61,104 nucleotides of DNA from contig DAIEQM010000044.1 in assembly GCA_027347685.1 (NCBI GenBank), forward strand, positions 1-61,104, in the 5' to 3' direction. Below the pieces are notes generated by a model that saw only the letters and a program-made list of their open reading frames with translations, was not told the origin of the DNA and did not search any database. The translations under genes and the position numbers were made by a program. Position 1 is the first letter of the stretch. Every line of letters begins with the position of its first letter. The stretch comes from Candidatus Woesebacteria bacterium (GTDB taxonomy: Bacteria > Patescibacteriota > Microgenomatia > UBA8517). Positions 1 through 61,104 of this stretch are shown one piece after another.

Positions 1-375
1 AAAGCCCTTTCAACGGTGACGAGTAAAATAAAGGATGAACAACTTGGTATTGATATCGTGTACGATTCACTGGAAGAGCCGTTAAGGTGGCTCGTTCGAA
101 ATGCAGGTGAAGATGATGGGTATGTATTAAAGAAAATAGAAGAAAACAAAGATCAAGATTTTGGATATAACGTATTGACCGGAGAATTTGGCTCAATGCT
201 TAAATTTGGACTTCTTGATCCACTCAAAGTAACCCGAAGTGGGCTTCAAAATGCATCAAGTATCGCCATGATGGTGCTCACAACTGAAGCTTTGATTTCT
301 GAAATCCCAGAACCAAAATCAACTGCTCCTGCAATGGGCGGTGGAATGCCGGGAATGGGCGGAATGGATTATTAA
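1..375 (+). CDS. groL: Chaperonin GroEL, C-terminal fragment (gene begins upstream of window)
   Basis: Open from base 1 in frame 1. Contains LDPLKVTRSGLQNASSIAMMVLTTEALI and ends in the Gly/Met-rich tail GGGMPGMGGMDY typical of GroEL. Confidence 0.9.
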   Translation, partial: KALSTVTSKIKDEQLGIDIVYDSLEEPLRWLVRNAGEDDGYVLKKIEENKDQDFGYNVLTGEFGSMLKFGLLDPLKVTRSGLQNASSIAMMVLTTEALISEIPEPKSTAPAMGGGMPGMGGMDY

Positions 376-403
376 CTTCTTGTAATCGCTCATAAGTAAT
401 AGG

Positions 404-409
404 TACAAT
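404..409 (+). promoter_or_regulatory. -10 box TACAAT, 5 nt upstream of ATG 415 (leaderless-type promoter)
   Basis: ggTACAATgagttATG. Possible -35 TTGTAA at 380-385 (18-nt spacer). Confidence 0.4.
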
Positions 410-414
410 GAGTT

Positions 415-1152
415 ATGCCCGCAAAACGTCGCCGACCAGTGGTCGAAGAAGTTATTGAAACTCCTGTAGCACCTGAGCCCAAGGCTCATACTTCTGTCTC
501 GAGTACTGTTGTAGAACATGAAGCTCGCAAGAAAGTTCGTGTGCAAGAAGAGGTACCAGTTGAGACCCAAATTGAGGTGGCGACGTACGACGAACCCCCA
601 CTCCTCGAGCACGTTCAGACTCCTCTGCATGCGGAAGCTGCCGCACGAGAACTTTTGTCGAGAGACACACCTCCTTCTCGAGGTCCCAATATGAAACTTA
701 TCTTTTTAGTAACCATTATCACAGCACTTGTCGTCGGTTTTATCGCAGGGGGAGTATATGTGTATGTCAGTGGAGTTTCCAATAATACGGTTTCAGAGAG
801 TACCCCAACCCCTTCTCCAGTACTTACTGAAACGACTCCAACGGCGAAACCATCACCCACGCCAACAGTGGTGCCTGATTCTTACAAGGTAAGCGTTTTA
901 AATGGAAGTGGAGTAATTGGAGCTGCCGGCAAAGTAAAATCATCCCTGGAATCAAGTGGCTTCAAAGTGACTGGCACCGGAAACGCGGTGAATTATAACT
1001 TTAAGAATACCGTTGTCCAAGTGAAAGCTTCTGTTCCGGCTGGTGCAGTGGACCTTATTAAAAAAGCACTCAAAGACTATGTTGTTGAAGATGGTGACCC
1101 GCTTCCTGCCTCAAGCACTTTTGATATTGTGGTAACCGCAGGAAAAGAATAG
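415..1152 (+). CDS. Membrane-anchored LytR_C-domain protein
   Basis: Charged N-terminus, one TM helix (LIFLVTIITALVVGFIAGGVYVYV) and a Thr/Pro linker. The C-terminal block VSVLNGSGVIGAAGKVKSSLESSGFKV...NTVVQVK resembles the LytR C-terminal domain. Confidence 0.6.
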   Translation: MPAKRRRPVVEEVIETPVAPEPKAHTSVSSTVVEHEARKKVRVQEEVPVETQIEVATYDEPPLLEHVQTPLHAEAAARELLSRDTPPSRGPNMKLIFLVTIITALVVGFIAGGVYVYVSGVSNNTVSESTPTPSPVLTETTPTAKPSPTPTVVPDSYKVSVLNGSGVIGAAGKVKSSLESSGFKVTGTGNAVNYNFKNTVVQVKASVPAGAVDLIKKALKDYVVEDGDPLPASSTFDIVVTAGKE

Positions 1153-1848
1153 TTATTTAAAAGGGGGAAGCACGCGGAGCGGATTAACGGTACTTCCGTT
1201 TTCTCTCACTTCAAGATGTAAGTGGGGGCCTGTGCTGTGGCCAGTTGTACCGATTAATCCCAATACGGTATCTAAGTTCACTGATTGTCCTTCTTTCACG
1301 AGAATTTTGCTCATGTGAGCGTACACAGTTTCAATTCCGCCTCCATGGTCGACCATAACCACGTTTCCGTAGCCTACTCGAGAAAAACCAGCCTCAACGA
1401 CAGTTCCCACCATTATTGGCTTGATAGGGTCTCCAATCGTTCCTTTTAAATCAACTCCAGGGTGATAACTAAAATATCCTTGATTTATGTGCATTGTGGT
1501 GAGCGGTTCTTGAATTCCGTGCTCAGTATTTAAGACTATTGGGGTGGTAGCCATATTAATAGTCACATTTCCATTTATAAAGTTACTTGCTGAGGCTGGA
1601 ATGACACCATGGAGCATGGTTCCTGCAATTGCTGCCACAGCCAAATTGCGACTTAACACCTTGTGAATGTTTTCGTGCTCAAACATGTGTCTAAAGAAAC
1701 GAGAAAGCTTGTTTCCATTTCTCCAGCTTTTGATATCTTTGAGGCGGGGAATAAAGTTTTTTTGTTCCACGAGAAGAAGCTCGCGCCGTTTGACCATATT
1801 AAGGTCGATTCGGTACCTCAGGGGCAGATTGAGGGAAAGTTTACTCAT
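1153..1848 (-). CDS. M23/LytM-family peptidoglycan metallopeptidase
   Basis: HPGVDLKG...GYGNVVMVDHGGGIETVYAHMSKILVKEGQSV...GTTGHSTGPHLHLEVRENG gives the HxxxD and HxH motifs. N-terminal membrane anchor. Confidence 0.85.
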   Translation of the reverse strand: MSKLSLNLPLRYRIDLNMVKRRELLLVEQKNFIPRLKDIKSWRNGNKLSRFFRHMFEHENIHKVLSRNLAVAAIAGTMLHGVIPASASNFINGNVTINMATTPIVLNTEHGIQEPLTTMHINQGYFSYHPGVDLKGTIGDPIKPIMVGTVVEAGFSRVGYGNVVMVDHGGGIETVYAHMSKILVKEGQSVNLDTVLGLIGTTGHSTGPHLHLEVRENGSTVNPLRVLPPFK

Positions 1849-1987
1849 ATTTTGCCCTCGTTAAGAGGACTAAGAACATGGGTTCCTACGCACAATTTCG
1901 GTGAAAAAAAACACTCACCAAATGTGAGCAGTGCAAGAAGTATATGTGAAAGAGGTAAGAAAGTCAAGTTTCCTGTACTATACAAGG

Positions 1988-3520
1988 ATGAGAAGACATG
2001 TATTGTTTTTGGGAGGAATTCTCGTTGTTTCGTTGTTTTGTTTAAAAGCACTCTTTCCCTCTGGACTCTTTACTGCTCATGATATTTGGCACCAAGTTGC
2101 ACGACTGTATTGGTATAACGAATCTGTTTTACAAGGCGTTTTCCCTCCCCATTGGATTGCCCCAATGGCAAACGGATTTGGGTACCCGTTATTTGTATTT
2201 AGTTACCATTTTCCATGGATGGTGGGGCTTCCATTTTTATTTCTCGGAGTTTCAATTGAGTCGACAATAAAAATTTTGTTTTTTATTTCCTTTCTTTTTT
2301 CGGGATGGGGGATGTACTGGTGTTCATATCTCTTTACAAAGAGCAGATTCGCCTCTGTAACTTCAGCAATTTTGTATGTAGTTGCGCCATGGCGATTTGT
2401 AACAATATTTGTATCAGCTGCCATGGGGAGAGCGTTTGTCTTTATGGTATTGCCCGTTATTGTGGTGAGTTTGTATTATCTTTCCAAGAATAAAAAAGTC
2501 TTGTTGCCACTAGTTTTGTTCAGTCTGACAATGTCTGCCCTTATCTTGTCACACCTTATTTCTATTATTACTTCTGTTGTCGTTGTTATACCATTTGCAT
2601 GGTATCTAAAGACATCACTCAAAAAGTTGATTGTATCTGGTGGCATTACGGTGGGGCTCACCTGGTGGTATTTGTACCCGGTATTTGTTTTGAGTAAATC
2701 TATTCAGGCTTCTACAGGGCAGTTTAAAACGCTCTACTTAAGCCAGTTTGTAAATTTTAAACAGCTTCTGTATTCACCATGGGGATATGGCATTGTTGAA
2801 CAGAGCGCTAAAGAAGGACCCTTTTCGTATCAACTCGGAATTGCTCAATGGATTGTTATGATCGCTTCATTTTTGTTCATCATAAAAATATTTCGCCTAA
2901 AAGCGAAAGATAGAAATCTTATTTTGTTTCTCTTCCTTGCATTTGTCCTGAGTATTTTTTTGATGCTTGATGGTTCGATACCGATTTGGAAGTTGGCTTC
3001 TCGTTTTGCGAGCTTTGACTATCCAACAATGTTTCTTATGCCTGCACTTTTTATTTCATCTTTTCTTGCAGCGGTTTTGCTTGTTGAATGTAAGAAGGCT
3101 CGATTTGTGGTGGGATTTTTTCTCGTTTTGGTAGCTTTTATAAATAACAGAAACTACATGAGAGTAAACCAATACCTGCATCCGAATGTTGAAGATGTTG
3201 TTGCCGCTGAAATAACTACCAATACATTTAATGAATATTTACCTCTAACCGCTGATACACAGGGTATGATAAAAAACACCACCCCCGACATTGATGGAGA
3301 AGGACTTCTTCAGCTACATGTTGCGAGAACTTCCACTCAACTTGTGGCAAGTTTTGAGAAAAGGGTAACAGGAGAGGTGACATTAAAAGTATTTGGTTTT
3401 TCAGGATTAAAAGTGCTTCTCGATGGTACGATATACCATTACAAAATAAATAACGCAGGGCTCGTTACTGTAGTTGTTGAGCCTGGGTATCACAAAATAA
3501 TAGTTTTTTACGAACAATAA
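1988..3520 (+). CDS. Polytopic membrane protein, GT-C-like (YfhO/PTPS-related type)
   Basis: At least 10 hydrophobic segments. First loop is FTAHDIWHQVARLYW...PPHWIAPMANGFGYPLFVFSYHFPW. Start set at ATG 1988 because TACTAT (1976-1981) lies 6 nt upstream; the ORF-track start 1931 remains possible. Confidence 0.5.
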   Translation: MRRHVLFLGGILVVSLFCLKALFPSGLFTAHDIWHQVARLYWYNESVLQGVFPPHWIAPMANGFGYPLFVFSYHFPWMVGLPFLFLGVSIESTIKILFFISFLFSGWGMYWCSYLFTKSRFASVTSAILYVVAPWRFVTIFVSAAMGRAFVFMVLPVIVVSLYYLSKNKKVLLPLVLFSLTMSALILSHLISIITSVVVVIPFAWYLKTSLKKLIVSGGITVGLTWWYLYPVFVLSKSIQASTGQFKTLYLSQFVNFKQLLYSPWGYGIVEQSAKEGPFSYQLGIAQWIVMIASFLFIIKIFRLKAKDRNLILFLFLAFVLSIFLMLDGSIPIWKLASRFASFDYPTMFLMPALFISSFLAAVLLVECKKARFVVGFFLVLVAFINNRNYMRVNQYLHPNVEDVVAAEITTNTFNEYLPLTADTQGMIKNTTPDIDGEGLLQLHVARTSTQLVASFEKRVTGEVTLKVFGFSGLKVLLDGTIYHYKINNAGLVTVVVEPGYHKIIVFYEQ

Positions 3521-3541
3521 AAAGTGATACTCTAAAATAGA

Positions 3542-5068
3542 ATGCTTACGACAATTCTTTCAGCAGCCCACTCAGGACTGGAGACTATTGCGATTGAAGT
3601 CGAAGTAAATGTATTCACCAAAGGTTTCCCAGGGATTACGATAATTGGCCTCCCAAACAAAGCAATTGAAGAAGCGAAAGAACGAGTAAAAACTGCCATA
3701 ACAAATTCAGGTTTTGAGTTTCCTCAAAGTAAAATTATCATAAATTTGGCACCTGCAGATATTCCAAAAGAGGGGAGCTGCTATGATCTTCCAATAGCTG
3801 TTGGCATTCTTCATGCAATGGGAGTTGTACAGCTTCCAAAGGAAAAGTCATTTTTTTATGGAGAACTGTCACTGGACGGAAGTTTGAGACATACCAAAGG
3901 AGTACTTCTTCTTGCTCTTTCTGCGAAACAACATTCTGTAAAAGAGTTGTATGTTCCACTCCCCAGTTCACAAGAGGGGGCAGTTGTGTCGAATGTCTCT
4001 GTCTTTCCCGTCGCGAGTTTGCATGAATTGGTCCTTCACTTAAATGGGTCTAAAAAAATAGCAAAAGCGCTGATTAAGCCCGGAAACACTGAATCTGAAA
4101 GATTAGTCGCAGAGTTTGATTTTAATGAAATTATTGGACAAAATCATGCCAAGCGCGCACTGACTATCGCTGCTGCTGGTGGGCACAATTTATTTATGCA
4201 GGGCCCTCCTGGATCGGGAAAGACAATGCTCGCTCGGGCTGTGGCAGGTATCCTTCCTCCACTATCGCCTGAAGAAAGCTTAGAGGTAACCAAAATCTAC
4301 TCGGTAACTGGAAATATTCCTCCTGGTGGCTCGCTTATTTGGGCGCGGCCATTTCGAATTTCTCACCACACAACAAGCAGAATAGGTCTTATTGGCGGAG
4401 GAAGTAAACCTCATCCTGGCGAGATTTCTCTCGCACATTGCGGAGTGTTGTTTCTCGATGAATTCCCTGAGTTTGCAAGGAGTACTCTTGAATCACTTCG
4501 TCAACCAATGGAAGATGGTGAAGTTACAGTAACCCGTGCTGCGGGCACGCTGAAATTCCCGGCAGACTTTATGTTAATTGCGGCGGCAAATCCGTGCCCC
4601 TGTGGGTATTTGGGTGATCCGAAAAGGGAATGCACCTGTTCTCCACGAATGATTATGAAATACCAAAGCAAACTATCAGGTCCCCTCATGGACCGAATAG
4701 ACTTGCATGTATCGGTGCCAGTCGTTGAAGCGGATAAACTTATAGAGCATAAAGATGTTGAGACTGTAAGTAGTGCAAAAATACGCGAAAGAATTATAAA
4801 AGCCCGAGAAGTTCAGTATAAAAGATTATCAAAGTCCGGCATTTATATGAATGGTTCGATGAAAAACAAGCACATCTCCGATTTTGTTCAGTTAACAACA
4901 AAGGCTTCTCAGCTCTTAAAGCAAGCTGTAAATGCTTATAATCTTTCAACACGCACGTATTTCCGACTGATTAAAGTTTCTCAAACCATTGCAGACTTGG
5001 AGGCAGCCGACGCAGTCACAGAAACTCATGTGGCTGAAGCGCTCCAGTATCGTGTGCGTGTGGAATAA
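3542..5068 (+). CDS. comM: Mg-chelatase-like AAA+ ATPase ComM/YifB
   Basis: Walker A GPPGSGKT, Walker B VLFLDEF, Cys cluster CPCGYLGDPKRECTC and a C-terminal helical domain. TGaTACTCT lies 8 nt upstream of the ATG. Confidence 0.9.
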   Translation: MLTTILSAAHSGLETIAIEVEVNVFTKGFPGITIIGLPNKAIEEAKERVKTAITNSGFEFPQSKIIINLAPADIPKEGSCYDLPIAVGILHAMGVVQLPKEKSFFYGELSLDGSLRHTKGVLLLALSAKQHSVKELYVPLPSSQEGAVVSNVSVFPVASLHELVLHLNGSKKIAKALIKPGNTESERLVAEFDFNEIIGQNHAKRALTIAAAGGHNLFMQGPPGSGKTMLARAVAGILPPLSPEESLEVTKIYSVTGNIPPGGSLIWARPFRISHHTTSRIGLIGGGSKPHPGEISLAHCGVLFLDEFPEFARSTLESLRQPMEDGEVTVTRAAGTLKFPADFMLIAAANPCPCGYLGDPKRECTCSPRMIMKYQSKLSGPLMDRIDLHVSVPVVEADKLIEHKDVETVSSAKIRERIIKAREVQYKRLSKSGIYMNGSMKNKHISDFVQLTTKASQLLKQAVNAYNLSTRTYFRLIKVSQTIADLEAADAVTETHVAEALQYRVRVE

Positions 5069-5073
5069 CGATC

Positions 5074-5439
5074 ATGAAGCAACAAAATTTTTCAAAAGGT
5101 CGTACTGGAGAAATGATTGCGGCGCAATACTTAAAAAGACACGGCTTTGAGGTCATTGAGCAAAACTGGCATACAAAGTTTGGTGAGATCGATATTGTTG
5201 CGAAACAGAACAAAACACTCGTCTTTGTTGAAGTAAAGCTCAAATTTGGTGACAAATTTGGTTCACCTGAAGAAATGATAACTAATGTAAAAATAAAGCA
5301 AGTTCTTATGAATGCGGAAGTATATTTGTTGACGCACCCAGAATTTGAGAATTACAAAAGGCGTATCGATGGCATCTGTATTGTTATGGAAGGGGAAACA
5401 GTTTCTCGCCTTACTCATTATGAAAACTTGTCAGCATGA
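5074..5439 (+). CDS. yraN: YraN-family (UPF0102) endonuclease-like protein
   Basis: GRTGEMIAAQYL...FGEIDIVA...LVFVEVK signature. Confidence 0.8.
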   Translation: MKQQNFSKGRTGEMIAAQYLKRHGFEVIEQNWHTKFGEIDIVAKQNKTLVFVEVKLKFGDKFGSPEEMITNVKIKQVLMNAEVYLLTHPEFENYKRRIDGICIVMEGETVSRLTHYENLSA

Positions 5440-6332
5440 AGAAAAATATTTTTGATATTCCCATCGAAGTAATTAAAAAGGGCACCAAAAAGTATCCTCA
5501 AGAGCTTCTCGATTTAACCGATCCTCCTCTCGAGCTTCGTGTTCGAGGAGCATTTGATGCTTCAATTTTTTCAAATGCTCTTGCTGTTGTCGGGAGCCGA
5601 AAGATGACTCGTTATGGTAAAGATCTTGTAGAAACGTTTGTAACTGCCTTGTCCTCTCGGAATCTTGTGGTTATTTCTGGGTTTATGTACGGCGTTGATA
5701 CTACCGCGCACCGTGCCGCAATAGAGGCTGGAGGAGTTACTATTGCAGTTCTTGCGCATGGACTCAACTATATATATCCGTCTGAAAATAAAGATCTCTA
5801 CCAACTAATTTTAGATAGTGGTGGGTGCCTTATTTCTGAATATCCAGACAGTTTTAAACCACAGTTGTGGACATATCCAAAAAGAAACCGGATTGTAGCC
5901 GCACTTGCGAAAAAAGGCACTTTGATCATTGAAGCGGCAGAGCAAAGTGGCAGTCTTATTACGGCATCATACGCAGATGCATTGAACAGGCCGCTTTTTG
6001 CGGTCCCTGGATCTGTTTTCTCCAAAACCTCAGAAGGCACAAATAGGCTTATAAAAGACGCTATTGCTCAAATGGTTTTGAGTATTGAGGATATTGTTCC
6101 GAGTTTTAATTCAGGCAGTGACATTGCACCGACTCTTTTTGAAGATATCAACAAGGATGAAAAAGCTTTATTAGCAGCACTCTCCTATGAAGAGATGAAT
6201 ATTGATGAGATTTCAATGAAAGTATCTAAAACGGTTACCGAAATTGGATCTCACCTTACCATGCTTTCTCTTCGAGGGATGGTAGAGGAGACAAACGGAG
6301 TATATCGAATAAGAACAGTAAAAAAGAAGTGA
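5436..6332 (+). CDS. dprA: DNA-processing protein DprA/Smf
   Basis: AVVGSRKMTRYGK...SGFMYGVDTTAHRAAIEAGGVTIAVLAHGLNYIYPSEN. ATGA overlap with the yraN stop. Confidence 0.9.
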   Translation: MKKNIFDIPIEVIKKGTKKYPQELLDLTDPPLELRVRGAFDASIFSNALAVVGSRKMTRYGKDLVETFVTALSSRNLVVISGFMYGVDTTAHRAAIEAGGVTIAVLAHGLNYIYPSENKDLYQLILDSGGCLISEYPDSFKPQLWTYPKRNRIVAALAKKGTLIIEAAEQSGSLITASYADALNRPLFAVPGSVFSKTSEGTNRLIKDAIAQMVLSIEDIVPSFNSGSDIAPTLFEDINKDEKALLAALSYEEMNIDEISMKVSKTVTEIGSHLTMLSLRGMVEETNGVYRIRTVKKK

Positions 6333-6334
6333 CG

Positions 6335-6583
6335 TTAGTCTTGAGGAAGGTCTAAGTGAGGAGCATGCATTTTTACATTTTTGCTCCCACAAATTCTGCA
6401 TTCAAGCGGGTTGGCATCGGTCTCACATTGTTTGCAAATAAAGAGACCATCTACTTCTTTCACCTGATCGTGTGAGCACACATTACAAAGAAAGACGACA
6501 TCATCTTGTGAAATCTCTCCATCTGTTGGACAGATAAATTTGATTTTACTTTCCTTTTTCTCCTCGACGTTTGTATCAGACAT
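6335..6583 (-). CDS. Small acidic double zinc-ribbon protein (hypothetical)
   Basis: 82 aa with spaced Cys pairs: CPTDG...CNVCS...CKQCE...CRICG. Convergent with dprA. Confidence 0.5.
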   Translation of the reverse strand: MSDTNVEEKKESKIKFICPTDGEISQDDVVFLCNVCSHDQVKEVDGLFICKQCETDANPLECRICGSKNVKMHAPHLDLPQD

Positions 6584-6614
6584 GAAAGTATTGTAGCATA
6601 ATGGTGCCTACAAG

Positions 6615-7493
6615 ATGAAGAGTGTAACGAAAGCAATTATTCCTGTCGCCGGATTTGGCACACGCTTTTTGCCTCAAACAAAAGCAATGCCCAAAGAGAT
6701 GCTGCCTATTGTTGATAAACCAACAGTTCAGCTTATTGTTGAGCAATTTGTGAAAGCAGGAATCCGTGACGTTGTACTCGTCACAGGCTGGCATAAACGG
6801 GCCATTGAGGATCATTTTGACACTCATCCAGAACTTGAAGCACTTCTCCGGGAGACGGGAAAAGACAAACTTTTGTCTGAAATTCAATCAATTACCAATC
6901 TTGCGAACTTTATCTTTGTGAGACAAAAAGGGCCGAGAGGAAATGCAACTCCTATTAGCAATGCCCTTTCTGTAATTGGGGACAATGAGCCGTATTTAGT
7001 TTCATGGGGGGACGACATTCTCATATCTGACCCTCCAATGGCACAGCAGCTCATTGAAACATACCAAAAATATAATGGAATTGTTTTGGGGAGTATGAAA
7101 ATGGTGAGTCCTGAGGATGGGAAGAAGTATGGATTTGCCGTTGGGCCAGAAGTGGAAGAAGGAGTTATTGAAGTCACCGAAATTGTTGAAAAACCAGGGG
7201 AAGGAAAAGCTCCTTCAACATATGCAACGCTTGCAGGCTTTTTGTTTACTCCTGAAATAAATCCATATTTACGGCAGGTTGTGCAAGACATCAAAGGAAG
7301 GGAGCCAAACTATATTGACGCGCTGTCTCGACTTATTCACGATAAAAAGAAAAAAGTATATGCGAAGCAATTTTCGAATGCACAGTATTTTGACACGGGG
7401 AGTAAGCTTGGATATTTAAAGGCCGTTGTGGAATTTGGAGCACAACACCCAGAAGTAGGCGAAGAATTTACAAAATACCTCAAAAATCGCTAG
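6615..7493 (+). CDS. galU: UTP-glucose-1-phosphate uridylyltransferase
   Basis: KAIIPVAGFGTRFLPQTKAMPKEMLPIVDKP nucleotidyltransferase signature. The length is consistent with a complete GalU. Confidence 0.9.
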   Translation: MKSVTKAIIPVAGFGTRFLPQTKAMPKEMLPIVDKPTVQLIVEQFVKAGIRDVVLVTGWHKRAIEDHFDTHPELEALLRETGKDKLLSEIQSITNLANFIFVRQKGPRGNATPISNALSVIGDNEPYLVSWGDDILISDPPMAQQLIETYQKYNGIVLGSMKMVSPEDGKKYGFAVGPEVEEGVIEVTEIVEKPGEGKAPSTYATLAGFLFTPEINPYLRQVVQDIKGREPNYIDALSRLIHDKKKKVYAKQFSNAQYFDTGSKLGYLKAVVEFGAQHPEVGEEFTKYLKNR

Positions 7494-7500
7494 GATTCGG

Positions 7501-7572
7501 AGGCCAGAGCGGGAATCGAACCCGCGCATGTCGGTTTTGCAGACCGAAGCGTTACCACTTCGCCATCTGGCC
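7501..7572 (-). tRNA. tRNA-Cys (anticodon GCA)
   Basis: The reverse complement folds as a cloverleaf. Acceptor GGCCAGA/TCTGGCC, anticodon stem TCGGT/ACCGA with loop CTGCAAA, T-arm GCGGG-TTCGATT-CCCGC, discriminator T. CCA is not fully encoded (TCCG follows). Confidence 0.9.
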
Positions 7573-7605
7573 AAATATTCAGAGTTGTGTGCTATTGTAC
7601 CTAAA

Positions 7606-8361
7606 TTAGCGTCCCTTTACCAAGTGGGGAGCGCCGAATATGTTTATTGGGTCGTACCATGAGAGCCGTTTGCCTTGAATAATCCTGGTGACCGCGAGGA
7701 GACCTCCCATAACCAAGAGTCCAATATCTATTCCCATAAAGAAGTATGTGAAGCTGTTCACCCCACTGTTGAGAAAGATAAATACCCCCAATGCAATACT
7801 GCTTACGATGAGTGAAATCAAGAGAATCCCATTCGCATAGTTATCGATGGCGACAACAACACCCGTTACCACGCCATAAATAAAGAGTATCGGCCACAAG
7901 GCGATCGTGGTGTGTGTATTAAGTGCCGCTGCAATGAACCCCAAGTTTGCAAACGTACCCAAATATGAGGTGTAAATGATCGTGTGGCTGAGAGGTCCAT
8001 GGAGAAACCGAATAACTAAATATTTACGAGTAACAAATGTTTCAAAAAGAATTGACGTAATGTAAATTCCACTTCCGTAGAGAGCTGCGGCGAGAAACAA
8101 TACCTGAATAGACACTACAAAGATGGCTCTTTGTGTAAGCAACTGGCTTCCGTTCAATAGTGATTGCAAAATTATGACTTGGATCGCAGTTGCGGTGAAC
8201 ATCATGCAAAAATGCATTCCTGCAACACGAAAAATAGTCTTTTTAGAGTATTCATGTGGCTTATTAGATCGAGTCATCTTGCTTCTCAAATACAGATAGA
8301 AAGGGGAGAGCCCGATGCCAAGTGTGGCGAAAACTAAGAGAAATGCTTCTGCAATAATCAT
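7606..8361 (-). CDS. Polytopic membrane protein (hypothetical)
   Basis: 251 aa with about 7 hydrophobic helices and no recognisable motif. CATAAT lies 6 nt upstream of ATG 8361. Confidence 0.5.
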   Translation of the reverse strand: MIIAEAFLLVFATLGIGLSPFYLYLRSKMTRSNKPHEYSKKTIFRVAGMHFCMMFTATAIQVIILQSLLNGSQLLTQRAIFVVSIQVLFLAAALYGSGIYITSILFETFVTRKYLVIRFLHGPLSHTIIYTSYLGTFANLGFIAAALNTHTTIALWPILFIYGVVTGVVVAIDNYANGILLISLIVSSIALGVFIFLNSGVNSFTYFFMGIDIGLLVMGGLLAVTRIIQGKRLSWYDPINIFGAPHLVKGR

Positions 8362-8560
8362 TTCCTCATTATGAAATAAAATATCTTAAAAAAGAACACC
8401 AATATTTTTTATTTTAGTAACAGGAGGAGGGGGATGATGGGGTATGATATAGTTGCGTGAAAATCGTAGTGTGAAAAATAGCACTATAGTATTTTGTGTG
8501 ATAACGAGCATACTGCCTTCTGTCTAAAGCAAACAACGATACCGAATCCATTAACCAAGT

Positions 8561-8569
8561 TGATACAAT
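8561..8569 (+). promoter_or_regulatory. Extended -10 TGaTACAAT, 7 nt upstream of ATG 8577 (leaderless-type)
   Basis: TGaTACAATgtaacgtATG. Confidence 0.45.
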
Positions 8570-8576
8570 GTAACGT

Positions 8577-9416
8577 ATGAATAAAAAGCGCAAAACCATC
8601 CTCTTCTCTTTGGGAGGAGCAGCCATTTTGTTTGCGGTAATACTCGTGTTTATTATAGGTATTTCTCAAACAAAAGCCGAACTTCGGGTAGAGTCAAACG
8701 TTGAGTCAGACGTGTATGTTAATGGTGAACACATAGGGGTAACGCCGCTTACACACGAAACACTTGCCACAAAAACGTTATTAAAAGTAGTTCCTCATGA
8801 GAAAAATAGCGACTACCTCCCCTATGAGACAGCCCTCTCCCTCACTCCCCAGACTAAAACTATTGTGCGACACAACTTTAGTAGTGCGTTTTCTGGTACA
8901 ACCACCCAAATTATGTCATTGAAAAATGAAAGCAAAAACAGCTCTCCAATAACAATTGTTACAAACCCTGAATCTGCATATGTTTTTGTTAACAATGAAT
9001 ATATGGGCACTTCTCCACTCCGCATTGAGAAGCCACCTTCCACCTATTCTGTCCAAGTTATGCATACGGGCTTTCAAGCTATGCAAGTGACCCTTAAAAG
9101 TGTTCTCGGATACAACCTTACCGCGTTTTTAGACCTTGCCGCACAACCTGATGTCGACCGTAATACAAATCAATCGGCCTCTCGGGCACAACAGGGAACG
9201 TCTATTGTAACTATTTTGAAAACGCCAACAGGGTACGTTCGGGTGCACGAAAGTCCTCAGGAGTCAGCTCAGGAAATTTCTCGCGCGATAATTGGACGAG
9301 AATATCAGTTTGAAGCGTATTCTCCGCTTAAAGATTGGATTGAAATAAATCTAAATGCTTCAGAGTCCGGATGGATTTTGACCAAGTACGCAACAGTGAG
9401 TGCGTCAACGCGTTAA
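8577..9416 (+). CDS. PEGA-repeat / SH3b-like envelope protein
   Basis: Signal anchor. Two PEGA-like repeats (VESDVYVNGEHIGVTPL; PESAYVFVNNEYMGTSPL). C-terminal SH3b-like segment (GYVRVHESP...DWIEINL...SGWILTKY). Confidence 0.65.
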   Translation: MNKKRKTILFSLGGAAILFAVILVFIIGISQTKAELRVESNVESDVYVNGEHIGVTPLTHETLATKTLLKVVPHEKNSDYLPYETALSLTPQTKTIVRHNFSSAFSGTTTQIMSLKNESKNSSPITIVTNPESAYVFVNNEYMGTSPLRIEKPPSTYSVQVMHTGFQAMQVTLKSVLGYNLTAFLDLAAQPDVDRNTNQSASRAQQGTSIVTILKTPTGYVRVHESPQESAQEISRAIIGREYQFEAYSPLKDWIEINLNASESGWILTKYATVSASTR

Positions 9417-9459
9417 GATGTCAGAATGCGGCTACATCGCCACTCCGCCGTAAAGCGGC

Positions 9460-10398
9460 TTAGATAGCAACACCGCCGTAAAAGATGAAGAGTACAATTC
9501 CCGTCCATAAAAATATGGAAATAATAAGTGCGGGGTCAGTTAAAAGTACTTTTTCGGGAGCCTCTGTTTTTTCTTGGAAAATAAGGGCTTCATAACGCAT
9601 GATTCCAAAGATAACGACTGGAATGGTAACCATTAACAGTTTGTTTACGGTTGTTGCCTTTGAAATTTCAGATAAGAAAAGCCACAATGGTTGCGCGGCG
9701 TGTGGGCTTTCAAAAAAAGCAAACAGTGCCCAGCTCATCCATGCAGAGTTTGCAAACATCGAGACATACGCATTAAGTGTATCTTTTGTGTATTTTGATA
9801 GGCTCTTCCTCGTTTGCCCGCTTCCCCCTGTCGCCCCAAATTCTGCCCTTCTTTTTCCGGATGCCAAAAAGAGCGAGGTTGCAATGACACAGAGTAAAAA
9901 CCACACTGATAAATGTGCGTTGATGATATACGCCCCCGCATAGATACGCAGCACAAATCCACTCGCGATGATAATAATGTCAACGACAGCAATATGCTTT
10001 AAGTACAGCGAGTACGCTACCTGAATCGCGAGATAAAGCAAAATGATAAGTGCAAAGAAGTCGGCAATGGAAAGAGCCAAAACGAGTGACATCACCGCGA
10101 GTGTGCAGCTATACAAAAGTGCAAGAGTTGGCTCAATCCGTCCCGCAGCAATTGGACGATTCTTCTTGGTGGGGTGTTGTTTGTCACGCTCACGATCCAA
10201 GATATCATTGAACACATATGAGGCTGAGGTTGCGAGGTTAAGTGCAAAGAAGGCTTCGAGTACGATAAGAAACACATTCCGTTCAAAAAGGAGCCCTGAA
10301 AAAATAAGAGCAGCGAACACCGCAACATTTTTTACCCAGTGGACTGGACGTGCGAGCCGGATAAGATCTGGTATTATTTTGATCGGGTCTTGAACCAT
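9460..10398 (-). CDS. UbiA-family polyprenyl-phosphate phosphoribosyltransferase (DPPR-synthase-like)
   Basis: NDILDRERDKQHPTKKNRPIAAG fits the NDxxDxxxDxxHPxKxxRPxAxG motif of decaprenyl-phosphate phosphoribosyltransferase-type enzymes. Polytopic. Start trimmed from 10578 to ATG 10398, because the first 60 codons overlap the upstream gene and are not membrane-protein-like. Confidence 0.8.
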   Translation of the reverse strand: MVQDPIKIIPDLIRLARPVHWVKNVAVFAALIFSGLLFERNVFLIVLEAFFALNLATSASYVFNDILDRERDKQHPTKKNRPIAAGRIEPTLALLYSCTLAVMSLVLALSIADFFALIILLYLAIQVAYSLYLKHIAVVDIIIIASGFVLRIYAGAYIINAHLSVWFLLCVIATSLFLASGKRRAEFGATGGSGQTRKSLSKYTKDTLNAYVSMFANSAWMSWALFAFFESPHAAQPLWLFLSEISKATTVNKLLMVTIPVVIFGIMRYEALIFQEKTEAPEKVLLTDPALIISIFLWTGIVLFIFYGGVAI

Positions 10399-11459
10399 AA
10401 GAAAAATCCTCCTAAACCAATTGTTACTCCTAATATAGTATACAGCTTGTCGGCTGCATGGATGTTTAACGCGATTGCGCCGAGAAGCGCAGTTGCACCC
10501 CAATACATAAATGCCGTTTGCTCTTGGGTTAGCCCGAGCTGCATCAGCTTGTGATGTAGATGAGACTTGTCTCCCCACACGGGAGATTTCCCCTCAATAA
10601 TTCTCCGTATGACAATATATGTCGTATCAATAAGTGGAACCCCCATTACCACAAGTAACGTTCCTACTTTTGTCGTGGTCAGAATTGCCAAAATTGCCAG
10701 CACATATCCGGCAACGGTGGAGCCTCCAAATCCCGGCATAATTCGTTGAGGGAAAATATGCCAGGGAAGAAATCCAATATATGCACCCGATAAAATGCTG
10801 GCTAAAATAATTACCGGCCACTCAGCAATATCGGCAGAAAATTGAAGAGATAAAAGAGCCACAATAATCGCGGCAATTCCCACTACTCCCGATAGTTGCC
10901 CCGGTACTCCCTTTGCTCCTAAATTCACAAAATTCATAAGGCTTACAATCCACACAAATGCAAAAAAGTCGGAAATAACCCAAATAGTTCTCATTTCTCC
11001 GAAAAGAAAGAAAGAAATCTGCGGATGTGAGAGATCAATGATTCCTCCGAACGGATTGGTGATATAGGCAATTCCAATTCCTGAAACAATGGGAAGAAGT
11101 GCCGCAATACTCATCACGACAAGCCTGATATAGGGATGCAAATTATATTTGTCATCGAGGACTCCGAGTACAGTAAGGACTATTACCCCAAGTAAGATTG
11201 CTTTCATATGAGAGTCAAGGGGTAAGAACAATAAGGAGCTCAATATAAGAGCGGTTGAAATACCCAGTGCTCCCGCCCGTGGCGTTGGTTTAGTATGAAT
11301 TACCTTTACATGCTTATTTTTTTGGGGATCGTCAATCAAATCGAAACGTTTTGCGAATGCGATGGAAATGGGAGTAAGTAAAAAAGACAATAAGAAAGCA
11401 AAAATAAATGGAATAAAAATGAGAAGGCTTGTTTCCATAGGCGATTTAAAAATTTCCAA
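10374..11459 (-). CDS. GT4 polyprenyl-phosphate sugar-1-phosphate transferase (MraY/WecA superfamily)
   Basis: Polytopic. Has an LDDKYNL loop, an NFVNLG..G segment and DKSHLHHKLMQLG (HHH-type motif). Confidence 0.8.
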   Translation of the reverse strand: MEIFKSPMETSLLIFIPFIFAFLLSFLLTPISIAFAKRFDLIDDPQKNKHVKVIHTKPTPRAGALGISTALILSSLLFLPLDSHMKAILLGVIVLTVLGVLDDKYNLHPYIRLVVMSIAALLPIVSGIGIAYITNPFGGIIDLSHPQISFFLFGEMRTIWVISDFFAFVWIVSLMNFVNLGAKGVPGQLSGVVGIAAIIVALLSLQFSADIAEWPVIILASILSGAYIGFLPWHIFPQRIMPGFGGSTVAGYVLAILAILTTTKVGTLLVVMGVPLIDTTYIVIRRIIEGKSPVWGDKSHLHHKLMQLGLTQEQTAFMYWGATALLGAIALNIHAADKLYTILGVTIGLGGFFLWFKTRSK

Positions 11460-11808
11460 CCAAAAAGAGAATCTTAAAGACAGTCACTGTCGAAAGTACG
11501 GTAAGAACACACAAAGAGAGCACGAGGAGTGTTTCGAGGAAATTATCTTTATAGGCTTTATTGATAAGAATGGTCGTGATGAGTGCGACGAGTACAAAGC
11601 TTGGAGGTATAAAGACACCTTTTGCCGGTCCGAGTTGTTCAACTCCTGTCGGATTTCCATAATACAGCGGAACAAGCGGTGGAATTTTTGACCAGTTGAG
11701 ATAGATGAAAAGAAGCGTAGCCACGTTTATGAAAAAAACGATGCCCAAGGTCTTTTTCCACTGCAAGACTCCGTCTAAAAATATCTTCATTGGCTTGTAT
11801 TGTACCAA
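11446..11808 (-). CDS. Small membrane protein (hypothetical)
   Basis: 120 aa with 3-4 hydrophobic helices. Overlaps both neighbouring genes by a few codons, consistent with operon coupling. Confidence 0.4.
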   Translation of the reverse strand: MVQYKPMKIFLDGVLQWKKTLGIVFFINVATLLFIYLNWSKIPPLVPLYYGNPTGVEQLGPAKGVFIPPSFVLVALITTILINKAYKDNFLETLLVLSLCVLTVLSTVTVFKILFLVGNF

Positions 11809-13256
11809 ATTGATGAGCCGTGAGGCGACTGTGCCTGTGTGTAGTTAGTTTCTACAAACTGTTGTAATGCTAAAAATGGCTGAGCTTCATCGAGAATAAT
11901 AATAAGCTTTGGTTTTGTGGCCTGAATTTCGGCGTAGGTTTCTGCTTCAGAAGAAAAATCATGAATATGATAATCGGCTACATATTTGATTGGAGGAACT
12001 CTCCGAGAGAGTGCATAAATTGAGGCACTGTCCCCCCATACAAAAATACGGTCAGTCGGCTTTGTTGTTTGCGTTACAAATCGTGCAATTTCATAATTTC
12101 TACTTACAACCGGGCTAAATTTATCAAAGTATGCATCTTGTCCTTGTGTTACCAGTGTTCCCAATCGATCAAAATAGAGACTGGTCGAATATTGCCAAAA
12201 GTTAAAATACACTGCAACGAAAAAAACGAGTGAAAGTGGAAAAATAACTAATACTTGTTCCAGTGTTTCATCTGTTACCAGGAGGCCCATGAGAAGCGAC
12301 AGACTGGGAATAATTTGGACAAAATAATGTGGATACGGTCGTTCAGAAAGCGTTGCTGCAAAAAGGCTGGTAATAAGCCATGCGCAGGCTATAAGGAATG
12401 GTTTGCTCCGTTTTTTCCTGAAAACAAAAAGCACCAAAAATCCGACTGCTGCCAAAAATGCTCTTATAAGAAGTGGCCCATTTTTACTGATAAAGGAAAC
12501 TTGTGTGGAACTAGGGCGCCAGCTACTTACATAGCCAAAGTTTTGCAGGAATGCTGCTACTAAGTATTCATGGAAAGCACCTCTTAAGTAATACCAAACA
12601 AAAGTAATAATGATGAGTGCACTTACTCCACCAATAAGTATTGCTGTTTTAATAATAAACTCTCGCAGTGAAGCTTTCCTAAACTGAAGCGCAAAGAGCC
12701 AGACTGCAACAATCGCTCCCACATCAAAGATTGACGGTATTTTAAAAAGAGACGCTATACCTAAAAATATCCCAGCCAAAAATACCGAACGATACCTATT
12801 CCCTTTTAACACCAAGAGCAGTGCAATAAGAGTTGGCAGAATCATGAAAAGCTCAGCGTTTGCAACAAACCCTTCTAACAAAGGAAGACTCGTAAAAAAT
12901 GCAAACAAAAGCGTTGCGGCCTTTACGGTATTTGGGTTTTTAACGAGTGTTTTCGTCAGATGCCAGAACACAACAATGGTTGCAATCATCCACATACATA
13001 AGATTGCTCGAAACCAGAAGACATTGCCTGCTATGGCCGCTAGAAAATACAACAGTGGAGGTTTGTTGTCATGGATTTCCTTGTAGAGAATGAGTCCTCT
13101 TCGAATCCCCTCTCCAAGGCTTAGATAAATCATTTCGTCGCCATAGTAGAACGGCTCAAAAAGAGAGGGAATACGTACGACAAAGACAGCAACAAGAGAA
13201 AGTGTCAGCCAATGAGGAATTTTCAGCCACGTAAGTTTCATACCTAACTTTAACAC
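11787..13256 (-). CDS. GT-C membrane glycosyltransferase (ArnT/PMT-like)
   Basis: Polytopic, 489 aa. First extracytoplasmic loop FYYGDEMIYLSLGEGIRRGLILYKEIHDNKPPLLY is typical of GT39/GT83-type enzymes. Confidence 0.65.
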   Translation of the reverse strand: MLKLGMKLTWLKIPHWLTLSLVAVFVVRIPSLFEPFYYGDEMIYLSLGEGIRRGLILYKEIHDNKPPLLYFLAAIAGNVFWFRAILCMWMIATIVVFWHLTKTLVKNPNTVKAATLLFAFFTSLPLLEGFVANAELFMILPTLIALLLVLKGNRYRSVFLAGIFLGIASLFKIPSIFDVGAIVAVWLFALQFRKASLREFIIKTAILIGGVSALIIITFVWYYLRGAFHEYLVAAFLQNFGYVSSWRPSSTQVSFISKNGPLLIRAFLAAVGFLVLFVFRKKRSKPFLIACAWLITSLFAATLSERPYPHYFVQIIPSLSLLMGLLVTDETLEQVLVIFPLSLVFFVAVYFNFWQYSTSLYFDRLGTLVTQGQDAYFDKFSPVVSRNYEIARFVTQTTKPTDRIFVWGDSASIYALSRRVPPIKYVADYHIHDFSSEAETYAEIQATKPKLIIILDEAQPFLALQQFVETNYTQAQSPHGSSIWYNTSQ

Positions 13257-13282
13257 AAAAGAGACGGGAGTCCGCTAAACTT

Positions 13283-14773
13283 TTAAACTTTTTCAGTAAC
13301 CTTGTACTCGATATATTTTCCAAGCATGAGGCGAGTATGTGCATCGAGTCCAGGAAGCGCACCAAAGAAAAACCCGGTGATAGGCATCAATATAAACTCG
13401 AACGGAATTAAGAGGGCACGCCAGAGTGGAAAAGTAGCCGGACGTGGTGGTTTATAAATATTATCGAAAATAATCATGATGACCAAAAACACCAAAGCGA
13501 TGGTGAGCAGAAATGAAGACACCTGCGGAACTAAATATCCAAGCGTTGTTCTGCCAAATGCAGGATTTAAAAGCGTTGGCAGCGTGAGTCCAATTGTAAT
13601 GATAAACCAGTTTACCGGCCACAAAAAGTGAGACATCAGGACAAAAATAAGCCGTGTGGTTTTATCCCAAAATGGCACTCCTGGTGTTAAAAAATAATTT
13701 TTAATAATCCACGGATCATCACTTGCTCCCCACGCCCATCGCTTGAGCTGTTCATATTGATTTTTGAGAGTTCCCCAAAACGTTTTACTCTCCGCAGCAT
13801 CGGTATAGAGCGGAAGATAGATGGGCTCTACTTCAATCCCCCCTTTCATTTTATAAAATGCTTTGAAAAATATTCCCCAATCTTCTGGGATTTTGTCTGC
13901 ATCCCAATAATCAACTTCATGGAGGAGCTTTAAAGAAAGTGAATAATTCTGGCCATTAATTAAACGATCGCGTCTCGGGAGTTGTGACAAATTCCAAATA
14001 GACATAAAGGTGTTTGGCACCCGAGTAAGTGCTGGCAAATTCCAGATGTTGTTGTAGAAAAATACGGCAGGTTGCCAAAAACGAAGATATCTTTTGGGAT
14101 TATCTAAGAATTTATAGGTGAGAGCTGCATAATGGTTTTTGTGAAACACGTGATCAGCGTCACAGCTTGTCACCGTAATGTATGAGATATCCTCTCCCTC
14201 TTCATCAACGAGCAGTTTTTTTATTTCAATTGCGGCATAGCGCTCGTTTGATGCTTTCCCGACCACTTCCCCATGCGTGAGCGTATGAACGGTTACCAAA
14301 AAATCGCGAAATACCCCATTAAATATTTTTTTAAGCTCGGCAACTTTCTCTTCTCTTTCCTCTTTTGGCTCTTTTGTCTCCATGGCGAGAACTACGGTAA
14401 TTTGTTTTGTTGGGAGCGTTTGCTTGGCGAGTGAATCGATGGTGCGAATTAGTGTTTTAAGGGGCTCCTTATATGTTGGAATAATTACGACATTGTTAAC
14501 GCGTTCCCAATCGGGAAACAGCGGGAGATCTGATACCCAGTCATATTTCATAGAGGCTTGCATTCGAAGATGTGAAATCGTGGCGCTAATGGCAATGGTG
14601 AACGACTGATAAAACCAATAAATGTTAAAGATGAGTACAAAGTAAGCCACCGCCGAAGGCATAACGAAAATTCCCCAGTAAGGAAAAAGAATGATATTCC
14701 ACGAAACAAACCCTGGTAAAATTTCCAGGAGGCGCAAAACAAGCTTCTCGTGTTTGGTAACCCATTTGTTCAT
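13283..14773 (-). CDS. Membrane-integrated family-2 glycosyltransferase
   Basis: VVIIPTYKEP, TSCDADHVF (DxD) and QLKRWAWG motifs flanked by TM helices. Start is ambiguous (14881, 14851 or 14773); 14773 avoids overlap with the upstream gene. Confidence 0.75.
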   Translation of the reverse strand: MNKWVTKHEKLVLRLLEILPGFVSWNIILFPYWGIFVMPSAVAYFVLIFNIYWFYQSFTIAISATISHLRMQASMKYDWVSDLPLFPDWERVNNVVIIPTYKEPLKTLIRTIDSLAKQTLPTKQITVVLAMETKEPKEEREEKVAELKKIFNGVFRDFLVTVHTLTHGEVVGKASNERYAAIEIKKLLVDEEGEDISYITVTSCDADHVFHKNHYAALTYKFLDNPKRYLRFWQPAVFFYNNIWNLPALTRVPNTFMSIWNLSQLPRRDRLINGQNYSLSLKLLHEVDYWDADKIPEDWGIFFKAFYKMKGGIEVEPIYLPLYTDAAESKTFWGTLKNQYEQLKRWAWGASDDPWIIKNYFLTPGVPFWDKTTRLIFVLMSHFLWPVNWFIITIGLTLPTLLNPAFGRTTLGYLVPQVSSFLLTIALVFLVIMIIFDNIYKPPRPATFPLWRALLIPFEFILMPITGFFFGALPGLDAHTRLMLGKYIEYKVTEKV

Positions 14774-14798
14774 AAGGCGTTGTGAAGTATATTTTACC

Positions 14799-15152
14799 TT
14801 ATTTTCCGACAATTGCCCTAATTCTGCTACTAATTTTCTCAGCCCACTCATTTGCTTCAAGAACTCTCCAAGCAAGTTCAATGCCAGGGCGGGTGACGAT
14901 GTCTTGCATCGAGGCTATGGTTGCACTACTTACTTTAATTTGTTCCTTCATCTCCTTATAACTTCGTTTGCGCTTGAGCCAATACAAAATAGCAAGTCTC
15001 TTTGAAAACACTTCAAGCTCCTTTTTACTAAAAAAGTCTTCCAAAAATGTCTCCATTTCTTTTTCGGAGTGGATGTCTGTCAGAAGCTGGGGAAGGAGGT
15101 GTAGAATTTCCTCCCGTAACTCAGGGTCGAGTGGCGAATCTGATGTTCTCAT
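14799..15152 (-). CDS. TrpR/YerC-YecD-like HTH protein
   Basis: LLTDIHSEKEMETFLEDFFSKKELEVFSKRLAILYWLKRKRSYKEMKEQIKVSSATIASM resembles the Trp-repressor-related YerC/YecD family. Confidence 0.7.
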   Translation of the reverse strand: MRTSDSPLDPELREEILHLLPQLLTDIHSEKEMETFLEDFFSKKELEVFSKRLAILYWLKRKRSYKEMKEQIKVSSATIASMQDIVTRPGIELAWRVLEANEWAEKISSRIRAIVGK

Positions 15153-15180
15153 GGGCAGAGCGATTTAAATAATTAAACCA

Positions 15181-15555
15181 CTAGTTTAGGTTTCTTGCAA
15201 AGCTCACAAAGCATACACCAACAGCAATAACCAACACTATATTAAGAAGGCTTGCCATTTGGAGTATTCGTAAAACTACAATCCCAATGATAGTTATTGC
15301 AATAATAAAAGAAATTATCACTGAAAAATGTAACAATCGGAAGAAACTCCAGATCAATACTCCAAGAGAAATAAAAAATAAGCTTACCATGAACATATTT
15401 TCGGGAGAGGTGAAGAAAACAAGGAATGCACACAGTATGAGACTCGCAACACTCAAGATCAAAATGCCCGTTACTGGAGGGAGTTTAATTTGTTTGGTTA
15501 TTTTTGCCCTTTCGTGTTTTCTTCTTGTGGTAGTATGAGTATGTGGAAATTGCAT
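15181..15555 (-). CDS. Small membrane protein (hypothetical)
   Basis: Basic N-terminus followed by 3 hydrophobic helices. SD AAGGAG lies 5 nt upstream of ATG 15555. Confidence 0.4.
   Translation of the reverse strand: MQFPHTHTTTRRKHERAKITKQIKLPPVTGILILSVASLILCAFLVFFTSPENMFMVSLFFISLGVLIWSFFRLLHFSVIISFIIAITIIGIVVLRILQMASLLNIVLVIAVGVCFVSFARNLN
15528..15536 (+). promoter_or_regulatory. Extended -10 TGgTAGTAT, 6 nt upstream of GTG 15543 (leaderless-type)
   Basis: TGgTAGTATgagtatGTG. Lies inside the divergent gene 15181..15555. Confidence 0.4.
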
Positions 15556-16496
15556 TGATTCTCCTTACTATTATTGCAGGATTTGTCATTCTTGGATATC
15601 TCGTTAATAAAAAGAGTGGAACCGCTCCGGAACTTATTGAAATAGTTAAGATGCTTCAAAATGCTTCATCTTCTGATCGTCAAGTACTCCTGGAAAGTTT
15701 GGCCAGAAGCAATGAATCTCTGAATGCTCGACTTGACTCGTCTGCTCGACTTCTTTCGGATGTTCAGCGAAATGTTGGAGAAATGAGTGAAATTGGTCGC
15801 TCCATGCGCGACTTGCAAGTGTTCTTAAGAAGCCCAAAGCTGCGCGGAAATGTGGGTGAGCATGTATTAAAAGAGCTTTTGTCACAGTCACTTCCAAAAG
15901 GAAGTTTTCATCTACAATATGCATTTCACTCCGGGGAAAAAGTTGATGCAGCGATTCAAACCAGTGGTGGCATTATCCCGATTGATTCCAAGTTTCCTCT
16001 GGAGAATTTTCAAAAGATGATGGCGTCAAAAACAGACGAAGAAAAGGCCGAAGCCAATAAACTCTTCGTGAGGGATATAAAAATACACATCGACTCAATT
16101 GCCAAAAAGTATATTGTCCCCGCGGAAGGCACAATTGATTATGCCCTTATGTATGTTCCTTCAGAAGCGGTGTATTACGAAGTGGTAAACAGCGAAACAC
16201 TATTTGAATATGCGAATACCCGCCGCATACTCCCCGTGTCCCCTACAACCTTTTATGCTTATCTAAAAGCAATTCTTATGAGTTTTGAAGGACAAAAAGT
16301 AGAAGCACAAGCCAAAGAAATTCTCTCGGCTCTCCGGGCCATCAAAACGGATTACACAAAGGTAGAAGAAAACCTCACCACCCTTCAAAAGCATCTTACG
16401 AATGCTTCAAATATGATGAATTCAGTTGTGGGAGGGTTTAGCGCTTTGGGGCAAAAAATAAGTAATACGAGGGAACTCAAGGATAAATTGACATAA
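15543..16496 (+). CDS. rmuC: DNA recombination protein RmuC
   Basis: N-terminal TM helix, coiled coil, IPIDSKFPLENFQKM and YALMYVPSEAVYYE motifs. Confidence 0.85.
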   Translation: MEIALILLTIIAGFVILGYLVNKKSGTAPELIEIVKMLQNASSSDRQVLLESLARSNESLNARLDSSARLLSDVQRNVGEMSEIGRSMRDLQVFLRSPKLRGNVGEHVLKELLSQSLPKGSFHLQYAFHSGEKVDAAIQTSGGIIPIDSKFPLENFQKMMASKTDEEKAEANKLFVRDIKIHIDSIAKKYIVPAEGTIDYALMYVPSEAVYYEVVNSETLFEYANTRRILPVSPTTFYAYLKAILMSFEGQKVEAQAKEILSALRAIKTDYTKVEENLTTLQKHLTNASNMMNSVVGGFSALGQKISNTRELKDKLT

Positions 16497-16500
16497 AAAT

Positions 16501-16522
16501 CCCTGCCTTAGAAAAGGCAGGG
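16501..16522. terminator. Bidirectional hairpin between convergent genes
   Basis: CCCTGCCTT-agaa-AAGGCAGGG, preceded by AAAAAT. Confidence 0.55.
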
Positions 16523-16553
16523 CCTCAAACCTACGTAGCAGTGCTTTCAGATG

Positions 16554-16958
16554 TTACTGTGCTTGCTTCCACGGCGGGGTTTGGGTTGTCTCAATATCGG
16601 CGAGACGGAGAGACTTCAGTCTGTAAGTGCGAATACCCTCACCTTCGGGATCACAGCCACTGAGACCCAACACATCAGTATCTGCTTCGCCAATGCTCAG
16701 CGATGTGTACTCAATCGTTGCAAAGGCTTGAAACTCTTTATAGAGCGTAGCGTTTGCAATGACCGCTGGGTCTTTTGTGCAATATCCAGAGGTGATATCT
16801 GTTCTTACCCAAATGATGGTAGTGCCGCTCTTGCGCTGCTCAACGTTGGTAATAACGTCTGTGACGCTGCCGCCTGTTACGGCTTGCGCTCCTTGGCATC
16901 CTGCCAGAGCAAAAAGTGCTAACACGAGTAACACACCAATGCGGTAAGTGATCTTCAT
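16554..16958 (-). CDS. Putative lipoprotein (hypothetical)
   Basis: Signal peptide with lipobox MKITYRIGVLLVLALFALAGC. SD AAGGAGG lies 8 nt upstream. Confidence 0.55.
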   Translation of the reverse strand: MKITYRIGVLLVLALFALAGCQGAQAVTGGSVTDVITNVEQRKSGTTIIWVRTDITSGYCTKDPAVIANATLYKEFQAFATIEYTSLSIGEADTDVLGLSGCDPEGEGIRTYRLKSLRLADIETTQTPPWKQAQ

Positions 16959-17020
16959 TCTGCACGCCTCCTTACACCGAACGAAGATGCAATGTTACCC
17001 CATAACATGTTTTTTGTCAA

Positions 17021-17029
17021 TGATATAAT
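17021..17029 (+). promoter_or_regulatory. Extended -10 TGaTATAAT, 8 nt upstream of ATG 17038 (leaderless-type)
   Basis: TGaTATAATgctttcacATG. Confidence 0.45.
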
Positions 17030-17037
17030 GCTTTCAC

Positions 17038-19896
17038 ATGGAGAAAAAACTCAATACGTCACAGCTTGAAGCGGTTACTCATGGAGAAGGACCGCTTCTT
17101 ATTATTGCTGGTGCTGGAACGGGAAAAACAACCGTAATTACCGAGCGTGTTAAACACCTTATTTCTGAAGGTTTGGCCACGCCGTCTGAAATATTGGCTC
17201 TCACATTTACTGAAAAAGCAGCCAACGAAATGGAAGGAAGAATCGATGAAGCACTCCCCTTGGGATACGCACAAATGTGGGTAATGACCTTTCACAGTTT
17301 TTGTGACCGAATTTTGAGACAAGATGGGTTTCATATTGGGCTCGATACCAAGTTTCGCTTAATGACTACTGCAGATTCTCTTGATCTTCTAAAGAGAAAT
17401 TTATATTTGCTTGGACTTGATTATTTTGCCCCTCTGGGGAACCCTACCAAGTTTTTGAGCGGACTGTTGTCTCACTTCTCTCGACTCCAAGATGAAAACG
17501 TCACTCCTGATGAGTACCTCGATTGGGCTCAGAAATATGAACAAGAAAATGGTAATAAATCAGAGGAAGAAAAGCTCGAATCGTTGAAGTGGAAAGAGCT
17601 TTCTGAAGTCTACAAAAAATACGAAGAATTAAAAATCAAAAATTCGCTCTTTGATTTTGGTGATCTAATTACCAAAACAATATTGTTATTTGAGAAACGG
17701 TCCAATGTGCTTTTGGAATACCAAAAAAAGTTTAAATATATATTGGTTGATGAGTTTCAGGACACCAACTATGCTCAAAATAAATTGGTAACGCTGCTTA
17801 CCGGGAGAGATGGAAACATTACGGTTGTAGGAGATGATGATCAGAGCATTTATCGCTTCCGGGGCGCTGCAGTCTCCAATATGCTTCAATTTCGTGAACA
17901 TTTCCCAAGCACCAAAATTGTAACTTTGACTGACAATTATCGTTCAAAACAAACTATTTTGACCGCCGCTCATACCCTTATTTCACATAACAATCCAGAT
18001 CGATTGGAGGTAATAGAGAAAATTGATAAAAAGCTTGTTTCACATGTTGAGGGACTGGGGAAGATTGAACTTACAAATCCTCAAGAGAGTAGAGACGAGG
18101 CAGACTTTGTTTCAAAGAAAATACTTGAACTTAAAGACACATACGACTTTTCTGATTTTGCCGTCCTGGTGCGCGCAAATAATCACGCTGAAAGTTTTGT
18201 AAGAAGCTTTGAACAAACCGGTATCCCGTATCAGTTTTTAGGCCCCGGTAAATTATTTTCTGAGCTTGAAATTGTGGATCTGTTTTCATATCTGCGCGTT
18301 GTCGCTGATATTCACAACGATGCAGCGCTCTACCGGGTTCTCTCGTCTGAAGTTTTTGCAATAGACCCGCTTTCCCTTGCTAAAATGTCATCTAAAGCAC
18401 GCCATGAGCAATTATTCCTCTTTGACTCACTGGAGATTGACTCAACGGCTGAGAGCCCTGACTCTGAAAAAATTCTATCACTCCTCACCCTCATCACCGA
18501 TCATGTAAAACGATCTCGTGACGAGTCCATTATTTCACTTCTTCTCGAATATCTTGAAAAAAGTGGTCTGCGAGAGAATCTTATTAAGGAAGACTCTATG
18601 GAGTCATTGAAGAAAATTCAAAACATTGAAAAGTTCCTCGGAAAAATTAAATCGTTTGAAATCAATAACGCAAAAGCGTCATTCTCTGAGATTGTTGACT
18701 GGATCGATCTTCAAACTGAAATCAATGAGTCTCCTTCAGCCGCCGAAGTTGAAATAGGCGAGGAGGATAAGGTAAATATCCTCACAGTTCACTCTTCAAA
18801 AGGGCTTGAGTTTCCCGTAGTGTTTCTCGTAAACCTTGTGTCACAGCGCTTTCCCTCAATGGAGCGACGTGAGCAAATTCCTATTCCTGACGCTCTGATT
18901 CGTGAAGTATTGCCTTCGGGAGATTTTCATTTACAAGAGGAGCGCAGGCTTTTTTATGTAGGACTAACACGAGCAAAGAACGAAGTGTATTTAACTGGCG
19001 CAAAATTTTATGGCGATGGAAAAAGAGAGAAGAAATTGTCGCCTTTTGTAGTCGAAACATTGGGTGAGCTGCGACCCAATGAATTCAGCTCAAAAATACT
19101 TGAAAAAATAGAAGTTGTAAAGCAACATTCCCTGCCACAAAAATTCGCGTTAAAAAGTATTAGTTATTCGCAAATAGAAAAGTTCAAAGTGTGCCCTCTG
19201 CACTATAAACTAAATTATATTTTGAAGCTTCCCACTCCACCCTCAGCTGCACAAAGTTTTGGAGTGAGCTTCCATGCAACCTTAAAAGATTTTTATGACC
19301 ATGTTGCTTTGGGAAGTGAACCCACAAAGGCACTTCTCAACGACTTACTTAGCAAGAATTGGATCCGTGAAGGATATAGTTCAAAAGAACACCTAGACAA
19401 AACCTATCAAAAAGCGAGTAGCTTCTTGGAATACTACTTTGATACCTGGTTTGATAGTAAGACAAAACCGATTGCACTTGAGCAACCTTTCTCCTTTAGA
19501 ATTGAAGACCTTTCGGTAAAGGGAAAGATTGACCGTATCGATGAAACTCCAACCGGCATTCATATTATTGACTATAAAACCGGGAGCAATGCAATGACGC
19601 AAAAGGAAGCCGACTCGGCACTTCAGCTTTCTATCTATGCGCTCGCTGCGACTAAAATTCCTGAGGCTCCTTTTCATCGAAAGCCCACCGACATAACGCT
19701 CTCTTTGATGTATTTTGATACGAAAGAAATAGTAACAACACACCGAACTGCTACTCAGCTTAAAGAGGCTGAAGAAGAAATTTTGGATTGGGCGTTGAAG
19801 ATTTCTGAAAGCGACTTTAGTTGTAGTGGAAACTTTTTGTGTGGAAACTGCGAATATAAAAGTTATTGTGCCGCTTCTCTCAATTCTTCTGATTGA
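17038..19896 (+). CDS. UvrD/AddA-like SF1 helicase fused to a PD-(D/E)XK (Cas4/RecB-like) Fe-S nuclease
   Basis: Helicase motifs AGAGTGKT, LVDEFQDTN, VGDDDQSIYRFRGA, VHSSKGLEF and YVGLTRAK. C-terminal nuclease with GKIDRID...IIDYKTG plus Cys ligands (VCPLHY ... CSGNFLCGNCEYKSYC, a CX2CX5C pattern). Confidence 0.85.
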   Translation: MEKKLNTSQLEAVTHGEGPLLIIAGAGTGKTTVITERVKHLISEGLATPSEILALTFTEKAANEMEGRIDEALPLGYAQMWVMTFHSFCDRILRQDGFHIGLDTKFRLMTTADSLDLLKRNLYLLGLDYFAPLGNPTKFLSGLLSHFSRLQDENVTPDEYLDWAQKYEQENGNKSEEEKLESLKWKELSEVYKKYEELKIKNSLFDFGDLITKTILLFEKRSNVLLEYQKKFKYILVDEFQDTNYAQNKLVTLLTGRDGNITVVGDDDQSIYRFRGAAVSNMLQFREHFPSTKIVTLTDNYRSKQTILTAAHTLISHNNPDRLEVIEKIDKKLVSHVEGLGKIELTNPQESRDEADFVSKKILELKDTYDFSDFAVLVRANNHAESFVRSFEQTGIPYQFLGPGKLFSELEIVDLFSYLRVVADIHNDAALYRVLSSEVFAIDPLSLAKMSSKARHEQLFLFDSLEIDSTAESPDSEKILSLLTLITDHVKRSRDESIISLLLEYLEKSGLRENLIKEDSMESLKKIQNIEKFLGKIKSFEINNAKASFSEIVDWIDLQTEINESPSAAEVEIGEEDKVNILTVHSSKGLEFPVVFLVNLVSQRFPSMERREQIPIPDALIREVLPSGDFHLQEERRLFYVGLTRAKNEVYLTGAKFYGDGKREKKLSPFVVETLGELRPNEFSSKILEKIEVVKQHSLPQKFALKSISYSQIEKFKVCPLHYKLNYILKLPTPPSAAQSFGVSFHATLKDFYDHVALGSEPTKALLNDLLSKNWIREGYSSKEHLDKTYQKASSFLEYYFDTWFDSKTKPIALEQPFSFRIEDLSVKGKIDRIDETPTGIHIIDYKTGSNAMTQKEADSALQLSIYALAATKIPEAPFHRKPTDITLSLMYFDTKEIVTTHRTATQLKEAEEEILDWALKISESDFSCSGNFLCGNCEYKSYCAASLNSSD

Positions 19897-20066
19897 AAAA
19901 TTCTCATTTTGTCTCACAATGAAAACGGAAGTTTAATCACCCAAAGGAGTTAGTTCTCATGATTTCATGGAAATTATGTGCGACCAAAGGAGCCTTCCGC
20001 ATTACATTCTCGCTATACTAGGAAGGGGGTGATCATTTATTCTATCGACTTTCCGTGAGGAGAGTC

Positions 20067-20096
20067 GGGCCGGGTTTAACTCACCCGGTTTTTTAT
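20067..20096 (+). terminator. Intrinsic terminator closing unit A
   Basis: CCGGGT-ttaactc-ACCCGG followed by TTTTTT. Confidence 0.55.
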
Positions 20097-20099
20097 TTA

Positions 20100-20128
20100 T
20101 TGACACAAAAGTGTGTACGAAGTATAAA
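20100..20128 (+). promoter_or_regulatory. Promoter P1: TTGACA-17 nt-TATAAA
   Basis: TTGACA at 20100-20105 and TATAAA at 20123-20128. Starts 4 nt after the preceding terminator. Confidence 0.5.
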
Positions 20129-20134
20129 AAAGTA

Positions 20135-20378
20135 CCGTACCACACGAAAGGAGCAAGAAGTGTATTCGATACTCCGTGGTCAGAGTGTGAAAGGGTGTAA
20201 GACGAACATTCGTCGTATGAAGCATCCTTTAGCTGTTTAATTTCATTTGCGCTGATAATCAAAAAATTAAATAGTTAAATTTTTGCGATGAAAGTCGCCC
20301 CAACTCACTCTGAAGGTGACTGTGAAGCCGTGAGCTTCCAAAAGCATTGGGCGAGGAAACACCTCGCCCTTTCATTTG
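20135..20378 (+). ncRNA. Unit B: roughly 245-nt promoter/terminator-delimited transcript (candidate sRNA or micro-ORF mRNA)
   Basis: Bounded by P1 and the hairpin GGGCGAGG-aaaca-CCTCGCCC plus TTTCATTT (20349-20378). Contains a GAAA-tetraloop hairpin GCGAT-GAAA-GTCGC and an SD-led 26-codon GTG ORF (20160..20240). Confidence 0.3.
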
Positions 20379-20415
20379 TCAAAAAATTGACAAACTATGA
20401 GTTGTTTGATATAGT
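20376..20415 (+). promoter_or_regulatory. Promoter P2: TTGACA-17 nt-TATAGT, with the -35 embedded in an 18-bp perfect palindrome
   Basis: TTGTCAA-AAAA-TTGACAA (20376-20393). -35 at 20387-20392 and -10 at 20410-20415. Confidence 0.5.
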
Positions 20416-20423
20416 ACCCACAT

Positions 20424-20469
20424 AGCTGTTGGTCTCAGGTGTTCCTGACGCCCACTGCTCGTTTTTTTT
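20424..20469 (+). terminator. Terminator/attenuator hairpin immediately downstream of P2
   Basis: AGCTGTTGG...(inner TCAGG-tgtt-CCTGA)...CCCACTGCT, followed by cg plus eight T (20462-20469). Begins about 2 nt after the predicted TSS. Confidence 0.5.
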
Positions 20470-20903
20470 CGCCAATTAACCGGTTTTTTTAGAAGGGACG
20501 GTCAATTTGAAAGATCACATTCCTATTTGGGGGCAAACCCTGCTTGAATCTTTTTATATTGCCAACTGTGCTGATCTGACCGCCGCCGTGCTGCCCGGGC
20601 GCCCTGTGTAGGGCCAACTCCCCGGCTTCGGCTGTAATTGACAAAGAACGTTTGGGCCGCTAAGTGGATTGCGGCCCTTACACTATCGATAAGTCTGATT
20701 AACAAGGGGGAACCCGATTTGATTTACCGGTATTCATAGCTATTTAACTTACGATTTTCGAGGGCTTTGTCCCAATTAACGCCTTGAGTGGCGCCTTAAT
20801 TGTTCGACCCCAGGTCGAACGTAGACAAATCTCGGGTATTTAAATTCTTGCAAAGTCGTGGCTTGACCACCGCTTTGAGCTGGAAGCCTCGGAAGAGTCG
20901 AAC

Positions 20904-20951
20904 AGGTCTGTTCATCCGTTTCCTGTATCAGGAACGAACAGACCTCTTTTT
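20904..20951 (+). terminator. Intrinsic terminator closing unit C
   Basis: AGGTCTGTTC...(inner TTCCTG-tat-CAGGAA)...GAACAGACCT followed by cTTTTT. Confidence 0.6.
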
Positions 20952-20962
20952 GTGCCTTATAG

Positions 20963-20991
20963 TTGACACATTATGGGTGGTATGCTATAGT
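20963..20991 (+). promoter_or_regulatory. Promoter P3: TTGACA-17 nt-TGcTATAGT
   Basis: -35 at 20963-20968 and extended -10 at 20983-20991. Starts 12 nt after the unit C terminator. Confidence 0.55.
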
Positions 20992-20997
20992 ATCTCC

Positions 20998-21311
20998 ACT
21001 TGACCGCAAAAGTGAACCGCGGCAGGTTTCTCTGGAGGGCTAATGCCCGACAAGAAAAAAGGACCTCATCGGGTCCCACATTAAGTAATCAGCCTCGGCT
21101 GATACATAAACCGAGTCGCGGATGCGACAAAAAATTTGTTATCCACCACAAAGTGGATGCATCGGAGGAAGGTCCTTAAATCAAGCTCTGGATAAGATCC
21201 GTTGACCTTAATCTTTGCCGAATGAGGTGAAGGTAAGTCAGTCAAGGCTCCATCTCAACGATTTTCCTTCCACCTGTACGTTCGAGCCGCTTCGATGAGC
21301 GGCTCTTTTTT
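20998..21311 (+). ncRNA. Unit D: roughly 315-nt structured transcript, unclassified
   Basis: Five consecutive short hairpins separated by A-rich linkers: GGGC-taat-GCCC 21037-21048; GGACC/GGTCC 21061-21076; ATCAGC-ctcg-GCTGAT 21088-21103; GTCGC-ggat-GCGAC 21115-21128; ATCCAC-cacaaa-GTGGAT 21141-21158. Possible long-range pairing of GGAGGAAGG (21164-21172) with CCTTCCACC (21266-21274). No ORF longer than 13 codons with a start signal. Confidence 0.35.
21284..21311 (+). terminator. Intrinsic terminator closing unit D
   Basis: GAGCCGCT-tcgatg-AGCGGCTC followed by TTTTTT. The U-tract is on the plus strand only. Confidence 0.6.
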
Positions 21312-21316
21312 GTGGC

Positions 21317-22126
21317 TTACAGAGGCAATCTCCACTTGGTGAAGCAGCCAGGATATTCAATAGCTACTCCCCCAAAGCTTTTCTTGAAGTGCGTAAACCC
21401 TTTCCATTTTTCATTTGGAAAACGCTCGTCATAAATTCCTTCAAAATCAAAGATCTTTGCTTTATTGCGTTGAGCCCACTGAATGCCACTCCAAAGGACT
21501 TTATACTGAATAAGGCTCTTCCGGGCAAAATCGTCAGTAAACCCTACCCAGTAATAACACGTGCTGTCTGCCACTAAAAACATGGCTCCTGAGGTATGAA
21601 ATTTATTCATAATAATCACCATATTTTTGCCAAATGCATCTTTGAACGCTTGTAGTTCGGAAAGAGGCAGTACATGCCGTTTATGTCCGACAGCTTCTTT
21701 CCATGCCTTTCTGAACGTTTCTATTTCTTGCGATTCATACACGACGAGTTTCTCTGACTTTCGAATTGAATAGCGCGCATCCTTTTTCATTTGTGACAAT
21801 ACTTTTTGGAGCGGCAGTGAAATATCGAGTTGCAAAGTTTTAGTGGGAAGGTATGGAGTGTTTGACAGTCTATATCCGGCTATGCCTAAAAGATTTCGAG
21901 CTTTTTTTGTTAACACTTCTGGCTCGATAATGATTTGAAAAACGCGAAATTTTTTACACAAAAAATCAATGTCTGAAAGCTGAAAATCTCTCGTTCGTTG
22001 GAGCTTAATAGCTGAACCTAAAATAGGAATTTTTTTTATGAAATATTGGCGATTTTTGTAATCGATCACTTCCCATCCGATTTTTCTCAAAAACGCTCCA
22101 TATTGACTCGTTTGCCGAAGATCCAT
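21317..22126 (-). CDS. FemAB-family peptidoglycan aminoacyltransferase (paralogue 2)
   Basis: FLVADSTCYYWVGFTDDFARKSLIQYKVLWSGIQWAQRNKAKIFDFEGIYD is a FemABX-like C-terminal core. Directly abuts the upstream paralogue. Confidence 0.7.
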   Translation of the reverse strand: MDLRQTSQYGAFLRKIGWEVIDYKNRQYFIKKIPILGSAIKLQRTRDFQLSDIDFLCKKFRVFQIIIEPEVLTKKARNLLGIAGYRLSNTPYLPTKTLQLDISLPLQKVLSQMKKDARYSIRKSEKLVVYESQEIETFRKAWKEAVGHKRHVLPLSELQAFKDAFGKNMVIIMNKFHTSGAMFLVADSTCYYWVGFTDDFARKSLIQYKVLWSGIQWAQRNKAKIFDFEGIYDERFPNEKWKGFTHFKKSFGGVAIEYPGCFTKWRLPL

Positions 22127-23065
22127 TTAAGAAAATTTTGCTTTAAATTTCAGTATTTTCCAACGCAGATATTCAGCTATTCGATACCCCCAGTATAACG
22201 GTGAACACACCAAGTCCCACGTGCCCAAAAACTCTACAATTTTTGGATTATACCCCTCTTTAAATTTGGTGAAGCCTTTCCCTTCTTCACGTCCCCATAA
22301 GTCAAAGGATTTGAGTTTGTGTCTTTTTCCAAATTTAATGGCTTCCCACATCATAAGGTTGGGAGCCATAACGTTCTTGTACTCATCGCTTGATGCACCG
22401 TAGGGGTAGTACAAAGTATCTTTCCAGATAAAAAGGATCCACGCAGCGAGTGTTTTTTTATCAAACGTAGCAGAAAGAATATGGGCAACCCCCGCTTTGT
22501 GCATCGTGCTCCACATAAGTTCGTGATACTTTTTTGTATGAACAAAAAAGCCTTGCCTTTTTGCCGTTTCCTCGGTGAGCCTCCAATACGTTTCAAACGC
22601 TTTATCTGAATTGTCTTCTTTTATGGTTACCCCTTTCTTCTCTGCGAGGCGGATATTATATCTGGTTTTCTGATTAAAGCTTTTAAGTAAGTCATCTTCC
22701 GACTTTGTGAGATCGATGGTAAATGTTGACGGAGTAAAAAGAGTTTTACCAGAAATTGCTCCATGTTCTTTTAAAAGCGAAATATCTGAATTGTTTTTTA
22801 ATACATTGGGCTCTAACTTTACAAACAAAATATTGTTTTTTGAAGCATAATCTCGAAGCTCCTCAATCATTTTCTTTGTAGGCTTGGGGCCTTTGTTGAA
22901 AATTGCAACTTTGAAGGGCAGAAAGTACAGCTTGTGCACCGTTATTTGACCAAAAGAAAATCGTACCACTTCATTACCCCATTTTTTGCGAAATTCCCCC
23001 CATGCCCATGATTGCAGTGGGTGCGTTGCAATCGTATCAATTGTTTTTTCTGAAATCTCCCGCAT
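22127..23065 (-). CDS. FemAB-family peptidoglycan aminoacyltransferase (paralogue 1)
   Basis: HPLQSWAWGEFRKKWG...YYPYGASSDEYKNVMAPNLMMWEAIKFGKRHKLKSFDLWG. Start set at ATG 23065 (MREISEK...) because TGtTAAAAT lies 7 nt upstream; the ORF-track start is 23116. Confidence 0.8.
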   Translation of the reverse strand: MREISEKTIDTIATHPLQSWAWGEFRKKWGNEVVRFSFGQITVHKLYFLPFKVAIFNKGPKPTKKMIEELRDYASKNNILFVKLEPNVLKNNSDISLLKEHGAISGKTLFTPSTFTIDLTKSEDDLLKSFNQKTRYNIRLAEKKGVTIKEDNSDKAFETYWRLTEETAKRQGFFVHTKKYHELMWSTMHKAGVAHILSATFDKKTLAAWILFIWKDTLYYPYGASSDEYKNVMAPNLMMWEAIKFGKRHKLKSFDLWGREEGKGFTKFKEGYNPKIVEFLGTWDLVCSPLYWGYRIAEYLRWKILKFKAKFS

Positions 23066-23072
23066 GTCTATT

Positions 23073-23081
23073 ATTTTAACA
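23073..23081 (-). promoter_or_regulatory. Extended -10 TGtTAAAAT, 7 nt upstream of ATG 23065 (leaderless-type)
   Basis: The minus strand reads TGtTAAAATaatagacATG. Confidence 0.45.
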
Positions 23082-23164
23082 TTGTTGGTAATTGAAACCC
23101 ATAGTTGATAAATCAACCCTTGTGGATTATTCTATACATGAGGTTCACCAAAAAGGAGCTCGGC

Positions 23165-23443
23165 ATGAAGACAGACAGTAATTTAGAGCTTTCACCCTTA
23201 ATGGTTAAAGCAAAGAGTCTTTTGAAGAAGCATCGAATCTTTCTCTCCCAACGAGCGGGTCTTTTGACACGAGATTCAGCATGGAACAGTGGACTTTCAG
23301 CAGAATGGCATGGAAAAAAGCGGTATGGAAATCGGGTAAGCCACCAGGTGTCTATTACCTTTACTCACCGCGAAGGAAGTGCCGCAGTCGAAGTTTTTGA
23401 CCTTCATGACGAAGTTACAATATTAGTGTGTCCGTGTCTTTAG
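23165..23443 (+). CDS. Hypothetical small basic protein
   Basis: SD AAAGGAG lies 7 nt upstream of ATG 23165. The ORF ends just before a hairpin shared with the convergent pcrA. No recognisable motif. Confidence 0.35.
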   Translation: MKTDSNLELSPLMVKAKSLLKKHRIFLSQRAGLLTRDSAWNSGLSAEWHGKKRYGNRVSHQVSITFTHREGSAAVEVFDLHDEVTILVCPCL

Positions 23444-23450
23444 TTTTTCT

Positions 23451-23476
23451 ACTCCCCGGCTCATATGTCGGGGAGT
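23451..23476. terminator. Bidirectional hairpin between convergent genes
   Basis: ACTCCCCG-gctcatatgt-CGGGGAGT. Confidence 0.5.
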
Positions 23477-25299
23477 TAATATTCTTCACGATCAAATGAA
23501 TATTCAATTCTGACTTTGGAGAAGTTTTCGGTAGTATCCAATATTTTTTCGGGGATGTCTATCAAAAATCTCGATGGTGGATTACTTGTCCTTTGTCCAA
23601 AGTACAGCCTATGATCTGCATAGGTAAGATATAACACTTCCTTTGCACGAGTGAGGCCCACATACGCAAGCCGTCGCTCCTCCTCCAGTTGTGTGGTGTC
23701 CCAGAGTGCGCGTGAGTGGGGAAACAATCCTTCTTCCATGCCAATTAAAAATACAACAGGAAACTCCAGACCTTTTGCGGCATGGAGGGTCATCAAGGTG
23801 ACGCCATTTTTTGCATCACCATGAGAGTTTTCCTCAGCTTCCACGAGGGAAACGTTTTCTAGAAAGTCCGAAAGAACTGGGAATTCAGACGCGACTGAGC
23901 GCAATTCCTTTATGTTATCAAGCTTATTCATGTTCTCCTCTGATTCTCGTGCGTATTTGCTCGTGTAGTCAGTAACTTGCAAAATCTTGTCTAATATCTC
24001 GAGTGTCGTTATTTTTTCATTAGCGAGGAGTGTATCTTTTACCTCGTTGAATTTTTCGAGTCTACGCTTGCCTATTTTTTCGGCTCTCATTTCTGAAACG
24101 CGGTCGTCCGGATTTTGAAGGAGCCTTAAATAACAAAGTACATCTCTTATTTCAGCTCTATCGTAAAAACGTGTACCTCCAACAAGGGTGTAAGGAATAC
24201 CTTCATGCAAGAATGCCTCTTCCAACACACGTGACTGTGCGTTTGTGCGGTAGAGAACAGCAATATCGTGGTATTCATAGCCAGTTCTTGTTAGAAGTCG
24301 AACTTTTTGTGCAATAAATGAAGCTTCGAGTAATCCGGTTTCAGCTTTGTACAGTTTTATTCGCTCACCTGTTCCGTTTTCGGTCCAGAGCTCTAAAATA
24401 GGGTGGGAGGTGTTTTTAGAGATAACTGCATTCGCCGCTTCCAATATGTTTTCAGTTGATCGGTAATTTTGAGAAAGCTTTATAACTTTGAGATCGGGAT
24501 AATCATCTTTAATATAATTAATGTTTTTATAGTCGGCTCCACGCCAACTGTAAATTGACTGACTGGCGTCGCCAACGGCTGTGATAAAGCCATCACCCAC
24601 GAGGAGTTTCGTAAGGTTATATTGAACTTTGTTTGTGTCTTGCCACTCATCAACGAACACATATTTCAAGCGATTATTCCATTTTTCTAAAATCTCTTTT
24701 TTTTGTGATAAGAGCTTTACGCTTTTAATTAACAAATCATCAAAGTCCAGGGCTTGAGCTTTTTGCAAATATTTTTCGTATTCTTGGTATACCACAAATG
24801 CTTTTTCTTGAACTTCACCTCTCACAAACTCTCCAAATTCCAAAGGGCCGATCATTTGATTTTTGGCTTCATTGATCATCCCACCAATAGCTGCTGGATT
24901 ATATGATTCTTGAGAAATTTTCAAATTATCCATGATGTCTTTGATTGCATCTTTTTGGTCATTGGTGTCATAAATAACAAAGTTTGGATTAATGCCAATT
25001 TCAGCACCATCTATTCTCAGGAGTCTGACACAAAAGCTATGAAAAGTTCCGGCAAAATACGGAAGTGAACTGGTAAGAGCGGCGATGCGATCTTTCATTT
25101 CAGCAGCAGCTTTATTGGTGAAGGTTAACAGGAGTATGGCGTTCCCGGGAATATGTTTTTCGTTCATAAGCCATGCTGCTCGGTACGTGAGCACTCTCGT
25201 TTTTCCACTTCCGGCACCCGCCAATACTAGTAAATTGCCACCATCATAGGTAACTGCCGACAACTGTTCTTTGTTGAGAGAAGAGAGATCAAGACTCAT
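23476..25299 (-). CDS. pcrA: ATP-dependent DNA helicase PcrA/UvrD/Rep family
   Basis: AGAGSGKT, FVDEWQDTN, VGDASQSIYSWRGA, LHAAKGLEFPVVF and YVGLTRAKEVLYLT. Confidence 0.9.
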   Translation of the reverse strand: MSLDLSSLNKEQLSAVTYDGGNLLVLAGAGSGKTRVLTYRAAWLMNEKHIPGNAILLLTFTNKAAAEMKDRIAALTSSLPYFAGTFHSFCVRLLRIDGAEIGINPNFVIYDTNDQKDAIKDIMDNLKISQESYNPAAIGGMINEAKNQMIGPLEFGEFVRGEVQEKAFVVYQEYEKYLQKAQALDFDDLLIKSVKLLSQKKEILEKWNNRLKYVFVDEWQDTNKVQYNLTKLLVGDGFITAVGDASQSIYSWRGADYKNINYIKDDYPDLKVIKLSQNYRSTENILEAANAVISKNTSHPILELWTENGTGERIKLYKAETGLLEASFIAQKVRLLTRTGYEYHDIAVLYRTNAQSRVLEEAFLHEGIPYTLVGGTRFYDRAEIRDVLCYLRLLQNPDDRVSEMRAEKIGKRRLEKFNEVKDTLLANEKITTLEILDKILQVTDYTSKYARESEENMNKLDNIKELRSVASEFPVLSDFLENVSLVEAEENSHGDAKNGVTLMTLHAAKGLEFPVVFLIGMEEGLFPHSRALWDTTQLEEERRLAYVGLTRAKEVLYLTYADHRLYFGQRTSNPPSRFLIDIPEKILDTTENFSKVRIEYSFDREEY

Positions 25300-25314
25300 A
25301 TTGAAGAGAATACA

Positions 25315-25743
25315 CTACTCAGCTTTATTTATATACTTTCGAACCGTATCGACAACTTGTTCGGGAGTATACATCGCTTTCACCAAGTACTCTTTTAACC
25401 CGAGTTCTTGAGCCTTTTGCTTTTGAGGAAGTTCTGCAAGATTGGTAAGAGCCAGTACTGGAGGAAGTGTTGCCCCTTCATTTTTTAGTTTTTCAATGAG
25501 TGAGAGGCCATCGATTTTTGGAATATGAAGATCAAGGAGTACGCAGTCTGGTGTTTCTGATTTTAGGGTATTGTACGCAGTCTCACCATCTTTCGCTGAA
25601 ATTACTTCAAAACCTTCTATCGTGAATTTTTCGGTATACATACGAAGCAGCGTATCGTCATCTTCAATAATCATCACTCTCGGCTTGGTGGGAGCCATGT
25701 GATAATTGGTTGGTTCGGGAGCAACAGGAGAAACAGTATCCAT
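25315..25743 (-). CDS. Stand-alone response-regulator receiver domain (CheY-like)
   Basis: MIIEDDD...DCVLLDLHIPKIDG...ALTNLA...K. No output domain and no kinase in the window. TGcTACAAT lies 10 nt upstream of the ATG. Confidence 0.85.
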   Translation of the reverse strand: MDTVSPVAPEPTNYHMAPTKPRVMIIEDDDTLLRMYTEKFTIEGFEVISAKDGETAYNTLKSETPDCVLLDLHIPKIDGLSLIEKLKNEGATLPPVLALTNLAELPQKQKAQELGLKEYLVKAMYTPEQVVDTVRKYINKAE

Positions 25744-25764
25744 GTTGGAATTTATTGTAGCACA

Positions 25765-26967
25765 TTAGAATATTACCCATCCAAAAATATTTATCCAAAC
25801 TACTCCCCAGAGGTTTACGATTACTCCTAATAAGAGGAGAATCCAGTGAATTTTTTTTAGTCCCATCTTCTCTACCCCTAATGCGGTCAGTAAAATAAGA
25901 AACGGATAAAAATCAATTGCGAACCGATATCCAAATTGAGCAAAGCCGTTACTTCCATGTGCCAGTACAAACAGAAAGATCGGAAGTATCGCAGCCCACA
26001 GGTACTGAACGAGTTTCCTTTTGATCGGAGCAAAAAATGCAAATATAAATGCGGGGGTGGTAATCCAGATTGATAATCCATTCCAACTGGGTTCAATAAA
26101 CGGTTTTTCATTTAGTATTTTTGGGAAACTCCAAAATGCTGTTTGCAAGTTTCGAGGGATATATATGACGTTTTCAATTCCATTTGAAAACCATGGTTCG
26201 TCAAAAACCCCAGGAATCAAAAGATATCCTTTGTCCCAAATGACTCCAAATCTCATGAAGTTATACGCAAAGCCAATGAAACCCATGATAAGCAGTCCTA
26301 CCCCAAACGAAACATATCGTTGTTTTTTTCCAGAAAGTAAATACAAAAAAACCGGAATTGAGAAAATGGTGTGAACCCGCGATAAATAAGCGGCGCCGAG
26401 ACAGAGTCCAACCAAAAATGCTTTCTTACTGGTCGATAGGTATATGGCCAAAAACAGAAAGAAAACTGCAGTAAGTTGCCCTAAATACCAGCTCGAGCCT
26501 ACAGACGCTTCAAACCACATAATGGTACCCACTGCGGTGAGAATGGCAGTCCAAAGTGGTGTTTTAGAGTGTTCTTTTGAGAACTTTTGAGCAATACGAT
26601 ATGACAACACGACGCTACCTGCGGCAAGGGTGTGTGCAATAATTTGTTGAGGAAATGAAACTCCAAAAATAAGCACGAACGGAATTGCAACGATGGCAGG
26701 CATAGGGGAATAGGGAACGTACCATCGGTTTAATCCTGCAGGAATCAATTCTGATAGCCACGAAGGGCTTTCGGTTATGTATAATCTGCCGTGTATGAGC
26801 GCGTCTGCTAACCGTGTAAAATAGTCGTATGGGGTGTTACCACCACTCGTTATGAAAAAAATTAAAAAGCACACGAAAAAAATAACCACCGGAGAATTGA
26901 AGCGAAAACTGCTTATTTTGTTTTTAGGATCCTTTATCATTCGATTTTTTTTGGCTTTTAACGGCAC
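25765..26967 (-). CDS. GT-C-like polytopic membrane glycosyltransferase
   Basis: 400 aa with at least 10 TM helices. First loop is TPYDYFTRLADALIHGRLYI. Start is uncertain (GTG 26967, ATG 26940 or GTG 26889). Confidence 0.55.
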   Translation of the reverse strand: MPLKAKKNRMIKDPKNKISSFRFNSPVVIFFVCFLIFFITSGGNTPYDYFTRLADALIHGRLYITESPSWLSELIPAGLNRWYVPYSPMPAIVAIPFVLIFGVSFPQQIIAHTLAAGSVVLSYRIAQKFSKEHSKTPLWTAILTAVGTIMWFEASVGSSWYLGQLTAVFFLFLAIYLSTSKKAFLVGLCLGAAYLSRVHTIFSIPVFLYLLSGKKQRYVSFGVGLLIMGFIGFAYNFMRFGVIWDKGYLLIPGVFDEPWFSNGIENVIYIPRNLQTAFWSFPKILNEKPFIEPSWNGLSIWITTPAFIFAFFAPIKRKLVQYLWAAILPIFLFVLAHGSNGFAQFGYRFAIDFYPFLILLTALGVEKMGLKKIHWILLLLGVIVNLWGVVWINIFGWVIF

Positions 26968-29314
26968 CTTATCTCTCGATCAGAATACCTTTATTGCGTG
27001 GGGTCATCAAATTGCTGAGAGCGGCTTTAAAACATTTTACAATAGCTGGAGTGACTATTTACCAGGCTATTTATATATTTTGGGATTTCTCGCAAAAATT
27101 GAAACAATCATTCCACTTCCTCAAGTGCTCCTCTATAAGCTCCCTGCAATACTCTTTGATATAGCATCGGGATTTTTGGTGTACAAAATATTGCGTCCTC
27201 AGGGAACGCGAAAGGCGCTTTTCGGTGCTTCCCTTATTCTTTTGAACCCCGCTGTTCTTTCAAACTCAACACTGTGGGGGCAGGTTGATAGTATATCTTT
27301 TTTCTTTCCACTTCTGAGCATTTATTTACTTCCAGAGTCACCATTATTGTCTGGAATGGCGCTTGGTTTTGGTGCCTTGGTAAAACCTCAAGCCGTACTT
27401 GCTGCTCCAATCATTTTGTATCTTTTTTGGAAACGAAAAGAAAAATTCTCACACATGGCGATACTGGTCACAACTGCTGCACTCGTGTTTTTTGGAGGGT
27501 TTATTCCGTTTTTGAATCATGGAAATATCATTTCATTTGCACTGGAGCGACTTAATGTAACAATATCTCAGTATCCCTATGGATCGGTGAATGCGTTCAA
27601 TTTTTGGGGGTTGTGGGGTTTTTGGCAAGCAGAGTCGGCTGGTTTTTTGTCTGAGAAAAATGTTGGACTTTTATTGTTTGTCATAGCTTCAGTTGTTGCG
27701 TTTTTAAAGTTTCCCAAAGAAAAGAAGGAATACTGGCTCCTCTTTGTTTTTTACGCAGCGAACTTTTTGTTTTTCACCCGCATGCACGAACGGCATTTTC
27801 TTCCTGCAATTATGTCACTTGCAGTTTTGACTCCACTCTTCCCCGTGTTAAGTTTTTTCCTACTGATTATTTCAGCCATGTATCTATTCAATATGTATTA
27901 TGCATATGTCTGGATTACTGAAAATTTTAGAGAAGTGTTCTCACATGAATTAATCACCCTCTTTATTTTGTTGAACATCGTGAGTTTTGTGTGTATTTAT
28001 TTTTATGCTTTTTTTGAAAAACTGTTTCAGAATGTATTGACATTTTTAATGAGTAAAACAATTGTGAAAGATACGCTTTCGTTTGTTTCACTCTTTTATT
28101 CGCAAAAAGAAAAGAAACTTCCAGAAACGCTTTCACTGACAACAAAGCAAACTCTTCTGTCTGGTATTCTGTTGTTTGCACTGATCACCAGACTTGTCGG
28201 CTTAGGTGCGCCTGATCATGAATATTTTGATGAGGTGTATCATGCGTTCACCGCGAAAGTAATGCTTCATGATGATCCGAAGGCTTGGGAATGGTGGAAT
28301 CCCAACCCTGAAGGATTTGCGTATGAATGGACACACCCTCCTGTTGCAAAAGAAGTGATGGCCCTTTCTATGAGAGTATTGGGAGAGAATTCATTTGCAT
28401 ATCGCTTTCCAGCGGCCATGTTAGGAGTTGGTGCTGTTTTTCTTTTGTATAAAGTTGCGTCTCATTTGTTTAATGAAGAAGTTGGTCTTTTATCAAGTTT
28501 TGTCTTTAGTCTTGATGGACTTTTCTTAGTCATGAGTAGAATCGGAATGAACGACATGTATGTTGTGTTTTTGATTTTGCTTACCCTTTTACTTTTCTTG
28601 AAAAACAAGCATTTTCTTGGAGGATTGAGTCTCGGACTTGCTGCGGCTTCTAAGTGGACTACTCTTTGGTTTGTTCCAGTTCTCATTCTGGCATTTTTAC
28701 TCCTCAAAAAACGTTTTAAATTTTCGCTTCTTTGGTTTGTGATTTTGCCACCATTGGTATATGTCGCCACTTATATCCCCATGTTTGTTTCAGGCCATGG
28801 ATTTGATATTTTTTGGGGGATGCAGGAGCAAATGTGGTGGTATCACACAAGACTCGTGGCCACTCATCCGTATAGTTCTCGTTGGTGGACGTGGCCGTTA
28901 CTCCTCCGACCAATTTGGGTATATACGAGCGGGGAGACAAACGGATTTGTTTCTAATATTTATGGCATGGGGAATCCTCTGGTGTTTTGGGGAGGACTGG
29001 TGTCAGCGCTTATTAGTTTAAAATATATTTTTATTGAGAAAAGAAAACACTTGCTTTTGGTTTTAGGTGCATATCTTGGCCTTTTTATGCCCTGGGCCTT
29101 AAGCCCGCGCATTATGTTTTTTTACCATTACTTTCCTGCTGTCCCATTTCTCTCAATACTCATAGGGTTTGTGTTATACAAAAACAAAAAAGCAGTGCTT
29201 CCTTTTTTAGCACTCACACTCGTTCTATTTATATACTTCTATCCTCATTGGGCAGGACTTTCTGTGCCAGTGTGGCTCGACCACTCATATTATTGGCTCC
29301 CTGGGTGGAGGTAA
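26834..29314 (+). CDS. Fusion of two GT-C modules: N-terminal DUF2029/GT87-like plus C-terminal GT39 (PMT-type protein O-mannosyltransferase-like)
   Basis: The N-half has a TM helix followed by the DQNTFIAWGHQIAESGF...SDYLPGYLYILG loop. The C-half has DHEYFDEVYHAFTAKVML...WTHPPVAKEVMAL...GMNDMY, typical of phospholipid-carrier-dependent GT39 enzymes, with a C-terminal 4-TM extension. Start could be GTG 26834, ATG 26852 or TTG 26897. Confidence 0.7.
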   Translation: MLPPLVMKKIKKHTKKITTGELKRKLLILFLGSFIIRFFLAFNGTLSLDQNTFIAWGHQIAESGFKTFYNSWSDYLPGYLYILGFLAKIETIIPLPQVLLYKLPAILFDIASGFLVYKILRPQGTRKALFGASLILLNPAVLSNSTLWGQVDSISFFFPLLSIYLLPESPLLSGMALGFGALVKPQAVLAAPIILYLFWKRKEKFSHMAILVTTAALVFFGGFIPFLNHGNIISFALERLNVTISQYPYGSVNAFNFWGLWGFWQAESAGFLSEKNVGLLLFVIASVVAFLKFPKEKKEYWLLFVFYAANFLFFTRMHERHFLPAIMSLAVLTPLFPVLSFFLLIISAMYLFNMYYAYVWITENFREVFSHELITLFILLNIVSFVCIYFYAFFEKLFQNVLTFLMSKTIVKDTLSFVSLFYSQKEKKLPETLSLTTKQTLLSGILLFALITRLVGLGAPDHEYFDEVYHAFTAKVMLHDDPKAWEWWNPNPEGFAYEWTHPPVAKEVMALSMRVLGENSFAYRFPAAMLGVGAVFLLYKVASHLFNEEVGLLSSFVFSLDGLFLVMSRIGMNDMYVVFLILLTLLLFLKNKHFLGGLSLGLAAASKWTTLWFVPVLILAFLLLKKRFKFSLLWFVILPPLVYVATYIPMFVSGHGFDIFWGMQEQMWWYHTRLVATHPYSSRWWTWPLLLRPIWVYTSGETNGFVSNIYGMGNPLVFWGGLVSALISLKYIFIEKRKHLLLVLGAYLGLFMPWALSPRIMFFYHYFPAVPFLSILIGFVLYKNKKAVLPFLALTLVLFIYFYPHWAGLSVPVWLDHSYYWLPGWR

Positions 29315-29362
29315 CTGTTCTATATTGATATAATCTCGTGTGGTCATAAATGGAGGTGTATT

Positions 29363-29605
29363 GTGAGTGAGTTGTCGAAGATTTCATTTCGAATTAAGGA
29401 AGGTCTTGTTGTTGAAACTCTGTCTTTGCCAAATGACTATTTAAACAAAACGGGACAGGAAGCCCTTCGTTGGCCTAATGGTCAAGAGAAAGACCCAACT
29501 TACGTCTGGAATATATCCGAGATGTCGGCTCAACCAGATGGATCTATTATCTTTGTCTTTGTGAGGAATAAACGACTAAATCTCAGAATATTACTTGATC
29601 TGTAA
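29363..29605 (+). CDS. Hypothetical small protein
   Basis: SD GGAGG upstream of GTG 29363. Followed by a bidirectional hairpin. Confidence 0.35.
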   Translation: MSELSKISFRIKEGLVVETLSLPNDYLNKTGQEALRWPNGQEKDPTYVWNISEMSAQPDGSIIFVFVRNKRLNLRILLDL

Positions 29606-29615
29606 CAAATGAACT

Positions 29616-29644
29616 AAAGGCATCTTGTGGATAGAGATGCCTTT
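29616..29644. terminator. Bidirectional hairpin between convergent genes
   Basis: AAAGGCATCT-tgtggatag-AGATGCCTTT. Confidence 0.55.
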
Positions 29645-30993
29645 TATAGTGCAACGACTATTGCAATTATAGTAAGGAGTGCTCCTCCCAATATAAGTCC
29701 TATCGTTGGAAGCCCAACACCTGCACTCGGAAGGGTTACTGGTGTAGGCGAAGTATTAGTATTTGTTCCTCCTACGTTTCCTGTTGCAGTCGCTCTTGGA
29801 GTACCTGTGCCACCAGTTTGACAGGTTGCGCTTCCCGTATTGGTCGCAATACGACATCTCTTGTCTACACCAGTGATAAAGCAGGTGTATTGAGATCCGA
29901 TGGTTAAACATTCGGCGTTACTACTACAGACACTATTACATTCAAACGAATTATGTGGCGTGGGTGATGTGGTTTGTGGAATATTACATTCTTGTCTATC
30001 TGGGAAAGCAGACAGTCGGCAGGTAGAGGTCGGTGGATAGCAGGTATAACTGGAGTCGATTGCTTTGCAGGTTGCATCGGTTGAACACTGTTTGTTACAT
30101 GCCACTTGTGGTGTAGAAGTCGGAGTTGTTGTCGGTGTAGCGGTTGGAGTACTTGTTGCTCCAAGAGTAAAGTTCAAACTACACATGTTGGGAAGTGGAG
30201 TCGTTGTTGGTGTTCCGGTTGGACTGCTGGTTGGTGAACCGGTAGGAGTTGTAGATGGTGACGTGGTTGGACTTCCTGTCGGTGTTGCGCAGTTTTGTGG
30301 CTCAACGACGTACCCAATATCTCTTCCATTACAGGTAAAGTCGAGCTGCCATGTTAAACACACTGCCCCCAAACCTTTTGTTAATGTCTCGTTCGGTTGA
30401 AGGGTGACATCACCACTGGTATTATGACAACTCGACATTGCAGGCCTGCCAATATTCTCTTGTCGATTTTCACAGTCGAGCAGCCAGTGAACCGTTATTG
30501 GACTACTCGTCGTATTTCTGGTGGTAAAGCTTGGTGTCGAATTCCAATTTCCCGAATCAGGCCCCGTTTGAAGTCCTGCACAGGCCGGTTGGTTGTTGTA
30601 GGATCCACTCTGTTGGCAATCTAAGCTCCCCACAACCTTCCAGTCGAAATTTCCGCTAATCGGCACATCAACATGGCCGATGATAGTTTTGGGAGATCGT
30701 GGCCCAAATCCGGGAACATCAAATGTCCCTACTTTTGCGCCATCAATTAAAACATCCGCTTTTTGAGCAGGTTCAGTTCTATCTGATGCATTTTCGATAC
30801 TGACATCTCCAGTTTGACTCACTCCAAAAGAGTAGGTAGTACAATCCCATGCAAAGAGTTTTGATTGGGGAGCATTCGGGGCAACAGCCTGTCCTCTCAG
30901 TTGGTAGAGTCTTAGAGACGTAAATATCCCCACACCCGCTAGCACAAATGTAGTTCCTATAATGAGTGATGTAATAATGTTTTTCTTGCGCAT
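29644..30993 (-). CDS. Cys-rich surface protein with Thr/Pro linkers and a C-terminal LPSAG-plus-TM sorting-like signal
   Basis: N-terminal signal anchor and about 24 Cys. TP-rich linkers (TPTGSPTTSPSTTPTGSPTSSPTGTPTTTP; TSTPTATPTTTPTSTP). Two 6-Cys modules. C-terminus is LPSAG plus a 24-residue hydrophobic tail. Confidence 0.7.
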   Translation of the reverse strand: MRKKNIITSLIIGTTFVLAGVGIFTSLRLYQLRGQAVAPNAPQSKLFAWDCTTYSFGVSQTGDVSIENASDRTEPAQKADVLIDGAKVGTFDVPGFGPRSPKTIIGHVDVPISGNFDWKVVGSLDCQQSGSYNNQPACAGLQTGPDSGNWNSTPSFTTRNTTSSPITVHWLLDCENRQENIGRPAMSSCHNTSGDVTLQPNETLTKGLGAVCLTWQLDFTCNGRDIGYVVEPQNCATPTGSPTTSPSTTPTGSPTSSPTGTPTTTPLPNMCSLNFTLGATSTPTATPTTTPTSTPQVACNKQCSTDATCKAIDSSYTCYPPTSTCRLSAFPDRQECNIPQTTSPTPHNSFECNSVCSSNAECLTIGSQYTCFITGVDKRCRIATNTGSATCQTGGTGTPRATATGNVGGTNTNTSPTPVTLPSAGVGLPTIGLILGGALLTIIAIVVAL

Positions 30994-31000
30994 AAAATAA

Positions 31001-31777
31001 TTAATACCAAGTTCCGTCTGATCCCTTTAGCTGAGCTGTTATTTCAAAATCTTTCACTCCGGTTGGAATTGTGTAACTATCATAATAGTTATTGTTCGAA
31101 TCCTTTAATGTTGATGCAGGTAAAAGCGATCCGTTCACCGTAAACCGCACGGAGGTGTAGTTGGTGACAGCACCTGAGCCAACTGCTACGAGTCGTATTT
31201 TTGATCCAGCAGTGAGTGAGGAAAGTTGACTCGCGGTATAAGCTGTAGACCCATCCTCAGAATACGCTTTTATATTTTGACACTGATAACTGGTTCCCGT
31301 TATTTCAATCCTACCCGCGTTCGAACAATCTGAAGTGCCATTTATTTGCCAAGAAAATGTGGATGTGGGCACCGTTACTGTCCCCAGTGTTTGCGATCCG
31401 CCGGCAGGGAGCGCTGGTACGTCAAAGGTGTGTACTAATTGGTTATTCACAAACACGTCAGCTCTCTGAAGCGGTTCTGCCGAAGAAGAATTGTTCGTCA
31501 CAATAACACTGCCGTTTGCAGTTAGCGAAAAGGTATAGGCACCGCAATTCCAGGCATTCGATTTAAACAGTACCGGACGCGCGATAAGTATAAATCCGGA
31601 GAGCGTCGTGATCGTGAGAATAATAACAGCAATAATGGCAAAGAGCGCCTTTTTGTTTCGTCGTGGTGGAAGTGCGGAACTACCTGACATGGTACCCATT
31701 TCTGGTGTTAGACCACTGGTGACGGTTGATTGAGGCATTACCACATTGGGTGTGGATGGAATGGTGGGCGGGTTCAT
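31001..31777 (-). CDS. Secreted/membrane-anchored protein sharing the N-terminal domain of 29644..30993
   Basis: TM anchor (ALFAIIAVIILTITTLSGFILIA). AWNCGAYTF...EPLQRADVFV...HTFDVP...DCSNAG aligns with AWDCTTYSF...EPAQKADVLI...GTFDVP...DCQQSG of the downstream protein. Confidence 0.6.
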   Translation of the reverse strand: MNPPTIPSTPNVVMPQSTVTSGLTPEMGTMSGSSALPPRRNKKALFAIIAVIILTITTLSGFILIARPVLFKSNAWNCGAYTFSLTANGSVIVTNNSSSAEPLQRADVFVNNQLVHTFDVPALPAGGSQTLGTVTVPTSTFSWQINGTSDCSNAGRIEITGTSYQCQNIKAYSEDGSTAYTASQLSSLTAGSKIRLVAVGSGAVTNYTSVRFTVNGSLLPASTLKDSNNNYYDSYTIPTGVKDFEITAQLKGSDGTWY

Positions 31778-31783
31778 AAGTAG

Positions 31784-33169
31784 TTATTGTTTGAGCGAAC
31801 TATTTAAATAGATACCAGAAATAAGGAGTGCAATACCTGTTGAAATAAAGGCGAGCGTTGCAAACGGACTTCCTGCAACAGGAAGAGCTGAAGGTGTTGC
31901 TGTTTTAACAGGAGCAATGGTTGGTGAGGCACTTGCTGTTGGAATAGCTGTCGGCTTCACTGTCGGTGCAAGTGTTGGGGCAACTGTTGGTGCGATCGTA
32001 GGTGCAACGGTAGGCTTTGCTGTTGGTTTTGCAGTAGGCGCAAGAGTTCCAGATGGGGTGGATACAAATGCCGGTTCCTGGGCATTTGCAACAATGGTAA
32101 ATGTTTTGGTAATTGTTTGCAGAACTCCTTGAGCATTTTTCCAGGTAATGGTGAGCGTATGTGAACCTTCTTCAAGATTTGTGGGAGGGCTCCATTTCCA
32201 CGATCCGTCTGACGCGACTGTTACGTTTTGCGTAATAGGTGTGGATGAATGAACCGTTACCGTAATACTGGTGTTTTTAGGGCCATCTCCAAAAAACTCT
32301 GGAGTTGTTGTGTATATCGTTTCACCATTGTCGATACTTTTCACTGTCACAGTGCTTGAAGCAGGGAGTGGTGTTGCCGATGTGTTTAAATCAAAACGAG
32401 ACTTTGTTTCAGTGGTCGTGTTTGAGTTTGGCAAAATAACAGAAGATTGTGGGTCATTTGTCGTAGTCGTTTGGGTACTCGTTCTAAAATCATATGTTTT
32501 ACCCAAGGTGATAGAAGGAACCGGATTAGCTGAACCTAAATATACTTGTGCGGTAGCAACTCCAGTAGTTCCTGCTTGAACAAAAATAGTAAGAAGCGTG
32601 TCTTTTGCACTTTCTGCTACAGGGAGCGCGAGTATCCAGTTTCCTGAAGAAGAGGTGATCGTAGATTGCTCTGTCATTCCAGGCGCGTCTATATACACGA
32701 TAGCGTCAGAGGCGGGAAGCCCAGTCGGCAGGAGAATAGTTCCTGATACATGCGAGACGTCTGCAGAAATGGAAGGAGCAGTGGTGGTGTTCCACGGAAT
32801 GCCATTATTGGTAACATCAGTTCCCCCAGAATTAATTGTGAAATAGTATGCTTTGTTTTTCGTTAGGTTCCGAACTGTTGCAGAATGGGTAAGGCTCGTT
32901 TTTGCAGCTCCTCCTTCAGGTGTTACTGTCTGACCAAGGTTTGAAGTCTCTCCCCATTTCACAAGCCCAGTTGTTTGTTTGTCGGTAACCCAATTTACGG
33001 TAAAGGAACCATCGGTAATATTAGTAATTCGAACATCTTTCGGAGTAGTGTCAGGGCTTGCTCCGAGTTTGAAGATCGTATCTTTGTTTACCAATACCAC
33101 ACCACCAGCAAGACCAAAGACTAAAACAATTACTCCAATGAGGGTTGGTATTTTTTTGTTGTTATTCAT
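31784..33169 (-). CDS. Multi-domain surface protein (FN3-like, CarboxypepD_reg-like, Ig-like) with Ala/Pro/Thr linker and LPVAG-plus-TM sorting-like signal
   Basis: Signal anchor. FN3-like segment PKDVRITNITDGSFTVNWVTDKQTTGLVKWG...YYFTI. Ig-like segment TVTVHSS...SDGSWKWSP...GSHTLTITW. Linker APTAKPTAKPTVAPTIAPTVAPTLAPTVKPT. C-terminus is LPVAG plus a hydrophobic helix and Lys. Confidence 0.7.
   Translation of the reverse strand: MNNNKKIPTLIGVIVLVFGLAGGVVLVNKDTIFKLGASPDTTPKDVRITNITDGSFTVNWVTDKQTTGLVKWGETSNLGQTVTPEGGAAKTSLTHSATVRNLTKNKAYYFTINSGGTDVTNNGIPWNTTTAPSISADVSHVSGTILLPTGLPASDAIVYIDAPGMTEQSTITSSSGNWILALPVAESAKDTLLTIFVQAGTTGVATAQVYLGSANPVPSITLGKTYDFRTSTQTTTTNDPQSSVILPNSNTTTETKSRFDLNTSATPLPASSTVTVKSIDNGETIYTTTPEFFGDGPKNTSITVTVHSSTPITQNVTVASDGSWKWSPPTNLEEGSHTLTITWKNAQGVLQTITKTFTIVANAQEPAFVSTPSGTLAPTAKPTAKPTVAPTIAPTVAPTLAPTVKPTAIPTASASPTIAPVKTATPSALPVAGSPFATLAFISTGIALLISGIYLNSSLKQ
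31886..32044 (-). repeat. Degenerate short tandem repeat encoding an (A/V/K)PT(x) linker
   Basis: The plus strand shows reiterated ggtg/ctgt-tgg-type units. The protein is LAPTAKPTAKPTVAPTIAPTVAPTLAPTVKPTAIPTASASPTIAP. Confidence 0.6.
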
Positions 33170-33174
33170 ATATA

Positions 33175-33390
33175 TTATTGTCCTCCTTCAAAATATACCC
33201 TATTTGTAAGCTTGTCTAAAAGGGCCGCATCGAGATGTGGATCAACTGGTGCCAGTATTTCAGCTGAAACAGAGGGGGCTGGCTTTTCAGTAAACGCTCG
33301 ATATACATCAAAACTAATCCAAACAAACGACGTAATGAGTGTTAGAATCGCGAATTTTACGAGAAATGGTGCTTGTTTTTTTGATTTCAT
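33175..33390 (-). CDS. Small bitopic membrane protein (hypothetical)
   Basis: 71 aa from MKSKKQAPFLVKFAILTLITSFVWISF. Start trimmed to ATG 33390, which abuts the upstream stop. Confidence 0.45.
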   Translation of the reverse strand: MKSKKQAPFLVKFAILTLITSFVWISFDVYRAFTEKPAPSVSAEILAPVDPHLDAALLDKLTNRVYFEGGQ

Positions 33391-34028
33391 GGTGTGGGTG
33401 TAACTGGAACAATTGGCCAATAAGGAATTTCTCCAGAAACAGACAAGTACAGTTGTGATGAACCCGTGTTTGATTCGTCGATCGAAAGTGCGCTGGTCAA
33501 AACGCCTATCGGTCTTCTCAGATTTTCAATATCTTTTAACGTTGCCAATAGATTTGAATAGGCACCATTAAACGTAACACTAAATGGTATTTTTTGCTCG
33601 GCATCACCCACTCCTGCCGCCACAACGTCAATGGGAATATTTCCCGTGCTCATGGTAAAGATGGTGACATTGTGTGCCGATGAGATAACTTCAATTTGCT
33701 TAACATATGAACCAATTGTTGGTTCTGAGGGAATTGCCGTATCAAGAAGCGCAATTTTGTCGCTGTTTTGGGTAAAAAGATCTTGTGCGGAAATGAGGTT
33801 TGCTATCTTTGTATCCATGGTACTAATCGTCTGCTTTTTCTCAGAAATTTCAGTAGTAAGTCCGCCAATTGTGATGAGTGTTGGACGGATTGCAAAAACG
33901 CTAAACAGAAAAACAGCGGCTGAGGTGAGAAGCATTTCGATAAACATGCGAATATCGGATCTATCACGATAGGTCGTTGCAAGTTGGGCGATATATTTTC
34001 GATAGAGTTGGGTGTTTGACTGTCTCAT
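33387..34028 (-). CDS. PilO-like bitopic membrane protein
   Basis: Cytoplasmic N-terminus, one TM helix (LLTSAAVFLFSVFAI), a coiled-coil segment and a C-terminal alpha/beta region. Positioned directly after the PilN-like gene. Confidence 0.5.
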   Translation of the reverse strand: MRQSNTQLYRKYIAQLATTYRDRSDIRMFIEMLLTSAAVFLFSVFAIRPTLITIGGLTTEISEKKQTISTMDTKIANLISAQDLFTQNSDKIALLDTAIPSEPTIGSYVKQIEVISSAHNVTIFTMSTGNIPIDVVAAGVGDAEQKIPFSVTFNGAYSNLLATLKDIENLRRPIGVLTSALSIDESNTGSSQLYLSVSGEIPYWPIVPVTPTP

Positions 34029-34032
34029 GACA

Positions 34033-34581
34033 TTAATTTAGATTGACACGTAAAATTGCTTGAATTAATTCGCTGTTTGGTACTGCCTCAACACTGACCA
34101 CGTTCATTTGTGTAAAAGGAGTTTCTTTTTTGAGTCGTGTTACAAACGAAAGTATGTTTTGCTCGTTTTTGCCAACGACAAGAACAGAAAAATCTGTCGC
34201 GCTGTAATCTATTTTAGTCAGTTGCAAGTCTGAAGAGAGGTTTTTTGTGACAAGTGAAACATAGTCACTAAATGGAGTTTTACTGTAGGCATAGGTATTA
34301 AATGTTGCGAGTCGTGCTTGTGCTCTCTTAAAATCATGTTCAAAAGGCAAATAACTTTGAATAAGCGCTTTCTTTTGATTTATCTCATCCGTTAAGTCTG
34401 CATTTTTACTATCAAGGAAGAATCGAGACAAGAATCCCACAATAACCACTAATTCAACCGTAACTACTAAAAACCTGAAACTCCCCAGAAGCCACGTAAT
34501 AATACGGTTTTTAAGAGAAGCATCTGCTTCATCAGTCGGAAGCAAATTTATGGCTGGTGTTTTTCGCTTTAGGGCAGGCAT
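34033..34581 (-). CDS. PilN-like bitopic membrane protein
   Basis: N-terminal INLLP motif (KTPAINLLPTDE), one TM helix, then a coiled coil. This is the PilN family layout. Confidence 0.6.
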   Translation of the reverse strand: MPALKRKTPAINLLPTDEADASLKNRIITWLLGSFRFLVVTVELVVIVGFLSRFFLDSKNADLTDEINQKKALIQSYLPFEHDFKRAQARLATFNTYAYSKTPFSDYVSLVTKNLSSDLQLTKIDYSATDFSVLVVGKNEQNILSFVTRLKKETPFTQMNVVSVEAVPNSELIQAILRVNLN

Positions 34582-34603
34582 AGAAAGGGTACAGGACTAT
34601 TTC

Positions 34604-34612
34604 ATCATAGCA
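34604..34612 (-). promoter_or_regulatory. Extended -10 TGcTATGAT upstream of the PilN-like operon
   Basis: The minus strand reads TGcTATGAT, 22 nt upstream of ATG 34581. Confidence 0.4.
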
Positions 34613-34651
34613 AAAAAACGAAGCGTGTGAACAGTAATGAAATTAACGGAG

Positions 34652-34894
34652 TTATGCCTTCGAAGAAAGAAGCTTTGAAAATGCACTTTTGATGTGTGCC
34701 GCCTTGTTTGCATGAATTATTTTATTTTTCTTAGCACGGTCTGTAAGAGAAAACACTACTGAAACATTTTTCAAAGTTGGCGACTTTTTAGCTGTTTTTT
34801 GTGCAATCTCGATTCGTTTTTTGAGAGTTTCATTAACGGTAAGTTTCCGTGCTGAAACGCGGAGTGCTCTTTTTGCTGTTTTTGTTACTGGCAT
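34652..34894 (-). CDS. rpsT: 30S ribosomal protein S20
   Basis: MPVTKTAKRALRVSARKLTVNE...HANKAAHIKS. Start trimmed to ATG 34894. Confidence 0.9.
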   Translation of the reverse strand: MPVTKTAKRALRVSARKLTVNETLKKRIEIAQKTAKKSPTLKNVSVVFSLTDRAKKNKIIHANKAAHIKSAFSKLLSSKA

Positions 34895-34900
34895 AATTAG

Positions 34901-34906
34901 ATTGTA
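34901..34906 (-). promoter_or_regulatory. -10 TACAAT, 6 nt upstream of the rpsT ATG (leaderless-type)
   Basis: The minus strand reads TACAATctaattATG. Confidence 0.45.
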
Positions 34907-35010
34907 ATTGGGTTTAATGGTAATTGCGAATAAACGCATTTTCCACATGCAAGTATACAGCGGTGCAGGTAGAATATCAATAATCGGCTGAACTCTTATG
35001 AGTAACATCT

Positions 35011-36708
35011 ATGAATAACATCTTCTACAAAAGCAAAAAAATACTGTTCGAACCACAAAGCACCGTTCTGTCTGGAGCAATTGTAATTATGGGCATGGTT
35101 ATTTTGTCTCAAATTCTTGGGCTTATTCGCCAGCGCGTTATACTGTCTTTCTTTGACCAACAAGATTATGCGTTGTTTCTCGCCGCGTTTAGACTTCCAG
35201 ACCTCGTCTTTGAAGTTTTGGCGTTAGGTGCTTTTTCTTCAGCCTTCATTCCTGTCTTTGGAAGAGAACTTAAAAAGGATGAACGGGAGGCGTGGGACAT
35301 TGCAACCCGCGTGGTGAACCTTGGAGTACTGATCTTTTTACCCGTAGCGATTCTTTTCGCCATTTTCTCAAATCAACTCTATTCAGTTATTGTCCCTGGT
35401 TTTTCTCCAGAACAAATTACAAAAGCAGCCGGGCTTGCTCGAATACTCTTTGCGGCTCAAGGAGTATTTGTCGTGAGTTATGTAATTAATGGAGTACTCG
35501 AAAGCTCTCGTAGATTTTTTGTAACAGCACTCGCTCCACTTGTTTACAATATTGGCATCATTCTATGTACCGTGTTTTTGTCTCCGTCGATTGGTTTGTG
35601 GGCGCCGGCAATTGGTGTTTTGGTAGGTGCTTTTGGGCACTTACTCGTACAGCTTCCACTTGCTATGACCCTTGGCTTTCGGTTTACCAGACGAGTAAAA
35701 CCAACAGCTGAAGTTAAAAAGGTCGGGAAACTGGCAGCCCCTCGAGTTCTCGAGCTTTCAATACTTCAAATTTTAAAAACAGTCGAACTTTCATTTGCGT
35801 CCCTCATGTCTGTTGCATCTTACGGCTTTTTAAGCCTGGCAAGCTCACTGCAAGCAGTGCCGATAAACTTGTTTGGTATTTCGCTTGCAAAAGCTGCCCT
35901 CCCTGCCCTTACCCGGGTATCTGACGATCCAGCCGCATATAAGAAAATTCTCTTAACAACGCTCTATCAGATGATGTTTTTCATTATTCCCGTTTCAACG
36001 CTTCTTGTTGTCTTACGGGTTCCGATTGTTCGACTTGCCTACGGAACAAACCTTTTTGATTGGGATGCGACGGTGACAACAGGGCTCGTTTTAAGCGGGT
36101 TTGCCATTGGAATTCCAATTCAAGCGGCACTCGCACTTATTTCACGCGCCTATTACGCTCTTCATGACACGCGAACTCCGGTAGCCTTTGCGATTTTTGA
36201 CGTATTTCTGACTATTGGTATTGAAGTGCTCTGCGTATTTGTCTTCAAACTTCCCGTGTGGTCATTGGCGGTTGCCAACAGTATTTCAGGCTTCGTTCAA
36301 ATAAGTTTGCTTTATTATGTTTTAAGTCGAAAACTTCACAATGGAACGCTGTTCTCTATTACTCCCATTATTAAGAGTGTTGTGGGTGGAGTGTCTTCGG
36401 GCCTCGTGATGTTTGCTCTTCTCAAGACCTTTGATAAGTCGGCATGGGTGAAACGTTTGTCTTTTATCAATAATATTGACGCTTTGAAGAATTTGAACTT
36501 CGAACATTTTGTACTGGATACGCGCTACACCTTTAACCTTATTGTGCTGACGGGAATTACTGCTTTGATAGGGATTATCGTCTATCTAGTGGTTTTGTGG
36601 GCACTACAGTCGGACGAGCTTTCGGTATTTATTAAATTAATCAGATCACGTGCCTTTAAGGAACTTGAAAAAGAAGAAGAACCGATTACGACACCACAAA
36701 TGGACTGA
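35011..36708 (+). CDS. murJ: Lipid II flippase MurJ/MviN
   Basis: LGLIRQRVILSFFDQQDYALFLAAFRLPDLVFEVLALGAFSSAFIPVF with about 14 TM helices. Confidence 0.85.
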   Translation: MNNIFYKSKKILFEPQSTVLSGAIVIMGMVILSQILGLIRQRVILSFFDQQDYALFLAAFRLPDLVFEVLALGAFSSAFIPVFGRELKKDEREAWDIATRVVNLGVLIFLPVAILFAIFSNQLYSVIVPGFSPEQITKAAGLARILFAAQGVFVVSYVINGVLESSRRFFVTALAPLVYNIGIILCTVFLSPSIGLWAPAIGVLVGAFGHLLVQLPLAMTLGFRFTRRVKPTAEVKKVGKLAAPRVLELSILQILKTVELSFASLMSVASYGFLSLASSLQAVPINLFGISLAKAALPALTRVSDDPAAYKKILLTTLYQMMFFIIPVSTLLVVLRVPIVRLAYGTNLFDWDATVTTGLVLSGFAIGIPIQAALALISRAYYALHDTRTPVAFAIFDVFLTIGIEVLCVFVFKLPVWSLAVANSISGFVQISLLYYVLSRKLHNGTLFSITPIIKSVVGGVSSGLVMFALLKTFDKSAWVKRLSFINNIDALKNLNFEHFVLDTRYTFNLIVLTGITALIGIIVYLVVLWALQSDELSVFIKLIRSRAFKELEKEEEPITTPQMD

Positions 36709-36730
36709 TTCTCAGGATAGCTGACACCTC

Positions 36731-36767
36731 TTGACAACCATTAGCACTCATACTATTCTAGTGCTAG
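36731..36767 (+). promoter_or_regulatory. hrcA promoter (TTGACA-17-TATTCT) overlapping a CIRCE operator
   Basis: TTAGCACTC-atactattc-TAGTGCTAG (36741-36767) versus consensus TTAGCACTC-N9-GAGTGCTAA. -35 at 36731-36736. Confidence 0.8.
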
Positions 36768-36769
36768 TT

Positions 36770-37501
36770 ATGCAACCACTTACTGCTCGTCAGACACAGC
36801 TACTGAAAGCGCTTATTGACGAATACTTATCAACTGCCGAGCCTGTCGGCTCCCTCGTTTTGGAGAAAAAATATAACTTAGGTGTGTCACCTGCCACTAT
36901 CCGAAATGAAATGTCGACCTTAACTACCATGGGATACCTCAAGCAGCCCCACACGTCAGCAGGTCGAGTACCCACGCCCGTTGCCATGAAGTTTTATATT
37001 AGTCAGCTGATGGATGAAAAAGCCATGAGTATTACTGATGAAGTGCGCGCCAAAGAAAATATCCGCGTTGCACAAACAAATGTAGACCGGCTTATGAATG
37101 AAGTGACTCACTTGCTCTCCGAAAATACTGGGTCCCTTGCCGTTGCCTCAACCGAAGACGGCTCAATCTGGAGTCACGGATTTTCTCACGTGTTTGAAAG
37201 CCCTGAATTTTTGGACCACCAAGTATGCCAAAGCGTTTTTTCAATGATTGAAGAAGTAAACCAACTGCATGAATTGTTTTTCCATCGGCTAACTGGACTT
37301 ACTCCTATTGAAGTCCTCTTTGGAGAAGAGCTTGGATATGCTTTTTTTGAACCAGTTGGCATTGTGGCAAGTCGTTTTAAGGCAAATGGACGCGAATATG
37401 CTCTTGGCGTGATTGGGCCATTTAGGCTAAACTATGCTCGAGTGATTCCGACGGTTCGCTATTATGGAGAACTCATGCAAAACACGTTAAATAATGGATA
37501 A
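36770..37501 (+). CDS. hrcA: Heat-inducible repressor HrcA (short, 243 aa)
   Basis: LTARQTQLLKALIDEYLSTAEPVGS...SPATIRNEMSTLTTMGYLKQPHTSAGRVPT. Start is at ATG 36770 because 36731-36767 is the promoter/CIRCE. Confidence 0.8.
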   Translation: MQPLTARQTQLLKALIDEYLSTAEPVGSLVLEKKYNLGVSPATIRNEMSTLTTMGYLKQPHTSAGRVPTPVAMKFYISQLMDEKAMSITDEVRAKENIRVAQTNVDRLMNEVTHLLSENTGSLAVASTEDGSIWSHGFSHVFESPEFLDHQVCQSVFSMIEEVNQLHELFFHRLTGLTPIEVLFGEELGYAFFEPVGIVASRFKANGREYALGVIGPFRLNYARVIPTVRYYGELMQNTLNNG

Positions 37502-37973
37502 CAACATCGCAAAACCAAAAAAAACAAAAAAACATGAAACTGGAGACGTTCAGTCTGTTGAGATAGAACAATTAAAAGAGCAACTGGCTCGAACACTCGC
37601 AGATTATTCTAATCTAACAAAGCGCGTAGAGCGAGAACGAATTGAGGGAAAGTATCTTTCAAAGTTGGTTGTTGTGTCGAGACTGCTTCCTGTCTTTGAT
37701 ATGTTTGTTGACGCACAAAAACACAGTAATGACGCAGGCCTTGGAATTGCACTAAAAGTATTGTTCGACACATTAAAGGAAGAAGGAATTGACGAAATTG
37801 AAGTTCACGAAGGCGATGCCTTTAATCATGAACTTCATGAAGCAATCGACACGATCGAAAACACAGAAAAGGAAGACAATACAATTGCAGAAGTTTTAAT
37901 GAAGGGGTATAAGTTTACTGATGGGCCAGTGATTCGACACGCTAAGGTAAAAGTATACACGAGTAAAAAATGA
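37494..37973 (+). CDS. grpE: Nucleotide exchange factor GrpE
   Basis: Coiled-coil N-terminus and a C-terminal beta domain (FNHELHEAI...GYKFTDGPVIRHAKVKV). Overlaps the hrcA stop. Confidence 0.9.
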   Translation: MDNNIAKPKKTKKHETGDVQSVEIEQLKEQLARTLADYSNLTKRVERERIEGKYLSKLVVVSRLLPVFDMFVDAQKHSNDAGLGIALKVLFDTLKEEGIDEIEVHEGDAFNHELHEAIDTIENTEKEDNTIAEVLMKGYKFTDGPVIRHAKVKVYTSKK

Positions 37974-37976
37974 CTC

Positions 37977-38013
37977 TTGACAACGCATTAGCACTCGCGT
38001 TACATTAGTGCTA
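37977..38013 (+). promoter_or_regulatory. dnaK promoter (TTGACA-17-TACATT) overlapping a second CIRCE operator
   Basis: TTAGCACTC-gcgttacat-TAGTGCTAA (37987-38013). The module CTCTTGACAAC..ATTAGCACTC is nearly identical to the hrcA one. Confidence 0.8.
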
Positions 38014-38027
38014 ACACCAAAACACAT

Positions 38028-39926
38028 ATGGGAAAAATAATTGGAATCGACTTAGGTACTACAAACAGCTGTGTGGCAGTTATGGAGGGTGGATCGCCCA
38101 AAGTAATTCCGTCAGCTGATACCGGACGCAATACCACTCCTTCAGTGGTTGAACCAGTCAAAAATTTGATTGGGGACGTTGCAAAACGTCAAATGGTCTT
38201 AAACCCCAAGAACACCGTGTATTCGGCTAAACGCCTTATGGGCCGACGAGTCGATGACAGTGAAGTAAAGCGAACCCGTGACATGGTGCCATTTGAAATT
38301 ACTTCAAAAGATGGCATGGCTGCGATTTCGGTTGAAGGTAAAACATATACGCCTCAAGAAATTGGCGCTCGTGTGCTCATGAAGCTCAAAAAAGATGCGG
38401 AGAGTTATTTGGGTGAAACCGTCACTCAAGCAGTTATTACCGTACCGGCATATTTTGACGACGCTCAGCGCCAAGCAACAAAGCAAGCCGGAGAAATCGC
38501 AGGGCTTAAGGTTGAACGCATTATCAATGAACCTACTGCCGCAGCACTTGCCTACGGACTCGATAAAAAGAAACAGGAAAAAATTGCCGTCTATGACCTT
38601 GGTGGAGGAACGTTTGATATTTCAATTTTGGAACTCGGAGATGGTGTGTTTGAAGTGAAAGCTACCAATGGTGATACCCACTTAGGAGGAGATGACTTTG
38701 ATGGCCGAATTGTGGACTACATTTGTGAAGAATTCAAAAAAGATAATGGCGTAGACCTTAAAAAAGACGCACAAGCCTTGCAGCGCGTTCGAGATGCCGC
38801 TGAAAAAGCAAAAATCGAACTTTCGAGTGCCGAGGAAGTTGAAATCAATCAGCCATATATTACGCAAAAAGACGGCAACCCGCTGCACTTAACGATGAAA
38901 ATTAGTCGTGCAAAGCTTGAAGGCATTGTTGCTGATCTTATTGAGAAAACCATGAAGCCAGTTGAGGCTGCACTTAAAGACGCAAAACTGAGTAAAAACG
39001 ATATCAACGAAGTGATCCTCGTCGGAGGAATGACTCGCATGCCAAAAGTTGTGTCAGCTGTTAAAGAATTTTTTGGCAAAGAGCCCAATCGAGGAGTGAA
39101 TCCAGATGAAGTGGTGGCCATTGGAGCAGCCATTCAAGGTGGAGTGTTGGGTGGAGAAGTAAAAGATATTCTCTTACTCGACGTAACACCACTGACCTTG
39201 GCAATCGAAACGATGGGGAATGTGGCAACACCAATGATTGCCCGAAACACGACCGTTCCTGCCTCCAAGACTGAAGTGTTTTCAACCGCGGCAAACAATC
39301 AAACACAGGTTGAAATTCATATTACCCAAGGTGAGCGACCGATGAGTATCGATAACAAAGATCTTGGACGATTTATTTTGGACGGTATTCCACCTGCACC
39401 TCGTGGAGTTCCTCAAATTGAAGTGACCTTTGATATTGATGCAAACGGAATTCTCAAGGTTACCGCAAAAGACAAAGCTACAAACAAAACTCAGCATATT
39501 ACGATTTCTGGCGCAGTTGGGCTTTCAGACGAAGAGGTCAAGAAAATGCAGGAAGATGCTGAAAAGTACAAAGTTGAAGACGAAAAGAAAAAAGAACTTG
39601 TCTCAACGAAAAATGCAGCAGATGCGCTAGTTGCTACCGCTGAAAAGGCGCTTCAGGATGCAGGAGACAAAGTAGACGCAGACACCAAAACTCAGGTTGA
39701 AGAAAAGGTGAAAGCCGTGAAGGAAGTGATGAATTCAGAAAACAAAGAAGAGATTGAGAGTAAAACAAAAGAGCTTTCTGAAACTCTGCAAAAAATTGGA
39801 GAGAAGCTCTACGCAGCAGCAGCCCCCGAGCAGCCAAAAGAAGGTGAAGAAAAGAAAGACGAGTCTTCTGAAGACAAGAAGACTGACGCTCCGGTAGAAG
39901 AAGGGGAAGTCGTCGAAGAAAAATAA
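38028..39926 (+). CDS. dnaK: Chaperone DnaK (Hsp70)
   Basis: [17 protein letters not shown] and [13 protein letters not shown] motifs, with an acidic C-terminal tail. Confidence 0.97.
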
Positions 39927-39958
39927 AAAACCCGCTCAACACATGTAAGCGGGTTTTT
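39927..39958. terminator. Bidirectional intrinsic terminator after dnaK
   Basis: AAAAAA-CCCGCT-caacacatgta-AGCGGG-TTTTT. Confidence 0.7.
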
Positions 39959-39974
39959 GTGTTACCACAAACTG

Positions 39975-40112
39975 CTATTTAAATAGTCGAGGATCAATTT
40001 CATAGTCCCCGATTTTTTTATTGCAATGAGGGCAAAAGCCTTTTGCGCGGCCTAAGTCGTGCCACCCCAATTTGCAGGTAATTGCCCAAAACAAACGGGT
40101 TAAGCTCAGCAT
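39975..40112 (-). CDS. Micro-ORF, 45 aa (hypothetical, Cys/His-containing)
   Basis: SD AAGGAG lies 8 nt upstream of ATG 40112. Product MLSLTRLFWAITCKLGWHDLGRAKGFCPHCNKKIGDYEIDPRLFK. Ends at the bidirectional dnaK terminator. Below the ORF-track size cut-off. Confidence 0.3.
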   Translation of the reverse strand: MLSLTRLFWAITCKLGWHDLGRAKGFCPHCNKKIGDYEIDPRLFK

Positions 40113-40180
40113 GGTTAGATCTCCTTTGCAAAGAAACAATTCGACTGTATTCTACACCCGTGTTGGTAAAAGTTACACAT

Positions 40181-40205
40181 AAAAAGACCGCCTAGAGCGG
40201 CGGTC
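40181..40205 (-). terminator. Intrinsic terminator of the 26-codon micro-ORF
   Basis: The minus strand reads GACCGCC-gctcta-GGCGGTC followed by TTTTT. The stop codon lies inside the stem-loop. Confidence 0.5.
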
Positions 40206-40272
40206 CTGCTTCGATGATGCATTTGGCTAAAATAAAGAGTAGGGTGATGAATAATGCCAGAGTTGGAACCAT
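40192..40272 (-). CDS. Micro-ORF, 26 aa hydrophobic peptide (hypothetical)
   Basis: SD AAGGAG lies 6 nt upstream of ATG 40272. Product MVPTLALFITLLFILAKCIIEAGPPL, a single TM-like helix. Has its own terminator. Confidence 0.3.
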   Translation of the reverse strand: MVPTLALFITLLFILAKCIIEAGPPL

Positions 40273-40331
40273 TACCTTCTCCTTTTTTGCTTTTGAAAGT
40301 ACATTATATCCCATAATGTAATTATAGTCAA

Positions 40332-40358
40332 TTAGCACCCTTCCGTTCTGAGTGCTGG
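40332..40358 (+). promoter_or_regulatory. Third, degenerate CIRCE-like inverted repeat upstream of dnaJ
   Basis: TTAGCACCC-ttccgttct-GAGTGCTGG. TATAGT at 40323-40328 lies immediately upstream. Confidence 0.6.
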
Positions 40359-40393
40359 AAGCGCTCCCTTCCTCCTGCTACAATATCTTCTGT

Positions 40394-41254
40394 ATGGCCC
40401 AAACAAAACGTGATTTTTATGAAGTTTTAGGAGTTTCAAAGTCAGCTACGGCTGATGAGCTCAAGCGTGCGTATCGAAAGCTTGCACTGGAGTGGCACCC
40501 GGACCGACACAAAGATGACAAAGAAACTGCAGAAGCCAAGTTTAAAGAAATAAACGAGGCATATCAGGTATTGTCTGAGCCCAGCAAACGTGCCACTTAT
40601 GATCAACATGGGCATGCTCCTTTTGCTCCCGGTGGTGGGGGTGGTGCTGGGAATCCTTTTGGAGGGGCAAACCCGTTTGGCGGATTTCAATATACCTATA
40701 CCCAAAATGGACAAGGTTCTCCCTTTGGAGATATGGGAGATCCGTTTGATATTTTTGAGCAATTTTTTGGTGGAGGATTTAGTAGAGCCCCTCAAAAACC
40801 TCGCTATGCAATAGCGATTGAATTTATGGAAGCCGTAAATGGTGTTGAAAAAAGCGTACAAATTGAAGGCAAGAAGCGGACCATTAAAATTCCAGAAGGT
40901 GTGGAAAATGGAAATCGAATAGAATTTGATGATTTTTCGCTCACGATTTCGGTGAAACCTTCAGCCGAATTTGAGCGACAAGGATCAGATATCTATGGGG
41001 TGGTAATTATTCCCTATTCCCTCGCAGTCATGGGAGGAAATATTGATGTAAAAACGGTACAAGGAGCAGTAAAGCTGAAAGTGCGTGCGGGCACACAAAG
41101 TGGAACCATGATGCGCCTTCGCGGAAAAGGGGTAAAGCATATACGGAGTTTTGGACATGGTGACCATTATGTACAAATAAAAGTTGAAATTCCTGAGCGC
41201 CTTACACGTGAACAACGTTCTCTTATAAATGAACTCAAAAAGGAAGGTCTGTAA
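40394..41254 (+). CDS. dnaJ: J-domain co-chaperone, class B (DnaJ/CbpA-like, no zinc-finger domain)
   Basis: DFYEVLGV...HPDR J-domain, Gly/Phe-rich region and two C-terminal beta domains. No CxxCxGxG repeats. Start at ATG 40394 (MAQTKRDFYE). Confidence 0.85.
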   Translation: MAQTKRDFYEVLGVSKSATADELKRAYRKLALEWHPDRHKDDKETAEAKFKEINEAYQVLSEPSKRATYDQHGHAPFAPGGGGGAGNPFGGANPFGGFQYTYTQNGQGSPFGDMGDPFDIFEQFFGGGFSRAPQKPRYAIAIEFMEAVNGVEKSVQIEGKKRTIKIPEGVENGNRIEFDDFSLTISVKPSAEFERQGSDIYGVVIIPYSLAVMGGNIDVKTVQGAVKLKVRAGTQSGTMMRLRGKGVKHIRSFGHGDHYVQIKVEIPERLTREQRSLINELKKEGL

Positions 41255-41312
41255 ACTTCAAAAAAAAGAGTATACTTTTGGCTAATAGGGACAGAAAAGG
41301 AAGGTCTCTCTT

Positions 41313-41546
41313 GTGATACCAATTTGGGTTTGGGTAGAAAATGGGATTGTGGTGAAGGCGGAGGTTTATTCTAATGGACGGAACAAGTCTTTAACTCATC
41401 TTTTGGGACGAAGTTTAGAATCTGCCGAAAAATCACTCCAAAAGAAAGATTGGATTCACAAATCTGGTCGTGATTTTTTTACAACCCCTGGAAACGGGGC
41501 CGCGTGTTTTGAATTCGAACCAAAGGCCGCTCCCGCTTATGCATAG
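41313..41546 (+). CDS. Hypothetical small protein
   Basis: GTG start preceded by AAGGAAGG. Followed by a terminator. Weakly similar to the next small ORF. Confidence 0.35.
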   Translation: MIPIWVWVENGIVVKAEVYSNGRNKSLTHLLGRSLESAEKSLQKKDWIHKSGRDFFTTPGNGAACFEFEPKAAPAYA

Positions 41547-41558
41547 TTTTTTTCTTTA

Positions 41559-41585
41559 AAAGAGGGTTGTCCCGCCCTCTTTTTA
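41559..41585 (+). terminator. Intrinsic terminator
   Basis: AGAGGG-ttgtcccg-CCCTCT followed by TTTT. Confidence 0.5.
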
Positions 41586-41633
41586 TTTCTGCTATTCTTC
41601 AATACCTAGGGTTTTAGTTTAAGGAGCTACAGT

Positions 41634-41849
41634 ATGACGGAGAAGCCTGATATCAACGTTATAATTCTGGAAGGAGGAATTGTAGTCGAGAATGCGTTCA
41701 ATGAAGCCTTCCCCGAGATAAAGGGAAACAAACTGACTCATGCGGTGAATGCACTGAGGTCATATGGATGGAGAGAAACCGATGAAATGATTGACCCAAT
41801 TACAAAGAGCGGCTGGGTTGCCTTTTCTAAGAACCCGATACCGCATTGA
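41634..41849 (+). CDS. Hypothetical small protein
   Basis: SD AAGGAG lies 7 nt upstream of the ATG. Followed by a strong bidirectional hairpin. Confidence 0.4.
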   Translation: MTEKPDINVIILEGGIVVENAFNEAFPEIKGNKLTHAVNALRSYGWRETDEMIDPITKSGWVAFSKNPIPH

Positions 41850-41853
41850 TATG

Positions 41854-41890
41854 AAAAGGGGGAGACAATGTGTCTCCCCCTTTATTTTTG
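41854..41890. terminator. Bidirectional intrinsic terminator
   Basis: AAAA-GGGGGAGACA-atg-TGTCTCCCCC-TTTATTTTT. Confidence 0.7.
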
Positions 41891-41891
41891 A

Positions 41892-42431
41892 CTATTTGAG
41901 AGTCTCCACGTTTAAGGAAAGTATGACTGGCATACTGTAGTTCTCCTCAATGGTGTTGTCATTCATGTGACCCGTGAGTGTTGTTGAAAAATTGGCAACA
42001 TCAACATTTACCCACAGATTAGACATGTCTGATTGATCCATCCCTATGGGAAACCAAATACTCTTAAGGATCGCAATTCGATATGGCTCACCACTTTTGT
42101 TGTTCGGTGGAATTCGTACCTGAAACAGTACCGAATGTCCACTCTGTGCATGCGATGTAGCGGTCTGTGGTCGCAGAAGCCGTGAGACCGGAACGATGCG
42201 TTCTCGACCTGCGGGCTCTTTTATGACAGCGCCGAGCTGTTTGGATTCTGTCACGGTGTATCGTTCAAATACTCCGGTGACCGTAATTCCTTCAGAAGCG
42301 CTTTTATAGCAAATCATGTCCCCAAACGATATCAATTTGGGTACTAAAAAATTCTGTGCACGATCAGCATCGCTCAAAACAACAGCTGGTACCAAAATTG
42401 TTTGCTCAGTCAGGGGTGTATTTTGATTCAC
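41892..42431 (-). CDS. Hypothetical protein (179 aa)
   Basis: Intact ORF with protein-like composition and no recognisable motif. Confidence 0.45.
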   Translation of the reverse strand: MNQNTPLTEQTILVPAVVLSDADRAQNFLVPKLISFGDMICYKSASEGITVTGVFERYTVTESKQLGAVIKEPAGRERIVPVSRLLRPQTATSHAQSGHSVLFQVRIPPNNKSGEPYRIAILKSIWFPIGMDQSDMSNLWVNVDVANFSTTLTGHMNDNTIEENYSMPVILSLNVETLK

Positions 42432-42517
42432 TTTTTCCTCCTCAGATCAAATACAAGACCTATATTTTACCACGTTTGACTTCAACGGTAAACTCTCCTA
42501 CAATACAGCTGTAATAG

Positions 42518-43651
42518 ATGGTTTTGGTGGGTAACAAGCCCGCCATTTTTTCTTTAAAACAAATGCAACAAACCGCACGAAATGAGTTCACACAAGCATT
42601 AAAAGCTCTTGTTCAAGAGCGTGGGCTTGATGTGCAAGTGATTTTGGATCTTCTTCGTGAAGCGTACGTTTCTGCGTACAAAAGGGACGCTCGGGACAGA
42701 GGCGAAGACACAGACTTAAGTGAATATGACGCGGAAATTGATCCTGGAACAGGGGAGGCAAAGATATTTGCATGGCCTCTTGAAAAGCCAGAAGAGCGGA
42801 AAGACGTTACTCCACCCGGCTTTGGTCGTATTGCTGCACAAACTGCAAAACAAGTAATTCATCAAAAAATTCGTGAGGCTGAGAAAACAGTCGTTATGGG
42901 TGAATTTGAAGGACGAGTTGGTGGAATTATTTCTGGAATGGTTCTTCGATTTGATGGTCCGAACGTTCGAGTTGATTTGGGAAAAACTGAGGCTATTATG
43001 CCTGCTGAAGAGCGCGTACCGACAGAGCGATTAAATTCGGGACAACGACTTTCTTTCCTTCTTAAAAATATTGAGGACAGTATTCGTGGAAAAAACATTA
43101 TTTTGTCTCGGGCGGACCCTGAATTTGTGAAGCAAATTTTTGCACGAGAAGTTCCTGAAATTGCTTCAGGTGCCGTTGAAATTAAACAAATTGCACGCGA
43201 AGCCGGAATTCGTACAAAGATTGCGGTATTTTCTTCACAACAAGGTGTTGACCCTGTTGGAAGTTGTGTCGGACAAAAAGGAGTGCGTGTGCAAGCAGTT
43301 ACCAACGAACTCGGTGGTGAGCGCATTGATATCATTCCGTATACCGAAAATGAAGAAGAATTTCTAAAGGCCACACTCGCTCCTGTTCAGGTCATTTCAT
43401 TGAAAATTGACAAAAAAGAAGGCGTTGCGACAATTGTCGTACCTGACGCAGAACTTTCTCTGGCTATTGGAAAAGAAGGACAAAATGTTCGACTCGCCAG
43501 TAAACTGAGCGGAATTCGCATTGAGGTGGAAGGAGACGGCAGCGGACCAAAAGAAGAAGAAAAAACAGAAACTCAAGAGGAAACTCCTGTTGAAGTAGTA
43601 GCAGAAGAACCAATTGTAACTGAGCACCAAGAAGCCCCTGACGCGGCCTAA
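42518..43651 (+). CDS. nusA: Transcription termination/antitermination factor NusA
   Basis: N-terminal domain, S1 (GEFEGRVGGIISGMV) and two KH domains (GSCVGQKGVRVQAV; IGKEGQNVRLASKL). TACAAT (42499-42504) lies 13 nt upstream. ATG 42563 is an alternative start. Confidence 0.9.
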   Translation: MVLVGNKPAIFSLKQMQQTARNEFTQALKALVQERGLDVQVILDLLREAYVSAYKRDARDRGEDTDLSEYDAEIDPGTGEAKIFAWPLEKPEERKDVTPPGFGRIAAQTAKQVIHQKIREAEKTVVMGEFEGRVGGIISGMVLRFDGPNVRVDLGKTEAIMPAEERVPTERLNSGQRLSFLLKNIEDSIRGKNIILSRADPEFVKQIFAREVPEIASGAVEIKQIAREAGIRTKIAVFSSQQGVDPVGSCVGQKGVRVQAVTNELGGERIDIIPYTENEEEFLKATLAPVQVISLKIDKKEGVATIVVPDAELSLAIGKEGQNVRLASKLSGIRIEVEGDGSGPKEEEKTETQEETPVEVVAEEPIVTEHQEAPDAA

Positions 43652-43681
43652 CTATGGTACTTACACTTTCCCATATTCACT

Positions 43682-45076
43682 ATGCAAACAAAACGACCTC
43701 CAATTGTAACCGTGCTTGGGCATGTTGACCACGGAAAAACTTCTTTACTCGACGCAATATTTAAAACGAACGTAACTGCTCGTGAAGCAGGTGGCATTAC
43801 TCAGAGTATTGGTGCCAGACAAATTGAAACTAAATTTGGGGTAATTACCTTCATAGACACTCCCGGACACGCGGCATTTTCTAAAATGCGCTCTCGTGGT
43901 GCAAGAGTTGCCGATATTGCGATTCTTGTTGTTGCCGCCGATGACGGAGTGATGCCTCAAACAAAAGAAGCACTCTCCTTGATTAAAGCAGCCCAAATTC
44001 CCTATATTGTGGCGCTTACAAAAGTGGATCTCGCTACGGCAAATGTGGAACGAGTTAAAGGGCAACTTGAGTCGGAAGGAGTTTTGTTTGAAGGACGCGG
44101 GGGAGATGTCCCCTCGATTGAGGTATCGGTGAAAAAGGAACAAGGAATCAGTGAACTTCTTGAGCTTATTTCCCTTGTCTCAGAGGTGACTGACATTGAA
44201 AGCTCAAATGACGGTAAACTTGAAGCCGTTGTTATTGAAGCAAACAAGGAACGACAAGGAGTGACGGCATCAGTTGTGGTGAGAAATGGTACCTTAGCCG
44301 TTGGAGATCAAATTAGTAGTGGTGAAGAAACCATTAAGATTCGTGGACTGTTTGATGACAATAACAAATCAGTGAAGTCAGTAAAACCTGGGAGCCCTGC
44401 TGTTATTTTAGGATTTACGGTACTTCCACAGGTAGGGGCTGAAATATATCGCCCATCTGAAGGAGCTCCTGTTAAACATACTCAAACTGCAATAGCTCAG
44501 AAAAAGACAAAGGTTCCCGAAGACGCTATTCGTATTATTTTGAAGTCTTCTTCAACCGGGTCTCTTGAAGCCCTTATTGCCATGCTTCCCGTGGGAGTAT
44601 TTGTGCAAGACTCAGCAGTTGGCGATGTAACTGAGGGTGACGTATTTTTAGCGAAAACAACCGGGAGTATCATTATTACCTTTGAAACAAAAACACCAAA
44701 TTCAATTTTGAAACTTGCTGAAAACGACAAGATTGAAATTCACTCCTTTAAAATTATTTATGAACTGATTAATTTCCTAGACATGCGCATTCATGCCGGG
44801 GATATTGTTGTTTTAGGTAAAGCCGAAATTTTAGGAATTTTCCCATTTGAAGATAAACAAGTTGCGGGAGTGAAGATTATGTCAGGAAAAATTACCGTTA
44901 AAGACACCATTATTGTCAGCCGAGGGGATACCGAGCTATTTCGTGCAAAAGTTGTTTCAATTAGAAAGCAAAAAGACCAAATTAATGAAGCCCGCGAGGG
45001 ACAAGAGTGTGGAATTATTTTTGAGCCTCAGAAAGATTTTCTTGTACGTGACAAGCTTACTGCTGTTAAAGCTTGA
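43682..45076 (+). CDS. infB: Translation initiation factor IF-2, core only (464 aa)
   Basis: Begins directly at the G domain ([20 protein letters not shown]; DTPGH; TKVD), followed by domain II and C1/C2 ([12 protein letters not shown]). Confidence 0.9.
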
Positions 45077-45140
45077 ATTCACCGTCTCAAATAGGGAAGC
45101 TCTGTACATAGCTTCATTTGAATAAACTGCCCCTATACGC

Positions 45141-45146
45141 TATAAT
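45141..45146 (+). promoter_or_regulatory. -10 TATAAT, 7 nt upstream of ATG 45154 (leaderless-type)
   Basis: TATAATccgccaaATG. Confidence 0.45.
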
Positions 45147-45153
45147 CCGCCAA

Positions 45154-45981
45154 ATGACACCTGCACTCACCCAAGCTCTCCAAGACTCAAAATCGGTGTG
45201 TATTATGCTCCCTAAGTCTCCCTATCTTGATCAAGTTGCAGCCGCGTTGGGGCTTTTTTTGGCTCTTAAAGACAAAAACCCAACTATTTTTTGTGATACA
45301 CCAATGACGGTTGAATTTAATCGTCTTATTGGAGTGAATAAAATTAGTGCCAGTGTGGGAAATAAAAACCTCATTGTGAAACTTATTAATTATCCGCTGG
45401 CAAACGTAGAGCGCGTTAACTACGACGTCGATGGAAATGATTTGTTTTTGGCAGTGTTCCCTCAGCCCGGAGTCCTTCCTCCTACCAAAGACAACGTGCA
45501 AATTAGCTATTCAGGAGTTGCAGCTGATACGGTAATTTTAGTAGGGGGAGCAAATGAAACACATTTCCCACTGCTTTCTCAAAAAGACTTTTTGGAAATG
45601 AAGGTGGTTCATGTGGGTATCACCGATATTGCGCTCCCTGGAAGAACAATACTCTCACTCGCTAAGGCTGCTTCTTCTATTTCAGAAGTTGTTGCGGGCT
45701 ATTTGTTTGAAATGGATGCAGTAACAACCGATGACATCGCGACAAACCTTTTTATTGGACTCTCAGAGGGAACCAGAAATTTCACAACAAGCACGGTAAC
45801 TGCTCAAACATTTACGCTCGCAGGAAAGCTTTTGGAAAAAGGAGCGAGACGTGAACAAATGAAGGCTTTTGTGCCAAAGCCCACGCCAACTGTCCCTGCT
45901 CCGACAACTTCTCCTGCAAACCCCAATGTACCGAAGTCTTGGGTTGAACCCAAGATTTATAAAGGGACTTCTGTAAGTTAA
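45154..45981 (+). CDS. DHH-family (NrnA-like) protein with degenerate catalytic motifs
   Basis: Sits where nrnA often follows infB. ISEVVAGYLF...IATNLFIGLSEGTRNFT...AGKLLEKGA parallels the NrnA DHHA1-linker region, but the DxD, DHH and DTG motifs are replaced. Pro-rich C-terminus. Confidence 0.45.
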   Translation: MTPALTQALQDSKSVCIMLPKSPYLDQVAAALGLFLALKDKNPTIFCDTPMTVEFNRLIGVNKISASVGNKNLIVKLINYPLANVERVNYDVDGNDLFLAVFPQPGVLPPTKDNVQISYSGVAADTVILVGGANETHFPLLSQKDFLEMKVVHVGITDIALPGRTILSLAKAASSISEVVAGYLFEMDAVTTDDIATNLFIGLSEGTRNFTTSTVTAQTFTLAGKLLEKGARREQMKAFVPKPTPTVPAPTTSPANPNVPKSWVEPKIYKGTSVS

Positions 45982-46015
45982 AACTAAAAACACCATAAGT
46001 TGAAGGGATTTTGGA

Positions 46016-46357
46016 ATGGATGTCTTTCGTATTCTGGGTTGGTTGCTATTGAAGTTTGTTCCACACAGATTCTTTACGGTCATTGATGTGGAGAAGAAGT
46101 CACGGGATCAAATGCAAAAAGCCGTCGCTTTAGAATGGCCACGAGGAAGATTTCACTTCGTGTATTTGGTTGAGCTCTACCCCGGGAACAAATGGGTACC
46201 GGAGCCGTGGCAGGAAGAATATGTGCTGGGTCTGTACCGGTCTGCTGACGAGATATGGGACACAGTCGATACCGTGAGTCTGAATGTTTCGAAGCAACGA
46301 AAAACAGACGGGGATCGACATGTTATACCCGAATGGGTGTTCGTGTTGGTTCTATAA
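46016..46357 (+). CDS. Hypothetical protein (113 aa)
   Basis: Intact ORF followed by a hairpin terminator. No motif recognised. Confidence 0.35.
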   Translation: MDVFRILGWLLLKFVPHRFFTVIDVEKKSRDQMQKAVALEWPRGRFHFVYLVELYPGNKWVPEPWQEEYVLGLYRSADEIWDTVDTVSLNVSKQRKTDGDRHVIPEWVFVLVL

Positions 46358-46372
46358 ATCTTAAAGACGGAA

Positions 46373-46400
46373 GGGCGCTCATGTTGAGCGCCCATTTTTT
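46373..46400. terminator. Bidirectional hairpin
   Basis: GGGCGCTC-atgtt-GAGCGCCC followed by ATTTTTT. Confidence 0.6.
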
Positions 46401-46935
46401 ATGAATCCCAGTAAAACTCTGGATGTTTGAACGGGATGAATGCGCAAATGACGGCCGGCAGTGGATATGTTTCTCGCGTGAGTACATTGTCAGACACCAT
46501 GCCAATTGTTCCGTTTCCTTGCTTCAAGTTTTCCTTTCCAAAAAACTCATCGCTTGCCGGTCCAAACTCTGCGCCTTTGCGGATCATTGCAGCAATCTTT
46601 GGAGGAATGGTAAAACTGGCAGATCTGCTTTTACTTTCCCTTCCATCTTTGGCAACCACAAATATCCATGTGTATTCTTGCATGACACCGCCAAAGTCTT
46701 CCGTCCCTCCTTCAACACCAACCCAGAAATCAGCATCGGGACATGCTTCGCGCGAATGTCGCGCCCGATTTTTCGCCCCATTTAATGTTTGCTCACTGAC
46801 AATGGGCTGTTTTGAAATGCCCGAGGGGGCGTCGTACCCGACCACTTCTACATCCTCAAACGGAAAGAGTTCTCGAAACCCACGTTTAACGAGACTAATC
46901 TTAACTGGATTCATTGAACCAACTACTATTTTCAT
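46399..46935 (-). CDS. yjjX: Inosine/xanthosine triphosphatase (YjjX family NTPase)
   Basis: MKIVVGSMNPVK...SGISKQPIVSEQTLNGAKNRARH...DADFWVGVEGG...GTIGMVSDNVLTRE parallels YjjX. Confidence 0.8.
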   Translation of the reverse strand: MKIVVGSMNPVKISLVKRGFRELFPFEDVEVVGYDAPSGISKQPIVSEQTLNGAKNRARHSREACPDADFWVGVEGGTEDFGGVMQEYTWIFVVAKDGRESKSRSASFTIPPKIAAMIRKGAEFGPASDEFFGKENLKQGNGTIGMVSDNVLTRETYPLPAVICAFIPFKHPEFYWDS

Positions 46936-47109
46936 ATGTTCTCACTTTCCATACTTATTACGACTGCCTGATGGTAAGCGTCTTTGGTCACAAACGCAAT
47001 GTTTTGCATTTTGAGTGTGTCTCTGTTAAACTACGTTCTAGATGTTCACTTAGGTTCTCGGTTGCCAACCGATTACTTGAGAGATACATGACGACTTACC
47101 TAAAAATAT

Positions 47110-47376
47110 ATGGCATTATCACGAGATCAAAAACTCGAAATCATTCAAAAATTTGCACGAGAAAAGGGTGACACCGGTTCTCCTGAAGTGCAGATTGCGC
47201 TTCTTACCGCTCAAATCGAGCAGCTTGTAGGCCACTTGAAAGAACATAATAAAGATATTCACTCACGACGAGGACTTCTTTCTATGGTTGCAAAACGACG
47301 ACGACTTTTGAGTTACCTCTCTAAACATGATGTTGAACGATTTGAAAAAGTCCGTGTGGACTTGGGTCTCAAGTAA
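47110..47376 (+). CDS. rpsO: 30S ribosomal protein S15
   Basis: [51 protein letters not shown]. Confidence 0.95.
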
Positions 47377-47391
47377 TGCTGTTAACTACTT

Positions 47392-47397
47392 TATAAT
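47392..47397 (+). promoter_or_regulatory. -10 TATAAT, 8 nt upstream of the pnp ATG
   Basis: TATAATtaataaaaATG. Confidence 0.4.
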
Positions 47398-47405
47398 TAA
47401 TAAAA

Positions 47406-49745
47406 ATGTCTGAAATCACAAAATCAATAGAAATTGCAGGTCGTACACTTACCCTCAAGACTGGCAAACTCGCTCCTCAAGCTGGAATTGCAGTTCTCGC
47501 TCAATATGGCGAAACAGTGGTACTTGTTACTGCAACTTCTGCTCCTCTTAAACAAGAACTCGATTATTTCCCTCTTTCAGTTGAATACCAAGAAAGACTC
47601 TATGCAGGAGGAAGAATTAAAGGTTCTCGTTGGGTAAAGCGTGAAGGCCGCCCCACAGACGAAGAAATTCTTTCAGGCCGCGTAATCGACCGCTCCATTC
47701 GCCCCTTATTCCCTAAAACATATAAAAAAGAAGTGCAAGTTATTGCAACGGTTATGTCGGTTGACCTGGAAAACGATCCAACAACAACCGCAGCTTTTGC
47801 AGTGTCAGCAGCACTCACTGCTTCAAACCTTCCATTTGGAGGCCCTGTTTCAGTGCTTTCTGTTGGACTCATTGATGGAAAATTTATTTTGAATCCAACC
47901 AACCTTCAGGAGAAAGATTCGCTTATGGACCTCACAGTTTCTGCAACAAAAGATGCCATTATTATGGTTGAAGCAGGAGCAAAAGAAGTCAGTGAAGATG
48001 ATGTAATCGGCGGAATTGAATTTGCTCAAAAAGAAAGTAAAAAATTGTTTGCATTCTTTAATGAATTTGCCAAAGAAGTTGGAAACAAAAAAGAAGAATA
48101 CACCGAAAAAGAAGCCCCAGCAGAGCTCGTTAAGAAAATTGAAAAAGCTGCAAAGGCAAAACTCCCAGCAGTTGTTGAATCCCTTTCAAAAGTTGAGAGT
48201 GGACGCTCAACAGAATTTGACGATTTAGTAACTGAACTTTCAGAAGGACTGGAAGACGAAGAGAAGTCATTTGTGTACGGAATTCTGGACCACATGAAGA
48301 AAGAATATTTGCGCGAAATGATTCTTTCAGGAAAACGCATTGATGGACGGAAGCTCGATGAAATTCGACCGCTTTCAAGTATGGTTGGAGTACTTCCACG
48401 AACTCACGGTTCAGCTCTTTTCCAAAGAGGAGCAACACAAGTGCTTACCGTAGCTACTATTGGTTCACTTTCAAACGGACAACTTTTGGAGTCGTCTGAA
48501 GGGGAAACTGAGAAAAACTACATCCACCATTATGTAATGCCTCCATTTTCAACGGGGGAAACAGGACGAGTTGGACAACCTGGACGACGAGAAATTGGAC
48601 ATGGAGCGCTCGCTGAACGCGCACTTCTCCCCGTTCTTCCTGATGAAAAAACATTCCCGTATGCCATCCGACTAGTTTCCGAAGTACTTTCAAGTAATGG
48701 CTCAACCTCTATGGCTTCGACATGTGGTTCGACACTCGCACTTATGGATTCAGGAGTACCAATTATTCGACCGGTTTCTGGTATCGCCATGGGACTCGTA
48801 ATTGAAAGTGACAAGCGATTTGCCGTGATGAGTGATATCGCGGGAATTGAAGACTTCAATGGAGATATGGACTTTAAAGTAACCGGAACTGAAAAAGGAA
48901 TTACCGGTCTTCAACTTGACGTTAAGACATTGAATCTTTCTGCAAAGATTCTTAAAGAAGCAATTGAGCAGGCTAAAGTTGGACGCGCGTTTATCTTAAA
49001 GCACATGCTTTCAACAATCGCTGAACCAAGAGCTGAAGTTTCAAAGTATGCACCAAAGGTTGTTACGATTCACATTGATCCATTGAAGATTGGAGAAGTA
49101 GTTGGACCTGGTGGCAAGAGCATTAAGAAGATTATTGCGGAAACAGGAGCACGAGTGGAGATTAGTGATGATGGATCAGTTGATATTTCAGCGGTAGACG
49201 CAGAGGCAGTTGATAAAGCAGTGAAATGGGTTGAGTCAATTGTAAAAGTTCCAATGCCTGGAGAAATTTATGAAGGAGAGGTTGTCAGAATTGAGCGATT
49301 TGGAGCATTTGTTGAAATTCTTCCTGGAAAAGACGGACTCGTGCATGTATCAGACATGTCAGAAGGATTTGTGAGTAACCCTGAAGACATTGTTTCCCTA
49401 AATCAAAAAGTAACCGTCAGAGTGAAAGAAGTTGATACGATGGGAAGAATCAACCTTTCGTTGAACCTCGACCCAGCAGTTGATCAAGCAAAACAAGAAC
49501 GATCTCGTGAAGGTGGAGACGGTGGACGAGGCGGAAACAGTGGAGGCGGATCATTTGAAAGACGGCCTCAACGAAGTTTTGACAGAGGTAACAGTCGAGG
49601 ACCACGACGAGACAATGGACCACGAACAGGAGCGCCGAGACGCGACTTCGGACGACGTGATCGCGAAGATGCAACTGGTGGACCTCATTTCCCCACAAGT
49701 CGCTTGGTGAGTTCAGAACCTACCCAAGGGCGATTTAATCGTTAA
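47406..49745 (+). CDS. pnp: Polyribonucleotide nucleotidyltransferase (PNPase) with an Arg/Gly-rich C-terminal extension
   Basis: Two RNase PH domains, KH (GPGGKSIKKI), S1 (GEIYEGEVVRIERFGAFVEI) and then an approximately 89-aa RG-rich tail. Confidence 0.95.
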   Translation: MSEITKSIEIAGRTLTLKTGKLAPQAGIAVLAQYGETVVLVTATSAPLKQELDYFPLSVEYQERLYAGGRIKGSRWVKREGRPTDEEILSGRVIDRSIRPLFPKTYKKEVQVIATVMSVDLENDPTTTAAFAVSAALTASNLPFGGPVSVLSVGLIDGKFILNPTNLQEKDSLMDLTVSATKDAIIMVEAGAKEVSEDDVIGGIEFAQKESKKLFAFFNEFAKEVGNKKEEYTEKEAPAELVKKIEKAAKAKLPAVVESLSKVESGRSTEFDDLVTELSEGLEDEEKSFVYGILDHMKKEYLREMILSGKRIDGRKLDEIRPLSSMVGVLPRTHGSALFQRGATQVLTVATIGSLSNGQLLESSEGETEKNYIHHYVMPPFSTGETGRVGQPGRREIGHGALAERALLPVLPDEKTFPYAIRLVSEVLSSNGSTSMASTCGSTLALMDSGVPIIRPVSGIAMGLVIESDKRFAVMSDIAGIEDFNGDMDFKVTGTEKGITGLQLDVKTLNLSAKILKEAIEQAKVGRAFILKHMLSTIAEPRAEVSKYAPKVVTIHIDPLKIGEVVGPGGKSIKKIIAETGARVEISDDGSVDISAVDAEAVDKAVKWVESIVKVPMPGEIYEGEVVRIERFGAFVEILPGKDGLVHVSDMSEGFVSNPEDIVSLNQKVTVRVKEVDTMGRINLSLNLDPAVDQAKQERSREGGDGGRGGNSGGGSFERRPQRSFDRGNSRGPRRDNGPRTGAPRRDFGRRDREDATGGPHFPTSRLVSSEPTQGRFNR

Positions 49746-49772
49746 GACCTACTTACAAACAGGAAGCGTGAT

Positions 49773-50381
49773 ATGACTGAAAAATTCAAGATAATACTGT
49801 ACTGTGGACCCGACGGAGCTGGCAAGGATTATTTAGCAGGGAAGGCCCTGGAAATGCTTTCCGATTTTCTGACGACAGCAGCAATGGTAACTACCAGACC
49901 TGCTCGTGACCCGAAGGTTGAAACAAAAATCCCCATTGAAGAGTCTGTTTTTGATGCATTGCATTCTTCAGGTGAACTCCTCGGTGCACACCTCAATCGA
50001 GGCCATAAGTACGCATATCGTCGACACGACTTGGTCGAGGCGAAGAAACAAGGCAAAGTTGGGGCACTCTTGGAAGTGAATCCTGCGGTTCAAGCACATT
50101 TGGTTCATGAGCTTAAAAATGATCCAGATCTGCAACTCGTTGGATGGATTGGGCTTGCAGGAGACCAAGAATATTTGGCTCAGAACATAAAGTCGCGAGA
50201 CAACTCAAGCGATGACATCATTCAAGCCAAGCTTGAAATGGCACAGCAAATTTCAGACGCAATTTCTGTAAATCACAAAAAAGGTTTACTCGAAATTTTC
50301 GAAGTGGGTTGGAGCAATCGAGCCACCATGCATGAAGAATATTCTGCACGAGTTGCAGAACTGCTTGGCATTTCGCGATAA
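49773..50381 (+). CDS. Guanylate-kinase-like P-loop protein (divergent motifs)
   Basis: The P-loop is CGPDGAGKD (Asp where kinases have Ser/Thr). TTRPARDPK resembles the GMP-binding TTRxxRxxE segment, but the following Y.F motif is absent. Confidence 0.5.
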   Translation: MTEKFKIILYCGPDGAGKDYLAGKALEMLSDFLTTAAMVTTRPARDPKVETKIPIEESVFDALHSSGELLGAHLNRGHKYAYRRHDLVEAKKQGKVGALLEVNPAVQAHLVHELKNDPDLQLVGWIGLAGDQEYLAQNIKSRDNSSDDIIQAKLEMAQQISDAISVNHKKGLLEIFEVGWSNRATMHEEYSARVAELLGISR

Positions 50382-50426
50382 CTACACAAGGTGCGGGTTT
50401 TATTTGAAACTCTGCACCTTTTTTCG

Positions 50427-50435
50427 TGCTATATT
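50427..50435 (+). promoter_or_regulatory. Extended -10 TGcTATATT, 6 nt upstream of ATG 50442 (leaderless-type)
   Basis: TGcTATATTgaatatATG. Confidence 0.45.
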
Positions 50436-50441
50436 GAATAT

Positions 50442-51491
50442 ATGGACACCAACGCTGCCTCTATTTTGGACTCTCTTAAAAAACGTCTTGAGCCTGCTCA
50501 AATCCCCGAAGACCTCAAGGAAGGAATTAATATTCGCCTGCAGCAAATGACTGCGCTTACCAATTCCCCAACGTTCCTCCCAGAGCTTGACCGTATGGAC
50601 CGTTATATTGATTGGGTAACTCATTTACCATGGAACACTATCACTCCCGACCAGCTTGATCTTTCAAAGGCCAAAGAAATTCTCGACTCACACCATTACG
50701 GACTTGAACCATTGAAGGAACGTATTTTGGAATATCTTTCGGTTATGAAGCTCATGATGGATAAAGGAGAAGATGTCGCCAAACGCTCGCCAATCCTTTT
50801 GTTCGTAGGTCTTGTGGGAACAGGTAAAACAACCATGGCCATCAGTGTGGCAGAAGCCATTGGACGTAAATTTGTCCGTATTCCATTTGGAGGTATGGGA
50901 GATCCACTGGAGCTTCGTGGACAATCACGCATGCATCCCGAAGCAGAACCGGGACGCATTATAAAAGCACTTCGTATTGCACAAAGTAGGAATCCGATTA
51001 TTCTCCTCGATGAAATTGATCGTGTGACGGAACAAGGAAGAGCCGCCATTATGGGTGTGCTCGTCGAACTTCTCGACCCTGAACAAAATCAGGCGTTTGT
51101 TGACCATTATCTTGATTACCCGGTTGATCTTTCTAACGCTCTCTTTATTGCAACCGCCAACAATACGACCAATATTGCCACTGCTGTTATGGATCGCTTA
51201 GAGCCTATTACCATGCCGAGTTACAGTGACACCGAAAAAATTGAAATTGCTAAGCGCTACATTTTGCCAAAGGTCTTAAAAGAGTCAGGTCTTCCAGACA
51301 ATGCGATTACGTTTGATGACGACGTGTGGATTAGCATTGCGCGTCCCTTGGTGTATGACGCCGGTATTCGTACCCTTGATCGTACTGTGCAGGGAGTTGT
51401 ACGTAAGGTTGCCAAAATGATTGTTTCTGGACAAGGAACACAATTCCACATTACCCACGAGAACGTAAAACAGTTCTTGCCTCAGTGGTAA
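50442..51491 (+). CDS. Lon-like AAA+ module only (no LAN N-domain, no S16 protease domain)
   Basis: LDSHHYGLEPLKERILEYLSV...LLFVGLVGTGKTT...RKFVRIPFGGMGDPLELRGQSRMHPEAEPGRIIKAL...ILLDEIDR closely parallels the LonA ATPase. The ORF stops at the AAA/protease boundary (...ITHENVKQFLPQW). Confidence 0.75.
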   Translation: MDTNAASILDSLKKRLEPAQIPEDLKEGINIRLQQMTALTNSPTFLPELDRMDRYIDWVTHLPWNTITPDQLDLSKAKEILDSHHYGLEPLKERILEYLSVMKLMMDKGEDVAKRSPILLFVGLVGTGKTTMAISVAEAIGRKFVRIPFGGMGDPLELRGQSRMHPEAEPGRIIKALRIAQSRNPIILLDEIDRVTEQGRAAIMGVLVELLDPEQNQAFVDHYLDYPVDLSNALFIATANNTTNIATAVMDRLEPITMPSYSDTEKIEIAKRYILPKVLKESGLPDNAITFDDDVWISIARPLVYDAGIRTLDRTVQGVVRKVAKMIVSGQGTQFHITHENVKQFLPQW

Positions 51492-51562
51492 ATGGTTCAT
51501 CGCCTGTAACGTATTGAGTTGCGGATGTATACTACAACATCAGTTTTTTAAGGAGGATAGCG

Positions 51563-51817
51563 ATGATCGGTTGTTTCATTAACATTCTCAGAGGTCTGTT
51601 GGTTTTTCTTGTTGCAGGACTCCTTTTCACCTATGCAGTATACGGTGTGCCGTCAAAATATACGGCGAATGCTGTTGTGATAACGATACTCGCGGTTCTC
51701 GGAATAGTGGTGTTAAGTGTGATTGCTTATTTTAATAACCAACGTATTCGGAGAAAACTCGTGAGTAAAGGGAGTTCTCGGAATTATGGTTCCCCAGGAG
51801 CCCCAATTCACATGTGA
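51563..51817 (+). CDS. Small membrane protein (hypothetical)
   Basis: SD AAGGAGG and two hydrophobic helices. Confidence 0.4.
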   Translation: MIGCFINILRGLLVFLVAGLLFTYAVYGVPSKYTANAVVITILAVLGIVVLSVIAYFNNQRIRRKLVSKGSSRNYGSPGAPIHM

Positions 51818-51828
51818 GGCGTTGTGTT

Positions 51829-51856
51829 GGGCGGCACTCAATATGCCGCCCTCTTA
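51829..51856 (+). terminator. Hairpin terminator
   Basis: GGGCGGC-actcaatat-GCCGCCC followed by TCTTAT. Confidence 0.45.
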
Positions 51857-51919
51857 TATGCATTGCAAAAGCTATCGCTCTACTAAATCTCCCCCAATCA
51901 GTGTAAAATACCTTTAGTT

Positions 51920-53572
51920 ATGTCTTCTCTTAAATTTGTTGCACTCTCCGGCACGACAGGTGTCACTGAAAATTGTTATATCTACGAATACGAAGACTCA
52001 ATGATTGTCGTGGATTGTGGAGTTGGGTTTCCGGACGCCGATATGTATGGCGTGGACCTCGTTATTCCCGACTTTAACTACATTCGAAAAAACGCGCACA
52101 AACTCAAAGCCATTGTTATTACCCACGGTCACGAAGATCACATTGGAGCAATTCCCTTTTTGGTGAAAGAAGTTCGGGTTCCGATTTATGCCTCTCCCCT
52201 TACCGCAGGCTTCATTAAAGACAAACTGCTCGACTCAAATATTCGTGACGTAAAAATTAATGTATTCAACTTAGAAACTGATGTCGTGCGCATTGGGCCG
52301 TTTACGATTACCCCATTTCGAGTCAGTCATTCCATTCCTGATGCGTCAGGCCTGTGTATTGATACCCCTGAGGGAAAAGTATTTCATGTACCGGATTATA
52401 AATTTGATTGGACTCCAGTAAACGGCAAACCATTTGATGTGGGAAAAGCAGCACTCTTGGCTTCAGGTGGCGTGTTGGCATTGGCTTCAGATTCTCTGGG
52501 TTCAACAAGCCCTGGGTACACCGAAAGTGAACAAACCATTGAAGGCATTATTAAGCGCATTGTCTTGGACGCGACAGGCCTGGTGTATTTTACGACCATT
52601 AGTAGCAATATTTCTCGTATGCAGCAGGCCATATATGCGGCCGAAGCATCTGGCCGTAAAGTGAGCTTCATTGGCCGGTCTATTATTCGGAAGGCCGAAG
52701 TCGCTCGGAAACTTGGCTACCTTAAATATTCTCCAAGTAATATTGTTCAGGGCAAAGATGCACGAAAACTTCCTCGTGACAAAGTTATGTACATTATTTC
52801 GGGCTCTTACGGACAACCAGGAAGTGCGTTGTATCGAGTTGCCATGGGTGAGCATGACTTCTTAACTGTTTCCGAAAATGACACGGTTGTGTTTTCAGCT
52901 GATCCTGCACCACCGGGAGCAAAAGCGAATGTAGACTTTGTAGTTGATCGGCTTTTGGAAGGAAATATCGATGTTCACTACTATGATATGCAAGAAAACT
53001 TGCATGTGTCAGGACATGGAAGCATGGAAGACATCAAAATGCTTATGGCTATTGTTAAGCCAAAGTATTTAATTCCCATTGGAGGAACAATTCGCCACAA
53101 CAGAGCATACGGCCAAATTGGAGAAATGATGGGAATTAAAAAGCATGATGTATTGGAGCTGACTGGAGGGGAGACGGTGGACTTTAGTAACGGGCATGCA
53201 AAGCGAGGAGAAACGATTCCGGTGAGGCAAGTCTTGGTAGATGGGCTTGAAGTCGGGGACGTGGGGCAGGTAGTGCTTCGTGACCGCCAAATTTTGGCAT
53301 CAGACGGAATTGCAATTGTAGTCATGGGCTTTAATACTGCTACCAAAAAAGTGGTGGGAGAGCCCGAAATTATTAGTCGTGGATTTGTATTTGAAAAAAT
53401 GAAGAAGAATTTTCTTCTTGAAAGTGGCGTGCGCCTCGTCAAAAACCTCGACAAGAAAAATATTGTAAATCCGGCCGTCGCCAAGCGTGAAGCCGTCGAC
53501 TTTTTGGAGCGGTACTTCTTTGAAAAGACTGGCCGTCGTCCGATGATTTTGCCAGTAGTCGTGGAAGAGTGA
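51920..53572 (+). CDS. rnj: Ribonuclease J
   Basis: Metallo-beta-lactamase HGHEDHIG, beta-CASP and C-terminal domain. Confidence 0.9.
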   Translation: MSSLKFVALSGTTGVTENCYIYEYEDSMIVVDCGVGFPDADMYGVDLVIPDFNYIRKNAHKLKAIVITHGHEDHIGAIPFLVKEVRVPIYASPLTAGFIKDKLLDSNIRDVKINVFNLETDVVRIGPFTITPFRVSHSIPDASGLCIDTPEGKVFHVPDYKFDWTPVNGKPFDVGKAALLASGGVLALASDSLGSTSPGYTESEQTIEGIIKRIVLDATGLVYFTTISSNISRMQQAIYAAEASGRKVSFIGRSIIRKAEVARKLGYLKYSPSNIVQGKDARKLPRDKVMYIISGSYGQPGSALYRVAMGEHDFLTVSENDTVVFSADPAPPGAKANVDFVVDRLLEGNIDVHYYDMQENLHVSGHGSMEDIKMLMAIVKPKYLIPIGGTIRHNRAYGQIGEMMGIKKHDVLELTGGETVDFSNGHAKRGETIPVRQVLVDGLEVGDVGQVVLRDRQILASDGIAIVVMGFNTATKKVVGEPEIISRGFVFEKMKKNFLLESGVRLVKNLDKKNIVNPAVAKREAVDFLERYFFEKTGRRPMILPVVVEE

Positions 53573-53583
53573 TACGATGAAGC

Positions 53584-56115
53584 ATGAGTATGGAAAATAG
53601 CCTGGATCCAGTCGCCTTGTTTCGTCAGAGAGAAGAGAAACGTGCTCAAAATAACCCCAATGCAAATGTTGATGAGCGAGTAGAGCAAGATATTATTCGC
53701 GAAATTCGCGATGGCAACGGCTCTCTTGAACAAAAACAGAATTTGTACAACCAATTGTCCCCAGAAGCAAAGAGATCTACTCCTATCTCCCCAGAACTTA
53801 AAAATTCTTTGCAACCGAGCCAGGAGCAACTTCAAAAACAAAGAGATGCTCTCATGGAATCCATGTGGTCAAACCCAACGCATGATACACAAGACGCTAT
53901 TACAAAAATTGACAGAGAACTTGAGAATCGTTTTGCTGTTGATCCGTTGTATAAAAGACTTGGGAAGGATGACCCAAATCTTCTCAATGCGCGACGCGAA
54001 AAATTGGTATCAAAAATGCTATCGGAACCCGACGAAGCCACTCAAACTGAAATTAGAGACATTGATGAAAAGCTGAAAAAAATAAATTCACCCAAACCAA
54101 CAGAATCTCAAGATCAGTCCGTAGCCACACCAGAAGCCGTTAAAAATGAATTACCTCTTCCCCCAGAATGGGATTTACTTGAGGAAGACGATGAAGAGGA
54201 AATAAACATTACAGGAGTGTTAAAAGACATTCACGAATCTGATAAATTACCAGTTAATGAGGAATCTAAAACCCCTCTTTCTGTGGATGAGGCTATAAAA
54301 TATTTTGCGAGTGAGCAGCCGCGGCTTCTGAAGTTAGTTCGTGATTTTAGGGAGTCACACTTAATAAATTCGAATACAAGAGATGATATTCAAGATCAAA
54401 TAGACTCTGCTCGAAGACAATTAGATAACTATCGCAAAAGTGGACTGATATTTGAAAACAAATCTAAAGATTCAAACAAAGGATATACTTTTGTGGACTT
54501 TATGCTCCAGCAGGAAAAGTTAATTAAACTCGCCGAAGAAAGTTTGGGACAACGTGCCTCGAAAAAAGGGACTCTTATAACAAGAACTGATCCTGAGTTT
54601 TTTGCTGAATTTGATCGCGTAGAGGAAGAAATGACCGAGGACTTTAGAGAACTCCACCCAGAATTTCAAAGTAAAAATTCAGAAGTTAAAAGCTCAGAAG
54701 AAGATAAAAAACCAGAAACACCTCTCCGATTTAGTGACGGCAAAGAAGTTGATAGTCTCAAAGCTCCGCTTGAAGACGATGAGCCCCATATTGTGGTATC
54801 CAATGATAGTTCTCCTAAAGAGCAACCAAAGCCGAGACGTTTTTCTGCTATCAGAAATATATTTGCAAACATTACCTCAAAAAACCGATCTACTACACCA
54901 CCTCCAGTACCAGTCTTAACAGACAATCCTCCGAGTGCTGAGACTCCTATTTCTCAGATACAACCTCTTGAACAGGCAATTTTCCCAGAGACCCCACCGC
55001 CACCTGAAATTGATGCTTTGTCTGAAGAAGTCACCGTTGAATCGAGTTCATCTGCAAATCAAGAATTAGCTTATGAGTCTCATTTAAACGAGAATATTGA
55101 TCAGGAAATTGCCGAAGTAGATCAGCTGAGTGACAAAGAAGTTGTTGAGCGCATCGTTCCTGAGATGTCGTCGTATCACGACTATGACGATTTGCCTAAA
55201 GCGAGCGAAGTTCATTCAGAAAAGGAGCTTATCCATGCGCTTGTCTCTCATGCGAACTTTATTCAAACAATGTTTAACGAAAAAGCTGTAGATAAATCGA
55301 ACTATGGTGAGGTGTTAGCACAACGGAAAGATATTTCACAAAAAGAAATAGAATTTTTGTATGAACCCAATATTTATCATCTTATTTCGAATGGCGTTTT
55401 TAACCCAGCACTCTCGACCTATCATCGAAATTATATTTCTGCTCTATATATACCAGATGGTACTGACGGTAATTTGTCGGATCAGAATAGTGGTATGTTG
55501 CATGTTGATATCTCACATAAGTCTTCAGATGAACGTGTGCTTCTGAGATCAGAAATAAATGGGGGATACACTTTCTCGCTTGATCCAACGTTCAACGCAT
55601 CGCTACGTACAGCTGAGAATGATATTCAGGACGTTGAACCTGAAACTACTGTGCCGGCATCACAGATTACAAATGAAGCTCCTTCTGCAGTTTCATCTGA
55701 GTTGCAGGACGGAACAAAGAACGAAGGAGGAAGTGAGGAAGCAGCACAATTGAGCGCTGAAAATTTAACTGAGCAAATCGAGAATCGTATCAATCAAACT
55801 AACCAAACATTGGATGATTTTAGGAGCGCACTTCAAAATGTGACTGACGCAAATGAGTTAAATCGGATTAAGTTACAATTTGCTAATCTTATTCAGGGAG
55901 AAATTAATCAGGTTGACCAATTTAGGCAGGGGCAAGAATATCGAACGCTTAATATGGATCAACAATCACTGTTGTCCGGCTACCGGATGATGCAAAAAGA
56001 TCTTGCAAAATTATCTTCTCGGTTAGGAGGCCCGGGAGATGTCACTTATGAAATGACAGAATATTTGAAAGATATTGAATACAATAAAGATCTTATCCAA
56101 AAACTGACAAAATAA
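53584..56115 (+). CDS. Large acidic, low-complexity/coiled-coil orphan protein (843 aa)
   Basis: Continuous ORF with no TM helix or signal peptide. Glu/Asp/Gln/Ser/Pro-rich. Internal repeat QRDALMESMWSNPTHDTQDAITKIDRELENRF versus RREKLVSKMLSEPDEATQTEIRDIDEKLKKI. Confidence 0.6.
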   Translation: MSMENSLDPVALFRQREEKRAQNNPNANVDERVEQDIIREIRDGNGSLEQKQNLYNQLSPEAKRSTPISPELKNSLQPSQEQLQKQRDALMESMWSNPTHDTQDAITKIDRELENRFAVDPLYKRLGKDDPNLLNARREKLVSKMLSEPDEATQTEIRDIDEKLKKINSPKPTESQDQSVATPEAVKNELPLPPEWDLLEEDDEEEINITGVLKDIHESDKLPVNEESKTPLSVDEAIKYFASEQPRLLKLVRDFRESHLINSNTRDDIQDQIDSARRQLDNYRKSGLIFENKSKDSNKGYTFVDFMLQQEKLIKLAEESLGQRASKKGTLITRTDPEFFAEFDRVEEEMTEDFRELHPEFQSKNSEVKSSEEDKKPETPLRFSDGKEVDSLKAPLEDDEPHIVVSNDSSPKEQPKPRRFSAIRNIFANITSKNRSTTPPPVPVLTDNPPSAETPISQIQPLEQAIFPETPPPPEIDALSEEVTVESSSSANQELAYESHLNENIDQEIAEVDQLSDKEVVERIVPEMSSYHDYDDLPKASEVHSEKELIHALVSHANFIQTMFNEKAVDKSNYGEVLAQRKDISQKEIEFLYEPNIYHLISNGVFNPALSTYHRNYISALYIPDGTDGNLSDQNSGMLHVDISHKSSDERVLLRSEINGGYTFSLDPTFNASLRTAENDIQDVEPETTVPASQITNEAPSAVSSELQDGTKNEGGSEEAAQLSAENLTEQIENRINQTNQTLDDFRSALQNVTDANELNRIKLQFANLIQGEINQVDQFRQGQEYRTLNMDQQSLLSGYRMMQKDLAKLSSRLGGPGDVTYEMTEYLKDIEYNKDLIQKLTK

Positions 56116-56168
56116 GGAGATATTAATGCTTGATTGATACTTCACTTTGCTATACTGTGATGAACACT

Positions 56169-58310
56169 ATGGCTAAACGCAAAAAGCACAAACGCCAAAA
56201 GATTAAAGACAAGAAAGGCGGGTCTTCATTAAATCCTGCAATGTTTCGTTCTCTTCTGCAGATTTTTTTCTGGGCGACCGCAGGACTTATCTTAGTCTCC
56301 TTCTCAAGGCAGGGAAGAATACTTATTCGGGTAAACGACTTTTTAACAAGCTTCATGGGGTGGACCTCCATTTTTTTACCATTTATTTTAATTTCTTTTG
56401 GTTTTGCCGTGAGTAAATTTAAAATTTTACTCGGGCGCGCAAACGTGATTATTGGCTCATTACTATTTTTCTTCTCCATCACCACACTTACCCACTCAGG
56501 ATCATTTGGAGCACAAGCAGGAGACGGAGTTGCAGCTCTTATTACGCCAGCCGGAAGTATTGTGCTTCTTCTGGCGCTCACCGTTGCGGGGATTTTAATA
56601 TTATTTAATATTTCTTTTGAGCAAATCATCGAACTCTTTACAACGACAGAGCCGGAGAAGAAACAATCAAAGAAGGCAGCCAAAGAAGACATTTTGCAAT
56701 CGCAGGAAGAAGTAAAAGAAAAGCGTGGCTTTTTGGGAACGCGGCTTTTTGCAAAACCTGAAACAAAAGAACTCAAAATTTTGGGAGGAGCAGGTACCTA
56801 CTCAGAATCTAAAGGAAAAGAACAAAAGGCACTTGAAAGTCACTCAGGGGGAGATGGCGTTTGGAAGTATCCACCCATGGAGCTGTTATCGGAATCAAGT
56901 GGAGGAAAAGCTGATCGGGGAGATTTAAAGGGTAACGCTGCAATTATTGAAGAAACGCTTGATTCATTTGGAATAACAGCTCGTGTTATTGAAATTAATC
57001 AGGGCCCTGCGGTTACTCAGTATGCAATTGAAGTGGCACTCGGCACAAAGCTATCAAAGATTACCGCCCTCGATCGAGATCTTGCACGCTCTCTCGAGTC
57101 TCCAACCGGAGCCATTCGTATTGAAGCACCAATTGCAGGACGATCACTGGTCGGAATTGAACTGCCTAATAAATCCCCTGAGTTTGTCCCTCTCCGGAAA
57201 ATGCTTCTGTCAGACACTATGCGCATGAGCCAATCTAAACTAACGGTCGCTTTGGGGCTTGATGTTGCGGGCAAAGCAGTGGTTGCTGACATTGGAAAAA
57301 TGCCACATGTACTTATTGCAGGTCAAACCGGTTCCGGAAAAAGTGTGTGCTTAAATACATTTTTAGCGTCTCTTCTGTTTAGAACTTCACCACAAGAAGT
57401 AAAGCTTATTTTGGTTGATCCAAAACGAGTTGAAATGACGGGGTACAATGGAATTCCACATTTGTTAACTCCGGTTATTGTTGAGCCAGACAAAGTCCTT
57501 TCTGCCCTGCGATGGCTTGTAGGAGAAATGGATCGCCGATACAAATTGTTTGCACAGGCCGGAGTGAGAAACATTGACGGGTACAACGAAATGAGTGGAT
57601 TCCAAGCTATGCCGTACATCGTGCTTGTGATCGATGAGTTGGCAGATATTATGCTCTTTGCACCTGTCGAAGTTGAAGATTGTATTACCCGTCTTGCACA
57701 GATGAGTCGTGCAACTGGTATTCATATGGTTTTGGCTACACAGCGCCCTTCAGTAGATGTCTTGACCGGACTTATTAAAGCTAACGTTCCTCATCGCATA
57801 GCGTTCGCCGTTTCATCACAAGTTGACTCTCGTGTTATTTTGGACGCATATGGTGCTGAAAAATTACTAGGAAAAGGAGACATGCTCCATTTGTCACCTG
57901 AACAGGCCCGCCCGAAGCGTATTCAAGGTGCTTTTGTAAACGATAAAGATATTACCAAGCTTGTTGAATTCTTGAAAGCTGAAGGAGTCGACCCCGACTA
58001 CACCGATGAAGTAATTACCACACAAAAAGCTGGTTCTGTCTCGGTGCCGGGAGTTGAGGCGGCCGATGATATGTTCAAGAAAGCTGTCGAAATTGTGTGC
58101 CAGTACGATCGTGCATCTGCGTCTCTTCTTCAAAGAAAGCTTTCAGTTGGGTATGCACGAGCTGCTCGCATTCTGGACCAACTTGAAGAAGCAGGCGTTG
58201 TGGGAGCTGCTGAGGGAAGTAAACCGCGAGAAGTCTTGGTACAAAATGCGCAACAAGTATTTGGAGGCGAAGCAGAAGCAGGAACTTCGAATGAAACGCC
58301 CGAAGCGTAA
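56169..58310 (+). CDS. ftsK: DNA translocase FtsK/SpoIIIE
   Basis: 4 TM helices, a linker, a motor domain (GQTGSGKS; LVIDELADIM; ATQRPS) and a gamma winged-helix (ASASLLQRKLSVGYARAARILDQLE). Start at ATG 56169, downstream of TGcTATACT (56148-56156). Confidence 0.9.
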   Translation: MAKRKKHKRQKIKDKKGGSSLNPAMFRSLLQIFFWATAGLILVSFSRQGRILIRVNDFLTSFMGWTSIFLPFILISFGFAVSKFKILLGRANVIIGSLLFFFSITTLTHSGSFGAQAGDGVAALITPAGSIVLLLALTVAGILILFNISFEQIIELFTTTEPEKKQSKKAAKEDILQSQEEVKEKRGFLGTRLFAKPETKELKILGGAGTYSESKGKEQKALESHSGGDGVWKYPPMELLSESSGGKADRGDLKGNAAIIEETLDSFGITARVIEINQGPAVTQYAIEVALGTKLSKITALDRDLARSLESPTGAIRIEAPIAGRSLVGIELPNKSPEFVPLRKMLLSDTMRMSQSKLTVALGLDVAGKAVVADIGKMPHVLIAGQTGSGKSVCLNTFLASLLFRTSPQEVKLILVDPKRVEMTGYNGIPHLLTPVIVEPDKVLSALRWLVGEMDRRYKLFAQAGVRNIDGYNEMSGFQAMPYIVLVIDELADIMLFAPVEVEDCITRLAQMSRATGIHMVLATQRPSVDVLTGLIKANVPHRIAFAVSSQVDSRVILDAYGAEKLLGKGDMLHLSPEQARPKRIQGAFVNDKDITKLVEFLKAEGVDPDYTDEVITTQKAGSVSVPGVEAADDMFKKAVEIVCQYDRASASLLQRKLSVGYARAARILDQLEEAGVVGAAEGSKPREVLVQNAQQVFGGEAEAGTSNETPEA

Positions 58311-58336
58311 TCACTCTTCGGTTTATTTTTTAAGAT

Positions 58337-58966
58337 ATGAAAACAATTGGGATTTATTTGCGTCAAGCTCGCGAGGGCCAACATATTAGTTATAAAGAGC
58401 TTTCGAGGCACACAAAAATAAAGCCTGAGTTTTTGGAAGCGATTGAAAACTCTGATTGGCAAAAGCTTCCTGAGCTTCCTGTGCTTGTGGGTTTTGTAAA
58501 ATCCATTAGTGACGTGGTGAACATTAATCGCGAGCAAGCAGTGGCACTTCTGAGACGTGATTATCCACCGCAAAAAGTTTCCCTAAACCCACGACCCGAT
58601 GTGAAGCGTGAAATTCGACTGGGACAGCGGGCGCTGTGGGCATTTCTTGGCAGTATTGCCATTATTTGTATGTCTGCCTATTTATACTCTCAGTACAAAG
58701 CCTTTACTTCACCTCCCAGGGTAACTATTATTTCACCGGCTGAAAACGAGTTGGTTTCGGCACACAAAATTACGGTGAGAGGAACGACCGATTCAACGGC
58801 AACCGTAAAAATAAATGGCCAACCCGCGCTTGTTGATGAAAACGGTAACTTCGTGACCGATGTTGATGTAGTATCTGAAACTAAATCAATTGAAGTGAGG
58901 GCACTTTCTCGCACTGGTCGTGAAACCGTTGTATCGCGTACAATACAGGTAGAACTAAAAAATTAA
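58337..58966 (+). CDS. rodZ: RodZ-like HTH/transmembrane cytoskeleton protein
   Basis: HTH (IGIYLRQAREGQHISYKELSRHTKIKPEFLEAIENSDW), one TM helix and a C-terminal beta domain. Confidence 0.65.
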   Translation: MKTIGIYLRQAREGQHISYKELSRHTKIKPEFLEAIENSDWQKLPELPVLVGFVKSISDVVNINREQAVALLRRDYPPQKVSLNPRPDVKREIRLGQRALWAFLGSIAIICMSAYLYSQYKAFTSPPRVTIISPAENELVSAHKITVRGTTDSTATVKINGQPALVDENGNFVTDVDVVSETKSIEVRALSRTGRETVVSRTIQVELKN

Positions 58967-58968
58967 AT

Positions 58969-59163
58969 ATGGACGGAATTCAACTACTCCTCATTATTGT
59001 TATTGTTTCTCTTACGAGCCTTTTGCTCGTTGTGGGAATTCAGGTATTTTTTGTGGTAAAGGAGGCGCGGGCTGTTGTAAAGCGTGTCCATGGAATTCTC
59101 GACAATTCAACTGACCGAGTGACTTCATTTCTAGAAAGCCTCAAAGAAAAAAATAAGAATTAG
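58969..59163 (+). CDS. Small membrane protein (DUF948-like)
   Basis: N-terminal TM helix followed by an amphipathic helix. Confidence 0.4.
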   Translation: MDGIQLLLIIVIVSLTSLLLVVGIQVFFVVKEARAVVKRVHGILDNSTDRVTSFLESLKEKNKN

Positions 59164-59231
59164 ACTTGAATAAAGCACACCGCTGTGCTATTATAGGATA
59201 GTTATTCATTCAAATAGTGGGAGTGTGAATT

Positions 59232-59813
59232 GTGAATACCAACTCTAAAACAGCTATTGCTCAAATTATCCAAGAGATTTGTGATCAAGGGGCACGACTT
59301 ATTCATTACATCCAATCTCGGATAACCGCCGTTAAAAACGCCTTAAAGGAATTGATCTCATTTTGCTTAAAGGCGATTTTGCAATTGTTGCTCGTTCTGA
59401 AACTGGCAGTAATTGTAGCCTTATTTGTTGGCCCACTTTCTCTTGTCTGCAATATCGCACTCAAAGCGCTCTTACAGCGTGATGACATTAGAAAACTGTT
59501 ATCCGAAAATACATGGATAACACCGGGGGTACATCTTGTCGTAGTCCTTATTGTGGGAGGGGTTCTTTGGCAAACCTACAGTCTTCAGCCGGAAGATGCG
59601 AGAAAAACGCTCTCCTTGCGATTGTGTTTAGTAGGGCTCGTTTCCATGGTGTTATTTTCAGTCAATGCGCAATTGAGCCCGCTCGGGTGGTTTGCGGCTT
59701 TGGAAGGCTTTGAATACATAAAAGCTGCTACGGCTCTGATAACGGGGATTCTTTTTCTTGAAGTTATCGTACCAGCTTTAATCCGAATTGCCACCAATGT
59801 GGCAACACTCTAA
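59232..59813 (+). CDS. Membrane protein (hypothetical)
   Basis: GTG start, 4-5 hydrophobic helices, followed by a terminator. Confidence 0.4.
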   Translation: MNTNSKTAIAQIIQEICDQGARLIHYIQSRITAVKNALKELISFCLKAILQLLLVLKLAVIVALFVGPLSLVCNIALKALLQRDDIRKLLSENTWITPGVHLVVVLIVGGVLWQTYSLQPEDARKTLSLRLCLVGLVSMVLFSVNAQLSPLGWFAALEGFEYIKAATALITGILFLEVIVPALIRIATNVATL

Positions 59814-59829
59814 TACCATTTTTTATTAC

Positions 59830-59855
59830 GCCCCCTTTAGGAGAAGGGGGCTTTT
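59830..59855 (+). terminator. Intrinsic terminator
   Basis: GCCCCCTT-taggag-AAGGGGGC followed by TTTT. Confidence 0.65.
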
Positions 59856-59863
59856 CGTGCTCG

Positions 59864-59872
59864 TGTTATACT
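59864..59872 (+). promoter_or_regulatory. Extended -10 TGtTATACT, 6 nt upstream of the alaS ATG (leaderless-type)
   Basis: TGtTATACTagcctcATG. Confidence 0.45.
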
Positions 59873-59878
59873 AGCCTC

Positions 59879-61104
59879 ATGACAATCGAGGAAATTCGAA
59901 ACATGTATTTGAAGTTTTTTGAGAGTAAGGGGCACACGATAATTTCTCCTGCCCCCTTGGTATTGGAAAACGATCCAACTACTCTTTTTACCTCAAGTGG
60001 CATGCAGCCGTTGGTGCCCTATCTTCTTGGTGAAGTACATCCTTCAGGAAGACGCCTCGTTGATTCACAACCTTCCATTCGGGTGCAAGACATCGAAGAA
60101 GTTGGGGACAATCGACATACAACTTTTTTTGAAATGCTCGGGAACTGGAGCCTTGGAGATTATTTTAAAAAAGAACAACTCCCCTGGATTTATGAGTTTT
60201 TGACGGAGGAACTCAAACTTTCCAAAGACAAGTTATATGTATCAATCTTTGAAGGAAATGATGCTGTTTCCCGCGATAGTGAGTCATATGAAATTTGGAA
60301 ATCACTCGGAGTGCCAGAAGATCATATCTATGAATACGGAGTTAAGAAAAACTGGTGGAGCAGAAGTGGAACTCCAGAACAAATGCCTGAAGGAGAAATT
60401 GGAGGGCCTGACTCCGAAATATTTTTTGATTTTGGAACTGAGCTAAAGCTTCACGAAACCTCAGAATGGAAAAACGAAACATGTCACCCGAATTGTGATT
60501 GTGGACGATTCTTAGAAATAGGCAACTCAGTGTTTATTCAGTACAAAAAAGTAAATGGAAAATTAGTAGAACTTCCACAAAAAAATGTGGATTTTGGTGG
60601 AGGGCTTGAGAGAATGGCTGCGGCTGTAAATAATAACCCTGATGTTTTTAAGATTGATGCGTTTTCCACAGTGATTTCTTCAATAGAAGAAAAGTCTGGT
60701 AAAAGCTATGAAAAATTTAATAAAGAAATGCGTGTTGTCGCAGATCACATGCGTGCTTCAATTTTCTTAATAGCTGGAGGAGTATCACCTTCAAACAAGC
60801 TCCAAGGATATATTTTGAGAAGATTGATGCGTCGCGCAATTTTGAAAATAAAAAAATTAGGGATAGATACATCTGATAAACGTATTTTTTATTCGATTAT
60901 TGATGGATATTGTGAAAGTTATCATGAATATATTAAAGGAAAGAAGTCTATTGAGATCACGGCAGTTGTTGAAGCTGAAGTAGATAAATTCACCAAAACT
61001 CTTGAGAAAGGATTAAAAGAAGTAGAGAAAATAAAAGAGATCGATGGCAAAATTGCTTTTGATTTGTATCAAACATTTGGTTTTCCTTTAGAGCTTTCCA
61101 TTGA
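59879..61104 (+). CDS. alaS: Alanine-tRNA ligase, N-terminal part (runs off the window)
   Basis: MTIEEIRNMYLKFFESKGHTIISPAPLV..DPTTLFTSSGMQP...RHTTFFEMLGNWS. No stop codon before 61104, so it is absent from the ORF track. Confidence 0.95.
   Translation, partial: MTIEEIRNMYLKFFESKGHTIISPAPLVLENDPTTLFTSSGMQPLVPYLLGEVHPSGRRLVDSQPSIRVQDIEEVGDNRHTTFFEMLGNWSLGDYFKKEQLPWIYEFLTEELKLSKDKLYVSIFEGNDAVSRDSESYEIWKSLGVPEDHIYEYGVKKNWWSRSGTPEQMPEGEIGGPDSEIFFDFGTELKLHETSEWKNETCHPNCDCGRFLEIGNSVFIQYKKVNGKLVELPQKNVDFGGGLERMAAAVNNNPDVFKIDAFSTVISSIEEKSGKSYEKFNKEMRVVADHMRASIFLIAGGVSPSNKLQGYILRRLMRRAILKIKKLGIDTSDKRIFYSIIDGYCESYHEYIKGKKSIEITAVVEAEVDKFTKTLEKGLKEVEKIKEIDGKIAFDLYQTFGFPLELSI

Follow-up and report, generated by a model that had tools for sequence, protein, structure and literature searches.

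CPR/Patescibacteria genomes are about 1 Mb in size and tightly packed, which raises the question of what is kept at positions 19897-21316 of the DNA analysed here (a 61-kb stretch of a Candidatus Woesebacteria contig, hereafter the window), where 1420 bp run without a gene. This is the widest such gap of the window. In genomes packed in this way, a conserved island of 1-1.5 kb that carries the strongest promoters of the region is unlikely to be idle. The initial annotation had described an ORF-poor gap between a helicase-nuclease gene and a minus-strand femAB gene, and both its borders and its size are borne out: on the left, the stop codon of the UvrD and PD-(D/E)XK helicase-nuclease at 19896, and on the right, the stop codon at 21317 of a FemAB paralogue on the minus strand, convergent with the island. 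That the other gaps are mostly under 120 bp holds roughly but not strictly, as the next-widest measure about 640, 470, 430 and 330 bp when read from the ORF list. All ORFs between 19896 and 21317 are shorter than 100 aa, and the longest ones (51-86 aa, both strands) run across promoters or terminators, as had been noted, and have no match in Pfam. As also claimed, no plus-strand gene follows the island, and no second copy or repeat of its units was found elsewhere in the 61-kb window.

The gap had been proposed to consist of four plus-strand modules, each leading from a promoter to a terminator. These modules are real and are kept as modules in 11 related genomes. When both strands of the whole window were searched for TTGAC[AT]-N16-18-TA[TAC]A[ATG][AT], six sites were found, three of which lie inside the island, where ~0.07 would be expected since the island represents 1.2% of the searched sequence. 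These three, P1 to P3, coincide with the promoters already proposed and are three of the six best sigma-70 matches of the window; no other element of the island is as well conserved as P2. The four proposed hairpin/U-tract terminators were likewise all found, T2 with a weak U-tract (Table 1). The units are therefore built as independent sigma-70 units, with -35 and -10 elements spaced by 16-18 nt upstream and a GC hairpin with a U-tract downstream. Unit 1 is preceded by a weak promoter-like site, the -10-like element of which, CTCACAAT, is retained in L007 and reads TTCAGAAT in L008; this unit may alternatively belong to the helicase mRNA as its 3' UTR. Taken together, the islands of 12 genomes hold 19 strong promoters on the plus strand versus 4 weak, non-conserved ones on the minus strand, and no conserved antisense promoter was found across them.

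Table 1. Features of the island at 19897-21316, in window coordinates.
Feature	Position	Strand	Description and evidence
Promoter-like site, unit 1	19893-19920	+	TTGAAA-16-CACAAT; weak, 9/12 consensus matches
Unit 1 core	19936-20034	+	5' arm ATCACCC (19936-19942) pairs with GGGTGAT (20027-20033); fold
Unit 1 SD	19943-19949	+	AAAGGAG; inside ATCACCC/GGGTGAT helix
Unit 1 ORF	19959-20021	+	20 codons; inside ATCACCC/GGGTGAT helix
Terminator T1	20067-20096	+	hairpin/U-tract; conserved in L007 and L008
Promoter P1	20100-20128	+	TTGACA-17-TATAAA; type TTGAC.-N17-TATAAATAC recurs in relatives
mp1 ORF (unit 2)	20160-20240	+	26 codons, GTG start, MYSILRGQSVKGCKTNIRRMKHPLAV; SD AAAGGAG at 20147-20153
Unit 2 3' UTR	20241-20378	+	three small hairpins, then T2; hairpins kept in L008 with different sequences
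Terminator T2	20349-20378	+	end of unit 2; weak U-tract
Promoter P2	20387-20415	+	TTGACA-17-TATAGT, TG extended -10, TTGACAAACTA...TGATATAGT; consensus and relatives
Unit 3 5' hairpin	20424-20470	+	hairpin, then U8 ending at 20469; fold
Unit 3 ORF	20507-20611	+	34 codons, TTG start, SD AGAAGGGA; ORF scan
Unit 3 3' domain	20612-20903	+	C(UUCG)G loop, GGGCCGC/GCGGCCC hairpin, three further hairpins; compensatory changes
Terminator T3	20904-20951	+	fold of -20 kcal/mol; U-run 20947-20951
Promoter P3	20963-20991	+	TTGACA-17-TGcTATAGT, TG extended -10; conserved in L007 and L008
Unit 4 ORF	21043-21084	+	13 codons, MPDKKKGPHRVPH; SD GGAGGG and start codon within small hairpin
Unit 4 3' region	21085-21283	+	structured; hairpin ATCCAC/GTGGAT also in L007 and L008, with changes
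Unit 4 pseudo-SD helix	21164-21172 with 21266-21274	+	long-range, GGAGGAAGG with CCTTCCACC; fold
Terminator T4	21284-21311	+	stop codon of the FemAB paralogue (convergent) 5 nt away

The 11 other genomes in which this head-to-tail layout adjoins the short FemAB paralogue are Microgenomates/Woesebacteria-like, and the comparison thus covers 12 genomes in about four subclades; the same-species contigs L001-L005 are identical or nearly so and are uninformative for substitution tests. In the 12 genomes, with helicase identities ranging from 52% to 100%, the mp1 unit is followed by the P2 unit and then by a third unit, and the island invariably stands next to the short FemAB paralogue, even where the helicase side has gained other genes. 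All 12 islands have promoters, SD sites and ORFs, and only three have the large structured domain of unit 3, indicating that the ORF-bearing 5' parts form the conserved core. The island is absent in more distant relatives, and most relatives carry the femAB pair without it.

A neutral origin has to be weighed against this conservation, namely that an insertion-prone convergent junction gathered pieces of decayed genes or mobile-element remnants, with promoters arising by chance. The junction indeed ranges from 339 to 2423 bp, its content is variable and sometimes includes unrelated genes, and in 9 of 18 distant relatives the helicase and femAB genes are separated by merely 11-14 bp. However, unit order, promoters, terminators and mp1 are kept down to 52% helicase identity, the units have no repeats or copies elsewhere in the window, the longer ORFs lack Pfam matches, and no homologues were found in the phage, plasmid and viral-contig collections searched. 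Such an origin is already disfavoured, and we regard it as very unlikely. Mobile-element, phage or plasmid cargo was rejected as well: blastn of the island against phage and plasmid collections gave no match, a scan of viral contigs returned 32 promoter matches, all unrelated to the island, and the window has no second copy. Scanning genome contigs with the helicase gave 36 loci, of which only one was a close relative, and no island homology was detected among them by blastn; among the 41 loci obtained from metagenome contigs with the P2 promoter pattern, L080 alone was relevant.

The initial annotation had read the modules as structured, non-coding RNAs. The first half of this reading stands. 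The unit folds are more stable than those of shuffled sequences (z = -5.8, -4.2, -2.4 and -2.6, the first value being that of unit 4 and the second that of the whole of unit 2), and hairpins of units 1-4, including those of the untranslated parts, keep their pairing through compensatory changes. For units 1 and 4, the MAFFT/RNAalifold alignments of 3-4 sequences were too noisy for covariation, and the hairpins were folded one by one instead. SD-like sequences are paired with anti-SD-like ones in both of these units, with no start codon after them, and SD-like pentamers occur on the plus strand of the island at 9.9 per kb versus 5.0 per kb in the window, a count reached by 23 of 2000 shuffles. 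An Rfam 15 scan of the whole window returned a tRNA-Cys (7501-7572) as its sole gathering-level match; at E<=10, the best scores on 19800-21400 were 13-18 bits against thresholds of 40-75, and the syntenic islands of six relatives gave no matches. Weak n00280 Rfam matches were discarded as spurious, as they lie within the helicase coding sequence. ARAGORN found no tmRNA, in line with the earlier statement that none of the modules could be matched by eye to RNase P, tmRNA, SRP or 6S RNA. Literature searches for non-coding and structured RNAs of CPR/Patescibacteria gave nothing comparable.

The non-coding half of the reading fails on unit 2. Contrary to the view that no ORF of the gap is protein-like, short ORFs preceded by an SD were found, and codon-like substitution, which had been named beforehand as speaking against an RNA-only island, is present in unit 2 and, more weakly, in units 4 and 3. 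In the mp1 frame, the ratio of synonymous to non-synonymous changes is 14:4, versus 2:31 in the other two frames (Fisher p = 2e-7; three independent genome pairs). Orthologues of mp1 are present in L006, L008, L010, L012 and L090-L093, and the motif KG(C/L)(K/R)..IRR(M/S)(K/M).P is retained across subclades despite diverged DNA. The peptide is rich in Arg and Lys (pI 11, net charge +6) and measures 26-29 aa among genomes. No homologue was found in Pfam, NCBIfam or PDB by profile search, nor among 1.84 billion representative proteins. Unit 2 thus combines what is expected of a micro-protein gene, i.e., an SD with a start codon, a kept frame and a frame-specific synonymous excess, and, judged by its substitution pattern, it encodes a conserved basic micro-protein of 26-29 residues. 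Any function of mp1 is a guess from its composition. It should be noted that an in-frame TGA interrupts the frame in L010 and L012, leaving a 14-codon version, and that L080 retains the RNA motif AAAGGGTGTAAG without the peptide.

The other ORFs gave weaker signals. In unit 4, the counts are 4:2 in frame and 0:9 off frame (p = 0.011, window versus L007). The start hairpin and a hairpin within the ORF are retained through compensatory changes, and several of the non-synonymous changes are themselves compensatory for a hairpin, so that selection at the RNA level could mimic part of the coding signal. The motif G(A/G)GGAAGG of this unit also occurs in L007, L008 and L091-L093. In unit 3, the N-terminus of the ORF (M.RFKPI.G) gave 6:4 in frame versus 1:16 off frame (p = 0.004; L007, L008 and L009); since the ORF at this position is reduced to two codons (ATG-NNN-TGA) in L090-L093, the unit 3 peptide is not the entity conserved throughout the clade. 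Its 3' domain (~215 nt structured) shows compensatory changes among the window, L006 and L008, and a covariance model of it, R1, matched these three closest genomes only, with no further members found. The early hairpin followed by U8, called for by a "48-nt" product that had been claimed for this unit, is present. A hairpin of different sequence occupies the same position in the other genomes, and the element could act as an early terminator or attenuator, or as a 5' stabiliser.

For unit 1, no coding signal was detected (in frame 3:15, off frame 4:33; p = 0.67). Conservation of the ORF is limited to its SD and its length (20 codons in each of three genomes), and the inner helix CCTTCC/GGAAGG is maintained with compensatory change in L008 and L007. 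Directly after the stop codon comes the 12-nt AAGGGGGTGATC (20023-20034), the sole match in the window, at no more than one mismatch, to AAGGAGGTGATC, which we take to be the complement of the 16S 3' end; it agrees at 11 of 12 positions and is followed by no canonical start codon. On these comparisons, the sequence of the unit 1 ORF is not under selection, and the unit may act as RNA only.

Could the whole island nevertheless consist of four stand-alone non-coding RNAs, with ORFs and SD motifs that are incidental or serve as RNA motifs, such as 30S-binding stabilisers or pseudo-SD helices? The fold stabilities, the compensated hairpins of all four units and the SD/anti-SD-like pairing of units 1 and 4 would fit, as would ORF lengths varying from 2 to 36 codons at equivalent positions and the AAAGGGTG(T)AAG motif, which is kept in L010, L012 and L080 although the long mp1 frame is broken there. 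Yet the synonymous excess of mp1 is confined to a single frame, its motif outlives the divergence of the DNA, no large domain covaries other than the one restricted to three genomes, and in the absence of any Rfam match the RNAs have no positive identity. We therefore consider this reading unlikely; as at least one unit encodes a 26-residue basic peptide, the island is not purely a battery of non-coding RNAs.

The explanation that we favour, with a probability of roughly 55%, is that the gap holds autonomous plus-strand mini-genes, which form a lineage-specific island and produce short structured mRNAs for micro-peptides. The units share one build: a sigma-70 promoter close to consensus and a 5' hairpin come first, then a strong SD with a very short ORF (20, 26, 34 and 13 codons in units 1-4), and finally a structured 3' portion and the intrinsic terminator. 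Because of this common build, they would most likely act as short, stable and strongly expressed micro-peptide mRNAs that gene callers overlook. Unit 2 would yield the conserved Arg/Lys-rich mp1, and units 3 and 4 probably peptides of ~34 and 13 residues. We infer that the units are transcribed and translated and that nucleic acid or the ribosome is the target of the basic peptides, while the local SD/anti-SD-like helices and the 3' hairpins would tune translation and protect the transcripts.

Short ORFs next to hairpins also bring to mind regulatory leader-peptide cassettes, in which sensor or arrest peptides would control termination and, in this way, how much transcription continues into the next unit or runs antisense into the femAB operon. 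Consistent with this, the early hairpin and U8 precede the SD and ORF of unit 3, T2 has a weak U-tract, T4 ends close to the femAB stop codon, the peptides have conserved Pro/Arg motifs (IRR..xP, GPHRVPH), and L090-L093 have a short ORF that overlaps a hairpin sequestering the SD and followed by a U-run, with a start-stop mini-ORF after the short ORF. Each unit is however followed by a consensus promoter of its own, so that control of read-through is not needed, no structural gene lies downstream on the plus strand, and hhalign aligned mp1 with the arrest peptide SpeFL at a probability of 1.7%. Cassettes of this type thus appear quite improbable.

Even less probable, in our view, is that the units are type I toxin-antitoxin modules or encode precursor peptides that the FemAB-like aminoacyl-tRNA transferases encoded next to them would modify. 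In many type I toxin mRNAs, a long-range 5'-3' helix encloses SD and ORF; unit 1 has such a helix, and the short FemAB paralogue always adjoins the island. Against this, the peptides are basic (pI 9-12) rather than membrane-like: those of mp1 and of the unit 4 position are hydrophilic, with GRAVY values from +0.09 (one mp1 orthologue) down to -1.9, and those of units 1 and 3 are only mildly hydrophobic. The 12 islands share no antisense promoter, the island is convergent with femAB and not co-transcribed with it, and the femAB pair lacks the island in most relatives. A type I toxin-antitoxin identity was accordingly rejected, as we found neither a hydrophobic membrane toxin nor a conserved minus-strand promoter.

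A bolder extension of the micro-peptide reading is that the triad of mp1 unit, P2 unit and third unit forms a clade-specific system directed at translation, in which highly expressed basic micro-peptides would bind ribosomes or make them stall and the RNAs accompanying them would mimic SD and anti-SD, capturing or releasing 30S. This is speculative, and we hold it to be rather improbable; if true, bacteria whose genomes and ribosomal protein sets are reduced would have a new kind of regulation at the level of the ribosome. Candidate near-perfect SD/anti-SD mimics for such a role are AAGGGGGTGATC with ATCACCC and GGAGGAAGG with CCTTCCACC.

More generally, gene callers and protein databases overlook conserved micro-protein genes in CPR/Patescibacteria, and "ORF-poor, promoter-rich" islands deserve a test for codon-level selection before they are classed as non-coding RNA. 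Insight into how uncultured symbionts control translation would follow, should the peptides or the SD-mimic RNAs prove to have the ribosome as their target.

Several known systems resemble parts of the island. STAB-SD-type mRNA stabilisers are SD-like sequences that bind 30S without initiating. The SD-like AAGGGGGTGATC of unit 1 is similar in having no canonical start codon after it, but it lies in the 3' half of the unit, after a stop codon and not near the 5' end, and is predicted to pair with the upstream ATCACCC. Like the small basic ribosomal proteins Thx and bL36, mp1 is 26-29 aa long with a very high pI, a strong promoter and an SD, and it contains a short Thx-like string, KG.RRT. Its restriction to one small clade and its shortening in L010 and L012 are not what is expected of a core ribosomal protein; identity with Thx or bL36 was rejected on hhalign probabilities of 2.9% and 0.7%, respectively, and on the lack of a Pfam, NCBIfam or PDB match. 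With leader and arrest peptides (trpL-type attenuators, TnaC, SpeFL), the island shares very short SD-preceded ORFs beside a hairpin and U-tract, conserved Arg/Pro motifs and, in subclade C, a start-stop mini-ORF. It differs in having no regulated gene downstream in the same unit and one promoter per unit, and an attenuator or arrest peptide of the SpeFL or TnaC type was rejected on the missing downstream plus-strand gene and the SpeFL alignment.

Finally, sORF genes and dual-function small RNAs, such as SgrS/SgrT, RNAIII/hld and SR1/SR1P, were compared. The island has no sequence similarity to any described family, arranges three to four units head-to-tail in a fixed order, belongs to a CPR bacterium and shows no significant complementarity elsewhere in the 61-kb window that would suggest a base-pairing target. 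It has in common with them an sORF of fewer than 50 codons behind a strong SD, extensive conserved structure outside the ORF, and short units, predicted to be monocistronic, with their own promoter and intrinsic terminator, which gene callers and protein databases overlook. The units of the island are thus a set of new small-gene families, of a kind already known.

The island lies between a UvrD + PD-(D/E)XK helicase-nuclease ORF that ends at 19896 and a 269-aa FemAB paralogue on the minus strand that ends at 21317. The ORF listing of the window holds no ORF of at least 100 aa between these two positions, and the island's 51–86-aa ORFs are without Pfam match. The initial annotation had stressed the size of this gap, which is indeed the largest in the window; other gaps of 330–640 bp exist. 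The second-largest (41255–41891) carries two terminator-bounded ORFs of ~70–75 codons, each with a good SD, which look like ordinary small protein genes under the 100-aa listing threshold. The three promoters and four terminators proposed for the island were also borne out (see table), and a search of both strands of the whole window with the pattern TTGAC[AT]-N16-18-TA[TAC]A[ATG][AT] gave six sites, half of them (3/6) inside these 1.4 kb.

Features of the island and of related loci
Feature	Location	Strand	Remarks
Unit 2 ORF (mp1)	20160-20240	+	GTG start, SD AAAGGAG, product MYSILRGQSVKGCKTNIRRMKHPLAV
mp1 orthologue, L008			MLYHLRWTTGAKGCKADIRRMKVPLAVI
mp1 orthologue, L006			MANKRNLRKAGDWLRRTPSIRRMKFS
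mp1 orthologue, L091/L092			MYAMSVDHKGLRRTGLIRRSMWPRKLVF
mp1 orthologue, L090			MYADCFEPNKGLRRTGLIRRSMWPQEAYS
mp1 orthologues, L010 + L012			14-codon versions, MIRRSKFPRAVYLQ and MLPRRSKFPRLVIK
Unit 4 ORF	21043-21084	+	product MPDKKKGPHRVPH
Unit 4 ORF product, L007			MPCQKKKGVHRAPH
Unit 4 ORF product, L008			MPNRDKGPHRVPH
Promoter (P1, unit 2)	20100-20128	+	
Promoter (P2, unit 3)	20387-20415	+	11/12 match, TG extended -10
Promoter (P3, unit 4)	20963-20991	+	11/12 match, TG extended -10
Hairpin/U-tract terminator	20067-20096	+	
Hairpin/U-tract terminator	20349-20378	+	
Hairpin/U-tract terminator	20904-20951	+	
Hairpin/U-tract terminator	21284-21311	+	
Hairpin + U8	end at 20469	+	
SD-like site	20023-20034		AAGGGGGTGATC
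Terminator-like hairpin + T-run	21060-21077	-	GGGACCCGATGAGGTCC, within unit 4 ORF
Start-stop ORF example, L091	island positions 395-415 = about L091:6775-6795		
Inserted-gene regions	L090:6347-7173, L091:6828-7136, L092:4104-5557		

The host is a CPR bacterium and no Firmicute: helicase homologues with source names come from Candidatus Woesebacteria, Microgenomates or Patescibacteria, and two MAGs (GCA_021824385.1 and GCA_021840185.1) supply identical contigs. Further upstream, between RmuC and the helicase (16551–16958), two candidate ORFs, of 123 aa (+, no Pfam match) and 134 aa (-), overlap on opposite strands and may or may not be real genes; public gene calls settle on the 134-aa candidate, which runs antisense to the helicase (+ strand in the reversed same-species contigs L001/L002).

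Syntenic junctions were collected from 11 other genomes (L006, L007, L008, L009, L010, L012, L080, L090, L091, L092 and L093) through helicase homologues at 52–75% identity and one promoter-pattern scan. All 11 carry a non-coding island of 339–1503 bp that abuts the short FemAB paralogue at its 3' end, with 2 or 3 consensus plus-strand promoters and a terminator before each. Over the 12 islands, we counted 19 strong plus-strand promoters versus 4 weak, non-conserved ones on the minus strand. The order of units is constant, namely the P1 unit (-10 TATAAATAC), the P2 unit (TTGACAAA(C/A)TA...) and a third unit. The window's unit 1 is restricted to the closest subclade. Neutral debris is an unlikely rival explanation, against which stands the conservation of island content within the clade; on sequence comparison, what the clade shares is a fixed succession of promoters, SD sites, short ORFs and terminators. 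In more distant Microgenomates, helicase and femAB are 11–14 bp apart in 9/18 loci and some other loci have unrelated small genes there, indicating that this lineage acquired the island at a convergent junction prone to insertions. Accessory content gathers at this hot spot. Genes inserted there in some relatives encode a Transgly_assoc protein and hypotheticals of 102, 126, 212 and 232 aa; the 102-aa call in L091, which runs across an island promoter, is probably spurious.

Each unit contains a short ORF with an SD upstream. For mp1, the unit 2 product, codons were compared in three independent pairs (window-L008, L091-L090 and L010-L012), giving synonymous:non-synonymous changes of 14:4 in frame and 2:15 and 0:16 in the other frames (Fisher p = 2e-7). 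These counts argue firmly for a micro-protein gene. In L010 (7923-7975) and L012 (3875-3933), the frame contains an in-frame TGA (K G * R S V I R R S K...), at a site that is a Cys codon (TGT) in the window and L008 and Leu in L091; two codons past it, a GTG with AAAGGGTGA as SD opens a new ORF of 14 codons. The TGA could reflect truncation, read-through or recoding. The unit 4 ORF gave 4:2 in frame vs 0:9 off frame (p = 0.011). For the third units of other islands, the predicted products are MKRTRVRHGAMY in L091 and MRTRIRHNAVF in L010. In unit 3, the first codons read M.RFKPI.G in L007, L008 and L009, and together with a subclade C pair gave 6:4 vs 1:16 (p = 0.004), an imperfect combination given that the subclade C ORF is differently placed in the unit. 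Where the window has its 34-codon unit 3 ORF, the four subclade C genomes L090-L093 have just ATG-NNN-TGA at a conserved position: a strong SD (AAGGAGG), then a two-codon start-stop ORF (ATG ACC TGA, ATG TTC TGA or ATG TTG TGA). Coding signal was absent from the 20-codon ORF of unit 1 (p = 0.67).

By computation, mp1 is a hydrophilic peptide of very basic character, with a pI of about 11 and a net charge of +6. To go by their basic, hydrophilic composition, the peptides would likely bind nucleic acid or the ribosome. Two rivals also invoke peptides. Leader or arrest-peptide cassettes, an unlikely reading, would fit short ORFs behind SD sites; the lack of a gene downstream speaks against classical attenuators. 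The other proposal, also unlikely, is that the units are type I toxin-antitoxin modules or else substrates of FemAB; the lack of a hydrophobic toxin and of an antisense promoter speaks against the toxin-antitoxin version.

Purely non-coding RNAs are a further, less probable rival, on which RNA structure bears. Whole-unit folds are more stable than shuffles (z = -2.6, -4.2, -2.4 and -5.8 for units 1, 2, 3 and 4), and hairpins in equivalent places are retained with differing sequences: three within the 3' UTR of unit 2; four within the 3' domain of unit 3 (e.g., TTCGACC/GGTCGAA vs TCTAGCC/GGTTAGA; CGCC/GGCG vs CCGC/GCGG); the start-codon hairpin, in-ORF hairpin and ATCCAC/GTGGAT of unit 4; and CCTTCC/GGAAGG in unit 1. 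For the 3' domain of unit 3 (20686-20900), a covariance model matched only the window, L006 and L008, so this large structured part is a clade-restricted appendage outside the conserved core. On its plus strand, the island is enriched in SD-like pentamers. AAGGGGGTGATC lies immediately 3' of the stop codon of unit 1 and lacks a canonical start codon after it. It is the sole match with at most one mismatch, in 61 kb on both strands, to AAGGAGGTGATC, which we take as complementary to the 3' end of 16S rRNA; its predicted fold pairs it with ATCACCC at 19936. In L090-L093, the start codon of mp1 has a comparable extended SD (AAAGGA.GGTGATCC) upstream. On the minus strand, compensatory changes preserve the GGGACCCGATGAGGTCC hairpin in L007, and L008 has a weaker form. 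Transcripts of the femAB operon could terminate at this hairpin, ~260 nt past the stop codon, in which case the tail would be antisense to unit 4.

At gathering thresholds, the sole Rfam match in the window is a tRNA-Cys outside the island; at E<=10, the island and six related loci gave no credible match, and tmRNA was not found. Sub-threshold matches to n00280 ('C. difficile sRNA included into helicase gene'; 35–45 bits vs a gathering score of 65) at L006:2867-2966 and equivalent sites in L008, L009, L010 and L012 lie within UvrD-type helicase coding sequence, whose conservation they most likely reflect rather than an RNA. The clear coding signal overturns part of the initial annotation's reading of the island as a 'battery of unclassifiable ncRNAs'.

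The most economical reading is that the island is a row of insulated mini-genes. Micro-peptides would be made from short mRNAs that are stable and highly expressed; the UTRs of these mRNAs are structured, and their SD/anti-SD helices would modulate translation and stability. As judged from sequence, this reading stands firm in unit 2, is probable in unit 4 and uncertain in unit 3; in unit 1 it is doubtful, and that unit may act purely as RNA. The island is a real and conserved feature that had not been described before, with new families of an already known type. It would gain in importance should the peptides or the SD-mimic RNAs turn out to have the ribosome as their target.

Among known systems, Thx, bL36 and SpeFL were ruled out by hhalign (below 3%), and mobile elements were rejected as no phage, plasmid or viral homologue of the island was found. 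The island is a member of none of the curated RNA and protein families tested; it would work in the manner of small-protein genes that escaped annotation, or of small RNAs with a dual function.

Follow-up and report, generated by a model that had tools for sequence, protein, structure and literature searches.

The window analysed here, a stretch of 61,104 nucleotides, contains a pilN-pilO pair at the head of an operon whose later genes encode proteins of the sortase-substrate type, and this combination raises the question of whether the operon serves a type IV pilus or an apparatus of another kind. The evidence presented below indicates that it most likely belongs to ordinary pilus machinery, as a detached part, and is not a new apparatus. 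We propose, with somewhat more confidence than doubt, that the operon encodes the PilN/PilO sub-complex belonging to this lineage's type IV pilus, together with a wall-anchoring pair peculiar to the lineage (g3 and g4) at the positions held by PilP and PilQ in diderms, followed by variable sortase-type surface proteins. The operon may thereby show how pilus machines are tied to the cell wall in bacteria that have no outer membrane, in this case the ultra-small CPR/Microgenomates.

The six open reading frames (g1 to g6; Table 1) run in one direction on the minus strand, tightly packed from 29644 to 34581, at the positions given in the preliminary description, which had also placed rpsT upstream and an extended -10 element in front of them; all of this is borne out by the coordinates. 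The true start of rpsT is probably the ATG at 34893. A 4-nt gap separates g1 from g2, the stop codon of pilO (g2) overlaps the start of g3 in an ATGA, and gaps of 5, 6 and 7 nt follow, with GGAGG upstream of g4; in many relatives the g2/g3 and g3/g4 junctions are overlaps of -4 or -1 nt. The promoter-like site came from a consensus scan (10/12 matches with TG), and the number of such sites in the region, 11 found against 10.4 expected, is at chance level; the element itself, TTTGCTATGATG, is kept in the rpsT-pilN spacers of 5/6 aligned relatives, with PilN identities as low as ~43%. The hairpin 3' of g6 has a folding energy of -12.6 kcal/mol (z -3.95), and 0/200 shuffles were equally stable.

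Table 1. Coordinates and main characteristics of the operon and its flanking elements.
Feature	Position	Strand	Description
Promoter-like site	34604..34631	-	TTCACA, 16 nt, TGcTATGAT; extended -10 at 34604-34612; in the 70-nt rpsT-pilN spacer
g1, PilN, 182 aa	34033..34581	-	Cytoplasmic N-terminus with AINLLP, one TM, long helix/coiled coil, C-terminal ferredoxin-like domain
g2, PilO (by sequence), 213 aa	33387..34028	-	One TM, coiled coil, C-terminal alpha/beta domain
g3, 71 aa from ATG	33175..33390	-	Bitopic; start overlaps pilO stop (ATGA)
g4, 461 aa	31784..33169	-	Envelope protein: N-terminal TM, three beta-sandwich domains, linker, sorting signal
g5, 258 aa	31001..31777	-	One TM (41-71), without sorting signal
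g6, 449 aa	29644..30993	-	Cys-rich surface protein (21 Cys), N-terminal TM, LPSAG
Terminator-like hairpin	29616..29644	-	10-bp stem, 9-nt loop; begins within the g6 stop codon

The product of g1 is a true PilN, as its invariant INLLP, its PF05137 homologues and the GspL/PilO-type fold of its model testify. AINLLP occupies residues 10-15, and INLLP is invariant in all of the PilN sequences aligned (15/15 and 31/31), as is the adjacent TM/juxtamembrane segment across the clade. The Pfam PilN model scores g1 itself sub-threshold at 18.4 bits; PF05137 is present in most of 34 g1 homologues, one of which carries the name PilN at NCBI/JGI, and the g1 profile matches M. xanthus PilN (3jc8_N) with an E value of 0.008. 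The best Foldseek matches of the AF2 model (pLDDT 79) are the periplasmic domains of GspL/XcpY, PilO and PulM. The C-terminal domain thus comes closest in fold to components of the T2SS GspL-GspM-GspC assembly (GspL/XcpY, PulM and EpsL); unlike in a T2SS, the GspL cytoplasmic domain, GspC, GspD, GspE and GspF are absent here, and INLLP is a feature of PilN. The product of g2 is, by sequence comparison, a true PilO: Pfam PilO is sub-threshold on the protein itself (18 bits) and is matched by 13/18 of its orthologues (best 1.6e-8), and a profile of the 18 orthologues matches M. xanthus PilO (3jc8_O) with an E value of 2.7e-8, over the C-terminal globular domain and not the coiled coil alone. Both assignments, which the preliminary description had offered beforehand as its own refutation test, held up in the profile and fold comparisons.

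The two genes that follow encode proteins in which homology to PilP, PilQ or TsaP is not detectable. The small g3 protein (a mechanical ORF from TTG extends to 33420) has a basic N-terminus, one TM with an invariant Trp and, on the extracytoplasmic side, a conserved ~35-residue peptide (EIL.P..P.LD...L..L); it has no match in Pfam or NCBIfam, and a small protein follows pilO in every locus reaching that far. In g4, an N-terminal TM helix (8-27) precedes an FN3-like domain (~44-129), a second domain (139-227) and a Big_13 domain (283-359), followed by a PT-rich disordered linker (366-426), LPVAG, a C-terminal TM and a K-containing tail. The FN3, CarboxypepD_reg-like and Ig-like domains originally read into this protein are partly upheld: Big_13 is above threshold in Pfam (37.7 bits, cut-off 27) and the AF2 model has three confident beta-sandwich domains (pLDDT >90 in the domains), whereas fn3 (20.3 bits, cut-off 25) and Pur_ac_phosph_N (29.4 bits, cut-off 30) are below threshold and CarboxypepD_reg was not detected by Pfam in the window protein. 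Its homologues, 155 of them full-length (420-475 aa), carry fn3, Pur_ac_phosph_N and Big_13, and about a quarter carry PF13620. The reading of LPxAG and the C-terminal TM as a sorting signal is confirmed by an LPXTG-like family consensus, [LIVQT]Px[STA]G-xLTPT-TM-K/R, kept across >100 homologues. As in Gram-positive LPXTG proteins (MSCRAMM-like Ig-stalk), the C-terminus bears [LIV]Px[TSA]G, then a hydrophobic segment and in most cases a basic tail, and Ig/FN3 domains in tandem are combined with a wall-spanning linker rich in Pro and Thr. The differences are that most motifs read LPxAG, xPxSG or xPxTG, that no charged tail is present in the g6 class, that the hydrophobic segment at the N-terminus resembles an anchor left uncleaved (21 residues, without a clear AxA site), and that the NCBIfam LPXTG_anchor model remains sub-threshold on homologues (12.6-12.9 bits, cut-off 15.9) and has no match among the window proteins.

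The trailing genes are of a different character. The g5 protein is rich in Pro, Ser and Thr at its N-terminus, shares an ~80-aa W-x-C...D-C domain with g6, and has a weak CARDB match (Pfam) and a C-terminal beta domain ending in ...GTWY at the C-terminus; g5-type proteins recur in relatives with varying length (201-545 aa) and Cys content. In g6, a conserved juxtamembrane motif (RLYQL..VAPNAP) lies beside the N-terminal TM, and PT linkers, two Cys-knot-like repeats and the common domain are followed by the motif and hydrophobic segment at the C-terminus; the protein has no family match and no PDB sequence match.

Comparison with relatives, a check proposed at the outset, gave a conserved order: murJ, rpsT-pilN-pilO-small-g4-(g5/g6) and PMT recur in 30/30 related loci (Woesebacteria/Microgenomates), and because of this conservation the arrangement is beyond chance. 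The six-gene operon as first described proved to consist of a stable core, the first four genes, and of g5 and g6, which vary in number, length and presence among the loci. The core pilN-pilO-g3-g4 is found in 26/27 loci extending far enough, at PilN identities down to ~30%. The conserved order alone is nevertheless weak evidence for a functional unit, because the region of the dnaK operon, murJ, rpsT and PMT is syntenic as a whole. It is possible, though we think it unlikely, that PilN and PilO are ordinary pilus parts and that the products of g3 to g6 are unrelated surface proteins with wall or membrane anchors (adhesins or proteins of an envelope/S-layer-like type), whose genes have only a promoter in common with pilN and pilO in a streamlined, little-rearranged genome and no physical or functional link. 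Clade-wide synteny from the dnaK operon to PMT would fit this, since rpsT and murJ, which have no functional tie, are equally conserved neighbours; so would the Foldseek matches of g4 to the FN3/Ig tandem stalks of adhesins, a generic stalk fold, the free variation of g5 and g6, of which one locus (L007) has a second pair outside the operon, and a locus (L022) with pilN-pilO-g3 and no g4. However, the four-gene core survives where the outer flanks differ (L025, L027) and stands as the core only in L030, pilO, g3 and g4 are joined by start/stop overlaps, and g4 homologues lie after pilN-pilO-small in every context inspected, never apart from pilN-pilO. The size and architecture of g3 and g4 are also strikingly constant, unlike those of the adhesin-like g5 and g6.

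No genes for PilM, PilB/T/C/D or a pilin were found in the window, and none up to 10 kb from the operon in any of the 30 loci; the same holds for a sortase, in agreement with the preliminary description of an operon without PilM, pilin, PilB/T/C or sortase. That description saw a candidate for exaptation: PilN/O-like scaffolds in an apparatus that needs neither PilM nor a pilus, and by which sortase substrates would be displayed or organised for host attachment. The missing core genes and the location among cell-envelope genes (MurJ, PMT, LCP, FemAB) agree with such an apparatus, but we regard it as improbable: the invariant INLLP and the adjoining TM/juxtamembrane segment are hard to explain without PilM, and we know of no mechanism for an action of PilN/O on sortase substrates. 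As Karuppiah and Derrick reported in 2011, the INLLP peptide at the N-terminus of PilN is bound by PilM. The invariance of the motif therefore suggests that PilN and PilO still cooperate with PilM, and by implication with a type IV filament machine whose genes lie elsewhere; we predict from sequence a PilM gene elsewhere in the genome, and the claim that no described system matches was overstated. Across Patescibacteria, good conservation has been reported for PilM and the core genes of T4P (PMC12206443; PMC6744442), CPR are enriched in T4P components, PilM/N/O among them, and sortase is near-ubiquitous in Microgenomates (PMC6744442), and one Microgenomates genome has a single T4P locus for which PilM is listed and PilN/O are not (PMC7143001). 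The statement that PilM always goes with PilN/O does not strictly hold; Chloroflexota provide an exception, which is also a precedent for the exapted reading: in Litorilinea aerophila, PilN/PilO(-LysM) lie beside an archaellum cluster with no PilM, PilP or PilQ nearby, as here, and a peptidoglycan link has been proposed (PMC13319060). There the link is a LysM fused to PilO and the partner an archaellum, while here a separate sortase-type protein is proposed and no filament genes are nearby.

It is very improbable that the pair is a scaffold, without a filament, for cell-wall or surface-glycoprotein biogenesis together with MurJ, the PMT-type glycosyltransferase and LCP/FemAB, as the invariant divergent murJ, the nearly invariant convergent PMT and weak DivIC (septum initiator) coiled-coil matches in 6/18 PilO orthologues might suggest, since those matches are weaker and fewer than the PilO matches, the latter include the globular domain, INLLP indicates PilM, and to our knowledge the PilN/PilO family has no role in wall biogenesis.

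The proposed pilus sub-complex with its wall-anchoring pair resembles the type IVa PilM-PilN-PilO-PilP-PilQ system (P. aeruginosa, M. xanthus 3JC8, T. thermophilus) in a PilN with INLLP, one TM, a coiled coil and a ferredoxin-like domain, in an equal PilO topology, and in adjacent genes in N-O order followed by a small and then a large envelope protein. Unlike in pilMNOPQ, rpsT and not pilM is upstream, the small protein is bitopic, with a TM, and not a lipoprotein with a beta-sandwich domain (PilP), the large one is a TM-anchored LPXTG-type three-Ig/FN3 protein and not a secretin (PilQ), and the organism is a monoderm-type CPR bacterium and not a diderm. Type IVa pili of monoderms (Streptococcus sanguinis, Clostridium) likewise have no secretin and no PilP, and PilMNO is an assembly sub-complex there; wall anchoring via this complex is an explicit open proposal, with wall crossing and anchoring speculatively assigned to an extra module (PMC6916266). 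That module extends a large PilO at its C-terminus, and the pil locus includes pilMNO, whereas the PilO described here has the canonical size, wall linkage would fall to the separate g3 and g4, and the operon is detached from any pil locus. Saccharibacteria (TM7x), whose CPR type IV pilus machinery likewise has weakly scoring PilN/PilO (TXSScan E ~1e-5), have T4P loci of the order pilM-pilN-pilO-(unnamed gene)-pilB-pilT-pilC, including an unannotated gene after pilO1; unlike here, these genes are contiguous with pilM, ATPases and pilins, and an FN3/Big_13 LPXTG protein is not reported there.

By homology, the INLLP N-terminus of PilN would bind cytoplasmic PilM, and PilN would pair with PilO via the coiled coils and ferredoxin-like domains, with PilM, the ATPases, platform protein, peptidase and pilins encoded elsewhere. 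The g3 and g4 genes, presumably translated together with pilN and pilO, hold the places of PilP and PilQ in diderm operons. The N-terminal helix of g4 would remain in the membrane and, after sortase-type cleavage at LPxAG, its C-terminus would be joined to peptidoglycan, so that g3 and g4, in contact with PilN/O, could fasten the PilN/O ring to the cell wall or align it there. The pair could thus replace PilP/PilQ/TsaP, or the extra C-terminal part of the Firmicute PilO, in a monoderm. The g5/g6-type genes would add variable surface proteins to the same transcript, some with sortase-type signals, and the conserved PMT-type glycosyltransferase, whose gene is convergent, may plausibly glycosylate their PT-rich linkers.

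The operon of the Candidatus Woesebacteria contig is conserved and detached, and it joins pilN and pilO (g1 and g2), genes of known families, to novel companions that are putatively linked to the cell wall. Since the papers searched yielded no account of a module made up of pilN, pilO, a small protein and an LPXTG protein, we regard the companions as new and the pilNO part as known. Type IV pili (T4P) are thought to be central to host attachment and DNA uptake in CPR/Patescibacteria, and the reading we lean towards, with modest confidence, is that the operon encodes the PilN/PilO ring of the lineage's own T4P machine together with two lineage-specific partners in the position of PilP and PilQ.

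Genes g1 to g6 of the operon, in order, with window coordinates
Gene	Position	Strand	Product
g1 (PilN)	34033-34581	-	182 aa
g2 (PilO)	33387-34028	-	213 aa
g3	33175-33390	-	71 aa, counted from ATG
g4	31784-33169	-	461 aa
g5	31001-31777	-	258 aa
g6	29644-30993	-	449 aa

The products of the first two genes belong to the PilN and the PilO family, respectively. Taken alone, g1 scores 18.4 bits against the Pfam PilN model (PF05137 / IPR007813; cut-off 22.8) and g2 scores 18 bits against Pfam PilO (PF04350 / IPR007445; cut-off 22). A precomputed PF05137 match is present in most of the 34 database homologues of g1 (36-61% identity), some of which bear the name PilN from NCBI or JGI, and the ortholog profile of g1 matches M. 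xanthus PilN, from the type IV pilus machine structure 3jc8, at E 0.008. The motif AINLLP occupies residues 10-15 of g1, with N12, L13, L14 and P15 invariant among 15 and 31 aligned homologues, as is a long part of the transmembrane (TM)/juxtamembrane segment. The protein is bitopic (TM 27-58), and its AF2 model (pLDDT 79) comprises helices 23-59 and 63-99 followed by a beta-beta-alpha-beta-beta domain, for which the best PDB matches in Foldseek are the periplasmic domains of GspL (5hl8), XcpY, PilO (2rjz, 5uvr), PulM and EpsL, with target-normalised TM-scores reaching 0.75; bitopic topology, a coiled coil and a C-terminal ferredoxin-like domain are the features of the PilN/PilO/GspL/GspM fold. 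For g2 (TM 26-48), a PDB search with a profile of 18 orthologues aligns the globular domain, profile positions 79-204, with M. xanthus PilO (3jc8_O; E 2.7e-8) and finds P. aeruginosa PilO as a weaker match; Pfam PilO is matched by 13 of the 18 orthologues at a threshold of 0.01, the best reaching 1.6e-8. In the window pilO lies 4 nt downstream of pilN, and its adjacent, downstream placement, with one TM and a coiled coil, is the same across 30 of 30 related loci (L001-L030, from Woesebacteria and Microgenomates). The positions of the six minus-strand reading frames in the preliminary description were matched exactly by an ORF check of the window, and its assignment of PilN and PilO passes the profile searches that it had itself named as a possible refutation, the evidence from ortholog profiles and homologues being stronger than the single-protein scores.

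The two genes that follow, g3 and g4, fall outside the PilP, PilQ and TsaP families, and their likeness to these is one of gene position and presumed role only. The bitopic g3 protein, with an invariant Trp within its TM and a conserved outside peptide of ~35 residues, matches no family in Pfam or NCBIfam. PilP is a lipobox-bearing lipoprotein whose C-terminal beta-sandwich (HR) domain binds the secretin N0 domain, whereas members of the g3 family (66-122 aa) have no Cys lipobox and carry beyond the TM only the ~35-residue peptide, so that g3 resembles PilP by gene position alone. The g4 family is large and very uniform, with 155 matches, nearly all of 420-475 aa and covered over their full length. 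Giant Big_13-repeat adhesins dominate the representative search with g4, and therefore its 3225 matches at E <= 1e-30 overstate the size of the family; the informative matches of this exhaustive profile search are the single-stretch, full-length ones of 420-477 aa, which make up ~80 50%-identity clusters among the best 150. In the g4 model, helices at the N-terminus (8-27) and the C-terminus enclose three beta-sandwich domains of high confidence followed by a disordered Pro/Thr linker. Its domains by Pfam are fn3/Pur_ac_phosph_N and Big_13 only, the secretin (PF00263) and N0/N1 ring domains that define PilQ being absent, and all Foldseek matches of the model are tandem FN3/Ig stalks from adhesins and receptors, none of them a secretin or PilP-, PilQ- or TsaP-like. 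Class III prepilin signals at the N-termini of g4, g5 and g6 were rejected on inspection, as G at -1 and E at +5 are both missing (KKIPTLIG etc.).

By pattern, the C-terminus of g4 is an LPXTG-type sorting signal and g4 is a predicted sortase substrate. Proteins of this type end in [LIVQT]Px[STA]G, xLTPT, ~20 hydrophobic residues and usually a Lys/Arg tail, and the combination of [LIVQT]Px[STA]G, hydrophobic stretch and K/R is present in ~110 of 120 g4 homologues. The motif is LPxAG in the close relatives of the window and LPPTG, VPETG, LPATG or IPDSG elsewhere in the family. The LPXTG anchor model TIGR01167 gives 12.6-12.9 bits on homologues (cut-off 15.9) and zero matches on the window proteins. 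An exosortase-type signal (PEP-CTERM, VPDSG-CTERM), raised by the IPDSG/VPDSG variants, was rejected, as NCBIfam gave no such match and only a sub-threshold LPXTG_anchor.

The two remaining products, g5 and g6, have a domain of ~80 residues in common (40% identity, E 4e-17). The g6 protein contains 21 Cys and ends in LPSAG with an uncharged hydrophobic tail, and g6-type proteins in general have LPxAG and lack the charged tail. This consistent difference between the C-terminal signals of the g4 and g6 classes may point to separate routes of processing or to a pair of sortases. Genes of the g5 and g6 types recur as pairs 3' of g4, at 29644-31777 in the window and in L001, L004, L007, L009, L011, L016, L017, L023 and L026. 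The g5-type proteins have one TM and a C-terminal beta domain ending exactly in ...G-x-W-[YF], and those of the g6 type have a conserved juxtamembrane motif (RLYQL..VAPNAP), 7-39 Cys and their LPxAG-hydrophobic end. Adjacent surface-protein genes in L004 (16708-18699 and 18750-20066; also in L006) are identical in their C-terminal ~130 residues, which comprise a Cys-knot module, a PT linker and an LPNAG signal, and differ in their N-terminal parts, which suggests recent duplication or recombination among variable cargo genes.

The sequence signals around the operon speak well for a promoter and a terminator that belong to these six genes as one unit, and we infer that the six are transcribed together. 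Beyond the g1/g2 gap, the junctions are an ATGA stop/start overlap (g2/g3) and then gaps of 5, 6 and 7 nt. The 70-nt rpsT-pilN spacer contains TTCACA-16-TGcTATGAT by consensus scan, such promoter-consensus matches being no more frequent in the region than in shuffled sequence, and the TTTGCTATGATG block is kept in five of six aligned rpsT-pilN spacers, from relatives down to ~43% PilN identity, a conservation that in these alignments is a phylogenetic footprint. At the other end, a 10-bp hairpin begins within the g6 stop codon (-12.6 kcal/mol, z -3.95). Rfam and tRNA scans of the operon found nothing. The upstream rpsT ORF, mechanically called at 34652-35008 (minus strand, 118 aa), is over-extended relative to homologues of 77-107 aa, and its translation probably begins at the ATG at 34893 (MPVTKTAKRALR...).

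The related loci were drawn from the contexts of PilN homologues, from GTDB species representatives scanned with the PilN alignment, where 18 loci came up under the titles Ca. Woesebacteria, Microgenomates group or Patescibacteria group, and from the contexts of distant g4 homologues. Their common layout is the dnaK operon, murJ on the opposite strand, rpsT, pilN, pilO, the small protein, g4, zero to six surface-protein genes and a convergent protein O-mannosyltransferase-like (GT-C; PMT) gene. Of the 27 loci of sufficient extent, 26 have the pilN-pilO-g3-g4 core; the outer flanks differ in L025 and L027, which retain the core, and L030 has the core genes alone. The sole exception, L022 (11192-12725), has pilN-pilO-g3 and a g5/g6-like pair without g4, of which tblastn finds no remnant. 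A mirror-tree and partial-correlation comparison of co-evolution among g1-g4, MurJ, S20 and PMT included non-orthologous weak matches in L003 and L022. Because the whole neighbourhood is syntenic, a conserved order does not by itself prove that the genes work together. A rival reading is a mixed operon, in which g3-g6 would have no physical tie to PilN/O; we consider it unlikely. Start/stop overlaps linking pilO, g3 and g4 are common among the loci. PilN and PilO, which are of canonical size, are probably translationally coupled with g3 and g4, and the strict co-encoding of these genes in many species-level genomes is a clean genetic hint on anchoring.

The preliminary description had noted the absence of PilM, pilin, PilB/T/C and sortase from the operon and had named a gene order without conservation in relatives as a refutation; the order holds for the four-gene core, and the absence is borne out well beyond the operon. 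Pfam searches of every sizeable ORF found no PilM, PilB/T/C/D, pilin or sortase in the 61-kb window, and none of these within 10 kb of the operon in the 30 loci, the context covered being 10 kb either side of the operon protein on contigs of up to 942 kb (942, 926, 750 kb). Type IVa components of the TXSScan type (PilB-type ATPase, PilC, prepilin peptidase, pilins) are likewise absent from the window and these 10-kb contexts, and regular expressions for the pilin motif GFTLIE and for the Walker A of T4P ATPases matched nothing in six frames of the window and 27 loci. A hidden PilM in the conserved 400-aa neighbour without Pfam match (25765-26967) was ruled out, as this is a multi-pass GT-C-like membrane protein. 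The absences are what a PilM-independent display apparatus, as first proposed, would look like. INLLP is the peptide through which PilN binds PilM, and its invariance speaks for a pilus. We regard the display apparatus, and with it the surprising reading of a new apparatus, as quite improbable, and an envelope-biogenesis scaffold as barely credible. On indirect evidence we favour instead a T4P cluster elsewhere in the genome, of which the operon would be a dispersed part, because INLLP is invariant, because wide conservation of PilM and of the T4P core has been reported across Patescibacteria/CPR (PMC6744442, PMC12206443), and because the T4P locus published for a complete Microgenomates genome comprises PilM, B, T, C, D and pilins and not PilN/O (PMC7143001). 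Sortase is near-ubiquitous in Microgenomates (PMC6744442).

If the operon does supply the PilN/PilO ring of the pilus machine, g3 and g4 would stand where PilP and PilQ stand in the diderm pilMNOPQ, comABCDE and mshIJKL operons. Since g4 combines an apparently uncleaved N-terminal anchor with a sortase-type C-terminus, it could be tethered both to the membrane and, by its other end, to peptidoglycan, the three rigid domains and an extended linker of ~60 residues bridging the two; g3 could couple it to PilN/O, and g5 and g6 would be variable surface proteins riding on the same transcript. We propose tentatively that pilN-pilO-g3-g4 is a previously undescribed monoderm way of fixing the T4P machine to the wall, in which g4, membrane-held N-terminally, sortase-linked C-terminally and coupled by g3, would replace PilP/PilQ/TsaP in CPR. 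The pair g3/g4 would then be the split-gene counterpart of the oversized PilO proposed as a wall anchor in Firmicutes (PMC6916266) and of the PilO-LysM fusion proposed as a wall link in Chloroflexota (PMC13319060). Anchoring and wall crossing of the pilus machine in monoderm peptidoglycan is an acknowledged open question (PMC6916266), which this locus renders concretely testable. If true, the wall-fixing reading would offer a concrete answer to T4P anchoring and wall passage without an outer membrane; otherwise, the locus is a detached pilNO pair beside surface-protein genes, of annotation value only.

The PMT-type gene (26834-29314, plus strand, in the window) is convergent to the operon 3' end in nearly every locus, at the equivalent position in L001, L002, L004, L007-L009, L011, L012, L014-L017, L019, L023, L026 and L028-L030; in L030 it lies directly 3' of g4, and in L007 a second g5/g6 pair follows it. 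The second GT-C-like gene, at 25765-26967, is also conserved nearby. Long Pro/Thr/Ser linkers are typical targets of O-glycosylation, and as the operon proteins carry such linkers a functional link with PMT is plausible, in which the enzyme would glycosylate the PT linkers.

Other features were observed in the window and the literature. In the published annotation of T4P locus 1 of TM7x (Saccharibacteria), the unnamed TM7x_00430 lies between pilO1 (TM7x_00425) and pilB1 (TM7x_00435). The ~1.4 kb at 19900-21310 of the window, between a UvrD/PD-(D/E)XK helicase gene and FemAB genes, contains short ORFs only, none above 86 aa, and gives no Rfam or tRNA match. Between RNase J and FtsK, 53584-56115 (plus strand) encodes an 843-aa, highly acidic, low-complexity protein rich in Glu, Asp, Ser, Pro and Asn, with no Pfam match. 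The GC skew of the plus strand (2-kb bins, whole window) is positive in most bins whatever the gene orientation, and its cumulative value climbs almost monotonically to 1.28; a comparable strand disparity of G and C is reported for genomes of related Microgenomates of the order UBA1400 (PMC7143001).
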